Part shown: positions 1-64,000 of the stretch, piece after piece
Layout of the letters: every line of letters starts with the position of its first letter
Numbering within the stretch: position 1 is the first letter of the stretch
Assembly (NCBI GenBank): GCA_038496445.1
Contig: JALMLS010000225.1
Location: forward strand, 62,001-126,000
Direction: 5' to 3'
DNA length: 64,000 nucleotides
Source: Trichosphaerium sp. ATCC 40318
Taxonomy: Eukaryota; Protista; Tubulinea
Position numbers and translations under genes: made by a program
Notes under the pieces: generated by a model
The model's database searches: none
What the model was told of the DNA's origin: nothing
What the model saw: only the letters and a program-made list of their open reading frames with translations

Positions 1-815
1 GAATTGTAATGCGTGTTGATTGCAGCTTGTTTCGATACAATATGAAACTTATTAAATATTTCAGCATCAAATGTACACAGGTAGCGTTGAATATCACGTG
101 GAATATCTATTATCGTGAGTCGTTTAATATTGTCAAGACGTTGATTTGGCGATATTTGCATGGTTGATAGCTCTAAATTTACTGGTAATGCGATGAGGTA
201 GTTATAAATATAATATTTAGTTTGTCAAACAAGCGACGGTAAACAAGTCAAATACAGCGGTATTAATACAAATGATATTGCCACGTGATTAATCCTGGAG
301 GAGATAAGACCACTTTTGACTGTAAACGAGTCAACGGTTGCAATCTGATGTTTTGATTTGCAAGGAAGAACACGTGGTTATATGGATGTAGTAGGAAATA
401 TCTAGCGCCGTTTTTGGGACACTATTGTTCTTCGCGAATGTTGAAATTGAATTCGGAATCAATTGAATCATCAAGATGATTGATTTCGTCACAAATCCAT
501 ATCTGTTACGCTCAGCGATCTAGATACTACCGTTATTTAGTACATCATGTTTTAAAGATTAACGTTGCAGTTTTCGGCGTTACATAGTACGGCTTTGTAC
601 AAAACACGAAAAATCGTTTTGAACGTTGATGACTTTCCGGCTAACATAAACATAGACTCAAGTAAACAACTAGGCGAAGAGCGTATCAAATATTATTAAC
701 CAGGTGCGTGTAGGTTTTTCTTTACTTATCTTTTAAAGATTGCTAAATGTAGCAAACTGAAATACGTTCTAATAAAGCGTTGTAGTCACCCTGTAGCGTG
801 TAATACAGAAATAAG

Positions 816-3788
816 ATGGCACAACCTGCACCGCTACCTCCAGAGACTCTAATGGTTGGTCCATACCGCCTAGGGGATACTCTAGGACAAGGAACAAGCG
901 GTATTGTTAAAATAGCCAAACACGCTGAAACTGGAGAAACAGTGGCTATCAAAATCATAGACAAGTCTATCATTAACCACTACGAAGTGGTTGCAACTCA
1001 ATTAGCACGAGAAATAGCAGTAATGAAATTGTTAAACAAACATCCGAATATAATGCAGCTATACGATGTATACGAGAGTCCACAACACTTGTACGCCGTA
1101 GATACTTTTTTTTTGACAAAAAAGCGTACATTAACATGTACATAGGTTTCTTGTCATAGAATACGTTGGCGGAGGAGAACTATTCGATTGGATTATCGCA
1201 AGAGGCGTTGTCGATCTTGGTGAGGCTAAACGCATATTTAAAATGCTAATATCAGGCCTACACTACTGTCACGCTCATTTTATATGGTACGATTGACACT
1301 ACAGACAGTATTTTGCTGAATACGAACGATTTCGCTTTTATTTATGACGTAACGTTTTTTGACGCGTCCTTTTAGCCACAGAGATCTAAAACCAGAGAAT
1401 TTATTACTCTCATCGGATAAAAAAACACTTAAAATTGCTGATTTTGGTATGGCCAATGTAACCAAAGGTACACCTCTTATACTCCATTATAAGGTGTGAA
1501 AATGCTTCTAATATTTATGCAGATACTCTGTTGCAAACGTCTTGTGGAAGGTACGTCTACACAGCTCGCTCTTTATAGAACTTTGATTGATTTTTAAATT
1601 TATAAATTTTTGTTTTATTTGATTAACTCCTTGTTTTAGTCCTCATTACGTTGCACCGGAAGTTATTGCTTCTACACCTTACTCTGGAGAAAAGGCAGAC
1701 ACTTGGAGTTGTGGCGTAATCCTTTTCGCTATTGTGACGGTACACTGCAGAGAAACAAAAGGTTTTCTTGCTGATGTATTTTTTTTCGAAATAGGGAAGT
1801 TTGCCTTTTAACACAGAAAACCCTGCAGATGTAAAGTTACTCCTTCGTAGAGTAACAAGTGGGATATATAGAATCCCTTCATTTGTACCACCTGTTATAC
1901 AGGATTTGATACGTAAAATGATTGTATTAGATCCTGAAAAGCGTCTTTCAATGGCTCAAATAAAGGTGCGTTTAGAGAAAACAAAATCAATATTTTGTAA
2001 TTTAATCCTAACTTCTTTAGCAACACGCTTGGTTTAAAAATGATCCCGTACCATGGGATCATAATATGCCTAGACTACCAAGTTTTACAGAACCTGTAGA
2101 ATTTGACACCATCCCACCACACATCACTGCACATCTCCAAGGTAACTACCCTTTCAAAATGCGCTTTTTTTAATCAATGTCACATGTGTCATTTCTTCGT
2201 GGTTTTTTTTTGAAACATTGAATACTACTAACGCTCTTTGTAGCACTTGGATACCCTACAGATTTAGATTTAGTAGATGCACTACGATCTGAAACTGCAA
2301 ACTTTGAAAAAGCACTGTATTATTTACTAAAAGACTGGAATGCACGAGAAGATACTCCAGAGCCTGAACCTGAACCTGAAGTTCCAGTTATAAAAGAACC
2401 AACAAAATCACCAAAACGAGAACGCTCTCCCCCAAGAGGTACAACACCCAAGTGACGATGTTAACGTTCTAAATTCTTGTATAGCGAGGTTTCTTACTCC
2501 TCCTGGTGTTGAAGAAGCGCCAAGATCATATAAGACTACTTTGGTTTCTAAAAACGGAAACTCTCCTGATTTTGAAGAGGCACCAAGGTCATATAAGACT
2601 ACTTTGGTTAGGAAAAAAGATGTGAACTCTCTTGATGTTGAAGAAGCTCCAAGGTCATTTAAGACTACTTTAGTCTCTAAGAATGGAAGGAAACAGAGAA
2701 CAAAGTCTCTAAGCGCACACAGAAAGTCTTGGCATGTATCTAGAAATCATAGGAGGTCACCAAAATTCAAAGTACGCGAGCTTTGATCAACTCAATCTTT
2801 TTTATAAAACTTGTCATATTTCATTTGTATCTCCGAATCTTTCTCCCTCCTTTATCCATCTAGAGATACCGTGCTTCCTATTATATTAGTAGTAGTACCA
2901 GGTATTACATGGGTCAAAGGGACGGTAGTTTGACTGGAAGTGGGGTTTTTTTGGTTTTTTGTTAACAGCTGGTTTTAGTCTGTTGGTAAGAGATCTGATG
3001 TTGAGGGAGTAGTTGTAACAACAAAGCTTAAGAAATATAAAAAAGAGAAAAAACAACCTCTTCCAGAGTCTGATGATATTGTAACAGTATATACCAGGCC
3101 AAAGAAAAGATGGTTCACTTTCCTTGGATCTACTACTAGACGGTTATCAAGGAAGAAAATTAACACTGTTGTTTTGTACGTTTGCTTCAATATTTCTACG
3201 TTTTCTCATCATCACTGGCAAAAGAGGCTTCACACCTCGCCTAATAATGCTACAAAAAGTTGTTGTGACCTACATTCGCTGAAAAAACGATCTTCAAAAC
3301 TTGATTTTTTTTTACTTGTATTGTTCTTTCTCTTATTTTTGTCGTCCTATTTGTTCATCTACTTTGTTAGGGATCCTTGTCAATCTACAAATTTTGTAGT
3401 ATCCGTACCAGCGGTACTTAATGATATGGAGAAACTTATAACGAACCAAGGGTTATTAACAGCTTTTGAAGAATTTTTAAAGAAAGCTTTTTGTGAGGAA
3501 AATCTTCATTTCTTCGAGTCTGTTCTAGCTTATAAGAAACTATTCGATCAACCTACACCATGGGATGTAATGAAGGAATCAGCGACAGAAATATGTGTTA
3601 AATACTTTGGTATGGACTCAAATGAGCAAATGTTGAACATTGCTCTAGAACAACAAGAACAAGTCACAAAAGCGTACTATGCAAATCATCTGGATATTAA
3701 TACTTTTGATGATGTACAAGAAGTTGTAGTAGCTATGCTTAAGACAAAATTAACTGAGTTTTCAAAGACTCTTAAAAATAAACGATAG
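816..3788 (+). CDS. BRSK/SAD/AMPK-like CAMK Ser/Thr kinase with a C-terminal RGS domain (multi-exon)
   Basis: Spliced exons give [47 protein letters not shown] and [10 protein letters not shown]. The last exon (~3373..3788) has RGS features: [41 protein letters not shown]. Confidence 0.9.
2510..2680 (+). repeat. Three coding tandem repeats EEAPRS(Y/F)KTTLV in the kinase linker
   Basis: gaagaagc(g/t)ccaag(a/g)tcat(a/t)taagactactttg-like units at ~2511, ~2574 and ~2640. Confidence 0.85.
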
Positions 3789-4017
3789 TTGAGCCATTAT
3801 AACAAAGTCGTTTTGTTTTTTCATAGCACTGTGGTTTTGAGCTAAATAACAGCCCGTGCCTTGTGAAAGAACCTAAACTTGATGTAATTGGCCACAATAG
3901 TGGGTCACTAAAGTGGATGCAATCTCTAGCAAGTGCCGCTTTACGAGACCACAAATGTGAAATCATTTCTTAAGTTTGCTCACAAAGTTTTTCAGCGATA
4001 TTAGTCTGGCAACAGTG

Positions 4018-5019
4018 ATGGCAGCAACTATAGAGTTTTACTATGATATTGCCAGCCCTTTCTCATGGATAGGCTACGAGATTTTAAGCCGCTACGCTGA
4101 AAAGTACCCAAACAAATTCAAAATTGAGCTAAAGAACTGTTCTTTACTACGTGAGTACCCTCGTTACCTACAAAAAACATAATCGTTGAAATAAGAATTG
4201 AAAAACTTTCGTCAACACTTTAACCTGTCACGTGATCTGATTCAATTTTTTATAGCTATTTTCATGTCCTCAAAGAATATTGGCCCTGTATCGCAGATTA
4301 AGCAGAAATACCGTTTGTTAGACCTTAAAAGATCAGCAAAATGGGGAGGTATACGTTCAGATATTAATCTACCAAGCACGTTTCCGATTGATACGAGATT
4401 ACCAAATAGGTAACTTACGCTTTCCCAATTTTGGACCATTTTTTACAGTTTGTGTTTAGGGTGTTAGTCGCTATGAGCCAGAGTGGTGAAAGGCCTGATA
4501 AGGTTCCATCTGTTAGTAGAGAACTATGGCGCATGTATTGGTGTGATGATATTATCATTTCAAAGACAGAGAATATCGAAAAAGCAATGGCAAACGCAGG
4601 TACGTTGTCAAAACTTGTTTCTTAACAGTTTACATATTGGTCGATTTTCTTACCTTTCATAGGCTTAACCGATCAAGAAATAGCTAGGTACCTATCTCAA
4701 GCACAAACAGAGGGAGTAGCAACTATATTAAAGTACATAAAATGAAACGAAAAAAGAGTCAGCTTACACTTGTTGTTAAAACAAAACTAGGAAAAACACC
4801 AATGTTGCAATTAAAACAGGGTCTTTTGGACATCCTTGGCTTATTGTCAAACGTGAAGGGAAGAAAGATGAGGTATTTTTCGGAAGTGACAGGTAAGAAG
4901 AAGTGCAATATTGTTTAGATTTTTTTTCTGAAACTTCATTCTTTGAAAGGTACCATGTTTTATTTCCGCTCGTTGATGTTACATGGGTTGGCCCTTTCCC
5001 AAACAACTCAAAACTATAG
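4018..5019 (+). CDS. Glutathione S-transferase kappa / DsbA-family HCCA isomerase-like (multi-exon)
   Basis: N-terminal IEFYYDIASPFSWIGY, middle YRLLDLKRSA, C-terminal GSFGHPWLIV...FFGSDR. Confidence 0.85.
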
Positions 5020-5156
5020 AGGTTGAACCCTAAGTATTTAACCACAATCTGACTGATTTGAACTTAGCATTTGAATAAAACTATTGCGAATCACAAGAGC
5101 TATTTGTTTCTCGAATATTTCAACCAAACATTTTTTGCAATCAAATAGTTATTGTT

Positions 5157-5182
5157 GATACTACACTTGATCTTAGCCAAAA
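5157..5182 (-). repeat. Orphan 26-bp copy of U2 snRNA nt 15-40
   Basis: gatactacacttgatcttagccaaaa is the exact reverse complement of 7436..7461. Confidence 0.95.
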
Positions 5183-5469
5183 AAAAACCCTTTTGAACTA
5201 AGCATTTCTACTGTTGTTATTCTCAATTATCACGCAAAACAAAGTCCCGTATTTGAAGTTCTTTTCGTGAATAGAATTTCCAAGAAATCACGTTGTAGAA
5301 CATTTTTACAGAAAACAGTGTTGACTATTCTAGTCAACCGTGGCTCTGATCAATTTCTCGAAAAGCAACCCTGCAATGCATCTCACGAATAAACAAAGCT
5401 TTACTCAAGTTAGCAACGATTCTATACATCTGTTTCGTGTGCTAGGTTGTAGCTTCCAAATAGGCACTT

Positions 5470-5847
5470 CTTAAAAATGCCATTAGAAAACACCATTCAT
5501 ACTATTGGCTTGTCGAATACAAATATTATAGATGTTTCGTTAAAAGCTCAGTGGTGTACACACAATTCACCTTGAAGCTATTACTGTTTTTGGAATAAAG
5601 GCACTCAAAGATGTACATGAAATTTAATCAGCAATCCAAAAACTCCTGGCTCAAGCACCTTGGTAGTGGACTCAAATCATTGATTAATCTCGAGAAGCTA
5701 AGTTTAGATTGCTGTAGAAAGATTACAAGCTCAGGGATTAAGCACTTGATCAATCTCGAACACTTGACAGTTATGGAATGTTACTTGATTACAAATGATT
5801 GTTTGAACCAAGTTTACTTAGCTATTAATAAAGTACACCTAGTTTGA
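5470..5847 (+). pseudogene. Degenerate LRR (F-box/LRR family) fragment
   Basis: LEKLSLDCCRKITSSGIKHLINLEHLTVMECYLITNDCL resembles the LRRs at 56771..57706. The upstream part is frameshifted. Confidence 0.7.
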
Positions 5848-5879
5848 TATCACGTTCATTAATCTTTACCATTATATCT

Positions 5880-6440
5880 CTGCACGTCCCTTAAATACAG
5901 TTGGTGGTTTTGAAACACGTGACTTTTCTACTTTGATAAGACAAAGAAAGTGCTAATTGTGTTGCGTAACTCGTTTACACCCTCATTAGAAACGTTATGT
6001 CCATACATTATTACTGCCTTCACATCAGAAATATGTGAAAGCCAATCATCTGTAACATTTGTAGATCAATAGTACGTACTCCCTCAAGATACGTAGTACA
6101 TCCTACAATACTTAAGAGTAACTTTGTGTACACCAGCAAATGGAGCAGCAACTCCAGACAATGAAAGCAACATCATTTGTAGCAGCACACTGTAGAGAGA
6201 TATTTGGATACCACCAAGCGCCTTCATGCCCAACTCAGTTACTCTCGAACATGTTGCCATTTTGTAAAGATGTCTTCTAATGCTAACTAAATAATCCCGA
6301 GTCTGTGATACTCGGATAATACTCCATATCGAAGCTACGAACACCTTTGATAGATTTTAATCCTGAACTTGTGATACCTTTACAAATAAACAGTGCAGAT
6401 GACAGACACCATTAATAACCCCCGATCCCTTGTTTGTGAT
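5880..6440 (-). pseudogene. Degenerate LRR fragment
   Basis: CSRVTELGMKALGGI, FAGVHKVTLKYC and GVNELRNT pieces lie in different frames with stops. Same repeat style as 61983..63350. Confidence 0.6.
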
Positions 6441-7368
6441 ATAGCGGGTGCCTTTAAGTTTCAGAACTGCAGCAGGAAAAGCGAGATCGTTGTCTGTTGC
6501 TGGTGAGAACCGGTAAAACGTAATGTTGTGTTTTTAAGGAGTACTTCCAATAAACGAGCACATTGTGCTTTTGATGTTACATACTACAATATATACTGTG
6601 ACATATCACAACCTTAAGTACTCGTGCCCTTGTACAAAGGTTGGTTATATCATGGTATAACCCTTTATTATAAATTACATTATTGTCCCTGTCTCCCAAT
6701 CAGTCGATGACTCTTTTTACTTGCGAATCTGAACAGTTCGATATTGGTTCATATTGACGTTTTGCTACTTTCCAGCAACTCACTGTTGTAAACTGATGTA
6801 AGAACTTAGCTAGGTATTCAAGAAGTGTTGTATTCTTTAGAACTACTCTCGCAAATACAAAGTGGATATGTTACACTGTTATTTTAGTACAATCAAGACA
6901 CCTCCATATTAGGTATGCGCTCTTATATACCCTTAAATACAATCGCAAAGTTATACACATTAGCAAGGGTGTAGCACTATAGACCAATCACATAATTGTT
7001 ATAAAAAATGTAAACACGTGGTTGTTTATTCTTTATCCATGATAGCGCCTTTACTCACCAACAATTTATATTTGTTTCCATAATACAAGCATTGGAGGTA
7101 TTATGGGCGGGTTTTGGTTCATATTGAGCGTACCAGTGGACAATATTTGTCGAATAAAAAATGCTATTTTTTCTATGTGCAACTTTTTACTTGTAGTCGT
7201 TTTGCAACGTTGTGGGTGGATAAACTGTATTTTTTTCGCCATATCGCTGGTATAGTTACCACTACCGCATATAAAACGAATATCTTCGCCCACGCATTCT
7301 ACCTCACAGCCCAGTACGAAGTAGTTTTACAACTTTTCAATGAACAAAAAAAGTTTTTCTTTTGCCCA

Positions 7369-7421
7369 ACAATAAATTTAATTACTAGGCTGATAAATCA
7401 TGTTCAACGGCACCCAATAAG
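7369..7421 (+). promoter_or_regulatory. U2 gene proximal upstream region
   Basis: 53 bp identical to the upstream region of the other U2 gene (reverse complement of 17087..17139); the match stops beyond that. Confidence 0.75.
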
Positions 7422-7608
7422 TAACCTTCTCGGCCTTTTGGCTAAGATCAAGTGTAGTATCTGTTCTATTCAGTTTAATCTTGAATGGGGGACGAAATCA
7501 CAAGATTAAGCGAATTTTTTCCGGGGGCAGGGGATTGTCGGACTGGCTTGCCTTTCCACCCCTGCAATGATCTGTCAGGCCTTACACTACCCGCCAGATG
7601 AGGTCAAC
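7422..7608 (+). ncRNA. U2: U2 snRNA, variant copy with stem-loop IIb disrupted
   Basis: Hallmark 5' sequence CTTCTCGGCCTTTTGGCTAAGATCAAGTGTAGTATCTGTTCT with branch-point pairing GTAGTA, stem IIa, Sm-like AATTTTTT, stems III and IV. Has gggggacgaaatcac where the other copies have gggggacgaatgtcccccac. Confidence 0.93.
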
Positions 7609-8194
7609 TTTTTTTCTGAAATAAATAATTGTGGTTGTTTGAGGCTGTCTTCCGTACATTTATTTTCCAACTCACGTGTTATATTGTGCGATCTGTTTAG
7701 AACCATGGACTCTTTTCGCAGCCTCTATCCAGGTACATTAGTTTTCTGGGTTGTGTACCTCTACTATCGCGTATCAGCGCTTTTGTACGCGTTGGTAAAC
7801 CTTTTTCGCCAGTTGATGCTAACTATCTGCAGAAACCCTGTTTACGCGTCTAGTTTGGTTCACCAGACATTCAAAGGCGTTTTAGCATTTTTGTACGTTA
7901 AAACACATATTTTTCGCGATAATGTACTCACTACCGTTTAGACTTACGCTGTTTACCCACAGCGTATCACAGCAACCAGAGACGGCCTCCCAGGTACAAC
8001 TTTTGGTAATTTTTTTTTTTTTTGCACTGCACAAAACGCGTTTGGCTGAAAACACGTATATGGCCATCCCTACGCGCTGCAATCCTGTAGCGTGATTTGT
8101 GGCGTTTTGGTTGTGGACATTCATTTTTTTGTAACCTCAACCAAAAAGCGCTTTAATCGCAACTACAAGTGATTTTAACACACTATATTTTAAA

Positions 8195-11100
8195 TTGGAC
8201 ACTTACTTGGATTTTAGGAAGATTCTCACTTTTGTTTGGTGTTGGTCATGTCACGATACACACATCTTGCTCGGTGCTTGGACAATTGCTGATTTGTTGT
8301 TAGCAAAGTGGGTTGCAAGGTGTCATGTTGTGATAAACCGTAGCAAGAAACAGGGAGAAGAGTGTAACCACCAAATCGTATTAAAAAGTACTTGCGACTT
8401 TCATTTTTCTGTAAGACTAGCTTTATTTGTAGAAACTCCAACAACTGAAGCTCCTACTATAGATTCACCAAGTACAGAAGCACCAACCACTGAAGCGCCA
8501 ACTATAGAAGCATCAACCTCTACCACTGAAGCGTGTACAACTGCAGCACCAACTCCTACAACTCCAACGATTGATGCGCCACTATAGCCAAGGCACCAAC
8601 AATTGATGCTCCTAGCACCAACTACAGATGCACCAATAACTGCTCCTTCTACCACAAACGCATCAATAACTGAAGCACCAACAACTGATACTCCAACTAC
8701 AGATGCTCCTACCAGAAGCGCCAATTACTTTGGCGCCTACAACTGAGGTTCCACAACAGAAGCGCCTACTGCAAGTGCTCCAACAACTGAAGCACAACTA
8801 AGGTACCTACAACCGATGCTCCTACAACTGAACTGCCAACAACTGACACACCAACTACAGATGTTCCAAGCACCGAATTACCAACAGCAGAAGCTCCAAC
8901 TACAGGAGCTCCTATGACTGAGGTTGCTGCTACAGATGCACCTGATCACCGAAGTTCCAACCACAGAAGCTCCCACAACTGAAGCGCCAACAACTACTGA
9001 AACACCTACAACTGCAATCCCTACAACACTGAGGCGTCAACTACATTAGCGCCTACGACAGTAGTGCCTACCACAGAAGCTCCAACCACTGAGGTTCCAA
9101 CTACTGAAGCTGCAACTACAGAGGCGCCTACACCTGAACCTCCAACTACGGAACCTCTAACAACTGAAGCACAACTACTGGCGCTCCAACTACAGAAGCA
9201 CCTACAACGGTAGCGCTAACAACTGAACACCAATACATTTGAACAACTGACACTCCTACAACTGAAGCACCTGCTACTGAAGCGCCTACTACTGAAGCAC
9301 CAGCTACAAAGCTCCTACAACTGATGGTCCAACAACAGTAGCTCCAAACATGAGGCGCCAACAACTGCATCACCAACAACTGCAACGCCTACTACAAACG
9401 CATTTACTACAGACACCAACTACAGATGCACCAACTACTGAATCGCCTACTACAGCAGCTCCAGGAACTGAAGCACCAACAACTAAAGCTCCTACAGCAG
9501 TAGCGCCTACTACGTAGGTTCCTACTACTGATGCTCCTACAACTGGTACTTTTTATTTTGATTTTTATGTGGACTAACTTACCTTACAGAGTCTCCTACA
9601 ACTGAGGCACCAACAACAGATGCTCCTACAACTGATGGTCCAACAACAGTAGCTCCATGAGGCGCCAATGACTGCAACACCAACAACTGCAACGCCTACT
9701 ACAAACGCATTTCTACAGACACCAACTACAGATGCACCAACTACTGAATCGCCTACTACAGCTCCAGCAACTGAAGCACCAACAACTAAAGCTCCTACAA
9801 CAGTAGCGCCTACTACTGAAGCGCCTACTACATAGGTTCCTACTGCTGATACTCCTACAACTGGTACTTTTTATTTTGATTTTTATGTGGACTAACTTAC
9901 CTTACAGAGTCTCCTACAACTGAGGCGCCAACAACAGATGCTCCTACCATAGAAACGGCAACTACTTTGGCGCTTACTGAAGTTTCCACAACAGAGGCGC
10001 CTACTACAAGCGCTCCAACAGCACCTACAACTGACGCTCCAACAACTACAGCACCAACTACAGACTCCAACAACAGTAGCTCCAACCACAAGGCGCCAAC
10101 GACTGCAACACCAACTCCTACAACTCCAATGATTGATGCGCCACTGAAGCTCCTATAGCCAAGGCACCAACAACTGATGCTCCTACTACAGGGGCACCAT
10201 CTGCTGGGGCTCCAACTACAGATGCTCCAAAAAACTGCTCCTACATCAATAACTGAAGCGCCAACAACTGATACTCCAACTACAGATGCTCCTACCAGAA
10301 GCGCCAACTACTTTGGCAGCTACAACTGAGGTTCCAACAACAGAGGCGCCTACTACAAGTGCTCCAACAACTGAAGCACCTACAACAGAGGCTCCAACAA
10401 CCATGGAGGCGCCAACCACTGCAACGCCTACTACAGTGGCACCTACTACAGACACACCAACGACAGAGGCTCCAACTACAGAACCTCATGCTGCTACAAC
10501 TGAACTGCCAACAACTGACGCACCAACTACAGATGCTCCAACTACAGGAGCACCTACGACTGAGATTGCTGCTACAGATGCACGTGATCACCAAAGCTCC
10601 AACCACAGAAGCTCCCACAACTGAAGCGCCAACAACTACTGAAGCACCTACAACTGCAATCCCTCAACACTGAGGTGTCAACTACATTAGCGCCTACGAC
10701 AGTAGTGCCTACCACAGAAGCTCCAACCACTGAGGTTCCAACTACTGAAGCTGCAACTACAGAGGCGCCTACACCTGAACCTCCAACTACGGAACCTCCA
10801 ACACCTGAAGCACAACTACTGATGCTCCAACTACAGAAGCACCTACAACAGAAGCGCCAACAACTGAAAACCAAATATAGTGACTTGAACAACTGAAGCA
10901 CCTGAAGCGCCAACTACAAAGCTCCTACAACTGAGGGTCCAACAACAGTAGCTCCAACCATGAGGCACCAATGACTGCAACGCCTACTATTGTGGCGCCT
11001 ACTACAGACACACCAACGACAGAGCCTCCACCTATCGATGCAGCACCAACTACAGATACCCCTACAACTGGTACTTTTTATTTTGATTTTTATGTGGACT

Positions 11101-13090
11101 AACTTCCCTTACAGAGTCTCCTACAACTGAGGCACCAACAACAGGTGCTCCTACCATAGAAACGGCAACTACTTTGGCGCTTACTGAGGTTTCCACAACA
11201 GAGACGCCTACTACAAGCGCACCAACAGCACCTACAACTGACGCTCCAACAACTACAGCACCAACTACAGACTCCAACAACAGTAGCTCCAACAACGGAG
11301 GCGCCAACCACTGCAACGCCTACTATTGTGGCGCCTACTACAGACACACCAACAACAGAGCCTCCAACTACTGATGCAGCACCAACTACAGATACTCCTA
11401 CACCTGAAGCGCCTACAATGGAAACACCAACGACAGAAGCACCAACAACTGACACACCAAGTACATAAGCACCTACAACTGTAGCACCAAAACCAGTACT
11501 TTGTATTTTACTTTCTAAAGCAACTAACTTTCTTTGTAGAGGCACCAACTACAGAGGTCCAACAACTGCTCCCGCAACAGAAGCCAACCACTGATGGACC
11601 AACAGCCAAAGCACCAACTACTGAAGCCCCTACTACAGAGTCGCCAACAAGTGAACCTCCAACTACAGCGGCTCCTACAACTGATGCACCAACTGAAGCT
11701 CCAACCACTGCACCTTCAACTATAGCTCCAACTACTGAAGCTCCTACTACAAAGGCGCCTACAACTGAAGTTCCAACAACTGAAACTCCTACTACTGGAG
11801 CACCAACTACAGAGGCGCCAACCACTGAAGTACCAACTACAGCTTCTCCAACCACTGAAGCTCCTACAACTGATGCACCAACTGAAGCTCCAACCACTGC
11901 ACCTTCAACTATAGCTCCAACTACTGAAGCTCCTACTACAAAGGCGCCTACAACTGAAGCACCAACTACATAGACTCCAACCGCTGGTGCCCCTACAACT
12001 GAAGTGCCTACTACAGCAACAGCAGCCAACTACAATGCCACCAGTGACGCTTCCGCCAACTGGTACCTCCAACAACTGACACGCCAACTACTGAAGCTCC
12101 AACAACAGAGGCACCTACAACAGAAGCACCAACAACTGAAGCGCCAACCACTGAAGCATCAACTACTGTTGTTCCTATAACTGCTGCTACAACCAATACT
12201 CCAACAACTGTAGCACCAACAACCGATGCACCTACAACTGAACCAACAACAGGCACTCCAACAACGTAAGCTCCAACCACAGAAGCTCCTTCGACAGATG
12301 CCCAACTACTGAATCTCCAACATCTGGTATGCCAACAACCAAAGCACCAACAACTGAAGCGCCAACTGCAGCGCCTACAAACATAGTCTACAGAAGCGCC
12401 AACTGAAGTTCCAACAACTGAAACTCCTACTACTACTCTGAAGCTCCTACCACTGAAGTGCCTACATCTGCACCTAATACTGAATCCCCACTGGTATACC
12501 AACTACAGAGGCTTCAACCACCGAGGCCTCAACTGGTGCACCAACAACTAAAGCGCCAACAACACAGGCGCGTAGTGGTGACAACTGAAGCTCCAACTCC
12601 TACCACCAATCCACCCACAACCGATTATTCAACAACTGATGCCCAACAACTGGTACCAACACTGCGAGCGCTAAAAAACTAAATAGATTTAACCACGTTT
12701 AGATTGTGATGAGCCAAATGGCGATGGTACTTTTACTGCCTCTTCAGGATATTAGCATAACCATAAATTAAAGGCAAGGTTATCCACTACACTTTCTTTA
12801 TTGTAATGCTTTATTTAGGATAATTTGTTAAATAATAAACTTTCTTGTTTAAGAACACTGTGCATCTGTTTCTTGTCATTGGCGCATATAGCCATGACAT
12901 TCTTTACAAACTACTGCCAATGACAACAGATCCTTTAATAACACTAACACCTACAACAATAGCTCAAACGACAACATATCCTCCAACAACACTACCACCA
13001 GCTACTTTGTCTTCTACAATGATAAATCCTTAAATAGCGCTACCTTCAAAAGCGCCAGTACCAACAACAACAAACTCACCTAGTGTACAC
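8195..13090 (+). pseudogene. Mucin-like (A)PTTE-repeat surface protein with degenerate CUB-like domain, frame-disrupted
   Basis: About 4.3 kb of ~15-nt PTTEA units with many indels and in-frame stops. A short intron (gtacttttt...ctaacttaccttacag) is repeated. CUB-like remnant CDEPNGDGTFTASSGY...CHWRI at ~12700..12890. Start codon uncertain. Confidence 0.75.
8432..12660 (+). repeat. Coding minisatellite (consensus ~gcNccWacWacWgaR) with higher-order duplications
   Basis: Blocks ~8930-9180 and ~10570-10830 are near copies, as are ~9850-10110 and ~11060-11320. Confidence 0.9.
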
Positions 13091-13139
13091 AAACAAAAAA
13101 CAGTCGGACACTAACTCAACTTTATTTAGGTTTTCTGAA

Positions 13140-15162
13140 TTACAAAAAACGCGCAAAATCTTTTGCCAAAAACTTTGCTCTTCCAGGTCGTGGCTTGTAT
13201 GTTTTCGTCATTTCTCTCTTCCACAGGGACTTTAGTGCAATTTTGCGTCTAAGCGACTTCTTTTTGCGGTCATACATTCCTTGTAACTGACGCTTCTTGC
13301 ATAGGCTCTCCTCTTCATTTTCTGGATCCACTTTATGCGATTCAAATGCTAGACGCTCATCTGCGCTCTTTACTAACACTTCAGCTTTCAGGGATGGATG
13401 TTGTGTGAGCAACTGCTTGTAGTATGCGTTCACAACCTTGCGAATTTCATTTTGTTGGTAAGAACTCCATTTGTTAAATTCTTCAATTTTTTTGTTGTTT
13501 GTTGTGTTGCGCACCAAAGTAGGGTTGTTGTTGTAAAACTGTTCAACAGCACGTTCTTTCTCCTTTCTTAGTCTTTGATATTTTTCACAGAAATCAAAAC
13601 GGTCATGTTCTACAGACGGAGGAACAGTGCGATCATTGGGCGTTGGTGTTTCTGTAGGCGCAAAAATATCACCAATACAACTGAGCCATGTCTGCTGAAC
13701 ATCCTCGCCTGTTATGGCGCTAGTGTGATTGTAGACAATTTTAGTGACAAAATTGACATAACTACATAGGTGTGAGCACTTGTGGCAGTGAATACGTGGA
13801 GAAAAAGCAAAGGTAAACCAAAAACAAAAAAAAAAATGGTACTTACGCTAATACAACTGGAGAATCCTTTTTCCAACCACCAAGCTCTGCTAATTGTGTG
13901 TAGTCGATGTTGGAACCCCCTTTACTCAGTACAGTGATTACATACTGAGTTGCCATACCTCTGCAGCTAGAGTGGGCGGTGATTTGGCCTTTCTTGTATC
14001 CAGCAGCCTGACCACGCTTGGACATCATGTTTCCGAGTCCTTGTGCCGTGATTGGCTTGGTAGGAAAGTACAAGTTGTTTGTAGCCGCACACCACAATGG
14101 CAACTTCTTGTGTGTCTCTTTCACCTAGTAGAAGCAGTTCAGTACAGGATGAAAGAAACGTGTAACCCCACAAAAAAAGAAGTAAAAAAAGAAGGTACCT
14201 TGAATGTGTGCGTTTTTGGATCATACATCTCCAAAGCTTCTCTGTCATGTAGGTACAGCGCCAAAGCTGCCAGTGGGTTGATATCAGCAAACTCCTCGCT
14301 TTCAGTGCTATCCACAAGCCAAGTTTTGTGACACTGCTCAAAGATCTTATCTTTTTCAATGTAGACTGCCAATTTCGCGTTACCAGCCACGTGAATTATT
14401 GAGAGATCTTCCAAGCGTATTTTGTGGTGTGAATCGGCACGTTTACCCAAAAACATGTTTAGGATAAGGTATGCACGATCACGGATATTAATCGGAGTTG
14501 TTGGGGGTATATGTGCCAATATTTTGCGCAAAACAGGTATAACAATTGGCACCTTTTCTAAGAAATCTTTTTGTGTTTCTGGGTTCTTTTTTTCGCATTG
14601 CGCTAGTACTACGTTTGCTACACAAAAATTAGACTCAATGTATCAAAGTACAAAAGAAAAATCCAAAACCACGTGATTATGGCGTACTTTCTGCATGAAA
14701 TGCTTCATCAAGAGGTGGCTGTCCTTGAAGGCGTGACTCTCGCAGTAAAGATCTCAAGTAAGTTTTTCTACTGTTGTTGCGATAACCCATCTTTGTTAGC
14801 GCAACAATCCATTCCTTCACAAAATCCACCTGAAGAGGGAATATGGAAGTCTCTTCTGGGTGATAAAACCTACAAAAAGTGAGTCAATTCTAAGAACAGT
14901 ACTTGGTTACTCTAGCTAACATATGCTCTAATAATGCGTACTTTAGGAACAACGTGTAATTGGCAGATGCCCGTGCTGCTAAAACAATGCTGCCATTCTC
15001 AAAAGGTTTGCGCTCTAGATCCTGTACTGTGCTGACAATCTCCTCTATAGGAACAGTTTTGGCCATTTCTTGAAAAGCGGCTTCCAAACCTTTGCCACTA
15101 AAACGCCGCTTATATCCTTTCCTTGGTTTAAGACCATCCAGGTCAGTCTTTCTTTTACTCAT
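13140..15162 (-). CDS. Intron-containing tyrosine recombinase (phage-integrase superfamily), 573 aa
   Basis: Exons 15162-14942, 14869-14688, 14617-14199, 14124-13847 and 13761-13140 are joined by GT-AG introns and give 1722 nt in frame. Core-binding-like FPLQVDFVKEWIVALTKMGY..SRKTYLRSL; box I RDRAYLILNMFLGKRADS; box II TAHSSCRGMAT; LAELGGWKKDSPVVLAY with the Trp and catalytic Tyr. Confidence 0.9.
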
Positions 15163-15259
15163 CTGGTTGAAAGCTAACCAAGCGCTATATAACTTCTGTT
15201 GACTGTGTTGACTGCCGTTGAGTCAAGGGCAGTAAGAAAGTGTTGTCCTTTTGGTGTTT

Positions 15260-15416
15260 TCTGTTCTATTCAGTTTAATCTCTGAATGGGGGACGAATGT
15301 CCCCCACAAGATTAAGCGAATTTTTTCCGGGGGCAGGGGATTGTCGGACTGGCTTGCCTTTCCACCCCTGCAATGATCTGTCAGGCCTTACACTACCCGC
15401 CAGATGAGGTCAACCC
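15260..15416 (+). pseudogene. U2: 5'-truncated U2 snRNA (nt 39 to end)
   Basis: Begins at TCTGTTCTATTCAG and matches the intact U2 copy from there. No promoter or nt 1-38 upstream. Confidence 0.93.
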
Positions 15417-15524
15417 CTTCTCTAAACATCAAAGAAAAACAATAACCACCTTCAGACTGGGAAAGCACTCTCTATCTTAGGGTATAAATTTACCAAAAAA
15501 TTTTTACAAGTCAAAAATTTCCGT

Positions 15525-15550
15525 GATACTACACCTGATCTTAGCCAAAA
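15525..15550 (-). repeat. 26-bp copy of U2 nt 15-40 (one mismatch), antisense to and ~110 bp downstream of the U2 3' end
   Basis: gatactacacctgatcttagccaaaa. Confidence 0.93.
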
Positions 15551-16757
15551 CAAAAATCACACTTTTTCTTGTTTTCCGTTTCCAATCGCGTCATTTCAAA
15601 GCCACAGCTTAATGCTGAGAATAGAACCGTCGTACTTAAAACATCAGTTTTATTCGTTTGCTGTCTATGACCTTAAGTGATATCAAAATTTGCAATGTCA
15701 GTTTCAGTAGGCAAATGGCAAGATGATCGCAGTATTTACCCACTTACACGGTACGATCAAACATTATTCTTCCATGAGCTAAAAGCAAATTAAAATGAAT
15801 CGATGGCCTGCAAAGCTATCTCATTACTACTGAATGGTGGTATGAATGCCTCAAACACTGTTTGCGTATGTTTGCTTCAAAAAAATTAACTCACGTGTAT
15901 AACGTACTAGCGCTACACTTGCGCCTACCCCACGCTAACAGAAGCGCTCTCGCAGCATTCAAACAGAAAAGCAGTGATAATAACATGAAAACCTCCCCAA
16001 AACACTATCAACGCTGCTGTAGGCTTTGCAAACGCAGCCAGGTGTCAATTTATATGTAAATAAAAATGTTTAGTCTCGTTTTGTTAAATCACGTGTTTGA
16101 AACGGTTGGGTTCCCCAGGCAGTCATGAGGGTAGACTGCCCTTAAAAATATGAGATTTGTAAGACCTGTCAGAAGTGTCAAATCCGTCAATCTGTCATTG
16201 GTCAGATTGGGCAGAAACTGGTTTTTTTTTGTTAAAAGTCAGCCTGGCTTAAAACTTCAAACGACAATAAGTTAAACTGCAAAACTGTAAATGTATAACC
16301 TTTGTGTAACATGCGTAAGCATGTAGAACTTTAACAAAGCATGTGGTGCCATGGTAAAACGCGATTACGGATTTTGTTGCTGAGTGTCTTAGCCGTCGGT
16401 TTATGGCTACAGATTTTTGTGGATTTAAATATAGCTTCCATATCAGCGTTTTCATGGAACAGTTGCTCTCACGCATTCCATTCTTTAGACCAATAAATGA
16501 GCATCATCTTCTGAAACCTTTCGTAGTTATAATCGTGTACAATAAAACATTCAATTTCGTTGATTGATCTTTACCAACTTGCGTGAGGGTTTTGGGTCTT
16601 AGAAGGCCAGAGTGTTACAAGTACTGGCATAGGAGATGATGTGTACATATCCTAACAGTTAAAAGGGTTCATGGCAATAAATTAGGTGTTTGAAGCGTAG
16701 TGATTGTGTTGTGTGAATACGAAGGGAAACGGAAAACAAGAAAAAGTGTGATTTTTG

Positions 16758-16783
16758 TTTTGGCTAAGATCAGGTGTAGTATC
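16758..16783 (+). repeat. 26-bp copy of U2 nt 15-40 (one mismatch), downstream of and antisense to the intact U2 gene
   Basis: ttttggctaagatcaggtgtagtatc. Confidence 0.93.
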
Positions 16784-16891
16784 ACGGAAATTTTTGACTT
16801 GTAAAAATTTTTTGGTAAATTTATACCCTAAGACAGAGAGTGCTTTCCCAGTCTGAATGTGGTTATTGTTTTTCTTTGATGTTTAGAGAAG

Positions 16892-17086
16892 GGGTTGACC
16901 TCATCTGGCGGGTAGTGTAAGGCCTGACAGATCATTGCAGGGGTGGAAAGGCAAGCCAGTCCGACAATCCCCTGCCCCCGGAAAAAATTCGCTTAATCTT
17001 GTGGGGGACATTCGTCCCCCATTCAGAGATTAAACTGAATAGAACAGATACTACACTTGATCTTAGCCAAAAGGCCGAGAAGGTTA
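16892..17086 (-). ncRNA. U2: U2 snRNA, intact
   Basis: Full U2 5' hallmark, stem IIa attcag/ctgaat, stem IIb gggggac/gtccccc, Sm-like site, stem III gcagggg/cccctgc and stem IV. Confidence 0.97.
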
Positions 17087-17759
17087 CTTATTGGGTGCCG
17101 TTGAACATGATTTATCAGCCTAGTAATTAAATTTATTGTGGTTTTTTTTCTTTGCTTACAACGTCGCTATAAAAATGTACCACAGCGATTGTACGCGCTA
17201 TTATGGGTTCAAACTGCGTTTATGTTGAGAACAATTGGATAATGACTATCTTTCTTAAAACGCACATTGAATCGCTTGTACGCCTCAAAGTCACGATAAA
17301 AGACATAGAAACAAGTTCGACGAAGTATCTGCTGTACGGCGCTAAAAATTTTCTGGTAGCGATCTTGTATCTCCTAAACGCGCTTTTTCAGTGTTACCAA
17401 GGTACTACGCACTCGAAAAAAAAAAGCATTGAGAATGCTCCAAATTTCAAAGTCAAAAATAGCGAAAATCAGAAGAACCTTTATTTTTATCCAGTAAACA
17501 ATTCAGCCCTGCAATAGCCCAAGTGTTATCCAGTGGAGTATGTCGTTGCGGCGATAACGTGTACCAAACGTAAAAAACATTCGTCCGCTGAAGTACAGCT
17601 CCAATAAACAGTACCTGCACCGCCTTCGTAGCTAATAACCTCGCCTGTATGTTACTCGCGCTCACAGTGATACACTCACGAAAATAAGGTTCGCAATAGC
17701 CCTGTTTGCTTGTTGTGTTGTGGGTGGACTTCAACAACTAATAATCAAGCGAGATGGGT

Positions 17760-18342
17760 TTATTTATTCAACGTTTTCTTTAGTTCTTCTAGCGTACACG
17801 CGTTTTGTATTAGTGCAGTCTGAAGCAAATCGGCAGTAGTTGATCTTGTATCAAAACATTTTGCAACAAAGTCAATCACCTCCTCAGAACAAGAGTACAA
17901 CTGCGAAAGCGCTTTGGTTCGATCAAATACACGCCCAACAGCCATCTCTACAGCTACGAATCCAATTATCACATTTGTAGTTGAAGTTAATACCAATGAA
18001 ATGCTCTGTGGTTTGTGCGTCAATTGAACGCGCCCATCTTTATGCACAATAACGTCATCTGATTGAACGTTTTTGTGCAATCTGTATTTGTGTAGATACA
18101 AGTTGAGATAGTATTGACTTTAGGATAGCAGCCACGGTGGGAAGATTCATATCAGTGCGTGCAAGTAGTTTGAGGGTTGTAGAGCGAAATAGTTTGGTTG
18201 ACCGCTTTTTGAAATATAGTCGTATACGCTTTACTTCTTTGAGGGAGAACGTGCTTGAGGATTGAGCGATCATGTGATGTTGTGCGAGTTGTGTACTTAA
18301 AAAAAAAGGCATGAACGTTGAGTGATCATGATTGAGTTGCAA
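17760..18342 (-). pseudogene. Divergent protein-kinase-fold remnant with a frameshift near 18100
   Basis: VAAILKSILSQL/YLHKYRLHKNVQSDDVIVHKDGRVQL, VAVEMAVG and SEEVIDFVAKCFD.RSTTADLLQ resemble kinase subdomains VI-XI. Catalytic HRD and DFG are absent. Confidence 0.6.
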
Positions 18343-18505
18343 AAGGTTTCAAACCTATTTGATTGATCACTCGTACTTAGTAATAACGCTTTTGGTGTAT
18401 TAACTTGACAGTTGAGTGCAGTTCAATCATTGTGATTTCGACAAATCCTGCCTACATTTCTCGTGTCAGTCACGTAATTTATTTATCATCATTGAAATTG
18501 TCGCC

Positions 18506-20585
18506 ATGTCTTTCATTGGGGTATTAGCTGTTTTAAGACATTATTTAACGTATTGTAGACTATTGGAGAGGGTTTATCTCGTTCTACAGACGATAGCCCA
18601 ATAGATATTGAGGAAAACCTTACAGGTTGGCGAAATAAAGCAAATAACGCAGTGCTGACTATTTAGAATGGCTATTGGCAAGGAGAAAGATACCCAAAAC
18701 GTGGAGTAAGCAATTACGTGAGCTACAAAGTAAACAAGTACGCTTTACAACCCAATTAGTTGTTTTGTCGATTTAATCCATCAATAAAAAGCAAAGCGTG
18801 GTTACATTTGAACCATACGCTACAATACGTTGTTGCGATGGCTATCGGATGTTTTTGCTAATTTATGCCAGGACGCACTTATACGCGACCAGATGCCTTC
18901 CAATACTTACCTGCAAGATTTAGTAAAGCAACAACGTAAGCTAAGGGCGAGATAAGGGGTTAAAAAATGACACATTGTAGACAACATTTTGACATATTTT
19001 GATATTTTGGATATTATTTCGAACATTATTGACAGTGGTGAAGACTCGTCGAAAAACTTACTTGGCTATTACAACTCCAAAATTCTTTGTGTACGTTTAC
19101 AGTACATTCAGTCACGGTTGACTCCTAGCAAGCAAACCATGTTATTTAAACTCCTTGAACATTTCAAATATGTATTCACTTCTAGTAGAAATGGCAAGGT
19201 ATCCAAACGGCATATGAAAGAAACAACTTGCATTTGGCTCACTTGGCCAAGTTGCTACATGATACGATAGATAATAAGTTGTACGGTTTTTTTAATAATC
19301 ACTTGATCTTACTCTTCTAGACCTTCGTTGCTAGAAGAAAAGAATAAATTAAAAAGACAATTAGCTTATATACATAAGAGAAAAACATCAGCACTGGATA
19401 CAAAACGTCGCATTGAGGATATTCTAAAGTCAAGATTTACAGAATACGGGATTGTTGTATGTAACACATTTTATTTGTGCTAAAGCTTGTTAGGGTGCGA
19501 ATGTTCGGCAAGAGTTATTGGGTAAAGTATTAAAAGAGCTTCCCGACTTATGTGATGAGATTATGCAGCAATTACAACAAAGCCACATTGGCGAAGCCGT
19601 AGATCATTACTCACGATTTGTTGATCACATGGCGTTGAAACATGTAACTGCCCTTGGCACAAAATCTAACGGTGTAAATGTTAGCGGTATGTTATACGCA
19701 TAAACAGAGGCTCACTAGGAGTAGAGATCATGAGTACTTTATGCAAAGTAAGAAAAGAAGGAAATTTTATAACTAGCAAAACTAATTTCTCGGATTCAAA
19801 CTTCGGTATAGAGATAGTTGGTGGGGGAGAAGTTAACACAAAACCATCTAGCGATGGCATTGATTGGGGTGAGTAGTCATATGTTTTTGCAGTTAACGTG
19901 TACAAGGCGATTTTGACATTACTGGTGACACCATTGTTGTATCATCGAGTAGAGTGATTCACACCTACACTTCCGAGGAAATTAAACAGTTAAAAAATAG
20001 CGCTTTATGTAACAGAAAAACGAGAGGAGAAATATTAGCTAATTTAAACGAACTGCTTGGATTTTTGAAACAACGTGCTGCAGATAAATCAGTCGAAGAG
20101 AATCTGTCCATTCAACAGCTTCAAAATGCGCCCTGGGAGGTTCACAAGCACGATGCAATGAGTAACATACAACGATTAATTAAAGAATTAAACCACACTG
20201 TGAACAAGATAAACAGCACTGAGGCACAACTTTTATTCAATTTAGCAACTTCGGAAAGGTACGCATCTAGATCGCCATACACTTATTCTGTAGTATCTTA
20301 GATAGAATATGTAGTGATGTAGAAATACATCGCACTCGCATACGCCGTTTAGAAAAACTACATGATGAGGAGAGTTTAGTAGCCAGTAAGGTTTCCAAAA
20401 TGATAGAAATCACACTACAGGAACTACAAGACCACTGGCGAGCGCGTGTGAGCGTTTTAAAGACAAAAACAGGTGTGAATTCGAACAAACTGTAAACTGA
20501 TACAGTTGTAGAACGTATGTTGGCTGTACAACATAGTAGAAACGTGACAGTGCACAATATAGCAGAAAAACTGCTAACCAAGTGA
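18506..20585 (+). CDS. CDK5RAP3: CDK5RAP3/C53-like protein (multi-exon)
   Basis: EWLLARRKIPKTW, YFDILDII...SKNLLGYYNS..W..I..AYERNNLHLA, EYGIVGANVRQELL...ELP and IDWG match the C53 family. Confidence 0.85.
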
Positions 20586-20655
20586 GTTTGGTTCAAATTC
20601 TGTACTTACTTTTTGTGGTTAACTTAAATACATAACGGATAAAATTAAACCGGAA

Positions 20656-21535
20656 ATGTCTGAAGACGAAAGTTCGTTTGTGCAATTGGCACAGCTTCAA
20701 TACTACCAAATTTTACACTGGGCGTTTGGCCCAAATCAGTCCCTCCTTCATGTAGCCCTTTTCTTGTTAATCCTTTTTCTGGCTGTGAGGAATGCCATGC
20801 ATGGTGCTGCTACCCTAAAAGGTAAATGTGTAACACCTAATCCTCGAAGTGCTAGTGTACGCTTTTTAAACTTGTACTAGTACCTCACAACATTTAGGAC
20901 GACATAAGCTTTCTTTTTAGCGCGTCCAAAGATTTCATAGACTGGACTTTATTAAGGCTCGGCTATGCCCAATCGCGTTGTAAAGCTCCACAAAGGCCAA
21001 AAACTGACTTTAGCGGCTTGGTATGCAAAAACTGCGAAAACAGCAAAAACATACTTACACAATGTTAGTTCAACTGTGGTTCCGCCACTCAGGACTTGTC
21101 ACACCTACAAAGTGAAAATAATCAATTAACGGTAAGTTACTGTTACAAAAATCAAAACTAAATGTCAAACAGAGCGATTTGTACACATGCCAAGCGGACA
21201 AGAAAGATTTAAAACAAAAAGCAAATCAAATTCAAGCTCCTGGCGAACACGAGGCTAAAAATGCAAATAAGATGATTCCTCTATGGTTTCATCATTTTCA
21301 TGTGAGTGTGACGATTACGTTTTAAGCTTACAATCGTAGACCTTCGAAGCCAAAATTCGCCTGATGAGGGAAAAAATTGCAGCAGAAGTCAGGCTTCAAG
21401 CGTACGACCTGTGAACTACTAATTACTAACATTTTAACTAGTGAAGTACTCTTCGCGTTTAGAAAAGGGCTATTCTATGGCATTGCTGGAACCGCAGGCA
21501 GCTTATGGTTTGCATCCTTTTCAAAGGCACCATAA
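20656..21535 (+). CDS. Hypothetical membrane protein (multi-exon)
   Basis: ATG-initiated exon with a hydrophobic helix, several GT-AG introns and a hydrophobic C-terminus. No family recognised. Confidence 0.5.
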
Positions 21536-21650
21536 GTGAACTATACGTTAAAAAATGTAAATCAGAATAAAATGAGTGATTCCTGGCCGTTCGTTAAAGT
21601 TTTAAAACGACTGGAATCGACCAGTATTATTGTTGAAAAGCCACAACACG

Positions 21651-23288
21651 ATGACCATGCGAGCTACAACCATATTGATCCTTACAGTTCTTATCGAACT
21701 TATAACGTGTAAAACATGCGTTATAACGCGTTATGGCGCCAAAGGAGATAGTACGTTAATGATTGTTAACATTACTTGATTACCAGCTTCCAGACTCGAC
21801 AAATAATGCCGAGGCGATACAAGCGGGTTAGGGAACTAATTCAGTATTGTACTTACATAAAACGTCAGCGATACGTAATTGTACTTCATCAAGCACCCGG
21901 TACAGCTCGTCCTTACTTTTACTAACTAAAGTTTTTCACATGCTAACATTCAAAAGAAATGTTGTGCTTGTGCCAGAAGAAGGCACATTCCAAACTGGGC
22001 CGCTAAGGCTGCAGACCGGCGTAGAATTGCGTGTTCTTGGTTCGCTAGCGGCTGTACCAAATAGAGCGTAAGTTATAACTGCGGTTGTGAAGTAAACACT
22101 AAACCTTTTTTCTAGGTTGTTTAATGGTAGTAAGAGCGTTATTTATGGAGGTGGAATAAAAAATATCGCTATAATAGGAAGTGGTGTTATTGACGGAAAT
22201 GGTGTGTAGAACCTCGGTTGGTTTTAAATCGTTAAATCACCTAGGTGCTCTATGGTGGCCATACGCATACAAAGAGCCACGTCCTCATTTACTATTCTTT
22301 GAAGATTGTAATGTTTTAGAAATGCGCGATGTCACATTACGAAACTCTCCAATGTTTCATTTCTTGACTGCAGGTGGATCTAATGTAACTGTAACAAACG
22401 TTAAAATACGAGCTCCATTTGATTCTCCTAACACAGATGGCATAGACATCGGTGAGATAAAGGATACTAATGACTCTTGGCTAACACTACACTTAGGATC
22501 TTCGTATACCTACGTTTCTGATTGTGATGTGCGAAATGGAGATGATTCTATTTGTATGAAAGAAGGAGCCAATCATGTGCTTGTAGAAAATTGTTATTTG
22601 GAAGGTTTGCCTCCAGGGTATTAAACCACTATTTGAATCCTGACTATATGAAGGACTTGGACCTAACATAGGTACTGGGAGCCTTACAAGCGAGAACATA
22701 ACATTCAGGAATATTGTCACTAAAACAGGTGAAATGACGTTTGGGTTTTTTTATTGTAACACAAGTTCTTACTTTGGTTTCAGCTTGGGGTATACGTATA
22801 AAATTCAAGCCTGGACAAAGTGGATATCTTCGTGATGTATTGTACAAGAATATCACAATCATTAGTTCATCAAAGGGTCTTGATATCAATCTTTATGGTC
22901 AGTCATTTGACAAGAATAATGTTCCTTTTGATGACTACGCTCACATGGAAATAAGCAATCTTCGCTTTGAAGATGTTACAGGTACTGTTTCTTTAATTAT
23001 TTTGCTCACTTAAGAATGTAGGTAATGCCTCCAGTGAGGCAGGAACATTTTCATGCTCAGCGGATTATCCTTGCAAAAGCACGTGCAATTTTTTTAACAT
23101 CAAAAGTTCATTTCGCATTTTCCAAACAGCACTTCTTATTGTTGTTTTAACTTCGTACCAACGCGACATATGATATAGATATCACTATGAAGAATGTTCA
23201 CATCAATAGTAAAGTACCGTTCACTTGTAAGGACATTTATGGAACAGCTGATGATGTATCTCCAAAATCTTGTTTCAAACCCAACTGA
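21651..23288 (+). CDS. Secreted glycoside hydrolase family 28 (polygalacturonase-like)
   Basis: Signal peptide, YGAKGD, GSGVIDGNG..WW, SPNTDGID, NGDDSICMK and GIRIK. Confidence 0.9.
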
Positions 23289-23429
23289 AATCGTCACAAT
23301 AAATGATGGTCTGCCAGTAACGATTATCATTCTTGCATCCAAGGTTGTAGAAAATTTTATTTGTTTACAGTTTTTGCTGAAATCAAAGCAAAATACGAAG
23401 TTCTTCTTTGAGAAATTTTTACCGTTTTT

Positions 23430-26400
23430 TTAATGTGCAGGGACTGCGCTATTTACTTTTCGTGGTTTTCTGCGAGGAGTGAATAATAGCATTTCTAGGT
23501 TCATAAAAGGCTTCTCTACAAGCAAAAATGCTGCTGCTGCGCCAATGTATGATACAAATACAGAGCATGTGACAAGAACCATAAGGCTCAAATCAGAGTA
23601 AGCGACAATGTCGCGACGGCTGGAGTTAACAATAATCAACCTAAGGAAAATTAATTACATCCGCATCAACAATTAATTGTGAACTCAGGATCTTTTCTTT
23701 GTCTTTTTTTTGTAAGTTTGAAAATGTTGCATTTTAGTTAAACGTTTGATATTGTACCAGATTGGGTGGAATAGGTAAGCGGCTAGAGTTAATCTACTCA
23801 ATGGTAGCCAAATATCTAGTGCCAAAATGTGGTTGGCGAATCCGCCGTGTCCTGTTGAGGAAGGTAAGTACAAATAGTAAAGTATAAACAAAAGGAGTCT
23901 TCTATGCTAGCGTACCAAACAAGAAAGTAACAGTAATAATACCGATGCCAATAGCCCATAATGGGCGATCAAAAGCGTTCCATAGACACCTGAACCATGA
24001 AGGCCACAAAGCTAAGGAAGGAAAAAACATTAGAAAATATTCGAATCGAAGAAAAACAAGAAACAAAAAATCACTACGTACTGTTTGCGCTTGTGTAAAG
24101 AGGTTGATTTGCAAAAAGCAATGTAATAAGAATGAAAGCAGCAATAAACCAACCAACAAGTACAAGCCAGTATCTAAAGAACAACAAAAAAGATAAGAAT
24201 CCAAAAAAGTACACGAAAAAAATGAAGTTTGTTTTGCAAAAAAAAACCTGAGCTTACGGAAGATTTTTCTTGGCTTTTACTCGCTTGTGATACCAAATAG
24301 CAAAGAAAATACCAATCTACAAGATGAGTGAGTACTCTGTACGGTGTTTAGGCCTCGTTAACGTACGATGTAAACACAGACTCTGTACCAAGGTTGGATG
24401 TAGTAAATCCATCCAATAATATCGTTCGTGCTGTGTTTAACTACAATATTTGTTGTAATCAACTCAGCAACATTCAATCCATAGTAACCAGACATAATAC
24501 CTCTAAAGGAAATTTTTTAGTTAGTAAAGAAGCACGTGGGTTCTTTGTTTTCTAAGCAATGTTTACCTTGCTAAGATTGATCCGCTAAGGCCTAGGTAGA
24601 GTATGCTGCTACCGACAATAGGCCATTTGTAAAAGATGTATACGACAGGTAACAAGAAAGCGAAAAATTGGAAGTCGTTTGCGAGATACCAAGTCCAACT
24701 CATACATGCACCAATTTCTGTCTTTTTGAGGAAAAAAAAGTTAGACAATAGTACAGGAGACACCGTGTCTTTTTTTTTGTTTCGTACCTGACTCCATGGC
24801 GCAAGGTTGTTAACGTATAATAGATTAGTGTACCAATACTTGTGGCAAGAATCAAGTCTTGGAAAAGTGTTTGAAAACTTGGCCCTATTTTTAGAAAAAA
24901 GCGTTAGTTCACACTCTATTTAGTGTAATGATGTAAATTTACATACCACAATGGTCCATTACCAAGATATGGTGTCATGAACATGAACATGAATAAGAAA
25001 AATACGTAGATAGGTGTCAAACGAAGGTAACTACAAGCGGATAAATAATTGTCCGCTTTACGGGTTTTTTAATGTACCGATGGATATATGCCATAACCCA
25101 ACGGAAAGGTGACATCTTAGATCCGCTCTCAAGCTTTTTGAGGAACATAAGTGCCATGAGGAAACCTATTTCTCATCAGATTTTTCGCCTATTACCAAAA
25201 AAATAGGAAAAACTTACCACTGAGGAAAAAAAAGGTGTCTACACTGTATGGTGCGTTCCATATGAGTTGGAACGACCACCTAGGTTTAGCTACCTTGTAA
25301 ACATAGTCGAAATTCGTAAATCCACCGCCTAGTTGTTCCCAGACTAAGAGAAAAAAATTAGTCAAAAAAACTTTAAAAAGAAAAGTAGAAAAAACAAATC
25401 AGCGTACTGATTGCTGAGTGACCGGTAATAACCCAGAACATACTGATGACTCTAAAACCAAAACTGTTAGTTGGATTTTGATGGATACAACTGATATTTG
25501 TTTTTGTGAACTCCACGTGCCTCAAACCGTTTAGAATTGGCATATTTCCTTTTGGTTTCGACATAAGTCTCTCAAAATTATGCATTACAGAGAACGCCAT
25601 TAGTAGTTTTACCAAAAATGTTTGTGGCTTTTCTGGTCTCTTTGCGTTGTCTTTTTCGCCATACTTATTGATAAGATCTTCTTGACTGCTGTGAAAGTTA
25701 TCGTTGTGAACTTTGTCAGAATAGATGTCTAAAAACAGTCAGTTAAAAAAAATCACAAAAGATCATTGGCCTTTTCACCAATTTCACCGTTTAAACACAA
25801 AACGTACTTATTATTGCGCTGGCCATTGCCTTTTCATATCTTTCTTGTGCTACCTACAAAGAATTAGAAAAACAATCACACGTGAAGATTTTATGAAAAC
25901 CAAAAAAATGTTTCATTTCTTTTGTTTTTCAATTTACCCGTATTCTCCAGCGAAGAATATAATCATAGGCAGTGCTTAGAATGACTAATAAAGCGAGGAG
26001 AGAAATAATTGTAACGTAGATAATTGCAGCTACAAGTGACGGTAAGTGGAAATAGATAAAAAATACCACGTGAGAATAACAAAAAAATAAGAACAAATCC
26101 AAATACGTACGAGCATTAAATTTATATTTTTGTTCTCTGCAAAAGGTCCCTTGAGATTTAAGATCAGAGCCCAACAATGAACCAAGTTCTACAATAAACC
26201 TTAGGGAATATCCTACCATTGGCATACTGCTCTACACAACGGAGCAAACGACAAAAACGAAAAAAAAGAAAAAAAAAAGAAAAAAAAACTGACCTTCAAT
26301 AGTAGGAGCGTATCTACGAAGAAGAGGGTTTGTGCTCCTGTTCAGCTCTTTACCAACCTCTATAAGCTCAGCAGGCGCTGCAAGGATGACAGTTTCGATA

Positions 26401-26946
26401 TCTGCAGCACTACATGCTGAAGGCGCGCATATACCCAGATTTATGCTATTGAAAAGTTATTAACCGAATACAATGCAGAAATGGCTCAAAAAGGCAAGAA
26501 AGCAAGGGAAGGAACGTACGTTACGCCGAGTTGTTCGTAGGTAAATGTTGTCAAACAGTGGTGCGTGTTGGTCAAAAGGTTGCATTCGTCCCAGTTGCCT
26601 ACATCATTAATTCCTTTACCGCTGTAGCGTATTAGGGTGAATTTTTGCACTTCAGTTAGAGCTTCCTACAAAAAAAATAATTAGGAAGTTACAGTATTGT
26701 AATAAAGTAACGTCATTATGCTGGGGTTGCGTAGTAATACTTCATGCAGGCACTTTCCACAAAAAATACAAGACGTTAAATTTCCGAAGAATTGTCACGT
26801 ACCCATTCGCGCAAGCATTCATTACTAGGAGGTTTAGAAGGAGCAGTGGAAGGTGCACTAGGAGGGGCATCGGCACGCTCTCTTATTGGACGTTTCGCAC
26901 CAACGGTAATAATCAACAAAAGCAGTACGAATAGACCAAACCGCAT
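23430..26946 (-). CDS. NRF-6 / O-acyltransferase-like protein (NRF domain + Acyl_transf_3)
   Basis: LNGLRVISMFWVITGH, SVDTFFFLSG, YLRLTP, CMSWTWYLANDFQFF, PLSRLTLAAYLFHP and FLLVEKPFMNLE. Confidence 0.92.
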
Positions 26947-27126
26947 GTTGAAAAGGGTAAAAACCTGAAGTATCCATGAGTACTTGGGAAAACGAAGTAA
27001 ACCAATCGCTGAAAAGCCTGTTCAGAACTTACGTACAGGTGTGACGCTGAGAGGTCTTTAAAAACGTTGTACAAAGAAAAAAGAAAATAGGCTTAATTTG
27101 TTAAGTTGTTCGGTTCACTGTGAACA

Positions 27127-30100
27127 ATGAGAGGGCGAGGTAGAGGCCGCCGCGGCCATGGTGCCCCTGATTTAGAGTCTGCAAAAAAATCCGCTTCATT
27201 TTCTGATCTAAAGGAACGTTGCCGCTCAAAAATACAACTACATTGACATATATGTAGGTGACACTCTCACTGTTACCATACTTATGGCCAAAAGGCAAAT
27301 GGGTAAGTAAAAAACACTCTGTCTTTCTGGTTATGCTAAAAAAGCGTAGAAGATGCGATTACGTGTAATTGTAGCTGTCATTTGCATTATCTGCACAAAA
27401 GTTTTCTCAGGTACGGTACAATAGATTTTTACGTAGCTATATGCTATCTACTTCGCTGAAGAGCAACATTTAGCTCCGCTAATAACACCGAAAAACTGTT
27501 GGTGACGAATTACAACTCACCATAATCTAGTACTCGTACCAATCATGTACAAACACGCAATAGATGATTTGTCCAAACGTACTGTCCAAAAAGAAAACTC
27601 AAAAGAAATGTAAAAAAGCAATAATTTCTCATGTCCGTTTTTAGCGGTTCCAGTTTTCCCACTTATGCCTGTATTGCTATATGCAGCTTTAAGATTACTA
27701 AGCAAATCCGGCAACGACGTTCGAGACAGTATATTCGTGAAGGTGCGGATAAATGACCTCCGCAAAGGTTTTTTTGTTGACTAACAAAATACACGTGTAT
27801 TAACCACTGAAACTCATAATATCTTCTTAAAGGTCACTCAAGAAGCTCAGAGGTTGGTGTCTCTAGATTTATTCAGTCATCTTCATGCTTTGTCAATGCG
27901 TTTTCATACCAACAGGTTAGGGTTTTAACAGTTAAAGACTTAGAAAAGTTTTACAAAAAAACATTTATTTTTTGACACTCTGAATAGGAAGACTGGTGGA
28001 GTTCTTCGCGCTATCCAGCGTGGTACTGTGAGGTACTATAAAAAATAAAAAGAATACTCTAGGTCTTATTTACTACTAGCGTAAACTTCATGATTAGATT
28101 TTTATGCTTTAACATTGCTCCAACATTCTTGGAATTGTTATTTGTAACATTGATCCTTTTGGTCAATTACAAGCCATGGTACTAAGTAATTACGTCATAC
28201 AAAATTCTTACAGTAATCTAGGTATGCTCTTGTCACATTGGTCACTATAGTGTACGCTGTCTGATGGAAGTGAAGTTTACTCACCTTAATTTCTAGCGGC
28301 TATGTGGTTTTCTCATTGCTAGTTACCGAATGGCGAACAAAGTACAGACGTGTTATGAACACTGAAGATAATAAGGCCAATAATACTGCTGTTGATTCTT
28401 TGTTGAACTTCGAAACTGTCAAGGTGTACCTTTGTTTTAATATCTAGAGCTAATAATTTTTAGTATTTTAACAACGAACGTCATGAATACCGCCGTTACA
28501 ATACATCTCTAAAAGGGTAAGAGAATGTTACATATGAATACTCATATAGCTTAGATATGTCGCTGCGGCACTCAAAGCTCAGTGGTCACTAGCATTTTTA
28601 AACATTGGTCAAACTACAATTATTAGTATTGGAAGTACGTAACCAGAATCAAGATAACACACGTGTTTTATGAATAGCGTAATTCTAATACCTCCCACAG
28701 CATTAATTGTTATGCTTTTGGCTGCGAGGGAAGCTTCCAATGATCCAAGGAGCATGACAGTTGGTACGGTTCAAGATACAGTTTATCATGCTAATTTTTC
28801 AAAAGGTGATTTTGTCCTCGTTAACGCTTATCTCCTTCAACTTTATACACCACTATCGTTCCTTGGTAGTTCTTATCGTATGATTAAGACAAGCTTGGTT
28901 GATTTGGAGAACATGTTCGATTTGTTGGTACGCTAAACACAATTGTTCAACTTTTTCTCAATTTAACTATTTTCACGTTATTTTCACGTGGTTTAACTGG
29001 ACCTTTTAGAATCAACCTGTTGAAATCGAAGATGAGCATGATGCTACTATATTAAAATGCACAGAGGGTGAACTAGAGTTTGATGATGTTGTATTTTCGT
29101 ATGACGCTGAGCATGGAATTGCTCTAAAGAATATTGACTTTAAAGTACCTGCTGGTAAGATGGTTGCCATTGTAGGACATACAGGTGCGTATTAATGATT
29201 CAAAAAGAATCACATTTGGCCACGGAAATCGTTTACTAAAGTTTGTTGTAGGTGCTGGAAAGAGTACAATTTCTAGACTCATTTTCCGTTTCTACAATAT
29301 TGAATCTGGTGCTGTTGTAATAGATGGACAGGATATTTCAAGGGTTACTCAGACCAGTCTTCGCAGCGCTCTTGGTACAGTCTAGAACTAGTAATACGAG
29401 AATTTTTTACTAAGTTCTTTTGATTAGGCATTGTTCCACAAGATAGTATTCTCTTCAACGAGAGCATTTTCTACAACATACAATATGGTGATGTTGAAGC
29501 TACACTTGAAGAGGTAAAGCAAGCAGCAAAGCTTGCTCATATTCATGAATTTATTGAGAACCTCCCTGAAGGGTAAGTATAAGACTGCTAGATTCCTTTT
29601 ATTGTAGTTAAACATACTTTGTAGATATGATACAATAGTTGGAGAACGTGGTATGAGATTGAGTGGTGGCGAAAAACAAAGAGTGGCTATCGCAAGAGCT
29701 CTATTGAAAGATCCAAAGAGTACGGAAGGATCATCATCTAAATTGACTTCATGCTCATTCGTTACCAATAGTTATTGTATTCGATGAAGCAACATCATCT
29801 CTTGATACAAAGACAGAGAAGGAGATTCAAAGATCCTTACAAGAAGCTAGTAAAGGAAGAACAACTGTTGTAATCGCACACAGACTATCAACAGTTATCG
29901 ATGCTGATGAAATTCTCGTTTTAAGCGCAGGTGAGGCTTTTTAATAAGTTTTTGAAAGAGTACTTGGGTTGATAGTTTTTAGGTGAGATTATCGAACGTG
30001 GTACTCATGCAGCGCTTCTTGAAAAAGAAGGTGAATACGCTGAAATGTGGAAACAACAAATTACAACAGCAGAGGAAAGTGAAAGTACTTCTGAGGATAG

Positions 30101-30155
30101 TGATACAGGAGCACAAGACGAAGAGTTGCTTATTAATATTCATCATGGTCATTAA
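27127..30155 (+). CDS. ABCB6/ATM1/HMT1-type half ABC transporter
   Basis: [35 protein letters not shown], Walker [23 protein letters not shown] and Walker [11 protein letters not shown]. Confidence 0.93.
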
Positions 30156-30833
30156 CAAAAAGAACAACAAATAAAACAAATAAACAAACCCAACCACTTA
30201 TCTCTACTTCGCTATGGACATTCGAAAATTGCGAGTAGCTAGAATTCCGAAGTCAAAATACTACGAAGTATGATGTCGCAAACATTTCAAAAGTTGCTTG
30301 TACATGCAAGAAGTAATAGTAGAGAGAAATTGGTCTGCGTAGACAGAGCATTATTCCATAAAATACGAAAAAATCGTAGACAAGTTTAAAACATTGACGA
30401 AGACGTTGCGAATCTACAAAACGCAGTCAGGTAGCCATGTTCTATACGTAGCTTTTTTCAGTCGCGACTTATAGTCGGAGTCGTTTGTAAGCGTTGCCGA
30501 TCGTACGCCGAAAACATCTGCCCAAAAAGGGAATGCGTGCAAAACCCGAACGTGCTCGCATCGAATACTGTGCTCGTTACGTTTTTACTGCGTAGATAGG
30601 TTATTTTATATTAGACACAATTACAACGATTACAGTATGATACGCACGGATTGTGCGTAAAGGTTTGAAGACGAGAGCGCTTAAGTGCGTGCTTGTTTTG
30701 TTGGTTTTAATTTCATACTATTCATTGAGCGTGCAGTCGCCTCATTGTCATGATCGTCAGCATTTAAGTCTTTAAAACTGCATCGTTTTCATATTATCTC
30801 AAAATAGTAAACTTTCAACAAGAAAAGCAACTC

Positions 30834-31769
30834 ATGCGAATTTACTTAGCTGTCATAGTGCTGTTAGTCATCTCCACGTTAGTGATGGCTTCCAACGAGC
30901 AACAAAACCCTTGGGTAAGGCGTAGAGATACTACCCACCACAGTGGATCGCGGTTGAGCCAAATCTCTGTTGGCAAGTATATCTGGGGTGTTAACAACCA
31001 AGACCATGTCTATGTTAGACGATACAACCGCCTCAACTGGATGCATGTTGCTGGTTCTCTCAAACAGATTTCGGTCGGCGAGAACGGCGATGTTTGGGGT
31101 GTTAGCACGTATAGCAAAATCTCCTTCCGCCAAGGTATTGTTCACGACCGTGATAACGTACGTCCGTTTATTTTTAGCAGCTCTTCGGTACTCTTCTTTG
31201 ACGCATTACTTGTAGTATACCGGTTGCCATTGGGAGAGCATAAAGGGTGGTTTGAAACAACTTAGCGTAGGATCAGATGGTCGAGTGTGGGGTGTGAATA
31301 CTCAAGGTGCGGTATACTACCGTCCTGGGCGCGTAGGGTACTGGCAACGCGTAAGTACAGATTTCGCGTCTACTCGAAAAGCTAACTGCATTTTTTTAAG
31401 ATCGACGGCGAGTTTGAAGAAGTAGAGGTTAGTACCGATCACACTGTCTTTGCTATTAAATACGACGGAAAAGTATTCTACAGAACCGGCGTCTCTGAAC
31501 TCGCTCCAGCCGGAAAGTCATGGAACCTACTTGAAGGCAAACTACTCAGGCATATTTCTGTTTGTACCTTAGGAATTTTCGGTATTACAACAGACCATCA
31601 TCTTGTACACAAGACGTCCATTTCAGCTCCGTGGGTTCAAATACACGCAGCGAAAATGAAGAGTATAGGCTGCGGAAACCCTGTGTGGGGTGGTATCGCG
31701 GTTCAAGGTGTTGATCTCGACGACTACATCTGGTACTATGAGCACAAGGCTGTAAGTATTACTGAATAA
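30834..31769 (+). CDS. Secreted tectonin-like beta-propeller lectin
   Basis: Signal peptide and repeated W..V.G.LKQISVG..G.VWGV motifs; 2 introns. Confidence 0.88.
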
Positions 31770-31907
31770 ACGTAGTATCTCTTGTTCGCAGTGAGCGACC
31801 CATTTAGTCTAGTTTACTTTGTGTTTTGTGAACGCGTAGATATGTCTTGAGGTTTGCAGTCGTAGTTTTAAAGTACTTCATACAGCTTAATTTTATTGTA
31901 CAGTTAG

Positions 31908-33760
31908 CTATTCTTGGTGAAAGAATACATGCGCTTCTCGTGCAAAATTGTGAATCATTACATTGCATTTGTCACATAAAAACATTCCATTGGTGTTTTT
32001 CATATTTGGAGATTTTGTTGGGCTATTGACTACTTGCGAGGTTGTCTTTGGTTTAAAGAAAGACATAACATATTTATCGCCTTGTATCTGCTTCTCAAAG
32101 TTCGAAAATGTTATACTTATGAGTGTAAGATGAAACGTCTTGTTTTGCTTTGGAATTATTTTGTGAAATAGTATTTGAAGGCTATCCATTATCTTATCCT
32201 CACGTGCTTGTCTCTCCATTTTTAGTACTCTTGAGTCACAAACCATTTGTCTACTCTCTCTGTGCCACCTTTTTGGTTTGTTGTAATGCACTTGACGCAA
32301 GGAGAGTTTAAGTGTTTTAGGAATACTTTAGAGAGTAAGTAAAAAAAAAGAAAAACAAAACGCACCGCTCATGTTCAGCAATGAACTTGTCAGTCCTAAC
32401 AAGTAGTCCCTTTTAAAATACATCAGTACAGCGTAATGGTAAAAATAATAGTCTTACCTGTAGTATGACACGTGTTCGTCCTTGAAAGTCTGAAATAGAA
32501 TTACATTTTTTGAAAGAGTCTTCTTGACTTATACTTTTAGGTAAAGAACTTGGAACAATCTTTCGAGTATCAATACCCCTTGCCATATTATAAATCTCTT
32601 CAGCTAACAAAACAGCATTAACATACGTATTGCATTAAATTTACAAGTACCTCTGTTTCCAACGATACCCTCTAGAGTGGTCACTGAAACTTGCTTCAAA
32701 TCTGCAACAGTAGAGATTTCCAATTGTTGGCGAATTAGTTTAGCAGTTCTGTATCCAACACCAGGTAAGCCTCTAATCAATAACATGTTAGTTCGATATT
32801 TTTCAGTGATGAAAAGGTACCTCACCTTATACTGAGCTTAGCGACAGTGTCGCTTACGACAGAAGGAAGAAGAGTAGTTTGATCGTTTGGTTTATGCATC
32901 GATCCAGCCAACTTTGCAGCAAGCTTAGTAGAGCCAACACCTACACGATTGTGTTAAGGTTTAACAAGTTGATCAATAGTGGTATCAATTTTCAGTACCT
33001 GCACAGCACGTGTACCCAAGTTTCTTGAAGATGGCACCTCGTATTTGTTTGGCTATTGCTGCTCCTTGTTTTAATCTGCAATATTCTAATTAGGACTTCG
33101 TGTATCCTAAAATAAACAGGTATGCTTACTTTTCTAGATCTTCTTGTTGCATTGTACTTTCATCTCCAACAACGTGTCCATAGAAAGCTTTTATACTAGG
33201 GTAGGATTTAACAACTTCAGTCAAGTCGAGAAACACCTAAAAAGTAAATGTCAACGCTTGCTTCTTCCAGGAAGACAACGCAAACTGTTGTTGTAAACTT
33301 TGCCCTACCTCATCAAAACCAAGCTTCTCTACTTGTTGTGTAAACGTCCTTGCTACTTTAAAAACCTTTGATTGTCACGTGTCAAAAAGTATGTTTCTCA
33401 AGTATTGAAAACGATGAAAAAGCCGTACTTTTGCTGAGGCTTCTCTGTAGTTGGTTAAATCTGATCCATCGACGATTGTTAAAGTCGGACAGAGTTTTAG
33501 AGCGTCTGGTATGCCCATTAATTTTTTGACGCCGTATTTGCGTGCCTATATGCTTTATGTATCGTTTTAATGCGTTTTAGGACGTACTTCGTAGTTACAT
33601 GTTACAATTATGTATTTTTGCTTAATACCTAGCGTGTTGTCATTTATACGTATTAAATAAGCGTTTAGATACCAAGAGGAGCTCCTCGAAGCTTAGGATT
33701 TCTTACCATTTCTACTTGTGCGTAAAAACAGTCTAAATCTATGTGAGCGATGACCTGCAT
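31908..33760 (-). CDS. Y-family DNA polymerase (iota-like) with C-terminal UBZ-like zinc finger
   Basis: IAHIDLDCFYAQVE, QKYIIVTCNYEARKYGVKK, GSDLTNYREAS, LGFDEVF, KPNDQT, LPGVGY and C-terminal CDKC...H...H. Confidence 0.9.
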
Positions 33761-33895
33761 TGCAGCCCGTAGAACTCAGGTGCTACAAAACCGCTTACAT
33801 AAGCAGAAACTGATTTCGTCTCTTTTTAAAGCTGTTGACCGTTTCTTCAGCCATTCTGTAGCAAAAACAAGTCACTGTAACGAACCTCACAACAG

Positions 33896-35229
33896 ATGCG
33901 GTGCTCACTAGCTGTTTTGTTTGTCTTTATTGTAGCCATGAGTTTGGCACATTGTCGAAATGTCAGGTGAGCCAAAGACAAAGACAAACAACCCTTCTTT
34001 TTGGCATTAGCTAACGGAACTGGAGGTGGTATCTGGCTGCTTCCCGTGTGTCACAGAATGTTGAATTTATTAAACAACATCGTAATGCCCTCACTGGAGT
34101 GTATCCTTGCTGTGGTGGATTCACAGTACGTCAACCTACATGATCAAATTTTATGTTACCTGACAATACTTTTCAGATTGACTGCTCTGGAAAGCTAGTT
34201 GTTGGAGCTAACGTAAAGGCTGAGACAGATCCACTAAAAGCTCTTGGCGTAAAAGTCGTATGTTTGTTGTGAACTTCTCTAGGTTTGGCAGTTGACGCTT
34301 TCTCCAGATCTACACGCTCTCTGGACCTTGTGAGGCACTTGTTAAGAATGGTGATATTTTAAAAACTGTCAACGAAACTGTTGCTGCGGTTGTAGCGTAC
34401 TAATGGCTTTTTACCTTTATTTGTCACGTGACTAGACTTTTCCATTGAGTTTTTGGTTTAGGATGAACTGGGACGGTATAATGGTGGATTATGAGCCATC
34501 AGATTACAGGCGCGAGCATGCTCAAGCATACGCTAACTACTTGGCCGCTCTAGCTGTACGTACTCTAAGTTTATTACTGTTGCGATCTTCTCTTTAAATA
34601 CGTGCCTTTTGATGACCTTCTACGCTCAGCGTAGGTGTTTAAATGCGCTGTGACTAATGACTTTCGTTTCTAATGAAGTTGTTTACAGAAAGGATTGCAT
34701 GCAAAAGGTTTGATTCTTGGGTCCGACATAGCTAGCTGGGGCATTCTGAAATACTATGATATTTACGCTAAATGTGGTGCTGATACGTTGATGATGATGA
34801 CTCCAACTTACTCTGGCTTAGATATTCCTGAAAACAAGCAAGTTTTTTTTTGCACGAGGTCTTTAGCTTATTCAGTTGGTTTTTTTTAGAGCGGCAGTAT
34901 CTGAAGCATTGAAACAAGGTATTTCAAAGTCGCAGTTTTCAGCTGGTATAGGGAGCATGCTTGTTCCAGGTACTTCCATTTCTGAAGGCTACGGCTAACT
35001 AAGTTGTCAAGGAAATGTGTCACATACGAATTTCCACTGGACAAGTGCAAAGCTTGAGTCATTTGTTGGGTAAGCGAAAAGTATAGTAATATCCACTAGT
35101 TTAATATATTACAATAGATGGGTTAAAGACCAGGGAATAGAGGAAGTTGATATTTGGCGTGCTGATATTGATGATTATTCTGAGACTGCTTCGTACTATT
35201 TTGATGTCTTAGCATCATTTTTATCGTGA
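33896..35229 (+). CDS. Secreted GH18-like TIM-barrel protein
   Basis: Signal peptide; WDGIMVDYEP resembles the GH18 DGxDxDxE motif; multi-exon. Confidence 0.6.
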
Positions 35230-35342
35230 CTTACTGTGATTTAAAATAAATAAGGATACGATCCTCCTTCCGAATAGTTCTACAGATAGTTACATTTTGC
35301 ACAAATAACTTCAAAAAAGCTGAAGTCATTGAAGGTAAACTA

Positions 35343-35452
35343 GGCCGCCACCAATACTTCGGAATAAATACCTCAAAAGCATAAAGTAATTCGTCGAGTC
35401 TTTAACCTCAGAAGCAAGCTTCATAGCTTGTCGTACAACCAGGCCAAGATGA
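35343..35452 (-). pseudogene. Isolated TRRAP/Tra1-like coding fragment
   Basis: HLGLVVRQAMKLASEVKDSTNYFMLLRYLFRSIGGG matches the conserved TRRAP/Tra1 segment NYFLLLRALFRSIGGG as I recall it. Confidence 0.7.
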
Positions 35453-35465
35453 GTATACTGACCAA

Positions 35466-35732
35466 TTCGTGAATGAGTATACACCATTACAGAGTTTACA
35501 CCTTCATTCAGATCGAAGTACATACTAAGAGACGATATTCGGTGTTAGTTAATTGTGTCCGATGATTTTTTCTGTCAAGCTTTGTGGAAAGACATTCAAG
35601 GTTACTTTACCTCCCAGATCGTTGTATCTAATGACAGGAGATTCAAGGTTTAAGTACAAGCATGGTGTTCACACAAATAACGTACTTGGAGAACGTAGAG
35701 TATCGGTAACATTCAGAATGGTTAAAGACTGA
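35466..35732 (+). pseudogene. AlkB-family 2OG-Fe(II) dioxygenase C-terminal fragment with two stops
   Basis: FVNEYTP..LHLHSD..Y*ETIFGVS*L...LPPRSLYLMTGDSRFKYKHGV...RRVSVTFR; TAA at 35526 and 35550. Confidence 0.85.
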
Positions 35733-37330
35733 TAATAAAAACTACACAACCAAGACACAGCTTCTTGTACAATCCTATGTTGTATCAAAGTAGTTTCTTA
35801 TTTTATTCACGCATTCTATACGATATTATCCCATGTGACAGGCACCCTCGCATTGTTTGGAATCTTGTATAAATAGGAAACGCAAGTATCGTAAGATCTT
35901 TCACCTGAGAATGAGAAATGCGAGGTGGTATTGGTTTACTAAGGTTCTGTCCTACACGTGGCATTTTTCTGCTTGAGTTGTATGATATTGTTGTTTGTAA
36001 ATTATGTTGATATACGTATGTACAGCAAGAATTTAGTAGACTTTGTTGATGTTATAGTAAAATACTTACCGTAAAGTGTATTCGTTCAGAGAACCACTTA
36101 TAGCTACTCCATAAATATTGTTAATACAAGTTTTAGGACAACCGTCAAGTAAGTAGTTACGCGACATAAGCACGATAGTCAGAAAAAGCTTTGGATATTT
36201 CAGTTTTAAGGCATTTTTTCAGCCGTTATGCTTTGGTGTAACTTCACATTGATGCGTTTAAACTACTTACTCGTGTCGTTCAAGTTGTCCACTGCCATTA
36301 CACTGTGTAAACTCGGTATTGTGGCCATTTACCACTCTCTTCATTTGAGGCTTGATTGAGACTTTAAGTGGCTGTACGACGTTTAGTGTACGCCACCAAG
36401 AAGATTTTAATTAGCTGTTTAAACTAACATTACAGACCGCCAACGGGTTGTGAGAGCGCACTGTTCAATTCGTACAATACTATGTCAAAGATTTTCTAAT
36501 GTTTTTTGCGGAGTTTTAGCAAAACGCCAGTGCTCAATCGGAACTGACGTCTGGTTTGTCATAAATTACCTATCTCCTATTATTGTACTTTGTAGAATGG
36601 CTTTGGAGTCGCATTGTGTAACAGTAATTTCAAGGGATCTCAAAAAAGGCTCGAAAAAACTGGAATTTCACAAAACGTCGAAAAGAGTCGACTTTTCACA
36701 GAGTAGCTGTTATTCTCATGAACTATTTCCACCGTAAAATTAGTGAATTATCTCAAACAGTCAAATTTGCTGTCCAAGCTACCTGAGCACACAGAGAACA
36801 AATGGAGCATCCCACAATTTTTTACATCGTGTAGAAAATTGGGTATAAATAGTCGTTTCTTTGCAATATCTATTGGATGAGATATCAGGTGCATAAAACA
36901 ACGTTCATACAGCTTTATATAAGTCTGCGTATGAGTTCGTTTCAAGTTGAAGTCTCCCGAAGCCTTAAAGGTCTAGGAGACGAATCAGAAACGGACTCAT
37001 GTGGGGAGGTACAATGCATTGTAGAACATGCTGTCGCTAAGTCTTGTTGGTACATCGGAACTCAACTTACCTACCAATATCTACATGATTTACGCTGTCG
37101 TTTCTACTGCTTAAACCCCCTCACCAGTCGCTTTCTTCGGCCCTTTGGGCACCTTGAGTCAGACCGATGCCATGTGGCAACGGTTACGACTTACCCTCCC
37201 CCCTCCATGCAAATGCATGGACTTCAAACCAACTGACGCTACCACCTTTCATCCTTTTTGTTGTACAACCCTTTTTGACATGTCGTATTAAAGACTCCGC
37301 GGAGTTAACAAGATGATAATCAAGTACACT

Positions 37331-38403
37331 TTATTTTGTCTTTTCTTTCATGTCTTTAAATTTTTGTGCATAACGTTTACCAAGTGTTTGAAGTGCAGTG
37401 TGATCCAAGTGGATTTTATCAGGCTTCAATGATAGATCTAGTGTGTCTACACAATCGGAAAATGGTAGGCTTTCAGATACAGTCTTGATTGCCTCGTTGA
37501 TTGTAGGAACAAGAGTTCCATGTCTCCATTGAGCACCATTGACAATAGTAGAAATCCAAAGCGTCTAAGCGCTGTAGTCAGTACGAAGCGAACGTAAGGG
37601 TAATGACAGGTACCTCTTCAGGTAAGGCTAAGTCCTCACGGACTTTAGCGATAAGATTTCGTAGGTTGTCTCCGTATGCATTTGCTATCTTTTGTTTTTT
37701 AGGAAAAGAATCACCACTCCCTTGATTCCAAAAAATTGCTGGTATTTCTACACGCACGTGATGAGTTTTTACATTTTTAAGAAGATTGCGTACCATATTC
37801 TTCTTTAATACTTGATAGAGCCTATAAGTTGACTTGGTGAGCGAGCTTTGACTTTAATTGTGATTTTTGGCTGTTACCTCTTTGACATATTCAATAAAGG
37901 CGTTGTAGTACGCTTTCTTGCCACCTTTTTTCGGGTTCCAGTTCTGGTATAGATTCGTGCTACCTAATGATATACTGTCAGGGTTCGGGGACTCCAGTTG
38001 AGCGGTTTTGTACCCATTGCAAATTTAATAAAGTAGATTTTGGTGCCATCGTCGTACAAAGGCGCAATATCGCGTGCCAGAGTTATTTCTGGTCCTATTA
38101 AGCAAAAAAATAGTTAATAAATTAAAGAGTTTAAAAACGTACCAAAAAGGGTTTTCTTCAAGCCTGGCGACTTCTGAGGCTGTACAGGTTCCCAAGCAGT
38201 GTTAGTTGCCCACGGACTCCCTTACAAAAGTTAGTTACAACTGTAAACCAGTGCTAGCTACCAAAATTGCGATCTACATCATATTTCATTTGAATCCGGG
38301 CGTAGGGAGCTTTCAAATCATTGGACAATTTTTTTGCTTCTGCACGGCCGCACATGTTAGATTGGCCTGCTAGAATGAATACCTTCGAAGGTTTTGATGC
38401 CAT
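37331..38403 (-). CDS. SGNH carbohydrate esterase (SASA/DUF303, CE6-like)
   Basis: VFILAGQSNM, FGPEITLA, IFWNQG and DKIHLD. Confidence 0.88.
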
Positions 38404-38798
38404 ACTTGTAGCTTTTATGTTTTTAATGAAATGTAAAGTAACATTGGGCAACATTAGTGTAAACAATTTCAATGAATGGGTCAAATAAAATTCACTAATT
38501 TTTATGATTGCGTGTAACTTTGTTTAACACGTCACACCTTAATTCTGTACCATTTGAGCCTATGCAAGAAGTTGCATCATAGCATTGCTTTAAAAGGTAA
38601 TTGGTAAACTAGTAAAGCTGTGTGACTTGGACCAGTATAAACCAGAATAGATTTAATATTACTAAGTACGGACGGTCTGCCACAGCACATAGAATACAAT
38701 CTTGCTGAAAAAATAGTCTTTGAATTGCAAGTATGGTCGAGGCATTGATAACTTCAGAACACTGCAGCCGTTACACTTTGTTTTACAATGTTTATTAT

Positions 38799-41782
38799 TT
38801 ATTTTTCTTCGCTTACAGTTTCTATAGCAGGATCAAGGTAATCACATATCTCAGCAAAACTAGGTCTGTGAGCCGGATCTCTTTGTAAACATACTTTCAT
38901 TAGTTCTTTTAAAGTTCTGTTACAATCTTGAGGTATCTCTGGGTGATATCCTTGATCTCTTATCATCATTGCAAGGTCAATCATGTTTACATCTTTTGAT
39001 GGTTTTTCTCTTGCAACACATTCCCTACAAAGTCAGCTTTTGGCTTTAACTACAATTACTTGAGTGTACGCACCACGCTAATATTCCAAATGACCACACA
39101 TCGCTTTTAATACTGTACATTTGAGATATCGTTTCTGGAGCCTTAGAGTTCAGAGTCAGAAGAAAATAGAACTTCGTGTTTTTTTTTGTTTACCATCCAC
39201 GGAATTGGTCCGAATTTTTGATTCGTTCGTGCAAATTCCTCATCCTCTAGTACGCGTGACATCCCTTTAAAATGTTATTTTAATATATGGAGACACCTTA
39301 TGGTACCAAAATCAGACACCTTAGCTTGCATATGTATGGTGAGCTAAAAGAAAAAAAAACAAGATTAGAAAATAAGCTCACCGCCTTTTCGTACCAAAAT
39401 ATTTCTTGCTGCAAGATCTATAATAAAGTGGTCAACGAATAATTAGAATCTAAATTATCGCTCACCTCTATGTACAATACCAGCAGCATGAAGATGTTCC
39501 ATACCAACTGAGACATCTAATAAAATTGCTCTTTTTTGCTCATCAGGAAATTCATTCGTTTTATCGCTTTGGTATTCTCGGTAAGTATTTTTGTTCAGCA
39601 GATTGCCTTACCATATCAAGTCCAGTAAGCTACCACCATCAATGTATTCTAATACCATAAACGGCCTTTTTTTATGAATACAAACGCCATAGATTTGAAC
39701 AACATTGCAATGAGGTCGAAGTTTCAACATAACATTTATCTCACGAAGAAAACTTTGTAATTTGGCTTCCTTCTTGGTTTGCTATGAAAAAAAAAAAGTA
39801 AATATCGAAAAAACAATTCTAACACATACGCAGACTTTAATAGCAACGCCTGTATGACGATAAGTCCCACGATAAACAGTACCGAAAGCGCCTTTGCCCT
39901 AAACAAGAAAAAATTAAGAAAAAAAAGTTTGTTTAGAAGAAAGAAAAAGAAACTTAATCATGACGTACAAGTTCACATACTAGCCTCAATTTAGAATGAT
40001 CTATCAACCAACCCTACCACTCTAAGATATAAACAAAATAAAAAGAAAAAGAAAAGCACAAACCGTGAACCAATGTTCTGACTTTTCAAGAGCTGTAGCT
40101 CTTCTTCTAGGTACATCTTCTGATACTCTAGACACGTGTTTATTTTTATCACCACTGCTTGATCTCTTCCTTTGTGGGTTATCCTCTATTTTACTCTTTC
40201 TTGCGAAGTAATGCGCTGACTTTGGACGTTGTCTTTTACGACCGCCTCCTTGATTGTGATTGTAGCCACCAGACTCATCTCCGTTTCTATGTGGTCCTCT
40301 TATTCTCTCTTTTTGCTTTGCACTTATTCTCTTTGTAGTTGATAGTACTTCTGACTCGAATCCTTCGTTTTTTAAAAGTTTATCACTCCATTCTATTAAA
40401 CATTTCACTTAGTTACATTCAATTCTACTTGTGAGTTCTTTAAAGATAGATACCTGTACGAGAGAGGACACGAGACGAGAAGGAACCCAATTTTCTTACT
40501 TCGCGTCTATTTGATTCCAAGAGAGACAACAATGGTTTAACAGAGAGCCATACCTTTGAGTGTTTTTTTAGTTAAAGAGCAAAATTACGACACGTTGAAT
40601 AGGTGATCTTACAATGTGGTTGTCTCGCATCCATTTTATGATATGTTTCGGTTTGAATGTCGCTGTAAAGTCTCTGATAAGAGTTTTGACAGCATCAATT
40701 TTATCTGAAGCAAGAAGAAGTAAACAATCAAATCCTGAAGAAGAAAAGTAGGTTCTGTACGTTCGTTGCCTGTGCCGATTATAAAGAGCAAACTATACCA
40801 ATGTCGTTCTTCTAATTTATGTTGCATCTGTTCAATCATCCATTCTATAGCGAAGTTGCACGTGTGAAGACCAATCTGACCCAATTCTGAAACAAATGTG
40901 AACAAAAAGCAAATGTACATGTTTGTTTTAATAAATTGTACCATATCTTGTGCAACAATACAGACACATCTCGGTGTACGTTATTATATTCCTTCCATGT
41001 TTCTCATCTAAAGCGTATTAAAAAATATGTGTATCATTTCTCACGAGTAAAATAAGCTTACCAACGTTCTGTCTTGTTTTGATATGTAACATTGTTAACT
41101 TTTTTGTAAAATGGCTTATATTATTTCCAAACCTTTTAGCTACCTTCTCTACAGTAATGATATGTTATAATAAACTTAAAGAATCTATATAGACGCACCA
41201 TGCTGTAAAATCATCCAAATAAAAAGTAACCAACCGAAATCTTCTTCAGTCCTTTCTCGCTTCAACATAACACCCAACCTCACATCAATAACACTTGGTA
41301 GCGATGCAATATCAAATAGCGCAAGCATATGTTGCTCTAGGTCACCAAAGAAGTAAGCATAAAGACAAAGAAGAAACAAAAAAAATAAAACGAAGAAATC
41401 ACAAGATAGCCACAAAGGCACGTGCACAAAGATTTAATTATTAATAATTTTCTGCGTGAAGACCAAAATTATACCTTTATCTGCAAATGTCTGTACTATC
41501 GCTAAAGCAGCCATACGGACACGTGGTTCCCCATTCTTTAGAGCACGAGCTAATCTATGATGTCCTTTCGCTTTAAAAAAATAGGCCTTGTTCCGTTCTA
41601 TGCGTGGTGAGTTGAGATATGGACATCACGTGATAAAAAACAAGAAGGCGTTATTTACCTGCGTCGTTTCTAAAAAAACCCTTACAAGCTTCAAGTAATT
41701 CTTCTAGCGCTAGTAATCGTTCTCTTGGTACTACTGAGTCTATTCTATGTAAAAGATTGTCTATTGTTTCATAGGAGCTCAT
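38799..41782 (-). CDS. TKL-group protein kinase with helical-repeat N-terminus
   Basis: GKGAFGTVYRG, HRDLAARNIL, KVSDFG, GPIPWMAPE, SDVWSFG and RPSFAEI. Confidence 0.88.
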
Positions 41783-42256
41783 TATTATGGGTCCGCAAGA
41801 ACCAACAAGTGTAGCGCTAAGTATCACGTAGAAAAAAAAAACCTGCGAGTTGTATTTGTGATACCGAACCGAAAATAAGAGTACGCTTCTCGTTAAGCCA
41901 CGACTGAGCCGAAATACTGTTGAAATAGCTCGGTATCTTCTACGGTATTAGTGTTAATACGATAGAGCCAATCCATTCTGATGTAGTATCTAAGAGGCTC
42001 GGAAAAAGTTAAAAATATCAAAGTTTTTTGATAAGTCTTGTTTTATTTACAATTCCAGCTAAACACGTTTTAAATGAACCGTATTTGGCGTATGCGTGTG
42101 CTAAGGTCTTATCTCCCTTTAAAAAGTATGTTACACGGTGACAGCCGTCCAAATAAGACTTTGGTTTGCAAAAATAGTCTCACACAAACTTCAAAAAGCC
42201 ACACGCTTGTGAACTGCGGTAGTTCCTTTTTTTTGCATTCAATTAGTTTTTTCTTG

Positions 42257-43760
42257 TCAAGCGTTATCTGCTTCGGCTTCTTTCTCTAAAAACTTGATCT
42301 AAAACGAGCAAAGTGAGCAACAGCAATCCCAACACTTTAGCCAGAAGAATCGTACCCATAGATCAGCGAGGCTAACGCCTTCAAGAGGGTCTTCCTCTTT
42401 TTTATCTGAAGAGTTTGTAGTTGGAGCACCAGTAAAGTATCCATACCAACCGCCATCATTCACTTGTGCAGCTAAACCTACTTGTTGTTTCTCTTCATCT
42501 GTAAAGTTTAACATTGACGACATGAGGTCAATAATCTCTTGACGCTGAGCTGGTTTTGTGAGGTAAGAAATTAACATCTTTGTAATCACACGCCTTGGAA
42601 CCAGTTAGAGCATAAACAACATCAAAAAAAAACATCATTTTGACACATGTCAAAATGAGCAATTTCATGTGAAGCAAGAAAAGAATTATGTACTTGTCAA
42701 TGAGCATATCCTTATTAGCGCTTATATTCATCTTTAGGGTACGTTGAAGTGCTGCACGCAAAGGTTCAACTAAATCAGAATGAGAAAACCGCAATACGCG
42801 CGTAAAATAGAAAAAGAAGTATTTCCTTCTAACTTTTCAACTAAATAAAAATTTTATGTCTAAACTTTCCTTCTCTCTTCAACGCAGCAATTTCTTTATC
42901 TTTTTCGAGAAGCCTCCCTCTTAGCTCTTCTACAGTGACACCCAATGAAACATTTTTAAACTCAATATCTTGTAATGTCTCTATTTTCTCATCTCTTTCT
43001 TTTACGCCTATTTCTAAGCGTTTAACTTTGCTTTTGAGTTGATGTAATTGGATGCTCAAGTCTGCTTCATGTGCTATTGAATATAAGTAAATTGTATTAA
43101 AAGTAATTTATGTAGCGTTGCAGACGCTCAGTTGATGCTGTGAGCGAAGAAAAGAGCGTGTAGGGTTTTTCGAGCATTTGCTGACGTTTAAATTATTTTG
43201 ATTGCTGTGGTGATTCTATACCTTCATGTAAGCGTTCTACAACGCCTTGAAGGTTTTCAAGTCCTTCTTTTGTGCTTTGGTACTCCTGTTCCTTTCTATC
43301 CCACTCTGCCTAGTAAAAAAGGTAGTGGCATCGCTTTTAGCGCACAATGGACCTGTTTCTCTTCTAGCGCTGCCTCCTTTTGTGCTATTTCCCTCTCTCT
43401 TGTCGCATACGCTTTAAACTTGTTTTCATAGTCTTCTAATTGACTTTGTACTGCAAGTATCGTTTCGTCACAAGATTGCTCTGATTCGAGCAACCGCGCT
43501 TTTAGACGCACAACTGTGGCCGAGAGAGCTTTTTTCTCAACTGTACCTTGTATTAGCGCTTACAAATAGTGTAAATCGTATTACCTGTCAGTTGCTGTAT
43601 TATCTGTTGATCACTACTTTGTTCTAACGGTTGTCAATGCTTTAAATGAAATGTATTCGCTACCTGCCATGCTACATTCTTTTGTTTCAGAGTTTTGATC
43701 TTGACTTCATACGACGCTTGTTGCAGCATCTCACAGCGATGCAAACACTGTGAGAATAGT
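42257..43760 (-). CDS. Coiled-coil golgin with GRAB domain (GMAP-210/Rud3-like); 5' end uncertain
   Basis: Coiled-coil exons followed by IDKRVITKMLISYL...EIIDLMSSMLNFTDEEKQQVGL...SLADLW. Confidence 0.78.
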
Positions 43761-44234
43761 CAGCATGACTATAATTTGTAGTTGGCTTGTAAATCGAAGC
43801 CAAGTAGAATTGTATTTGCTGTAAAAAACTGAAATTTCGGTGCTTTTCATGACGTTATGTGATGAGCATAGCGTACTTTTTGCACTGTCAAAATGGTGTT
43901 TTTATGGTTGTAGTCATAATTGCACTCATGCAAGGCTCAGCACAACAAATTGACACAACAAATTATGTTTAATCTACAACCAGTTTGCGCTCTTGTGCAA
44001 CTGCGTCTGACGACCTATCAACGTAAAAGCTGTTTTGAACTCTACCATATCTTTTTATACAACTACTATTGATTGGCAAGTAACTGTAAGAAGTCTAGTC
44101 GAATGCCGCACATGAAAAGATGGAATAGCATGCAGTGAAAATGACAAGTGAATATTCTCTTAAAACTAGACCAAAACTACCATGTCACGCTTTGACTGAC
44201 TTCGGTGTGCGCGTAGTGATAAACTAGCATTACC

Positions 44235-46440
44235 ATGTGCCTACTTTTTATCAAATTTCGTAAGTACTGAAGGCTATGAAACCCTTTTTCGTTTAAGTTT
44301 AGCGAAACAAAAATAAGGTTTGTAACTTTCGGTGAAAGCAAATTCACGCCAAAGACTTTAACTCAAAAAAAAAGTTATACAATCCAATGTTCGTTGCGCC
44401 ACGAAGCCGAAACCTCTGTATGTTGCTAAATACAGGCAAATAGAAAGTAACAATGTATTAGTGAACGACAGGCAAGAGGGAATACTGCAGGATTTATTCT
44501 CCAAGGTAGCTGTAACCAGTGAAGGTGATAAAAGAACCATACAGGTCGATCAGTGGCCTCAAACAATAAAATTGCTGTCAACAATAAAAGAAGGTGAAGA
44601 AGACAAAGTGACAGCAGCAATGAGCGATAGGTTGTTCTCTGCGTTTGATTTAAAACAGGTTTGTATTTCACACGCGCTTATTTAATCACTAACCCTCCCC
44701 AGTCAGGTGAAATAGATCTAGACGAGTTTATACAGTGTATTACAGATCTTACGAAGGGCACATTACCGGGAAAGCTTAATTGTACCGTACATTTATTTGC
44801 AAACACACTGTTAACCGTATATATAGTCGCATTTCGCGTATTTGATGCTGAACAAAAGGGTTACATTTCAAAACAAGATTTTACGTTATTCCTACGAGGT
44901 ACTCAAGCGTACTGAGAGTATTAACACCCAAACACATACTCTCTTACTAAAAATCTCCAAACTGGGCAAAACGCTTTTAAACACGCCCTTTGAGACTATG
45001 AAATAGTTGTATTCAAGCGTACATGTCTAATACATCATATAGGCGTAGTAGACGAACCGGGATACGAGCGTGTTATTGGATTAAACGAACAGATTCTGGG
45101 TAGGCTACGTCTGGACCTTATTCTCCTTTGTTTTTTTCTTGTTTTATAGTTTATGTCGATTTGGACGCATTTCTATTCTGTTTTTCCTGAAATGCAATAA
45201 AAACTTGGCGACAAGGTCTTGTCGTTGTCGAGTTGTAACCAAAACTTTTGCCTTTTGTTTTCTTCAAAATCCAACTTGTTTGTATACTGTAAGCTTACTT
45301 GTACTTTATAGCTGCATTTGAAGAGCATGCTGTTTACTTGACTCAATGTGTATACAACTCAGAACTACAGCTTGACTTGATGGGTCAGATTAGCAAGTTT
45401 AAAGAAGACCTATTTACTCTTCGGATAAACGTGCGTTTGATTTGTGAAAAAAAAAAAAAGACTTTGCATGAAAACCAACAACGTCCCACTGTATCGATAC
45501 CTGCGCCGTTGTATATTCTCGTTGTTTTCTTACAGATTGGAGCAAAAAAAAAACTTGAAATTTTTTTGTCGGTTCGCGCTGTTAACACGTTTCTTTTCTT
45601 TAGCAAGTTGTAGAAGGTATATATAAAAAGTATTGTAAATCAGATCGTATGAATAAGGAGGAGTTTTATAAATGGGGTTCGCATGGGTAAGGCTCTTTGT
45701 CCAAAAATTATTTTTTTTTCGAATATTCTATTGTTCGTATATCTTACTCCCTTGTTAGCCAAGATGCTCTACTATGGCTAGGGAGGTGGATGAATATAGA
45801 GTCTTTCTTATTTAAGGACGAAAACGAAGGTAGTTACTTACATTCCGGCCGCTTCAAAAAAGCTTTTAGTTTCACTCTTTTTCAATAATAAGCATTCTTG
45901 TTGCGTTTTTGTATTCCGCTGGCTCTGATGTTTCTTTTTATAGTTGTGCACGAAAAATTCAGTTGTAGGGGTTGTGGACAAAGACCAATACGAGGGACAC
46001 GATACTGGTAATTAAAATAGCAATGACATTTAACCATGGCTTATAAAAGTTTTCTTTTAATTTAGTTGTAACACGTGCAAATATTATAATTTTTGCGAAA
46101 TGTGTGTCAATGATAAGCGAGATATTGGTACTCATAAACATACACATACTTATACAAAGTTCGAAAAAGCTGTTGTAATTCATTGGGGTACGCTAAAAAT
46201 AGAAATAAACACCAATAAACTAAAAATTTTCGGCGGAAATTTTTATTTTTACCATTCTGTTCTTCGTCTTCCTTTTCTTTTATTGACGTTGTTTTGTCTT
46301 TAGGATACAAATGTAATGTATGCAATAAATGCCCTATAATTGGAACAAGGATGAGGTGCACGATTTGTGAAGACTTTGATATGTGCGAGCACCATGAACA
46401 CGAACATCCAACAATACCTGTAGAAAAACCTGTACAATAG
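44235..46440 (+). CDS. EF-hand (calcineurin-B/NCS-like) protein with C-terminal ZZ zinc finger; start uncertain
   Basis: FDLKQSGEIDLDEF, AFRVFDAEQKGYISKQDF, and last exon YKCNVCNKCPIIGTRMRCTICEDFDMC. Confidence 0.75.
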
Positions 46441-47204
46441 AAAAAGAAAAATCTTTAAACCAAAAAACTGAGATAAGGGTCTTTATTGCTTCAAGTAAGT
46501 GTCATTGACACTTACAATATGTATCTAGTTAATTCCTCAGAAACACGTACATTGAATATCAAGAGCGTAAAGGACCGTGCTGAGAAGTAAAACTTATAAA
46601 AATGGTAAAACAAAAAGTGCCTTTTGATCAAAAAACTTATTAAAAAATCCAATCTCGTGAAAACCTGTTGACTTTTTAACTTGATTAGCGACCTTTAGAA
46701 ACACGTTATGAGTTTGGTTGAGTTGAAATAAAGAACTCTATTACATGTCAAATCTTTCAAATTGTCACCTTTTTTTTTCAAAACAATCGCATTATTCTGA
46801 AACTGTTTTTGGAGAAAGAGGGACTGTACAATTAAGTATTTTTGCCACCTGAAGCTGCATTCCATTGTTAGCTTCACGAAGGTTAGATATAGTTGCTCTA
46901 ATAACAACTGTTTGAAAGTACGATTCAAAATGTAGACAAACATTTGAGCTTCTATGACTTATTTTTTTTTTTTTGTGACTTATGTTATTATTTTCTATGC
47001 CAAGAAATCTAATAATGTCGCTCTATAGAGGGACATATCCCAATGTATTTACTATATGTAACGACATAGGTGCCTAATTGAGGGTAATGTAATCCAATAA
47101 ACAAACATCAACATTATTGAAAACAGAAAAAAAAAAGCAAGTCAAAAAAAAAAAACTACACGAGGCTGTTTAAAATCTAAGTAAACGATATCATTTTATT
47201 TTAT

Positions 47205-50200
47205 TTATGGAGGAGGAGGAGTAACAGTAGGCATTGGCGTAGGTACTGGACCAAATAAGGTTAAACAGGTGTCAACATTAGATTCACAACCTAGAACTTC
47301 TTCAGAACCACTCTCGTTAACAACACAACGATCTTCATCATCTCCTGCATCAACAGTATCGATAGGACCTATACCAGAATTGGCTCCATTATTGCAAGAT
47401 ACTACAGTATCGCAACCTTCATTGCCGCGAATATTACCCATCTGTAAGACAAACAAGTTAGCCAAAAAAGAAGAAGAAATAAAAACCAGAAAACTTTGGT
47501 GGTCTTGTAAAAACGCAGTTACGAAATAATTTTCGCTATGGCGATTTTTGTGTGGTGATAATAACATGTTTTACGTACTCTATCATTCGCAAAAGTATAA
47601 ATGCTATCATCACCCAATCCTCCAATGATTGAATCAATGTCGAAAAGTGATGATGCTTCTCTAACTTCAATACAATCATCACCTTCACCAGTATCAATGA
47701 CGTCAAAAACTGCCATAGGACCCTCTACAACGACGATATCATCCTATTTATTATCGTTAGACATAAATCACGTGTTTGAGATTTGACAAAACCATACTTC
47801 AGTTTCTGTTGTGATATCTCCGTTTACATCACTTCCCATGACATAGATCTCATCGGAGCCTACACCACCTGCAACAGGACCATCAACTTCTGATCCCATG
47901 TCGACCTCAATAATATCATCTCCTTCTTGTCCGTCGATCTCAGCAGCAACCGAATCCGAAACGCTTATATGATCGTTACCATCTTGACCTAAGAAAATAT
48001 AAGCAACTTTTCTACTTTAAAAAAGGTAAGATACTTGCCTCTGATACGAGCTGTTTCAGCCATGCTGTGTACGAATACACAATCGTCTCCGCCTGCAGCG
48101 TTTATTAATCCGATAAATGCACCTATAATACAATATGAGTCAGAATTTGTACTTCAAAAAAAAAATTGTTACCAGTAACAGAAATGCAATCATTATCTGC
48201 ACCGCCATTAAGTTGTTGAGCATCTCCCGGTGCGTTTGTATCTCCACCATTAACAATAATCATGTCGTTACCACCTTGACCATTGATTCTACCAGTAGAC
48301 GCATCCGTGCCGATATAGCAATCATCATCACCGGCTGAAAAGAAGCACTTTAGAAAAGAAAAAAAAACAGTAAAATAAACTCGGCTTTTTTGTTTACAAC
48401 GAACGAACTCTCGAGAGTTGCAAGTACAGACCTTACTTTTTTTAAAAAAACAACCTGTTAGGCTTCTTATGTGCTTATTTTACACAGTATTTCCGCAAGT
48501 AGCAGGTAAATTATTTTGTTTTTGAATGATAGGATGAAACACGTGATTTATATAAAATTGATTTGAAAAATTGTTTACGTACCTAGATTAATGATACCAG
48601 ATACCGTACCACCTTCATTAATGACACAATCTGCTCTTGGACCTCCAGTAATTCCCAAAACGACGTCAGCGTTTTCTGTTAGAATGATACAATTTCTTCC
48701 TCTGACACCCACAACACTTTGTACGATTGTATCAATTACAACACATGCGTCATTATCTCGTACTTCGATAACTACGAAAAAAGGTAAGCTACAACGATAA
48801 AAGCATTTGCTTTTGTTTGTACGCCCACAGAGTGGGAAAAAAAAACAAGTATTTTAAGTGTATTACGTACTTCCTCGGTTTCTTGGATTACCGTTTATGT
48901 CAAGAGCTTCATCAATCGAGCGACAATCAGCCCTGTTAATATTCTCACAAACTGTACACGTTGTGCATGTACTCAACATTTCAACCTCACAACCTGGAAT
49001 GGCACATTGACAGTTCGATCCTTCACATACTGGTACTATAGGTGGCTCAGGAGCTATAATAAAAACGGTAAGCGAACAACAGTCTCAAGTTACATCTACG
49101 CTAAAGTAAAGTATTTGATAAATGAAGAATATCACGAGATATAAAAGGAGAGTAGGAGACAAGATTATATTGAAAAAAAAAATTATTGGAGAAAAAAAGA
49201 CAAGCCTTTTCTTCTTTTGTTACGAGCCCATTTTGAGGGTAGTATTTTTTTGGTATTGTGCGTATACCCACTCAGTTAAACTTTGAGTTGACTTTTGTTG
49301 CCCAGAAAATAAGTTTTGGGTAATATTTTGGCGGCTGAATGATACGACACATAAACAAAAAGCAAGAAAAAAAAAAGATACGTACGAACAACACGTCCAG
49401 CAATCTCGCCAATTCCAGCACTCCCAGGACTGGGCACTGCTGAAATATCAAGTCTAACATATCTTGCAACAACTGGCATCATAAAATCGATTGGAATACC
49501 GGCTTCTGCTACACCAGTCGTGGGAGGGACAGCTTCAGCCATCAATACAGGAGTGAAGAGCGTGTTATCCACTGATACCGAAATATCGGTCGTAACAATA
49601 CGTGCCATCTCGGCTTCTCCAGCCCAAAGGCAAAGGCCGCTCAAGGTAATCTCTGCTCCAAAATCGTAAGTTATTACTCGCTCAGTTTGATCGAATGGCC
49701 TTTGAATGAAAGATCTGAATGGAGCATTGCCAGTTGTATGAACAAGATTACAAGCATCTACAAACACATCTCCGTCCATAAAAGCGCCTCCATCGAAGCC
49801 TGATTTGTCGTATGAAAACGTTGGCGCATTGAAATCTTGTGAGACCATTGCTGTCTCAGCGGCCACAGGCGACATTATTTCCTCAGGTGGTGGTGGGAAT
49901 GCCCTCTTTTCTGTTGTTCCTGATGTTTTCTTCTTCTTGGCAGCGTTTTGGAGCAGTTGTCTGTTATGTGACCTGTCTTCTTCGACTTTTTTCTATTTTT
50001 AGAAAATTAGTTAATTTGACAATCAAGTAACTAATCGTCAGAACGATCAAAAAACCAAAAAGTAAGGCAAGACCTCCGCCAACAATTAAAAAAAGGGGTT
50101 GAGCCTGCAAACACAAAACAAATTTTCGTTGACAGCACTGCAATGAGCGATAAATTTGGCTCCCATTCAAAAAAGTAAACTAAAAACAAAAAGGAGGACT

Positions 50201-51278
50201 TTGTTTCGTTTTTAGAGTTTAATCATTGTTGTACGTACCCTGATTGGTTTTGGGAACCTAGGATGACGTGGTTGAGCTTTTAATCCAGCTGTTGATGTCT
50301 CTACAACTTAGGTTAGGTTCAAGTTCGACAAGCACTGAAAAAGAGCGTGGAAAAGTATCATTGAGCTTAACCGCAACATTTAAACAAGATTCGTTTGAGA
50401 TGTACCTGAACAATCTTCACCAAGGCAAGCACTGACACTATACTCAACTCCCGGTGTGTTACATACAACCGCAACCGAAAATTTAGATACTGGTGGCGCT
50501 GGAGACTAAAAAAAAATTTAGTTCACGTGATATTGCTATTTTCGGCTTGTTGGCGTTATTACGCCTTGGAAAAAGATTGATTGGTACGTACGTCGAGGAA
50601 CAACTCGGCATGTAGGGTTCTGTATTCACGGATACCCTCTGCAGTAAGATCTAGTAACTCCTCTCTAGAATTTGGTTTGATGTAGAGCTAAATAGAAGGC
50701 AAGGTTAGTCTTTAGCGAACTACGATGTCCAAGATACACTCCCACGGCAAAACGCAACGGAACTATAAATAAGACAGTATACTATACCTTGATGTCGGCA
50801 TCTGGATCAGATATCTAAAGGGGAGAATGAGAACACAGGAGATTTAACGGGGTTGTTTGTGGTTTTTTTTTCAAAAAAAAAAGCTATTTTGTATTAAAAC
50901 TAACTACGTACCTCGTTTACAATCACGTGTACGTTTTCAGCGTATTGCATAAGCTCCGCGCGTGAGATCTTGAGATAATAGTAATGTGCGTTGGGTGATC
51001 CTTCTTCAAATGTTCTGTGTACGAAAGTATCTGCACGAATAGTCCACATGTATTGAGGCCCATGACCTGAAAGAAAAAGTTAAAAAAAGTGAGTAGAGAT
51101 TTGTTTGAGATTTCAAGTTAGTAACGTCTGAACTGTCCAGTTACCGCCTATTGGCGAACAATTCGACAAGACAATAGTAGTTTATGTCTATTAAAGCAAA
51201 GATAAAGGACGTACGGACTTTATCTTTAGCAGCCACAAGGCATACTAGTATTACCATACAAAATATAGCAAGCTTCAT
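47205..51278 (-). CDS. Large secreted multidomain protein with discoidin-like domain and RTX/hemolysin-type Ca-binding repeats
   Basis: Signal peptide MKLAIFCMVILVCLVAA; ITYDFG...VVARYVRLDI; repeats NGGADND, DGQEGDD, GGVGSD, DTGEGDD and GGLGDD. Could be more than one gene. Confidence 0.65.
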
Positions 51279-51997
51279 TATCAGTAATCTGTAACCTTTT
51301 TGTAGTTTATCTTTTGTGGTTACAGCGTGTTGTTTTGATATAAACTGGTGGAAAAATGAACCGTCATTAAGTCACGTGATTCACTTGGTGCGCTTTTATT
51401 AAGTGAATAAAATCTCCCTTCGACCACGATAATAAAGGTGAGGACAATATGACCTGATTGACAAGGAAGCCTGGTGAGTGTTAGTTGAACCTCCTTTCAA
51501 AAATCATAGAAGTGCAATAAAGAGAAATTGTTGTTGGTACATTTTCTGGTTTTCAGGTGATATTAAAGGCACTTGAGTATACATGGACGTGAGTATTGGA
51601 TTGGGTAAATTAATTAAGAACGATTTCATTTAAATCTTTGTGAACATGGCATTCTAGGCGGATTCGGAACTCCCAACAAAAGCACTTCTCAACAAATTTT
51701 TTTTATTTACGCTTTGCGATCATAACACGTACAGACGTCCTACACAGTTAATCCAAAGCACGAAAGACAAAGGCCTTTGTTAGTTTTTATGCAGTAATAG
51801 CGCCACATTTTCTCGCTTTCACAAGACAAACGCGTCCCTTCACGAAACGTATGTTCAACGAATAAAGACAATACTTGCTGTTAATTAGATTGGCGACCAT
51901 TACAGCCAATAAGGGCATAATTTTATACCAGTACCCAACATCTCGAGGCAACACGTGATCTTGATGGTCACGCCTCACTCAGCGGTTTGAATGGTAA

Positions 51998-53385
51998 TCA
52001 CGTGTATTTTTTTAAAAACAAAGTCACAGCCGTTACAAGTTTTTTGCATTCGGTTTCACCTTTGATATAGTGATCCGCGCTATCCAAGTATAGTATTTCT
52101 ACCTCTGCATTAATGTATTTCTTCATTCGGTGCGCATGAGCCTATTTTTCGTTATACACAAAAGAACCGGAGATAGCATGTTTGAAAAGGATTTCTAAAG
52201 GCGCTACAGTGTCCGTTGCGTACATGAACGTCTATATTATCTGGTACATATGAATCGCTGCCCGATACAATTTGTAAGCATGGTACATTTATATGGCCGA
52301 GGTTCGATGCTAGTTGAGCGTCTGTAAAGTCCCTGAAAGGATGTCAATGTGCAAAGAAAAGCAGATTATGAATCTCGTAGTACGAAGAAAATATATCGTC
52401 TTCAGTGTCATTGCCAGAGATGCTAGCATAACGATACGCAGTGATTGGAGCTTCATCACATGCTCGAGGCATCAACTACGACAGTAAGGGAAATAATTCA
52501 AAAAAACTACAAGTTCACTAAGAAACGTCTCACCTCGTCTCCTTTCCCTTCTTTAATCAGTTTAGAGGCTAACTCTTGGTACTGTTCTGTATCTGCTAGT
52601 GTTGCCATGTATTCTCTATCACTTATAGCGCCCTAAAACCCAGTAGTGTTAACGGCAAAACTAGTTTGAGGCAAAACGCCTTCACAATACTTGTAGGACC
52701 AATCCCTTTATTTTTTTAGCGTAAATACCACCTTTGAGGTAAGTGACGACGTCTTGTGCTCCTGTGCTGTAAATAGAGTCGCGTTAGAAGGCAAACTGTA
52801 TCTTTCTACTTTTCTTTGTAAACGTTCGTCCGCAAACACGTGACAGGGGTTGAAACACGTGGGTAATTCATAAAATAGTATTGTTCTAAGAGTAGCATGT
52901 CGCATGAAATTCCAAAGCACACGTGCCTGAACCCAAATAACACTATTGATTCTGATCCTTCGTTGTCTATTAGATACTTTACCAACTCATCTATTTCTTT
53001 GCAGTCTCTGTTTAGTTGGTAGTGTTGTGTGATTACATAGTCTATTGGGGACATACTTTTGTATGCTGGATGTGCCATAGCCAAGGTACGACGAAGATAA
53101 TATCATTTGGACGAGAGAGAATTGATTTTTGTTCAATTCAACTGCAAGCGGTTCTAGATAGTCTGAAGCTAATTTACCAGTCAATTAATCGCGTTACGAG
53201 GTTATTAGCAAGCCTTTCCGTAAATACGCACCAAGAAAGCCATCTGTCAAACCAGGAATGTAAACGACATGCTTCTTAAACGTTCCTATGATAAACGCTG
53301 AAAGTTTCGCGTCATTGTAGCGAAAAAGGCGACCTGCAAAGATGTTAGGCCCGAAAGAACGAAAAATGGGTGGACTACCTTGCAT
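51998..53385 (-). CDS. DUF1749 (UPF0613) alpha/beta hydrolase
   Basis: VYIPGLTDG, LSSSYLGYGTSS, GFSTGAQD, AISDRE, PITAYRY and DDIFSS. Confidence 0.88.
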
Positions 53386-53684
53386 CACGATGTGGTGGTA
53401 ATAGCGCGCAGAAAATTTGAAGTCTCGAAGTGTCTAGACATTGCCACAGCGCGGTAAGTAACTACATACGACCAACTAAACATAAGAAACTGCTGTTTAT
53501 GGCCTATAGACATCATTAAGCGAGCTCATCGGAAAATACGCTATTCGAGCTGCAATTACGTTGATTGGTTGCTCTGGGCGTAGCGAATGAAATGTTGACA
53601 CATTGCAATGGACCGTTTTGTGACATTTTCCAACAAGAGCTCGTTTAAGTTAGCGCCAGTACACTATTTCAAACTGTAAACGCT

Positions 53685-55104
53685 ATGGGCAACACAACAA
53701 GCAACCTACCAGGCGTATCAGCTGAAGATGCTTTGCGCGTTAGAGCCAATTACAAGAAACGCCTCGCGCAAACCTTCAACGTATCTGAGGATGCAGTTTC
53801 AGATGCTAAAGGCGACAACACATCATTAGGGATCGTAGTTCGAATAAACGAAGACGCGGCAAAAGCGCTATCCGAACAAACAGGGCTAAAAATCGTTCCA
53901 CATTATGTCATAGTATCTCATGGAGTGGCTCCTAAAACTGGAAACGAAATAGTAGCTCACATGGATTGTACTGAGGAAGAACTAGCCAAAGTAATTCCAA
54001 AAGTGCGTTACTTGGTAGCACTCGCGTAGACATCACTGACGTTACTTTGCAATTTAGGTGTTATCCGATTTTGCGCTATTTCGTTCTATGCAAGAAAGTA
54101 CAATTTTTAAGCCTAACGAGAGTGCTCAGTGCATGGCCTATGCTCCAGCGACATACCCAGAATCAGGGGATAAGGGAGTTATGATTTTACCCCAGCCTAT
54201 CCTTACTGGAAGCGAGGGAGAAGGCTTTTTTAATGAAGCAGATTATTGGCCACGTCAATTCTTGACAGTCCATTTTCTCCGCGCTACAGAGTACAACGCT
54301 TTGAGATGTAGTGTATCAGTACTAGCTGATATCATAGCCGAGACGAATCCACTTCTTATGAATTCTCCAACAAGATCTCACTACCTCAAGGACGAGCCAA
54401 TTAAGACAAAGTTTGAGGAAGCAAGAGAAGCAGCTCCAGTAACCCACATGTCCGATGGTCTTACTATGGATTTAGCTGTTAGAAAGGATAAAGAAGGTGG
54501 GTGGATACTTAATGTTGTCACTAGCGGTCGTTGTATGGCACATATCTTGTTGCCGCTTGAACAAGCTTTTGACAAGAAAAAAGTACCTACTGGATCCAGG
54601 GTTGGCGCTTCAGCCGAAGGAGGAGCAAATATTGTAATGTTCCATTGTCATGACAATGAAGGCGTAGAGATTACTCCTGAGACGGCGCACTTTATAGTAG
54701 AGCCTTTAGGGTACTCCAATGACGGAGGTAAAAGCTTAATGAAGGACTTGGATGACGATCTTGCGAAGAAATACTCTGTTCTTCCACCAGGCGAGTTGTA
54801 TACTGCACACAAGATGATTAGAATGCTTCGTGTTCATGTTTATGCTCCAGCACAGATGTTGGCTCGTATGGTACTTGATGTTCGTACTGCTGTATCTTCA
54901 AGGAGCCCTGACTGGGACTCGAAGCCTCTTGTTATGAATTGGGATGATTTATTCAAAGGTGTGGATCCTAGGACAGGGTTTAAGGATGATGTTGTGCCTC
55001 AGACAAAACCTTCAAAGTTTCGATTTTGTTGTGGCGGTATGAATTATTTTCAAGATCAAGTTTATATAAACTCTGAAGGTGAATTTTGTGGCCTTTCCGA
55101 ATGA
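53685..55104 (+). CDS. Hypothetical protein, 2 exons, possible N-myristoylation
   Basis: Long ORFs joined by one GT-AG intron (~54003..54057); begins MGNTTS. No family recognised. Confidence 0.75.
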
Positions 55105-55404
55105 TTTTTGTTCAAACCAATAAAAATAATATTATTTTTAATCAAATCACGTGTGTTTTTTTAGAGACTGAGTGAAAGTACTATGCGACTGTGTGCTAGG
55201 ATCAATGAAGGTCTTAAGTTTCTTGCTGGAGTTCGTACAACTGCTGTAATTATAAAATGAAATCACTTGCTGGAGTACATGCCATTTCATGAGATTCTGC
55301 AGTTTTTGGTATGTGACATTTTAGACTATGCGAAATGAGTTGGAAGTCAGTTGGATATATCTTTATTTGTTTCAATCAGGTACTTTTGAATAAAGAAGTC
55401 ACAG

Positions 55405-56507
55405 TTACCAATATGTTTGTGGTCTTTTTTCACGATATGCTTTGAAACGTTTATCGAGTGCTACCCTTTGATAAAGCCTTAAAACCTTTGCAACCGTCCT
55501 GAAAACTGGTACCTTGCTTTTTTTAGATTCGGCAGTTCATTTGTCATGGCACAGTCCGTGTCAAAGTCATCAGTAAACCTAGCAAATATAATATCAACTA
55601 AGCATATTTTATCACCAAGCAAGTAAGTTCCCTTGATAGGCAAGTCAACAAACAATCAACTGTCCAACAAAAAATCAAATGAAAAGACATGTCCACAGTT
55701 TAACAAGCTTTGGAAGCACAAGGTACTTGTTATCTTCAAAATTCTACTATGGACACTAACCAAAAAGTATCAGGTACATGTATCATACCTGATTTTGGGC
55801 GTAGTATCTTTCAATGACTTCAAGCTTGCTCGGTATAGTTTTCATAAACTCGCCAACTTTAGCATACATCTCATCTTCTCTGCTATTCTTTGTTACATGT
55901 GTATACATTTCAAATATATCATTGAAGTAAGCAGCTAATATTAAAGTTAGATATTATGGGAGAGGTGTAAAAGAGACAAATGTACAAAAAAAGATGATGA
56001 AAAATAAAAAAAGGTGTCGCAGCACGTGCATAATTGGTCGATGAGAATACCATCAGCGTTTGATTCTCCATAAAACCCGAATTCTCTAGCAAGGAAACGA
56101 AATATTGCTGTCGATTCAGCATAGAGAGCAACTACTACAAATTATGTTAAGAGATCTAGGTACTCATCTTTTGGGACTTTGGTTGAGCAATGGGTTTACC
56201 TGTATTCTCGGTTTTGACTTCAAGTGTTGGTAGTTTACCGAAGGGAGTATGAGGTTTGAATGTCTTCCATTGTTCTTCAGTAAGGCGTTCATCATTAAAC
56301 TCTACAACAACGTCAAAAACAACAGTCTCCTAATACTAAGCCTTGTTTTAATGGTTGCTAACATTGTAACACAAGTTTAAATACATCTGCGCTTGTACAT
56401 TGGTAATTTAAGGGTGATATTGTACCTTTATTGGCTGCAGCGAAGATATATCTTGCTATCTCTGCACGTCTGCGTATGTTAAAGTAAGAGAGCTTATAAG
56501 ATGTCAT
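55405..56507 (-). CDS. Glutathione S-transferase (sigma-like)
   Basis: YKLSYFNIRRRAEIARYIF, TPFGKLPTLEV and YREKRP. Confidence 0.8.
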
Positions 56508-56770
56508 GTTGGGTTCAGTTTGATGCTGTACAAAGCAGCAAGTTAAGTTCAGAAAAGTTGACACTTTTTCTCCCGTTGTACCCATCAGTCAAGCTAAACA
56601 GTGGGTCGACTCTTGGCCGCAGAATTTTAAAATGCAATTCGCCTGGATGTTTAACTTGCATGATACACGATAAGATCAAGGCAATTTATTCCTGTTTTTT
56701 TCTCTTTAAAGGATAATGTCAATGTTTAACGCTTTGACCAGCGCCTGTATTACAAAGAACACAACTACAA

Positions 56771-57706
56771 TCACCACTCAGAAATGATTCTGTTTACTTT
56801 AACCCCTTCCATAGCTTCCGTTGTAATATCACTCCATGTACCCGTAATGTCAAGCGTTTTTAGAGATGTCAAGTGTTTCAAACAAGCATCTGTGAGGTCA
56901 GGACATTCATGAACAAGAAAGTACTCAACATTGACCATGTGCTTTAAATGATCATCTGTAATATCACAATAATAAAGGCGAAGTGCTGTAAGATTACTCA
57001 ATTGTTTAAACCCTGATTCTGATATCATACAGCAAGAATCAAGTGCCAGGTGCTTGACACGTGTCAATAATTTCAATCCGTCATCTGTCAATACCATGTC
57101 ATGGTCACAACTTCCAACTGTATTACTATCTTCAAGATACTGAAGCCATTCAAGTTTCAGGCCTTCAAGAGTGATGCTGTGTACACCTTTGAGTGTTTTT
57201 ATTCCTTCAGAAGTAAAGTTATTACTATGTCGAATCGTAATTGTGTGTACACCCTTAAGAGCCTTTAACGAAGCATCTGCTAAATGTTTATATCCATTTA
57301 TTAAGTCAAGTATGCTTATAGCTCTAGGAAGGTTGTCAAGAACACTATCAGCTGTGATTACACTCCTTCCAAGGTTCAATGTACGAATACCAGCAAGACA
57401 AGCAACATCAGTATTGGATAATAATAAAGAGCCACAATCAATTGTTGTATTCTTCAGTAATGGGTGGCCTTTCAGACCATGACAATCAAAGCGATCCTTC
57501 AATTTTATACAAACAAAGCCGACATTGTAATAGATAATGTCATTGAACAGTTCAGAGACTTCAGATACTGTAAATCGTGATTTTCTGTCTAAATACCGTA
57601 GAATATGTGTTATTATCTCTGGTGGGAATGATGTAAGCTCGTTAACATGCAAACATTGCGAAGTAATTGCTTTGGTGGGTTTCTTCCGCTTTTTTGCGTT
57701 CTGCAT
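56771..57706 (-). CDS. Intronless F-box/LRR protein
   Basis: LTSFPPEIITHILRYLD..SRFTVSEVS F-box followed by LRRs. Confidence 0.88.
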   Translation of the reverse strand: MQNAKKRKKPTKAITSQCLHVNELTSFPPEIITHILRYLDRKSRFTVSEVSELFNDIIYYNVGFVCIKLKDRFDCHGLKGHPLLKNTTIDCGSLLLSNTDVACLAGIRTLNLGRSVITADSVLDNLPRAISILDLINGYKHLADASLKALKGVHTITIRHSNNFTSEGIKTLKGVHSITLEGLKLEWLQYLEDSNTVGSCDHDMVLTDDGLKLLTRVKHLALDSCCMISESGFKQLSNLTALRLYYCDITDDHLKHMVNVEYFLVHECPDLTDACLKHLTSLKTLDITGTWSDITTEAMEGVKVNRIISEW

Positions 57707-57951
57707 TCTTATTTTGCTTGTAGTTGTATGTGTTGGACAGTCAATCTATGTTTTAACGTATTTGACCATATTTTATGTTTGACTGTTGAGCACCGGTGAT
57801 TGAAAATATCAGCCAAAATCTGTTTTGATTTTTAACTAACGTACTGTTCCCTTTAGGTCAATTTCTCAGTCGCAACGAACACAGGTGGTAGTAGCTTGTT
57901 GTCAGAACAGAATTTGGTATAGGAGAATTTAGGTTGGTTTATTGCAACAAC

Positions 57952-59191
57952 TCAGTTGGCCCAGTTAATGTCACCTGAGTTTGTTTTCGTATTCCAGGTG
58001 ACAGATGTTCCTGAAGCGAATTTACGAGTGTAAACATCTCCTTCAACTGTCGCTGGACCAAGTGGATTTCCAAGAGGCTTTTCAAATTGAGGATCCCATC
58101 CGTCACAGCCCAGAATACATCCTTCTTCAACTGCAAGTAAGAATAAAATGATGTCTCTTTGAGTACAAGTAGACTCTGTTGTTGGTGGTTGATTCGTTGC
58201 GTGATCGTGTACCATGAAGTATACGTAAAGTGCGCCACTTTTGAAAGCATTTTGGACATCATTTATAATCGTAGACGGAGAGCGCTTACCTACGTGTGTC
58301 ACCTCCGCTGTTGTATTGTGAAAAATAAAACCTTCCTTTCCGAATAGCTCATAAATCCCATCCATCAAGAGTTCCTTTCCTTCGTTGTAAGCATTCGCAT
58401 CAGCTTCTGATATCTCTCCACATGATATATCCCATGTCTTACCATTGTTGTATTCGCAGAGCTGCCTAAGATTATGACGTCAACAAGGATGGTACCAAAT
58501 CAACTGATACATGTTGAAAAAATAAAAAGAAGAAGCAAAAGAAAAGAACCTGGAAAGTTCAGAAGAAGATTTCACCACGCCATAACACATACCAAATATT
58601 TGACGACTTGTTGTATTGTGCCCGAATGGTAGCCTTGTCAGGGAAAACACCATCGACTTTTTTATCAGCCAAAAACTTTAACCACATATCACGTGTCTTT
58701 TTCTTCCCTTGATCGAATGCGTTTATGCCAGGCATACCGTTGTCATTTTTAATGGTTAATAATTTACCATCAGTCTTAACGACATCTGCACCAATAGCCA
58801 ATGCCTGTTCGTGTAAACTTATGAATCCAAAGTCGTACAACGTGTTTAAATAGAAAACAACGGATAACTTTGGATTAATTGCCCGTGCTGCGTTAATGGT
58901 ACTCTCTTGGTATTTGTCGGCACCGCAAGACGCTTGACAAGGCAGTGGTGGCTTTTTTGTCGCATTGGCAAGACATTCGTCCCAACAAGGTCCTTCCCAC
59001 TTTTCTATCACTATCATACGCATTTTAGCGAGCATTTCAAGGTTTTCTTGAGATCTGTGGCTCGAGTTCTGACCACCGAAGTAACCAACAGGTATCGTGG
59101 ATAAAGAAACATCTGGCGGCACTATACATACCACGTGGATGACGAATAAAGCGACAAGTATCCCAGCAATTCTGTTTGTTTGTTGTAACAT
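57952..59191 (-). CDS. Secreted putative glycoside hydrolase (GHL15/GH168-like), 2 exons
   Basis: Signal peptide, ARAINPKLSVVFYLN, DGVFPD and EKPLGNPLGPA....YTRKFASG. Confidence 0.7.
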
Positions 59192-59618
59192 TTGTGTAAA
59201 CTAAGAACAGTATTTCGAACTAATTTGACGGTTTTTTGGCTCGTTTTGTACATCATCATAGAGACTTTAAATTATGCTATTATGATCCGTCTCAAAAAAC
59301 CACGTTACTGGTTGTAATACTGTACAATCGAAGAGACCTATAGCTGTAGGCTCACCTCACATGTAATATTTTACACGTAAGATGACATTGCAGTAGTTTA
59401 AAAACTAACACGGGTCTACTTCTAAATAAGGAAAGTGACCCGAGAATCCAAATACCATCAACTCAAACTAGAATAATAAAAATAGAGCTGAGCATTGCAC
59501 GAATATTCTTAATATGGTTAGTAGACATTAATGGTTTACCGAGGAATGATTTCTAAATGGAGAATCAAATCTTAATTGTTGCTTGTTTCATCACAAATCA
59601 AAATCAAAAACAACAACA

Positions 59619-60393
59619 ATGACAACAGCAAATGATAAACTCGGATGTACTCCAAATCTCACTTACATTCAACTTGGTAAACTTGGAGGACATGGTGGTC
59701 CAGTCAGGTAGTCCAATCTAGTACAACGACCCAAACTCAAGCTAAAAACCTGTTTAGGTTCTTCATGTTATTGAACGGCATCAAGTTTATTGAAGAGATT
59801 ATTGACTTTCCAAGCGATTGGCCTGAAAAAAAGAAGGAGATAATCAATAGTGGATTAAATCCTTTTGGCGGTGTTCCAATATTGCACTTAAATGGTAAGG
59901 ATAACTCTTTCGTGTTTAAACAATCTAAGAAAATGATGAGGTCTTAACATGTGCGAACATGTACCAATGATAAGATACATGGCAAAGAAACTTGGTAAAT
60001 ACAGTGTTGATGATATCAAAGACTATCATACTGATAGGGCTGCATCTGCATACATTTCTTATCGTGATGCTTGGGTACCTGTTGTGTTGGCAGGAGGAGA
60101 TAAGCAAAAGTTTGGTGAATATCAAAAAACACAACTCAAAGCTTTTGACACCATTTTGGGTCAAACTGAGGGTGATTACTTCTCAGGTACAACATACATT
60201 GGTTATTGTTCAATGTTAACTTTCTTGCACAGGTAAAGAAGTTTCTTTCGCTGACATCTTGGTTGCATCAATGATAAGAGATGTGTCTTTGACTGTTCCT
60301 GATTCTCTTGACCTCAAACCTGTACCTCGTTTGAGCAAGATGTACAATGCTGTTATTTCTCTTGGTCCTATCAAGCAATGGATTGACGCCTAA
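59619..60393 (+). CDS. Glutathione S-transferase
   Basis: NPFGGVPILHLNG, EHVPMIRYMAKKLG and YFSGKEVSFAD. Confidence 0.8.
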
Positions 60394-60605
60394 ATGCCTC
60401 TGCACAAATAAAGTATCAGCTTTTCAAATAGCGTTGTATGTTGGCTGTTCTCATGAACGTTCTACAAAAAGACTTACACTTGATGCTCATTGTTATACCA
60501 AAATTTGCTTCGTCCAGTTCTATTACCATTAATCACTTGTTCCTTAAGTATATTAATCATGGCACATAGGGCTAAATTATTGTCAACTCTGTGAGTTAGC
60601 GCTCT

Positions 60606-61620
60606 TTATTCTGCTATGTACAATTCTAATCCTTCTAACACATGTGACAGATTAATTTGGTTTTTAACAACTTCAAAAGACGATTCATGTTCTGGGAAGT
60701 AGCGCTTCAAAAATACTTGAGCAACTTCCAAAGAGCACACTTGTACAACGATATTACTAAAGAAGCTCTCATTACACTTTACAAGACGAACAAGTGGAGG
60801 ATTGTCAGTTGCACCGTCTGATTTGAAAGTAATGATGAAATCATTGCCTTCTTTTTTCGCTTGGTTACCAGTTAGCAAAGACCATTGCTTTGCTGCTTTA
60901 TCCATATCAGATACTTTGAATACTAGCTCTTTAACACGTAGTATTCCAAGCGGGCCACCATTATTATCCTTAATCTTCTGTCCATCAGCCGCCCAAGCAC
61001 GTTTGACGTCATGGGCGTATTCCAAAGTGCTAATAATCTGAGAAGATGAATGTCCTTCAACGCCAGTAACTAAATCACATTCATAAGCGGGACCACCGAA
61101 GTCTGGTGGATACACCAAGTTCCTAGGAGGAATGGTTAAAGGAAATAAAAGCGAGAATATGTTGTACTTGTTTTCTTTGATCATAGTTTCAAACAGTTCT
61201 TTTGGTACTGTTATTTTCATCGTTTCTTTAATAGTAACGCCTTCTCCTACTGTTAAGTCACCTTCATCAGGCATGGTTTTAGTATTGAGGGCAAATATCA
61301 CATTCCAATACTCCGCACCAACAGCTGGTTTTCCTGTAACTTTGTGACTAAGAAAAAACAAAGAAACAAAAGTTTAGATAAATTTAACGACTTGTACCTG
61401 GTGTTGGATTTAGTGGATTGTCTGGTAGTAAGTATACTGGCTGAATATTCATATTTCCCAAGAATATCAAACCAACTTCGTATCCAAGAGCAGGAGAGCC
61501 TTTGTATTCCCACATTGCTGGTAGACCGAAAATATACTTAAGTGTCCTGAATATCGACGGTGCTTTGGCTTTTGAGCATAAAGGTGCAACAATAGAAGGT
61601 CTGTAGAGATATGTTGTCAT
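60606..61620 (-). CDS. VOC/glyoxalase-like protein, 2 exons
   Basis: LGILRVKELVFKVSDMDKAAKQWSLL and NIVVQVCSLEVAQVFL fit beta-alpha-beta-beta-beta modules. Confidence 0.55.
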
Positions 61621-61982
61621 GGTGTTGTATAAACGTTACCAATGTGGAATGATTAAGTGAGTGCACAACAAAACGTGCACGGCATGAATTGTAATATTCC
61701 ACTATGGAGCACTTTGTATCGCTGTTTTGAATATAGAAACATGCCCTTCATGTTGTTCAATAGCCTATGTTTATTCAAATCCACAACGGAGCTCCGGAAT
61801 AACAATATCACCGATCGGGCAATCTTATGTCACCCAGGATTGAAACATGTAGATGCTGACAGAAACTACCTCAACGCAACCACCCAGCATCACCCTGTCA
61901 AGAGAAAGACCTATCCTTTGGATGACCTAAAATCATGTGACTCTAACTTTGTTTTTTCAATAAGAATTTGACAATTTATTAT

Positions 61983-63350
61983 TTAAAACCAATGTTTCAT
62001 CGCTGGGTATGAAGTCAAAGTCGACACATAACAACTAAAAGCATATGGTTGAAGCCATAGGCTAGAATAACTTGCTTCGTGTAAGTAATAAAAGTCAGCT
62101 CCATAAGGTGGTTTAGTGGCGACTAATTTCCCCCCTTTACATTTGTACCAATTGGTATAATAACCGACAATCAAGCCTTCAAACTGTTCAAATATTCCTT
62201 GGAATCTTCGAAACTGGACTTTATCCACAAAGATAAACTCTGCAGTCTTACATATTGCTCTTATTCCAACTTCAGTTATGGACTTGTTCTCAGAAATGTC
62301 AATCGAGTTTATGCCAGAAAATGAACACAACACTTCATCATTCACCGTTGGATCACGTCCGTCAAAGTTCTTCACATCAGATATGTATTCAAATCCTTTG
62401 TTTGTCACACCTGAAAAGCCTCTATATTTCTCTACTATCAGTAAGTTCTTTACGCCTGATAAGGCTTTCAGAGTATTATCTGTTACACCAGTTATTGCAT
62501 TTAACCCAACTTCAGTCAATTGAAGTGAATTGTAGTTGCTATAAAAAATCAAATGCCTAATACCTGCCAAGTGTTTAAGTCCTTTGTCTGTTATCTTCAT
62601 TCCATTTAAAGACAGACACGTGACTCCTGAAAGATGAGAAAGAGTATCATCTGATATTTCAAAGTCTACACATGGTAAAAATACAGTATCTGCTCCAGCA
62701 AGGTGCTGAATGGCGTTCTCAGAAACCGTAGAGTCATCTAAAGCAATTGTATGAACACCTTTAAGTAGCTTCACACTTTCATTAATACGCGTATTATTCA
62801 GTAAGATAGTGTGAACACCAACAAGTGCTCGTACTCCCTTATCTGTCACTGAAGTGTCACTTAGATCTATCGCATAAACTCCAGTAAGTGCTGCAATACC
62901 TTCGTCTGTAATATTCTTACAAGCATTCAGGTCTATTGTGCGAATACCAGCGAGAAGTTTTAGATCATCATCATTAACCTTGGTACAAGAAAGATCAATT
63001 TTACGGACATTATACAAAGCCAGCAGTCCGAGTGTAGTCACATTAGTATGCGGAAGGATAAGTTCTCTCACTGAGCCACAATGTTGAAGAATGACATCTG
63101 TGGGATCTTCTCGCTTGAAAATCATTCTAGAATTTGAAATGATAATACCAGACTTCTTCATATCATGTATGTTCACGCCTGTTGGATAAAGGTATTTGTA
63201 CCCAACGAGGTCATACAGAACACTCTTCCATATCTTACAAGTCAAAGAGACTGCACAACGTGACTTGTCATGAAGAAATGACAAGATGAGAAATAAAACA
63301 TCAGCTATTAGCTTGCTAAAGAGAGGTTCATGCTTCAGAAGTGGTCGTTT
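61983..63350 (-). pseudogene. Intronless F-box/LRR gene separated from its start codon by an LTR insertion
   Basis: F-box LFSKLIADVLFLILSFLHDKSRCAVSLTCKIW plus LRRs. The frame runs into the LTR with no upstream ATG before a stop. Confidence 0.75.
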
Positions 63351-64000
63351 TGTAAGAACGTAATTTAACCTATCTCCGTAATCTCGGAGATTGGTTCCCT
63401 TGTATCTTATATCACCCGGAGATCACTATCTCACGGGAATAAACAAGTTAACAGCTCCTCTCTCGTACTCTTTGGATATAAACCTCCCACATAATTTGGC
63501 GATACGATCTGGATTTATTTACCTGCGTTAAATTTCTTTTCTTTTTTCTTTGGCGATAGATATTACACTAAACACTTGACTGGATACTAAAACTATGTCT
63601 GAGGCTGATAAAAAACCTAAACTTAAGAAGCGCACCGCGAAGAAGACGTCCACTCCGAAGAAAACTAAATCTAAAGGCAAGCACCAAACTGTAAAGCCGA
63701 AGGATGGCACTGTAAAGCTTAAGAGCGCCGGTAAAGTACCAACTCCGGTATCACCGAAGGGAGATTCTCTCTCCAGTACCGACTCACCGCGTGACGTGCC
63801 ATTGCCGTCTACAGCTCAAGGTGGTGTTGAAGAAAGTCCGAAAGATGGCTTTGATCTTTGTAACCCAAGAACGCCAGAGGGTAGGCCTTTGTACTCTGCT
63901 CGGCGTAGACAAGAGATCCTAAAAATACTTCCGCACCAAGTAAAGGGGGAAGGCGGAGTTCGTATTGTTGGCGTTGACTGGTCTAACACTGTTCCTCTCG
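63351..64000 (+). mobile_element. 5' end of an LTR retrotransposon (LTR ~63351..63491, PBS-like site at 63497, gag-like ORF)
   Basis: TG...CA boundaries (tgtaag...cccaca), AATAAA at 63438, TGGCGATACG just after the LTR, and a shift to higher GC. Runs off the window. Confidence 0.7.
63595..64000 (+). CDS. Putative gag/ORF1 N-terminus (partial)
   Basis: Intronless open frame MSEADKKPKLKKRTAKK... continuing to the window end, downstream of the PBS-like site. Confidence 0.55.
   Translation, partial: MSEADKKPKLKKRTAKKTSTPKKTKSKGKHQTVKPKDGTVKLKSAGKVPTPVSPKGDSLSSTDSPRDVPLPSTAQGGVEESPKDGFDLCNPRTPEGRPLYSARRRQEILKILPHQVKGEGGVRIVGVDWSNTVPL

Follow-up and report, generated by a model that had tools for sequence, protein, structure and literature searches.

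Two questions are raised by a locus of Trichosphaerium sp. ATCC 40318, an amoeba-like protist: how has one of its U2 snRNA genes come to be split at nt 38/39 by an insert of 7,800 bp (7460–15259), and what kind of DNA is the insert? All positions refer to the window, that is, to the whole 64,000-nt stretch of DNA that was analyzed.

Insertion Site and Junctions

Three U2 matches have been identified in the window with Rfam, an intact one at 17086–16889 on the reverse strand (150.9 bits) and two on the forward strand, at 7422–7613 (122.7 bits) and at 15239–15419 (84 bits). The intact unit, convergent to the interrupted one, served as the empty-site reference for the insertion. When 7369–7459 is joined to 15260–15583, 413 of the 415 bases are identical to the reverse complement of 16725–17139, in agreement with the initial annotation, which had noted two mismatches in the rebuilt unit and had placed attL near 7460 and attR near 15260. 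The insert is bounded by a 22-bp direct repeat corresponding to U2 nt 39–60 (Table 1).

The same annotation stated that the insert starts with a second, variant U2 3′ part, and both Rfam and the alignment agree with that. This part has a 1-nt deletion in stem IIa and a deletion of approximately 5–7 nt removing stem-loop IIb, is otherwise canonical, and is followed by a downstream flank unlike the canonical one. As the window copy carries this damaged part, the U2 read across its left junction has full length but is altered. The further claim that the element rebuilds the gene it interrupts holds at best imperfectly, and for the window copy alone, where the replacement part lacks stem-loop IIb; the two copies described below contain no U2 3′ part.

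At the opposite end, the last 21 nt of the element (15239–15259) form a degenerate U2-like 5′ arm, aligned by Rfam to U2 positions 1–38 with large deletions; the right end as a whole also contains the TATA-like box of the recombinase gene, and the 9-nt word TGTTGACTG occurs twice there in direct orientation. The two ends share no 8-mers in either orientation, and hence the element has neither terminal inverted nor long terminal repeats. Judging from the sequence, the crossover in the window copy must fall within 7460–7481, an interval that a second insertion narrows to U2 nt 39–48.

Table 1. Features of the interrupted U2 locus, the element, and the intact partner unit (window coordinates).
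Feature	Position	Strand	Basis
Host-side sequence upstream of the interrupted U2 (promoter)	7369–7421	+	Identical to upstream region of intact partner unit
U2 nt 1–38, host-derived 5′ part, left half of attL	7422–7459	+	Rfam model positions 1–38; identical to intact unit
Left copy of 22-bp direct repeat (U2 nt 39–60)	7460–7481	+	Sequence comparison
Element-borne variant U2 3′ part	7460–7613	+	Rfam alignment; comparison with intact unit
Unique internal region, common to C395 copies (98% identity)	7609–8450	.	Exactly three genomic copies
Degenerate Thr/Pro-codon (APTTE/APTTD) repeat array	8430–12650	+	Frame track, Pfam, composition
Tyrosine-recombinase-like gene, five exons	13140–15162	–	Splice model, motifs, features
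Right end of element	15163–15259	.	Motif reading; Rfam for 15239–15259
U2 nt 39 to 3′ end, host-derived, right half of attR (15260–15281, right repeat copy)	15260–15419	+	Rfam, comparison
3′ flank of U2 unit with inverted copy of U2 nt 16–39 at 15527–15550	15420–15587	+	Sequence comparison
Intact convergent partner U2 unit	16725–17139	–	Rfam, alignment

Copies of the Element in the Genome

The genome contains only three copies of the element, one in the window and two on contig C395. The latter is a palindromic contig of 26.8 kb, and, as its two copies are arms of one palindrome, only two insertions are independent. C395 copy 1 is inserted in a different U2 locus, with a different promoter subtype, and has the same right junction as the window copy, so that the same U2 position is occupied at a second site and a chance match can be dismissed. 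Its left junction consists of U2 nt 1–48 followed by non-U2 sequence; as it ends at nt 48, the shared core comprises 10 bp (nt 39–48). Direct reading of this junction yields a 13-7-10-7-13 dyad centered on the core, which is the layout of a simple recombinase site. Moreover, an unoccupied paralogue of the C395 locus, free of insertions, is present on contig C9. The 3′ flank of C395 is 91.7% identical to this paralogue and 82.8% identical to the window; as it is closest to C9, the insertion did not come in on a conversion tract including the flank.

With regard to relative age, the element copies are 95–99% identical to each other, and the paralogous host flanks, 75–96%. The recombinase gene is under purifying selection: its reading frame is intact in all three copies, and among 11 exon substitutions distinguishing them nine are synonymous and just two non-synonymous (P = 3.5e-5; dN/dS 0.05–0.09).

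One could suppose that a single old insertion has been copied among U2 units by homologous recombination or gene conversion, the recombinase being idle now or adopted by the host. The U2 units share approximately 90 bp upstream and 330 bp downstream, paired units are homogenized (the two members are 98.8% identical in the window and fully identical, at 100%, on contig C13), and only two loci are occupied, all of which would suit such copying. However, C395 keeps its own subtype markers on both sides (U2 nt 1, and the flank directly after the gene), leaving a left homology of only 38 bp, its left junction has just 10 bp in common with U2, and the strength of purifying selection fits an element in need of its own enzyme. 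Hence, we regard copying as unlikely.

No other U2 3′ parts beginning at nt 39 have been found in the genome, and no recombinase remains are seen near other U2 loci, where the only similarity is a low-complexity Thr/Pro one to a host metalloprotease-mucin gene. As the left flank of the window insertion (5300–7360) is unique, the assembly has no alternative contig with the empty allele. None of the public sequencing runs contains the element, the best share being 0.11, roughly what the U2 3′ part with its flank would account for.

U2 Gene Family

The interrupted unit has a CCACAA motif at approximately –55, and so do all U2 types of the genome. The targeted type, type A, is represented by six intact units and a number of fragments; all units form convergent pairs, and some of the partners are “mini-U2” units. 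An inverted copy of the putative recombinase half-site (U2 nt 16–39/40) is located approximately 105 nt beyond the 3′ end of every type-A unit and is missing in the three remaining types. Orphan half-sites and mini-U2 units terminate near the crossover region, and homology to the type-A 3′ flank is seen at the left end of the C395 element. It is conceivable, though doubtful, that the whole type-A family has been shaped or dispersed by the element family and that its conserved 170-bp 3′ flank is element-derived; if so, the element would be mobile DNA that travels with a spliceosomal RNA gene and rebuilds it.

Convergent pairing, mini-U2 partners and inverted half-sites might also be expected of a host recombinase system that, rather than being a selfish mobile element, switches or inverts full-length and mini U2 units. 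In C395 copy 2 the junction is at U2 nt 14–21, not at nt 39–48, and joins the element end to a mini-U2, which could be read in the same way. Still, the sequences beside the inverted half-sites are unlike the U2 core, so that these half-sites are not matched recombination partners; moreover, the element gene occupies just two of the eight U2 loci, and the similarity of its copies is transposon-like. These observations make a host system improbable. An active invertible cassette between the inverted half-sites was considered separately and ruled out, as the sequences beside the two half-sites differ.

Probable Recombinase Gene

The recombinase gene comprises exons 15162–14903, 14869–14688, 14617–14199, 14124–13847, and 13761–13140 on the reverse strand. 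Its position at the right end, introns and inward orientation are as initially annotated, while one detail needed correction: the splice model yields 586 aa, not 573. The ATG at 15162 is 97 bp inside the right junction. In the C395 copies candidate catalytic residues R207, K236/238, H338, R341, W371, and Y381 are found in the canonical order and spacing. Codon 341 (13965–13963) encodes Arg in both C395 copies and Cys in the window copy; as Cys replaces the Arg of H-x-x-R (Arg II), the window recombinase is probably catalytically impaired.

Pfam scans were performed exon by exon. The best match to PF00589 is that of C395 exon 4, at E = 0.0059 and 16.8 bits against a gathering cut-off of 27.1, covering profile positions 101–160 of 172; the window exons, scanned singly, have no Pfam match, and window exon 4 has a sub-threshold match to the PHROG integrase phrog_216 (E = 0.019). 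Language-model features place exon 2 close to the integrase SAM-like N-domain (0.91–0.92 to Phage_int_SAM families, with no HMM match), exon 3 close to NDC10_II, DUF3504, DUF3435, and PF00589, and exon 4 close to PF00589 and DUF3504. The order of motifs, the sub-threshold Pfam and PHROG matches, and the features of three exons point to a Crypton-type tyrosine recombinase. The matches behind the recombinase assignment are thus sub-threshold or feature-based.

No relatives of the recombinase were found. HMMER, run exhaustively with exon 3 over 1.84 billion representative proteins, gave one spurious match, and word-index searches with exons 3 and 4 and metagenome scans gave none. Sequence and profile searches in PDB yielded nothing meaningful, the hhalign comparison with the lambda Int family (105 relatives) was not significant, with only box I aligned, and a GCR1_C domain was not found.

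The same genome encodes a paralogue that is 30% identical to the recombinase (tblastn 7e-14) and has a truncated tRNA-Lys(CUU) gene 2 kb away. It alone matches the DUF3435 HMM, at a non-significant E = 0.22, and the AlphaFold model of its contiguous piece, the only contiguous catalytic piece, has a mean pLDDT of 33.6, too low to be of use. As the paralogue is located beside a tRNA-Lys gene that is split, small RNA genes may be targeted in prophage fashion in this deep-branching lineage of protists; to our knowledge, in eukaryotes such targeting has been seen so far mainly in fungal Starships inserted in 5S rDNA.

Interior of the Element

The largest part of the interior is the Thr/Pro array of 4.2 kb, whose GC content and skew are unlike those of the surroundings. 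It contains a few intron-like inserts and no long open frame, with 17 frame switches over 27 steps of 150 nt, and in Pfam it shows only low-complexity Extensin-like similarity. The element had been described initially as cargo-carrying, a term that does not suit a passenger consisting of a frame-broken repeat array and no intact gene. The array was also considered as a cargo gene in its own right and rejected, as an intron-aware search gave no long open path and the frame switches constantly.

The ORFs of region 7609–8450 have no Pfam match, and scanning all other element ORFs of at least 80 aa with Pfam revealed no reverse transcriptase, RNase H, methyltransferase, endonuclease, or DDE transposase. 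No excisionase or other accessory gene has been identified in the element, and its ends have no poly(A) or 3′ tail.

These data also bear on whether the protein could be something other than a recombinase and the insertion have arisen in a different way, e.g., as a decayed U2-specific retrotransposon of the Utopia or Keno kind. Downstream U2 begins at nt 39 in both of those (PMC4640811), exactly as here, and the Pfam match of the protein is below threshold. Against this, ORFs for a reverse transcriptase or an endonuclease are absent from the element, as is a tail, three exons independently resemble, in the correct order, the corresponding tyrosine-recombinase parts, and the genome lacks any other U2 3′ part from nt 39; we regard this explanation as very unlikely.

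Least probable of all is an assembly artefact joining unrelated repeats via U2 copies, which the suspicious palindrome of C395 might suggest, as two contigs that differ in their flanks have an identical right junction, the copies have their own substitutions (14 window-specific sites, i.e., 13 substitutions and one 2-nt deletion, and four sites specific to C395 copy 1), and the right end has its own degenerate U2-like arm and so is not a collapsed U2 repeat.

Proposed Mechanism

Taken as a whole, the insert is likely to be a small DNA element of Crypton-like type, which enters U2 snRNA genes through site-specific recombination. Weighing against this reading are the small number of independent insertions (two), the deviating junction of C395 copy 2, the loss of Arg II in the window copy, and the sub-threshold or feature-based nature of the recombinase assignment. 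The element would circularize, with the right end joined to the left end to form the U2-like site of the circle. The recombinase would then exchange strands between this site and a chromosomal U2 gene, presumably within nt 39–48. The left junction would thereby receive the promoter and nt 1–38, and the right one the remainder of the gene from nt 39, with a U2 direct repeat of 10–22 bp. The element may still be active.

Comparison With Known Systems

Our literature search found no paper on a DNA element that uses a tyrosine recombinase to target the gene of a spliceosomal RNA; several known systems share a part of its features. Integrative elements and prophages of bacteria and archaea carry a tyrosine recombinase beside the att site and target tRNA and tmRNA genes. 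Integration in a small RNA gene and the replacement 3′ gene part brought by the window copy are common to these systems and ours, whereas the eukaryotic host, the spliced gene, and a replacement part that is damaged and confined to one copy are not.

Cryptons were reportedly recognized by Goodwin in 2003 as eukaryotic tyrosine-recombinase DNA transposons. The tyrosine recombinase is their only enzyme, and they have direct repeats of 4–6 bp (Kojima and Jurka, 2011; PMC3212892). The present element likewise has one intron-containing recombinase gene as the only enzyme and lacks a reverse transcriptase as well as inverted or long repeats at its termini. In both cases, short terminal direct repeats are the presumed recombination substrate and a circular intermediate is proposed; moreover, the feature searches lead to Crypton-derived Pfam families NDC10_II, DUF3504, and DUF3435. 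Unlike Cryptons, it has a repeat of 10–22 bp inside a specific gene, targets a spliceosomal RNA gene, lives in an amoeba-like protist, and shows neither a GCR1_C domain nor sequence similarity to any of the Crypton groups that could be detected.

Dada DNA transposons target multicopy small RNA genes, namely U1, U6, tRNA, and 5S (PMC3706591, PMC8869645), and in this specificity are similar to our element. However, they have a DDE transposase, terminal inverted repeats, and target-site duplications, and U2 is not among their reported targets.

The initial view that no equivalent has been described is too strong, as several families of fungal Starships insert in 5S rDNA with 6–16-bp direct repeats matching the gene (PMC11162782). 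Both are tyrosine-recombinase elements in a multicopy small RNA gene, with gene-matching repeats and a terminal, inward-facing recombinase gene. Still, Starships are tens to hundreds of kb long, carry many intact cargo genes and DUF3435 captains, and are restricted to Pezizomycotina, while the present element is 7.8–8.5 kb long, with no intact cargo gene and no significant DUF3435 match.

The U2-specific non-LTR retrotransposons Utopia and Keno have the same target position, nt 38/39, just after the branch-point-binding GUAGUA (PMC4640811), while they differ in encoding a reverse transcriptase and an endonuclease and inserting by target-primed reverse transcription, for which our element has neither enzyme. 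If our reading holds, three unrelated mechanisms, those of restriction-like-endonuclease retrotransposons (Utopia), AP-endonuclease retrotransposons (Keno), and a recombinase element, converge on the same U2 nucleotide, and nt 38/39 may be a position where landing is exceptionally safe or easily achieved. Being compact and having a defined 10-bp core within a sequence that is conserved universally, such a recombinase would be readily testable in vitro.

Insertion of the element in the U2 gene

Three matches to U2 snRNA have been identified in the window with Rfam (see the feature table). Joining of 7369–7459 to 15260–15583 yields 415 bp with two mismatches to the reverse complement of 16725–17139, in agreement with the initial annotation, which had claimed that these flanks recreate an intact U2 unit. 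As the joined flanks reproduce this unit, we conclude that 7460–15259 (7,800 bp), the probably Crypton-like element considered here, was inserted into a U2 unit and separates its nt 38 from nt 39. Position 7459 corresponds to U2 nt 38, the final A of the branch-point-binding GUAGUA (Rfam numbering), and a 22-bp direct repeat (U2 nt 39–60) is found at both bounds of the insertion. The assembly offers no second contig covering the left flank, and none of the public sequencing runs was found to contain the element.

Dispersed repeats are also observed in the window. The spacer between the U2 units contains one of ~590 bp (~15675–16260; more than 40 genome copies, 77–87% identity), and another, of ~190 bp, is located at ~5490–5675 (more than 40 partial genome copies, 70–80% identity).

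Features of the element and of U2-like loci (C, contigs of the same assembly, prefix G000; L, U2-like loci)
Feature	Location	Strand	Remarks
U2, intact	17086–16889	minus	Rfam 150.9 bits
U2, full-length but weaker match	7422–7613	plus	Rfam 122.7 bits
U2 match	15239–15419	plus	Rfam 84 bits; first 38 positions align only via large deletions
Second U2 3' part	7460–7613		identical to canonical U2 except that stem IIa lacks 1 nt and stem-loop IIb is deleted
Unique sequence	7609–8450		no recognisable gene
Tandem array	~8430–12650	plus	15-, 30-, 45- and 318-bp units reading APTTE/APTTD in one frame
Recombinase gene	13140–15162	minus	five predicted exons, product 586 aa
Right end	last 97 bp		TATA-like box; 9-nt word TGTTGACTG twice, direct; degenerate U2-like arm
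Inverted half-site	15527–15550	minus
Inverted half-site	16758–16781	plus
Inverted half-sites, other contigs	C9, C13, C117, C155
Mini-U2	G000:C9:630735–630829	plus	convergent with intact U2 ~1–2.3 kb off
Mini-U2	G000:C155:65989–66109	minus	convergent with intact U2 ~1–2.3 kb off
U2 type B	L008–L013
U2 type C	L016–L018
U2 type D	L019–L026 and L029		sequence right after GUAGUA altered

Second insertion locus

In the genome (70 Mb, 642 contigs) the element is present in three copies, one in the window and two on contig C395. The U2 unit that hosts copy 1 on C395 belongs to a different promoter subtype, and the right junction of this copy is identical to that in the window. At the left junction non-U2 sequence takes over after U2 nt 48, which reduces the repeat of this copy to 10 bp (nt 39–48). 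The initial annotation had also proposed that the element rebuilds the gene it interrupts. A U2 3' part does follow the left junction in the window, but it has lost stem-loop IIb and its downstream flank is unlike the canonical one, and C395 copy 1 has no such part beyond nt 48.

The 3' flank of U2 at C395 is closest to a paralogue on contig C9 (91.7%, compared to 82.8% for the window), and U2 nt 1 retains the local subtype, which argues that the C395 insertion did not come with a conversion tract covering the flanks. At the C9 locus an intact U2 and a mini-U2 converge across a 2-kb spacer as on C395 (91–94% identity), but no insertion is present; this site is an unoccupied paralogue rather than an empty allele. 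Moreover, identity is 95–99% between element copies and 75–96% between host flanks of paralogous loci, which fits movement of the element after the loci had diverged.

By direct reading, the C395 left junction forms a 13–7–10–7–13 dyad, with U2 nt 19–31 and an inverted near-identical 13-mer surrounding the 10-bp core (nt 39–48). A simple recombinase site is laid out in this way, with strand exchange likely occurring inside nt 39–48.

The C395 contig (26,771 bp) is palindromic: the arms 4474–14195 and 26351–16618, comprising the flank, the U2 5' part and the element, share 99.65% identity along 9.7 kb, and the centre is the 2-kb U2/mini-U2 spacer. In copy 2 the right end of the element is joined to mini-U2 not at the core, but at an 8-bp string common to the element end and U2 nt 14–21. 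Judging by substitution patterns, this junction is derived, and it could have arisen by fold-back duplication at short inverted homology, from a mixture of inversion isomers, or by an assembly error. We count two independent insertions, not three. The spacer itself encodes, at ~15100–15930 on the minus strand, a putative small Ras-family GTPase with introns, where an N-terminal P-loop GPAGVGKS is recognised by eye.

Element content and the probable recombinase

A few clear intron-like inserts are present in the tandem array. Over 27 steps of 150 nt the frame encoding Thr/Pro changes 17 times, stop codons limit open stretches to ~160 codons, and no long open path emerged when introns were allowed for in the search. 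Hence, the element, initially described as cargo-carrying, does not appear to be so: the array is better read as a minisatellite or as the decayed remnant of a mucin-like passenger than as an intact cargo gene. Elsewhere in the genome, a host gene on contig C117 (~108400–110900, plus strand) has a zinc-metalloprotease motif HEIGHNAGSEH followed by long Thr/Pro repeats, with low-complexity similarity to the array. The two ends of the element have no 8-mers in common, inverted or direct, and its other ORFs match neither reverse transcriptases nor transposases.

All four predicted introns of the recombinase gene start with GTA and finish with TAG. The product is probably a tyrosine recombinase, the positive evidence for which is indirect but consistent. 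Candidate catalytic residues R207, K236/238, H338-x-x-R341, W371 and Y381 follow the canonical order. The C395 exon 4 aligns to the correct region of PF00589 (E = 0.0059, below threshold), and window exon 4 to a PHROG integrase family (E = 0.019). Language-model features relate exon 2 to the SAM-like N-terminal domain of integrases, exon 3 to NDC10_II, DUF3504, DUF3435 and PF00589, and exon 4 to PF00589 and DUF3504, the N-to-C order agreeing with that of recombinase domains; NDC10_II, DUF3504 and DUF3435 are Crypton-derived families (PMC3212892, PMC11162782). At the same time, no match was obtained in a Pfam scan of the window exons, no relatives in word-index searches with exons 3 and 4 or in metagenome scans, no real match when exon 3 was compared exhaustively by HMMER to 1.84 billion representatives, and nothing in PDB searches. 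A structure model of the sole contiguous catalytic piece, that of the paralogue, was uninformative, and alignment with the lambda-Int profile was confined to box I.

The recombinase gene is intact in all three copies. Nine of eleven exon substitutions among them are synonymous (P = 3.5e-5), with dN/dS of 0.05–0.09, while introns diverge by 2.7%, and from these patterns we infer that the element family is kept by selection on the protein. Residue 341, one of two amino-acid differences among the copies, is the Arg of H-x-x-R in both C395 copies and in a single-copy paralogue (G000:C358:16200–19562; 30% identical in the catalytic region). In the window copy it is replaced by Cys (codon 13963–13965, CpG-to-TpG change at 13965), and hence this copy is probably catalytically impaired and would need help in trans to move. 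At a distance of 2 kb from the paralogue there is a tRNA-Lys(CUU) gene whose 3' acceptor strand is incomplete.

U2 types and half-sites

U2-like genes in the genome fall into at least four sequence types, each with CCACAA at about –55, and the element occurs only in type A. All type-A units carry an inverted 24–26-bp copy of approximately nt 16–40 (a putative recombinase half-site) about 105 nt beyond the 3' end; it is absent from types B, C and D. Orphan half-sites stop at about nt 40, one of them being in the window (5159–5182, minus strand). All type-A units are arranged in convergent pairs, where the partner is sometimes a mini-U2, that is, the promoter, U2 nt 1–58 and an inverted piece of nt 19–28. 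Direct reading also reveals a likeness between the left end of the C395 element and the part of the type-A 3' flank that surrounds the inverted half-site.

These features (type-A half-sites, convergent pairs, mini-U2, orphans and the C395 left-end likeness) are not explained by a simple model of site-specific recombination into U2 within nt 39–48. Because of them we mention the possibility, in our opinion unlikely, that the type-A U2 family has been shaped or dispersed by the element family.

Comparison with known systems

The initial annotation knew of no described equivalent of this element. Indeed, our literature searches found no recombinase element in U2, but several families of Starships insert into 5S rDNA with 6–16-bp repeats matching the gene (PMC11162782). 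DDE transposons of the Dada group target U1, U6, tRNA and 5S genes (PMC3706591, PMC8869645). In insertions of the Utopia and Keno retrotransposons the downstream U2 begins at nt 39, a site reportedly reached independently (PMC4640811), and this position is common to them and the element. In Cryptons the recombinase is the sole product, often with introns, inverted repeats are absent, terminal direct repeats are 4–6 bp, and a circle route is thought to be used (PMC3212892); the element would work alike, but its core is longer and gene-specific. The nearest described behaviour is that of Starships, which, however, are giant fungal elements.

Follow-up and report, generated by a model that had tools for sequence, protein, structure and literature searches.

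A divergent spliced tyrosine recombinase-like gene in a probable DNA element inserted in a U2 snRNA gene

In a 64,000-nucleotide stretch of DNA from the amoeba-like protist Trichosphaerium sp. ATCC 40318 (the window), a series of fragmentary open reading frames on the minus strand abuts a broken U2 snRNA gene, which raises the question of what these frames encode and whether they belong to a mobile element directed at U2. The initial annotation had linked the frames through four canonical introns into a 573-aa protein. The parts of the gene are as follows.

Exon 1, 15162-14942, minus strand: 221 nt, ATG at 15162, ends in phase 2
Intron 1, 14941-14870, minus strand: 72 nt, GTACGC..TGTAG
Exon 2, 14869-14688, minus strand: 182 nt, candidate core-binding helices
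Intron 2, 14687-14618, minus strand: 70 nt, phase 1
Exon 3, 14617-14199, minus strand: 419 nt, box I, candidate Arg-I (G-K-R) and beta-hairpin Lys region
Intron 3, 14198-14125, minus strand: 74 nt, GTACCT..CTAG
Exon 4, 14124-13847, minus strand: 278 nt, box II H-S-S-C-R-G-M-A-T, plus G-G-W
TGC (Cys) codon, 13963-13965, minus strand: aligned to XerD Arg247
Intron 4, 13846-13762, minus strand: 85 nt, GTAAGT..TGTAG
Exon 5, 13761-13140, minus strand: 622 nt with stop, candidate catalytic Tyr, two helices, P/T linker and a 159-aa basic helical tail

The five exons total 1722 nt, that is 573 codons plus TAA, and the predicted frame is open in every exon. All four introns have the form GT..(T/C)AG with a GC content of 0.33-0.36, against 0.41-0.47 in the exons, and an AATAAA is present at 13126-13121. 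The GC that closes exon 4 is completed to an Ala codon by the first T of exon 5, and the next codon is TAT (Tyr); the candidate catalytic Tyr codon therefore lies one base past the last intron, as had been proposed. The genome holds three copies of the gene, the one in the window and two on contig C395, the latter pair forming a single 9.7-kb inverted duplication that includes the flank. Ten exon differences separate the three copies, nine of them at third codon positions (binomial p = 3.6e-4) and eight synonymous, with a frameshift in none; those in exon 1 are three synonymous changes and one Q-to-H, all at third positions. Seven further changes fall in introns (Fisher p = 0.008), including the sole indel, of 2 nt, inside intron 1, whose acceptor is kept, and the splice dinucleotides are intact in all three copies. 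The third-position bias and the intron-biased changes give independent support for the exon model and, together with the exon sums, splice sites and open frames, confirm that the five-exon gene is real. The same comparison shows purifying selection on the putative recombinase gene.

Single exons were then aligned by hhalign to profiles of XerD, XerC, lambda Int and Cre, either alone or with a paralogue on contig C358 that is 35% identical to the window recombinase. The frames holding exons 3 and 4 align collinearly with XerD residues 118-206 and 208-276. Exon 3 reached P = 4.9e-4 with the paralogue and 0.0034 alone, its frame ranking 1 among the 189 open frames of the window, while exon 4 reached P = 9e-4 and 0.0029, respectively, at rank 2 of 189; the hhalign probabilities were 10-32%. 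The exon 3 segment R-D-R-A-Y-L-I-L-N-M-F-L-G-K-R is aligned with XerD R-D-K-A-M-L-E-V-L-Y-A-T-G-L-R, which sets R59 opposite XerD R148, so that the first catalytic Arg of box I is present. In exon 4, H51 pairs with XerD H244, A-T with A251-T252 and W84 (of G-G-W) with H270; the candidate Tyr, the first full codon of exon 5, stands at W+10, and a Tyr at W+10 is also found in the paralogue. The sole match of exon 4 among 38,880 PHROG families is an integrase (E = 0.019). Atlas language-model look-alikes of exon 4 belong to PF00589 clusters and those of exon 3 to NDC10_II, DUF3504, DUF3435 and PF00589, with scores of 0.95-0.97 for the look-alikes of both exons that have a Pfam family; we take these four families to be recombinase-type by Pfam clan.

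Searches with single exons gave no recombinase-family match at E <= 1 in Pfam and NCBIfam, and nothing above threshold when PDB sequences were searched exon by exon; every such score is lowered by the split of the domain over three exons. Sub-threshold matches of single exons to HSNSD-CE, Nipped-B_C, uS11m, prohibitin and TetR were judged to be due to chance. An exhaustive phmmer search of exon 3 against 1.84 billion representatives found no relatives, its sole match, a 3272-aa galectin-repeat protein, being spurious, and scanning metagenome and viral contigs for patterns from the alignment of exon 4 and the paralogue returned nothing useful. A Crypton-like gene on contig C12 (PF00589, E = 2.4e-4), considered as a bridge to the window exons, had no significant BLASTP match to them. 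AlphaFold applied to the 148-aa catalytic exon of the paralogue, with 3 alignment rows, gave a pLDDT of 48, too low for a usable model. Altogether, the alignments show that exons 3 and 4 carry predicted tyrosine recombinase boxes I and II, in order and in register, and the profile alignments, ranks, look-alikes and weak PHROG match suggest that the gene encodes a very divergent Crypton-like tyrosine recombinase. Of the two domains initially assigned, the catalytic one is thus upheld by profile alignments and rank tests, rather than by a curated family match or a fold, while the core-binding one is hinted at by exon 2, which aligns in the right place, collinear with the other matches, to XerD residues 10-48 (P = 0.048).

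The C-terminal extension had been described as basic, helical, about 200 aa long and without assignable family. It is indeed basic (pI 9.9) and predicted to be all-helical, but it is shorter, spanning residues 48-206 of exon 5 (159 aa). No family could be assigned to it here either: the Pfam scan of exon 5 returned no GCR1_C and a sole match to Nipped-B_C (E = 0.099), a word-index search found no relatives, and Foldseek with the exon 5 model retrieved generic helical bundles only (E > 0.9).

Box II reads H-S-S-C-R in the window copy, H-S-S-R-R in both C395 copies and K-G-A-R-R in the paralogue. The codon opposite XerD R247 is TGC (Cys) in the window copy and CGC (Arg) in both C395 copies, and in the window copy an Arg directly follows the Cys. 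With Cys at the canonical second catalytic Arg, the window copy may be catalytically impaired, and it may depend on its Arg-bearing sister copies in trans. The initial annotation, which called the gene full-length, had overlooked this Cys at the Arg of HxxR, and full length does not imply activity. The two natural forms, with Arg and with Cys, lend themselves directly to a comparison of activity.

The gene lies at one end of a larger inserted unit, delimited as follows.

Whole inserted unit, 7460-15259, no strand assigned: 7.8 kb
Left core TCTGTTCTAT, 7460-7469, plus strand: inside a hybrid U2 at 7422-7613
Element right end, 15163-15259, minus strand: 97 bp upstream of the ATG
Right core TCTGTTCTAT, 15260-15269, plus strand: U2 nt 39-48, host U2 running on to 15419

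The recombinase gene begins 97 bp in from the right end of this unit and reads inward; the remaining content is a U2 3' part carrying a 1-nt and a 5-nt deletion, a short 5' region, a 4.3-kb array of 15-bp period and a spacer. A 10-bp direct repeat, TCTGTTCTAT, identical to U2 nt 39-48, is present at both ends of the unit, which resemble U2 on both sides of this core, the last 21 bp of the right end (15239-15259) resembling the U2 5' part (CCTTTTGG..). The insert splits a 329-bp inverted-repeat arm, the only inverted repeats of the unit are U2-derived, and its ends show no poly(A), LTR or ITR. An uninterrupted U2 with both flanks of the window insertion, that is a paralogous empty site, is found on contig C13, and C9 has an uninterrupted U2 with the flanks of the C395 copies. 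Both element ends occur exactly three times in the genome, always together; the element copies are 98.5-99.4% identical and their flanks past the U2 unit do not match, with independent insertion loci at U2 numbering only two. None of the other U2 matches genome-wide is cut at nt 39, and two low-scoring ones on contigs C265 and C378, examined as possible U2 genes cut by Utopia, turned out to be divergent full-length U2 variants.

As initially reported, no reverse transcriptase, RNase H or gag is nearby: the 7.8-kb unit, whose content is fully accounted for, has none of the three. The genome has at least 150 RVT_1 matches; among the 150 of 205 candidates listed, the nearest on the contig of the gene (C169) lies at a distance of about 51 kb, beyond the window, and none is on C395 or C358. 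The unit lacks the reverse transcriptase and RNase H that stand beside the recombinase in DIRS, Ngaro, PAT and VIPER elements, which also have ITRs or split direct repeats. These absences, the 10-bp repeat, the empty sites and the residence of the paralogue in a similar tRNA-Lys element support the earlier proposal that the element belongs to the DNA type and is not a DIRS retroelement.

The paralogue lies inside a 6.44-kb insert that splits a tRNA-Lys(CUU) gene with a 7-bp repeat, CCCTCGT; the split gene was found by Rfam and pattern search and missed by ARAGORN. It shares with the window gene the position and phase (1) of intron 2, which further supports the gene model, and lacks intron 3. 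Its catalytic core is conserved between N- and C-terminal regions unrelated to those of the window protein, which gives indirect support to the initial suggestion that the C-terminal extension could contribute to recognising U2. BLASTP of exons 2 and 5 against its N-terminal and Tyr exons gave no alignment. DUF3435 matches the paralogue with E = 0.18 only.

A comparison is offered by the prophages and integrative elements found at tRNA genes in bacteria, in that their integrase gene adjoins the att site, their core is identical to a stretch of the RNA gene and they carry a replacement for the displaced gene part. The U2 element differs from them in being eukaryotic, with a spliced integrase gene, an snRNA target and a replacement U2 part bearing deletions. 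Dada elements have a DDE-type transposase, TIRs and target-site duplications, and no tyrosine recombinase; to our knowledge, U2 is not among their targets. Like the U2 element, they are DNA elements strictly aimed at multicopy small RNA genes (U6, U1, tRNA; PMC3706591). Utopia and Keno share the U2 target itself, with a downstream junction that resumes at nt 39 (PMC4640811), but they use reverse transcription and an endonuclease, whereas the U2 element has no reverse transcriptase and a tyrosine recombinase-like gene as its sole enzyme gene; the common site would be a convergence.

Further likenesses link the element to Cryptons and Starships. As in Cryptons (PMC3212892), a tyrosine recombinase, putative in the U2 element, is the only enzyme, reverse transcriptase is absent, genes contain introns, terminal inverted repeats and long terminal repeats are lacking, and the ends carry short direct repeats, regarded in Cryptons as the recombination substrate. 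CryptonF and CryptonS proteins also extend C-terminally past the recombinase (PMC3212892), and the exon 3 look-alikes DUF3504, DUF3435 and NDC10_II are Crypton-derived families. In contrast, no targeting of snRNA or tRNA genes is reported for Cryptons in PMC3212892, and their repeats are 4-6 bp, against 10 bp (up to 22-36 bp when U2-like sequence is counted) in the U2 element, which besides carries about 5 kb of other DNA, its U2 3' part included, has neither GCR1_C nor a sequence-level match to any Crypton family, and resides in an amoeba-like protist. With Starships (PMC10104507, PMC11162782) the element shares a recombinase gene at its edge reading inward, the presence of cargo and target-site homology in its termini. 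Many Starship families are likewise specialised for a multicopy small RNA gene, 5S rDNA, inside which their direct repeats of 6-16 bp lie, and 5S rDNA accounts for 23% of Starship insertion sites (PMC11162782). However, Starships measure tens to hundreds of kb, reside in Pezizomycotina and have a DUF3435 captain, whereas the U2 element measures 7.8 kb, lies outside that host group and is aimed at U2, DUF3435 appearing here only at the E value given above for the paralogue. Starship insertions in 5S are described as likely to disrupt the gene, while at the left junction of the U2 element a hybrid U2 remains.

We consider it probable that the gene codes for the integrase of a DNA element that is present in few copies, resembles Cryptons or Starships and is site-specific for U2 snRNA genes. 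Excision would release the element as a circle, in which the two ends, once joined, would make up a U2-like attachment site, and the recombinase would pair this site with a U2 gene and exchange strands within TCTGTTCTAT. The left junction would then yield a hybrid U2, made of the host promoter, nt 1-48 and the element's own U2 3' part, and the right junction a promoterless U2 3' part; the Cys-bearing window copy may owe its mobility to the sister copies. More tentatively, and with somewhat less confidence than even belief would call for, the elements could form an undescribed family of eukaryotic prophage-style integrative elements, in which spliced tyrosine recombinases diversified onto small RNA genes (U2 nt 39-48; tRNA-Lys nt 61-67), att sites mimic the target and give rise to a hybrid RNA gene, and the U2 lineage converged on the Utopia/Keno nucleotide.

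The unit stands between long tracts common to U2 loci: no less than 90 bp, made up of the U2 promoter and nt 1-48, on one side, and no less than 330 bp, made up of U2 nt 39-192 and the 3' flank, on the other. This homology would also allow spread among these loci by gene conversion or ectopic recombination, with the recombinase a passenger or a decaying relic. The left junction of the window copy, which retains nearly all of the U2 3' part, as expected of a homologous crossover, the meeting of copy B on C395 with a mini-U2 at CCTTTTGG microhomology and the Cys at Arg-II in the window copy all fit this explanation. It is nevertheless unlikely, given the selection against coding changes, the C395 junction with its sharp 10-bp repeat and unrelated sequence beyond, and the tRNA-Lys insert of the paralogue, whose 7-bp repeat falls short of what homologous recombination requires. 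A domesticated or host gene that descends from a recombinase and merely neighbours U2, in a unit that is an ordinary segmental duplication, would agree with the three copies, with the replaced Arg of the window copy and with the coding constraint, which is equally compatible with a host function, and Crypton-derived host genes are known (PMC3212892). We regard it as very unlikely, however, as a conserved RNA gene is broken at the identical nucleotide at two loci with unmatched flanks, uninterrupted paralogous sites exist on C13 and C9, the paralogue repeats the split-gene layout in tRNA-Lys and the sister copies keep the catalytic residues.

It is highly improbable that the exons have another function and resemble recombinase motifs by chance. 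Single exons lack a curated family or PDB sequence match, the pLDDT of the paralogue model allowed no fold match and the hhalign probabilities are low; against this, two exons give the best profile scores of the window, collinear and with catalytic residues in register, the look-alikes of both fall within the recombinase clan, and the genomic setting fits an integrase. The least credible account is that a non-LTR retrotransposon of the Utopia/Keno type created the junction at U2 nt 38/39, or that the unit is a DIRS- or Ngaro-type remnant. Utopia and Keno do leave a downstream U2 from nt 39, exactly as in the unit, Utopia is present in Amoebozoa (PMC4640811), and RVT_1 matches abound in the genome. 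Yet the accounted-for 7.8 kb leave no room for reverse transcriptase, RNase H, endonuclease or gag, the listed matches include no RVT_1 within 50 kb on C169 or anywhere on C395 and C358, the unit lacks poly(A) and LTR/ITR ends, and no other U2 is cut at nt 39.

Non-LTR retrotransposons, the DDE-type Dada and fungal Starships at 5S rDNA are already known to target multicopy small RNA genes strictly. If the reading of a U2-specific tyrosine recombinase element is true, it would add a further, mechanistically different case outside fungi, marked by its tRNA-Lys sister lineage and by a core at the Utopia/Keno nucleotide. U2 nt 38-48 would then be a recurrent safe harbour for mobile DNA, and the prophage-like carrying of a replacement piece of the target gene would extend to eukaryotes. 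Such an element would also provide a compact recombinase whose natural target is long, conserved and found in almost all eukaryotes, a combination of interest for targeted integration.

The recombinase candidate is encoded on the minus strand of the window by five exons, which were translated and searched singly, with frame continuity followed by arithmetic on the reverse complement.

Exons of the tyrosine recombinase candidate (window coordinates)
15162-14942, minus strand, exon 1, 221 nt
14869-14688, minus strand, exon 2, 182 nt
14617-14199, minus strand, exon 3, 419 nt
14124-13847, minus strand, exon 4, 278 nt
13761-13140, minus strand, exon 5, 622 nt, stop included

The exons sum to 1722 nt, i.e. 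573 codons plus TAA, with running phases 2, 1, 0, 2, 0, and an AATAAA lies 14 nt past the stop codon. The introns (72, 70, 74 and 85 nt) start with GTACGC, GTACGC, GTACCT and GTAAGT, all end in TAG and have a lower G+C content (0.33-0.36) than the exons (0.41-0.47). Exon lengths, phases and splice sites agree with the 573-aa five-exon frame joined by four canonical introns proposed in the initial annotation, which had also placed a Tyr codon exactly, one base past the last intron: exon 4 ends in GC and exon 5 opens with the T that completes an Ala codon, then TAT. Across the genome (70 Mb, 642 contigs) the gene is present in three copies, one in the window and two on contig C395, that differ at 10 positions in 1722 nt of exon; nine of these are third codon positions of the predicted frames (exons 1 to 4; binomial p = 3.6e-4) and eight are synonymous. 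The introns (301 bases) carry six substitutions and the sole indel among the copies (Fisher p = 0.008), with all GT and AG splice dinucleotides retained in every copy. A divergent paralogue on contig C358 displays 35% identity across exon 4 (E = 1.6e-8 genome-wide). It has the phase-1 intron between exons 2 and 3 in common with the window gene and no counterpart of intron 3, and its last intron is positioned five codons further upstream. The gene model is real and purifying selection acts on it.

When Pfam, NCBIfam and PDB sequences were searched, no single exon reached a curated threshold, and pattern scans of metagenome and viral contigs yielded nothing. Exon 3 had no relative among 1.84 billion cluster representatives, its single match there being rejected as a galectin-repeat artefact. 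We then compared profiles with a reference alignment of XerD, XerC, lambda Int and Cre taken from annotated records. Together with the paralogue, exon 3 matched box I (P = 4.9e-4) and exon 4 box II (P = 9e-4), while exon 2 matched the first core-binding helices marginally (P = 0.048), all three collinearly. The claimed catalytic domain is supported by profile matches and ranking, the core-binding domain only hinted at. When the 189 stop-to-stop open frames of at least 70 aa in the six frames of the window were scored against the same alignment, the exon 3 frame (26.1, XerD 118-206) and the exon 4 frame (24.5, XerD 208-276) ranked top, the third reaching 17.7. In this register XerD R148 lies opposite G-K-R of exon 3, and H244, A251-T252 and H270 lie opposite a His, A-T and G-G-W of exon 4; the Tyr at W+10 is kept in the paralogue. 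Among Atlas protein clusters judged alike by a language model, those resembling exon 4 and carrying a Pfam family are PF00589 (similarity 0.95-0.96), and those resembling exon 3 are NDC10_II, DUF3504, DUF3435 and PF00589 (0.95-0.97), the first three of which are the Crypton-related families. Exon 4 matched a single PHROG family, an integrase (E = 0.019). The paralogue's 148-aa exon, the one usable continuous piece, gave an AlphaFold pLDDT of 48, too low to serve as fold evidence. Descent from tyrosine recombinases is very likely, and the recombinase assignment, built on sub-threshold statistics, is probable.

The frame is complete, as the description 'full-length' implied, but by the canonical register the window copy lacks one catalytic residue: Cys (TGC at 13965-13963; H-S-S-C-R) stands where the second catalytic Arg (XerD R247) is expected, versus CGC (Arg; H-S-S-R-R) in both C395 copies. 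The paralogue also has Arg, within K-G-A-R-R in place of H-x-x-R. The window copy may be inactive; since the following residue is Arg in all copies, some activity remains conceivable. Exon 5 starts with two helices completing the catalytic domain, then a Pro/Thr-rich linker. The tail beyond it, annotated as a basic helical extension of ~200 aa, is indeed basic (pI 9.9, 38 Lys+Arg) and predicted helical (five long helices by single-sequence AlphaFold, pLDDT 70-86 across residues 60-120), but counts 159 residues. As the annotation had it, the tail has no assignment: separate searches found no relative in Pfam (no GCR1_C), NCBIfam, PHROGs, a word-index search, the rest of the genome or Foldseek.

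The gene is carried by an insert within a U2 gene. Rfam detects three U2 genes in the window, of which the one at 15239-15419 is genuine solely from nt 39 on. Its arm (15260-15588, 329 bp) is 99% complementary to 16720-17048 of an intact inverted U2, and the arm's absent first 60 nt and promoter are found 7.8 kb off, at 7369-7481, which indicates that an inverted U2 pair was split by the insert 7460-15259. The insert is bounded by TCTGTTCTAT (U2 nt 39-48); in the window the boundary repeat extends 22 nt at 100% identity, followed by the U2 3' part with 1-nt and 5-nt deletions. The resulting hybrid U2 at the left junction (7422-7613) scores 122.7 bits versus 150.9 for intact copies. One base is missing from the loop that follows nt 60, the 5-nt deletion removes the 3' strand of the next stem-loop, and a T-run takes the place of the usual 3' flank at its end. 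On C395 the unit occupies a different U2 locus, where at the left junction U2 nt 1-48 are followed by an unrelated 115 nt, still scored by Rfam as a mini-U2, so that the repeat there is a sharp 10 bp. An uninterrupted U2 gene with both flanks is present on contig C13, and the empty locus matching C395 on C9. Identity between the units is 98.5-99.4%, with no match between their flanks past the U2 repeat; each end is present exactly three times, always with the other. The C395 copies belong to a 9.7-kb inverted duplication including 1.2 kb of flank (99.65%), hence two independent loci rather than three. The entire 26.8-kb contig is nearly palindromic (4474-14195 versus 26351-16618 around a 2.4-kb centre; stretches L004-L006), which could reflect genuine fold-back duplication or an artefact of assembly. 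The unit's right end resembles the U2 5' part (CCTTTTGG..), more fully in C395 copy B, so joined ends would form a U2-like site.

The unit comprises the U2 3' part, ~0.8 kb of unique sequence, a 4.3-kb array, a spacer and the recombinase gene, which reads inward from an ATG 97 bp from the right end. The array (8400-12700, 15-bp period) encodes Thr/Pro-rich, mucin-like peptides; the open frame switches between all three frames, plus-strand ORFs reach at most about 160 aa, and the array is a decayed cargo gene or else a minisatellite. A DIRS retroelement had been disfavoured for want of nearby reverse transcriptase, RNase H or gag; indeed the 7.8-kb unit has no room for any of them, and the nearest RVT_1 on the contig, among the 150 of 205 candidates listed, lies 51 kb from the gene. 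Together with discrete insertion and empty U2 loci, this supports the DNA-element reading.

U2 genes form an unusually large, heterogeneous family, with at least 33 U2-like matches genome-wide and several divergent 200-219-nt variants at 60-115 bits (e.g. L017 3451-3618, L018 3067-3277). Orphan pieces of 24-26 nt (U2 nt 15-40) occur at 5157-5182 (minus), 15525-15548 (minus) and 16760-16783 (plus), and in L009, L010 and L011. All end at nt 40, close to the integration core, and lie on the strand opposite to U2 genes, ~100 nt downstream of them; as the U2 genes of C9, C155 and C13 also have them in their 3' flanks, they are part of the normal U2 repeat unit, not of the element. Mini-U2 genes (C9:630735-630829, L009 4736-4830; C155, L010 5990-6110) have a normal U2 promoter followed by nt 1-59, then GATCTTAGCC (complementary to nt 19-28) and no further U2; each is head-to-head with a full U2, and it is to such a gene that copy B of the element on C395 is joined.

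Cryptons are DNA transposons with a recombinase only and 4-6-bp terminal direct repeats, some having C-terminal DNA-binding regions (PMC3212892). Their giant fungal relatives, the Starships, are led by the recombinase gene, have termini homologous to the target and use 5S rDNA for 23% of insertion sites (PMC10104507, PMC11162782). Dada elements target snRNA and tRNA genes (PMC3706591), and in Utopia and Keno retrotransposons, the former present in Amoebozoa, the U2 sequence left behind resumes at nt 39 (PMC4640811), the same nucleotide as here. Membership of the element in any named clade is not demonstrable; it behaves as a small Starship or a Crypton carrying cargo would, and its att design is prophage-like. 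A separate spliced gene (C12:509133-510629, L012 877-2373) has the classic motifs Y-T-G-H-S-L-R-H-T-A-T and G-G-W..Y and matches PF00589 with its middle exon (E = 2.4e-4). This gene probably represents a Crypton-type element or a derived gene, with no detectable relationship to the window gene by BLASTP.

The paralogue also resides in a split small RNA gene. On C358 a tRNA-Lys(CUU) gene breaks off after the T-stem and resumes 6.44 kb further on with the matching 3' acceptor strand, discriminator base and T-run.

C358:13052-19499, tRNA-Lys insert, 6.44 kb, 7-bp direct repeat CCCTCGT at both junctions (L007 4053-4059, L008 493-499), multi-exon paralogue inside

Beyond the catalytic core, the paralogue's regions are unrelated to those of the window gene, which would fit target-specific modules, the N-terminal domain being implicated equally. 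Simple homology-driven spread is disfavoured by two related recombinases whose elements each split a small RNA gene, and, of the contextual arguments that integration is site-specific, these paired insertions are the strongest.
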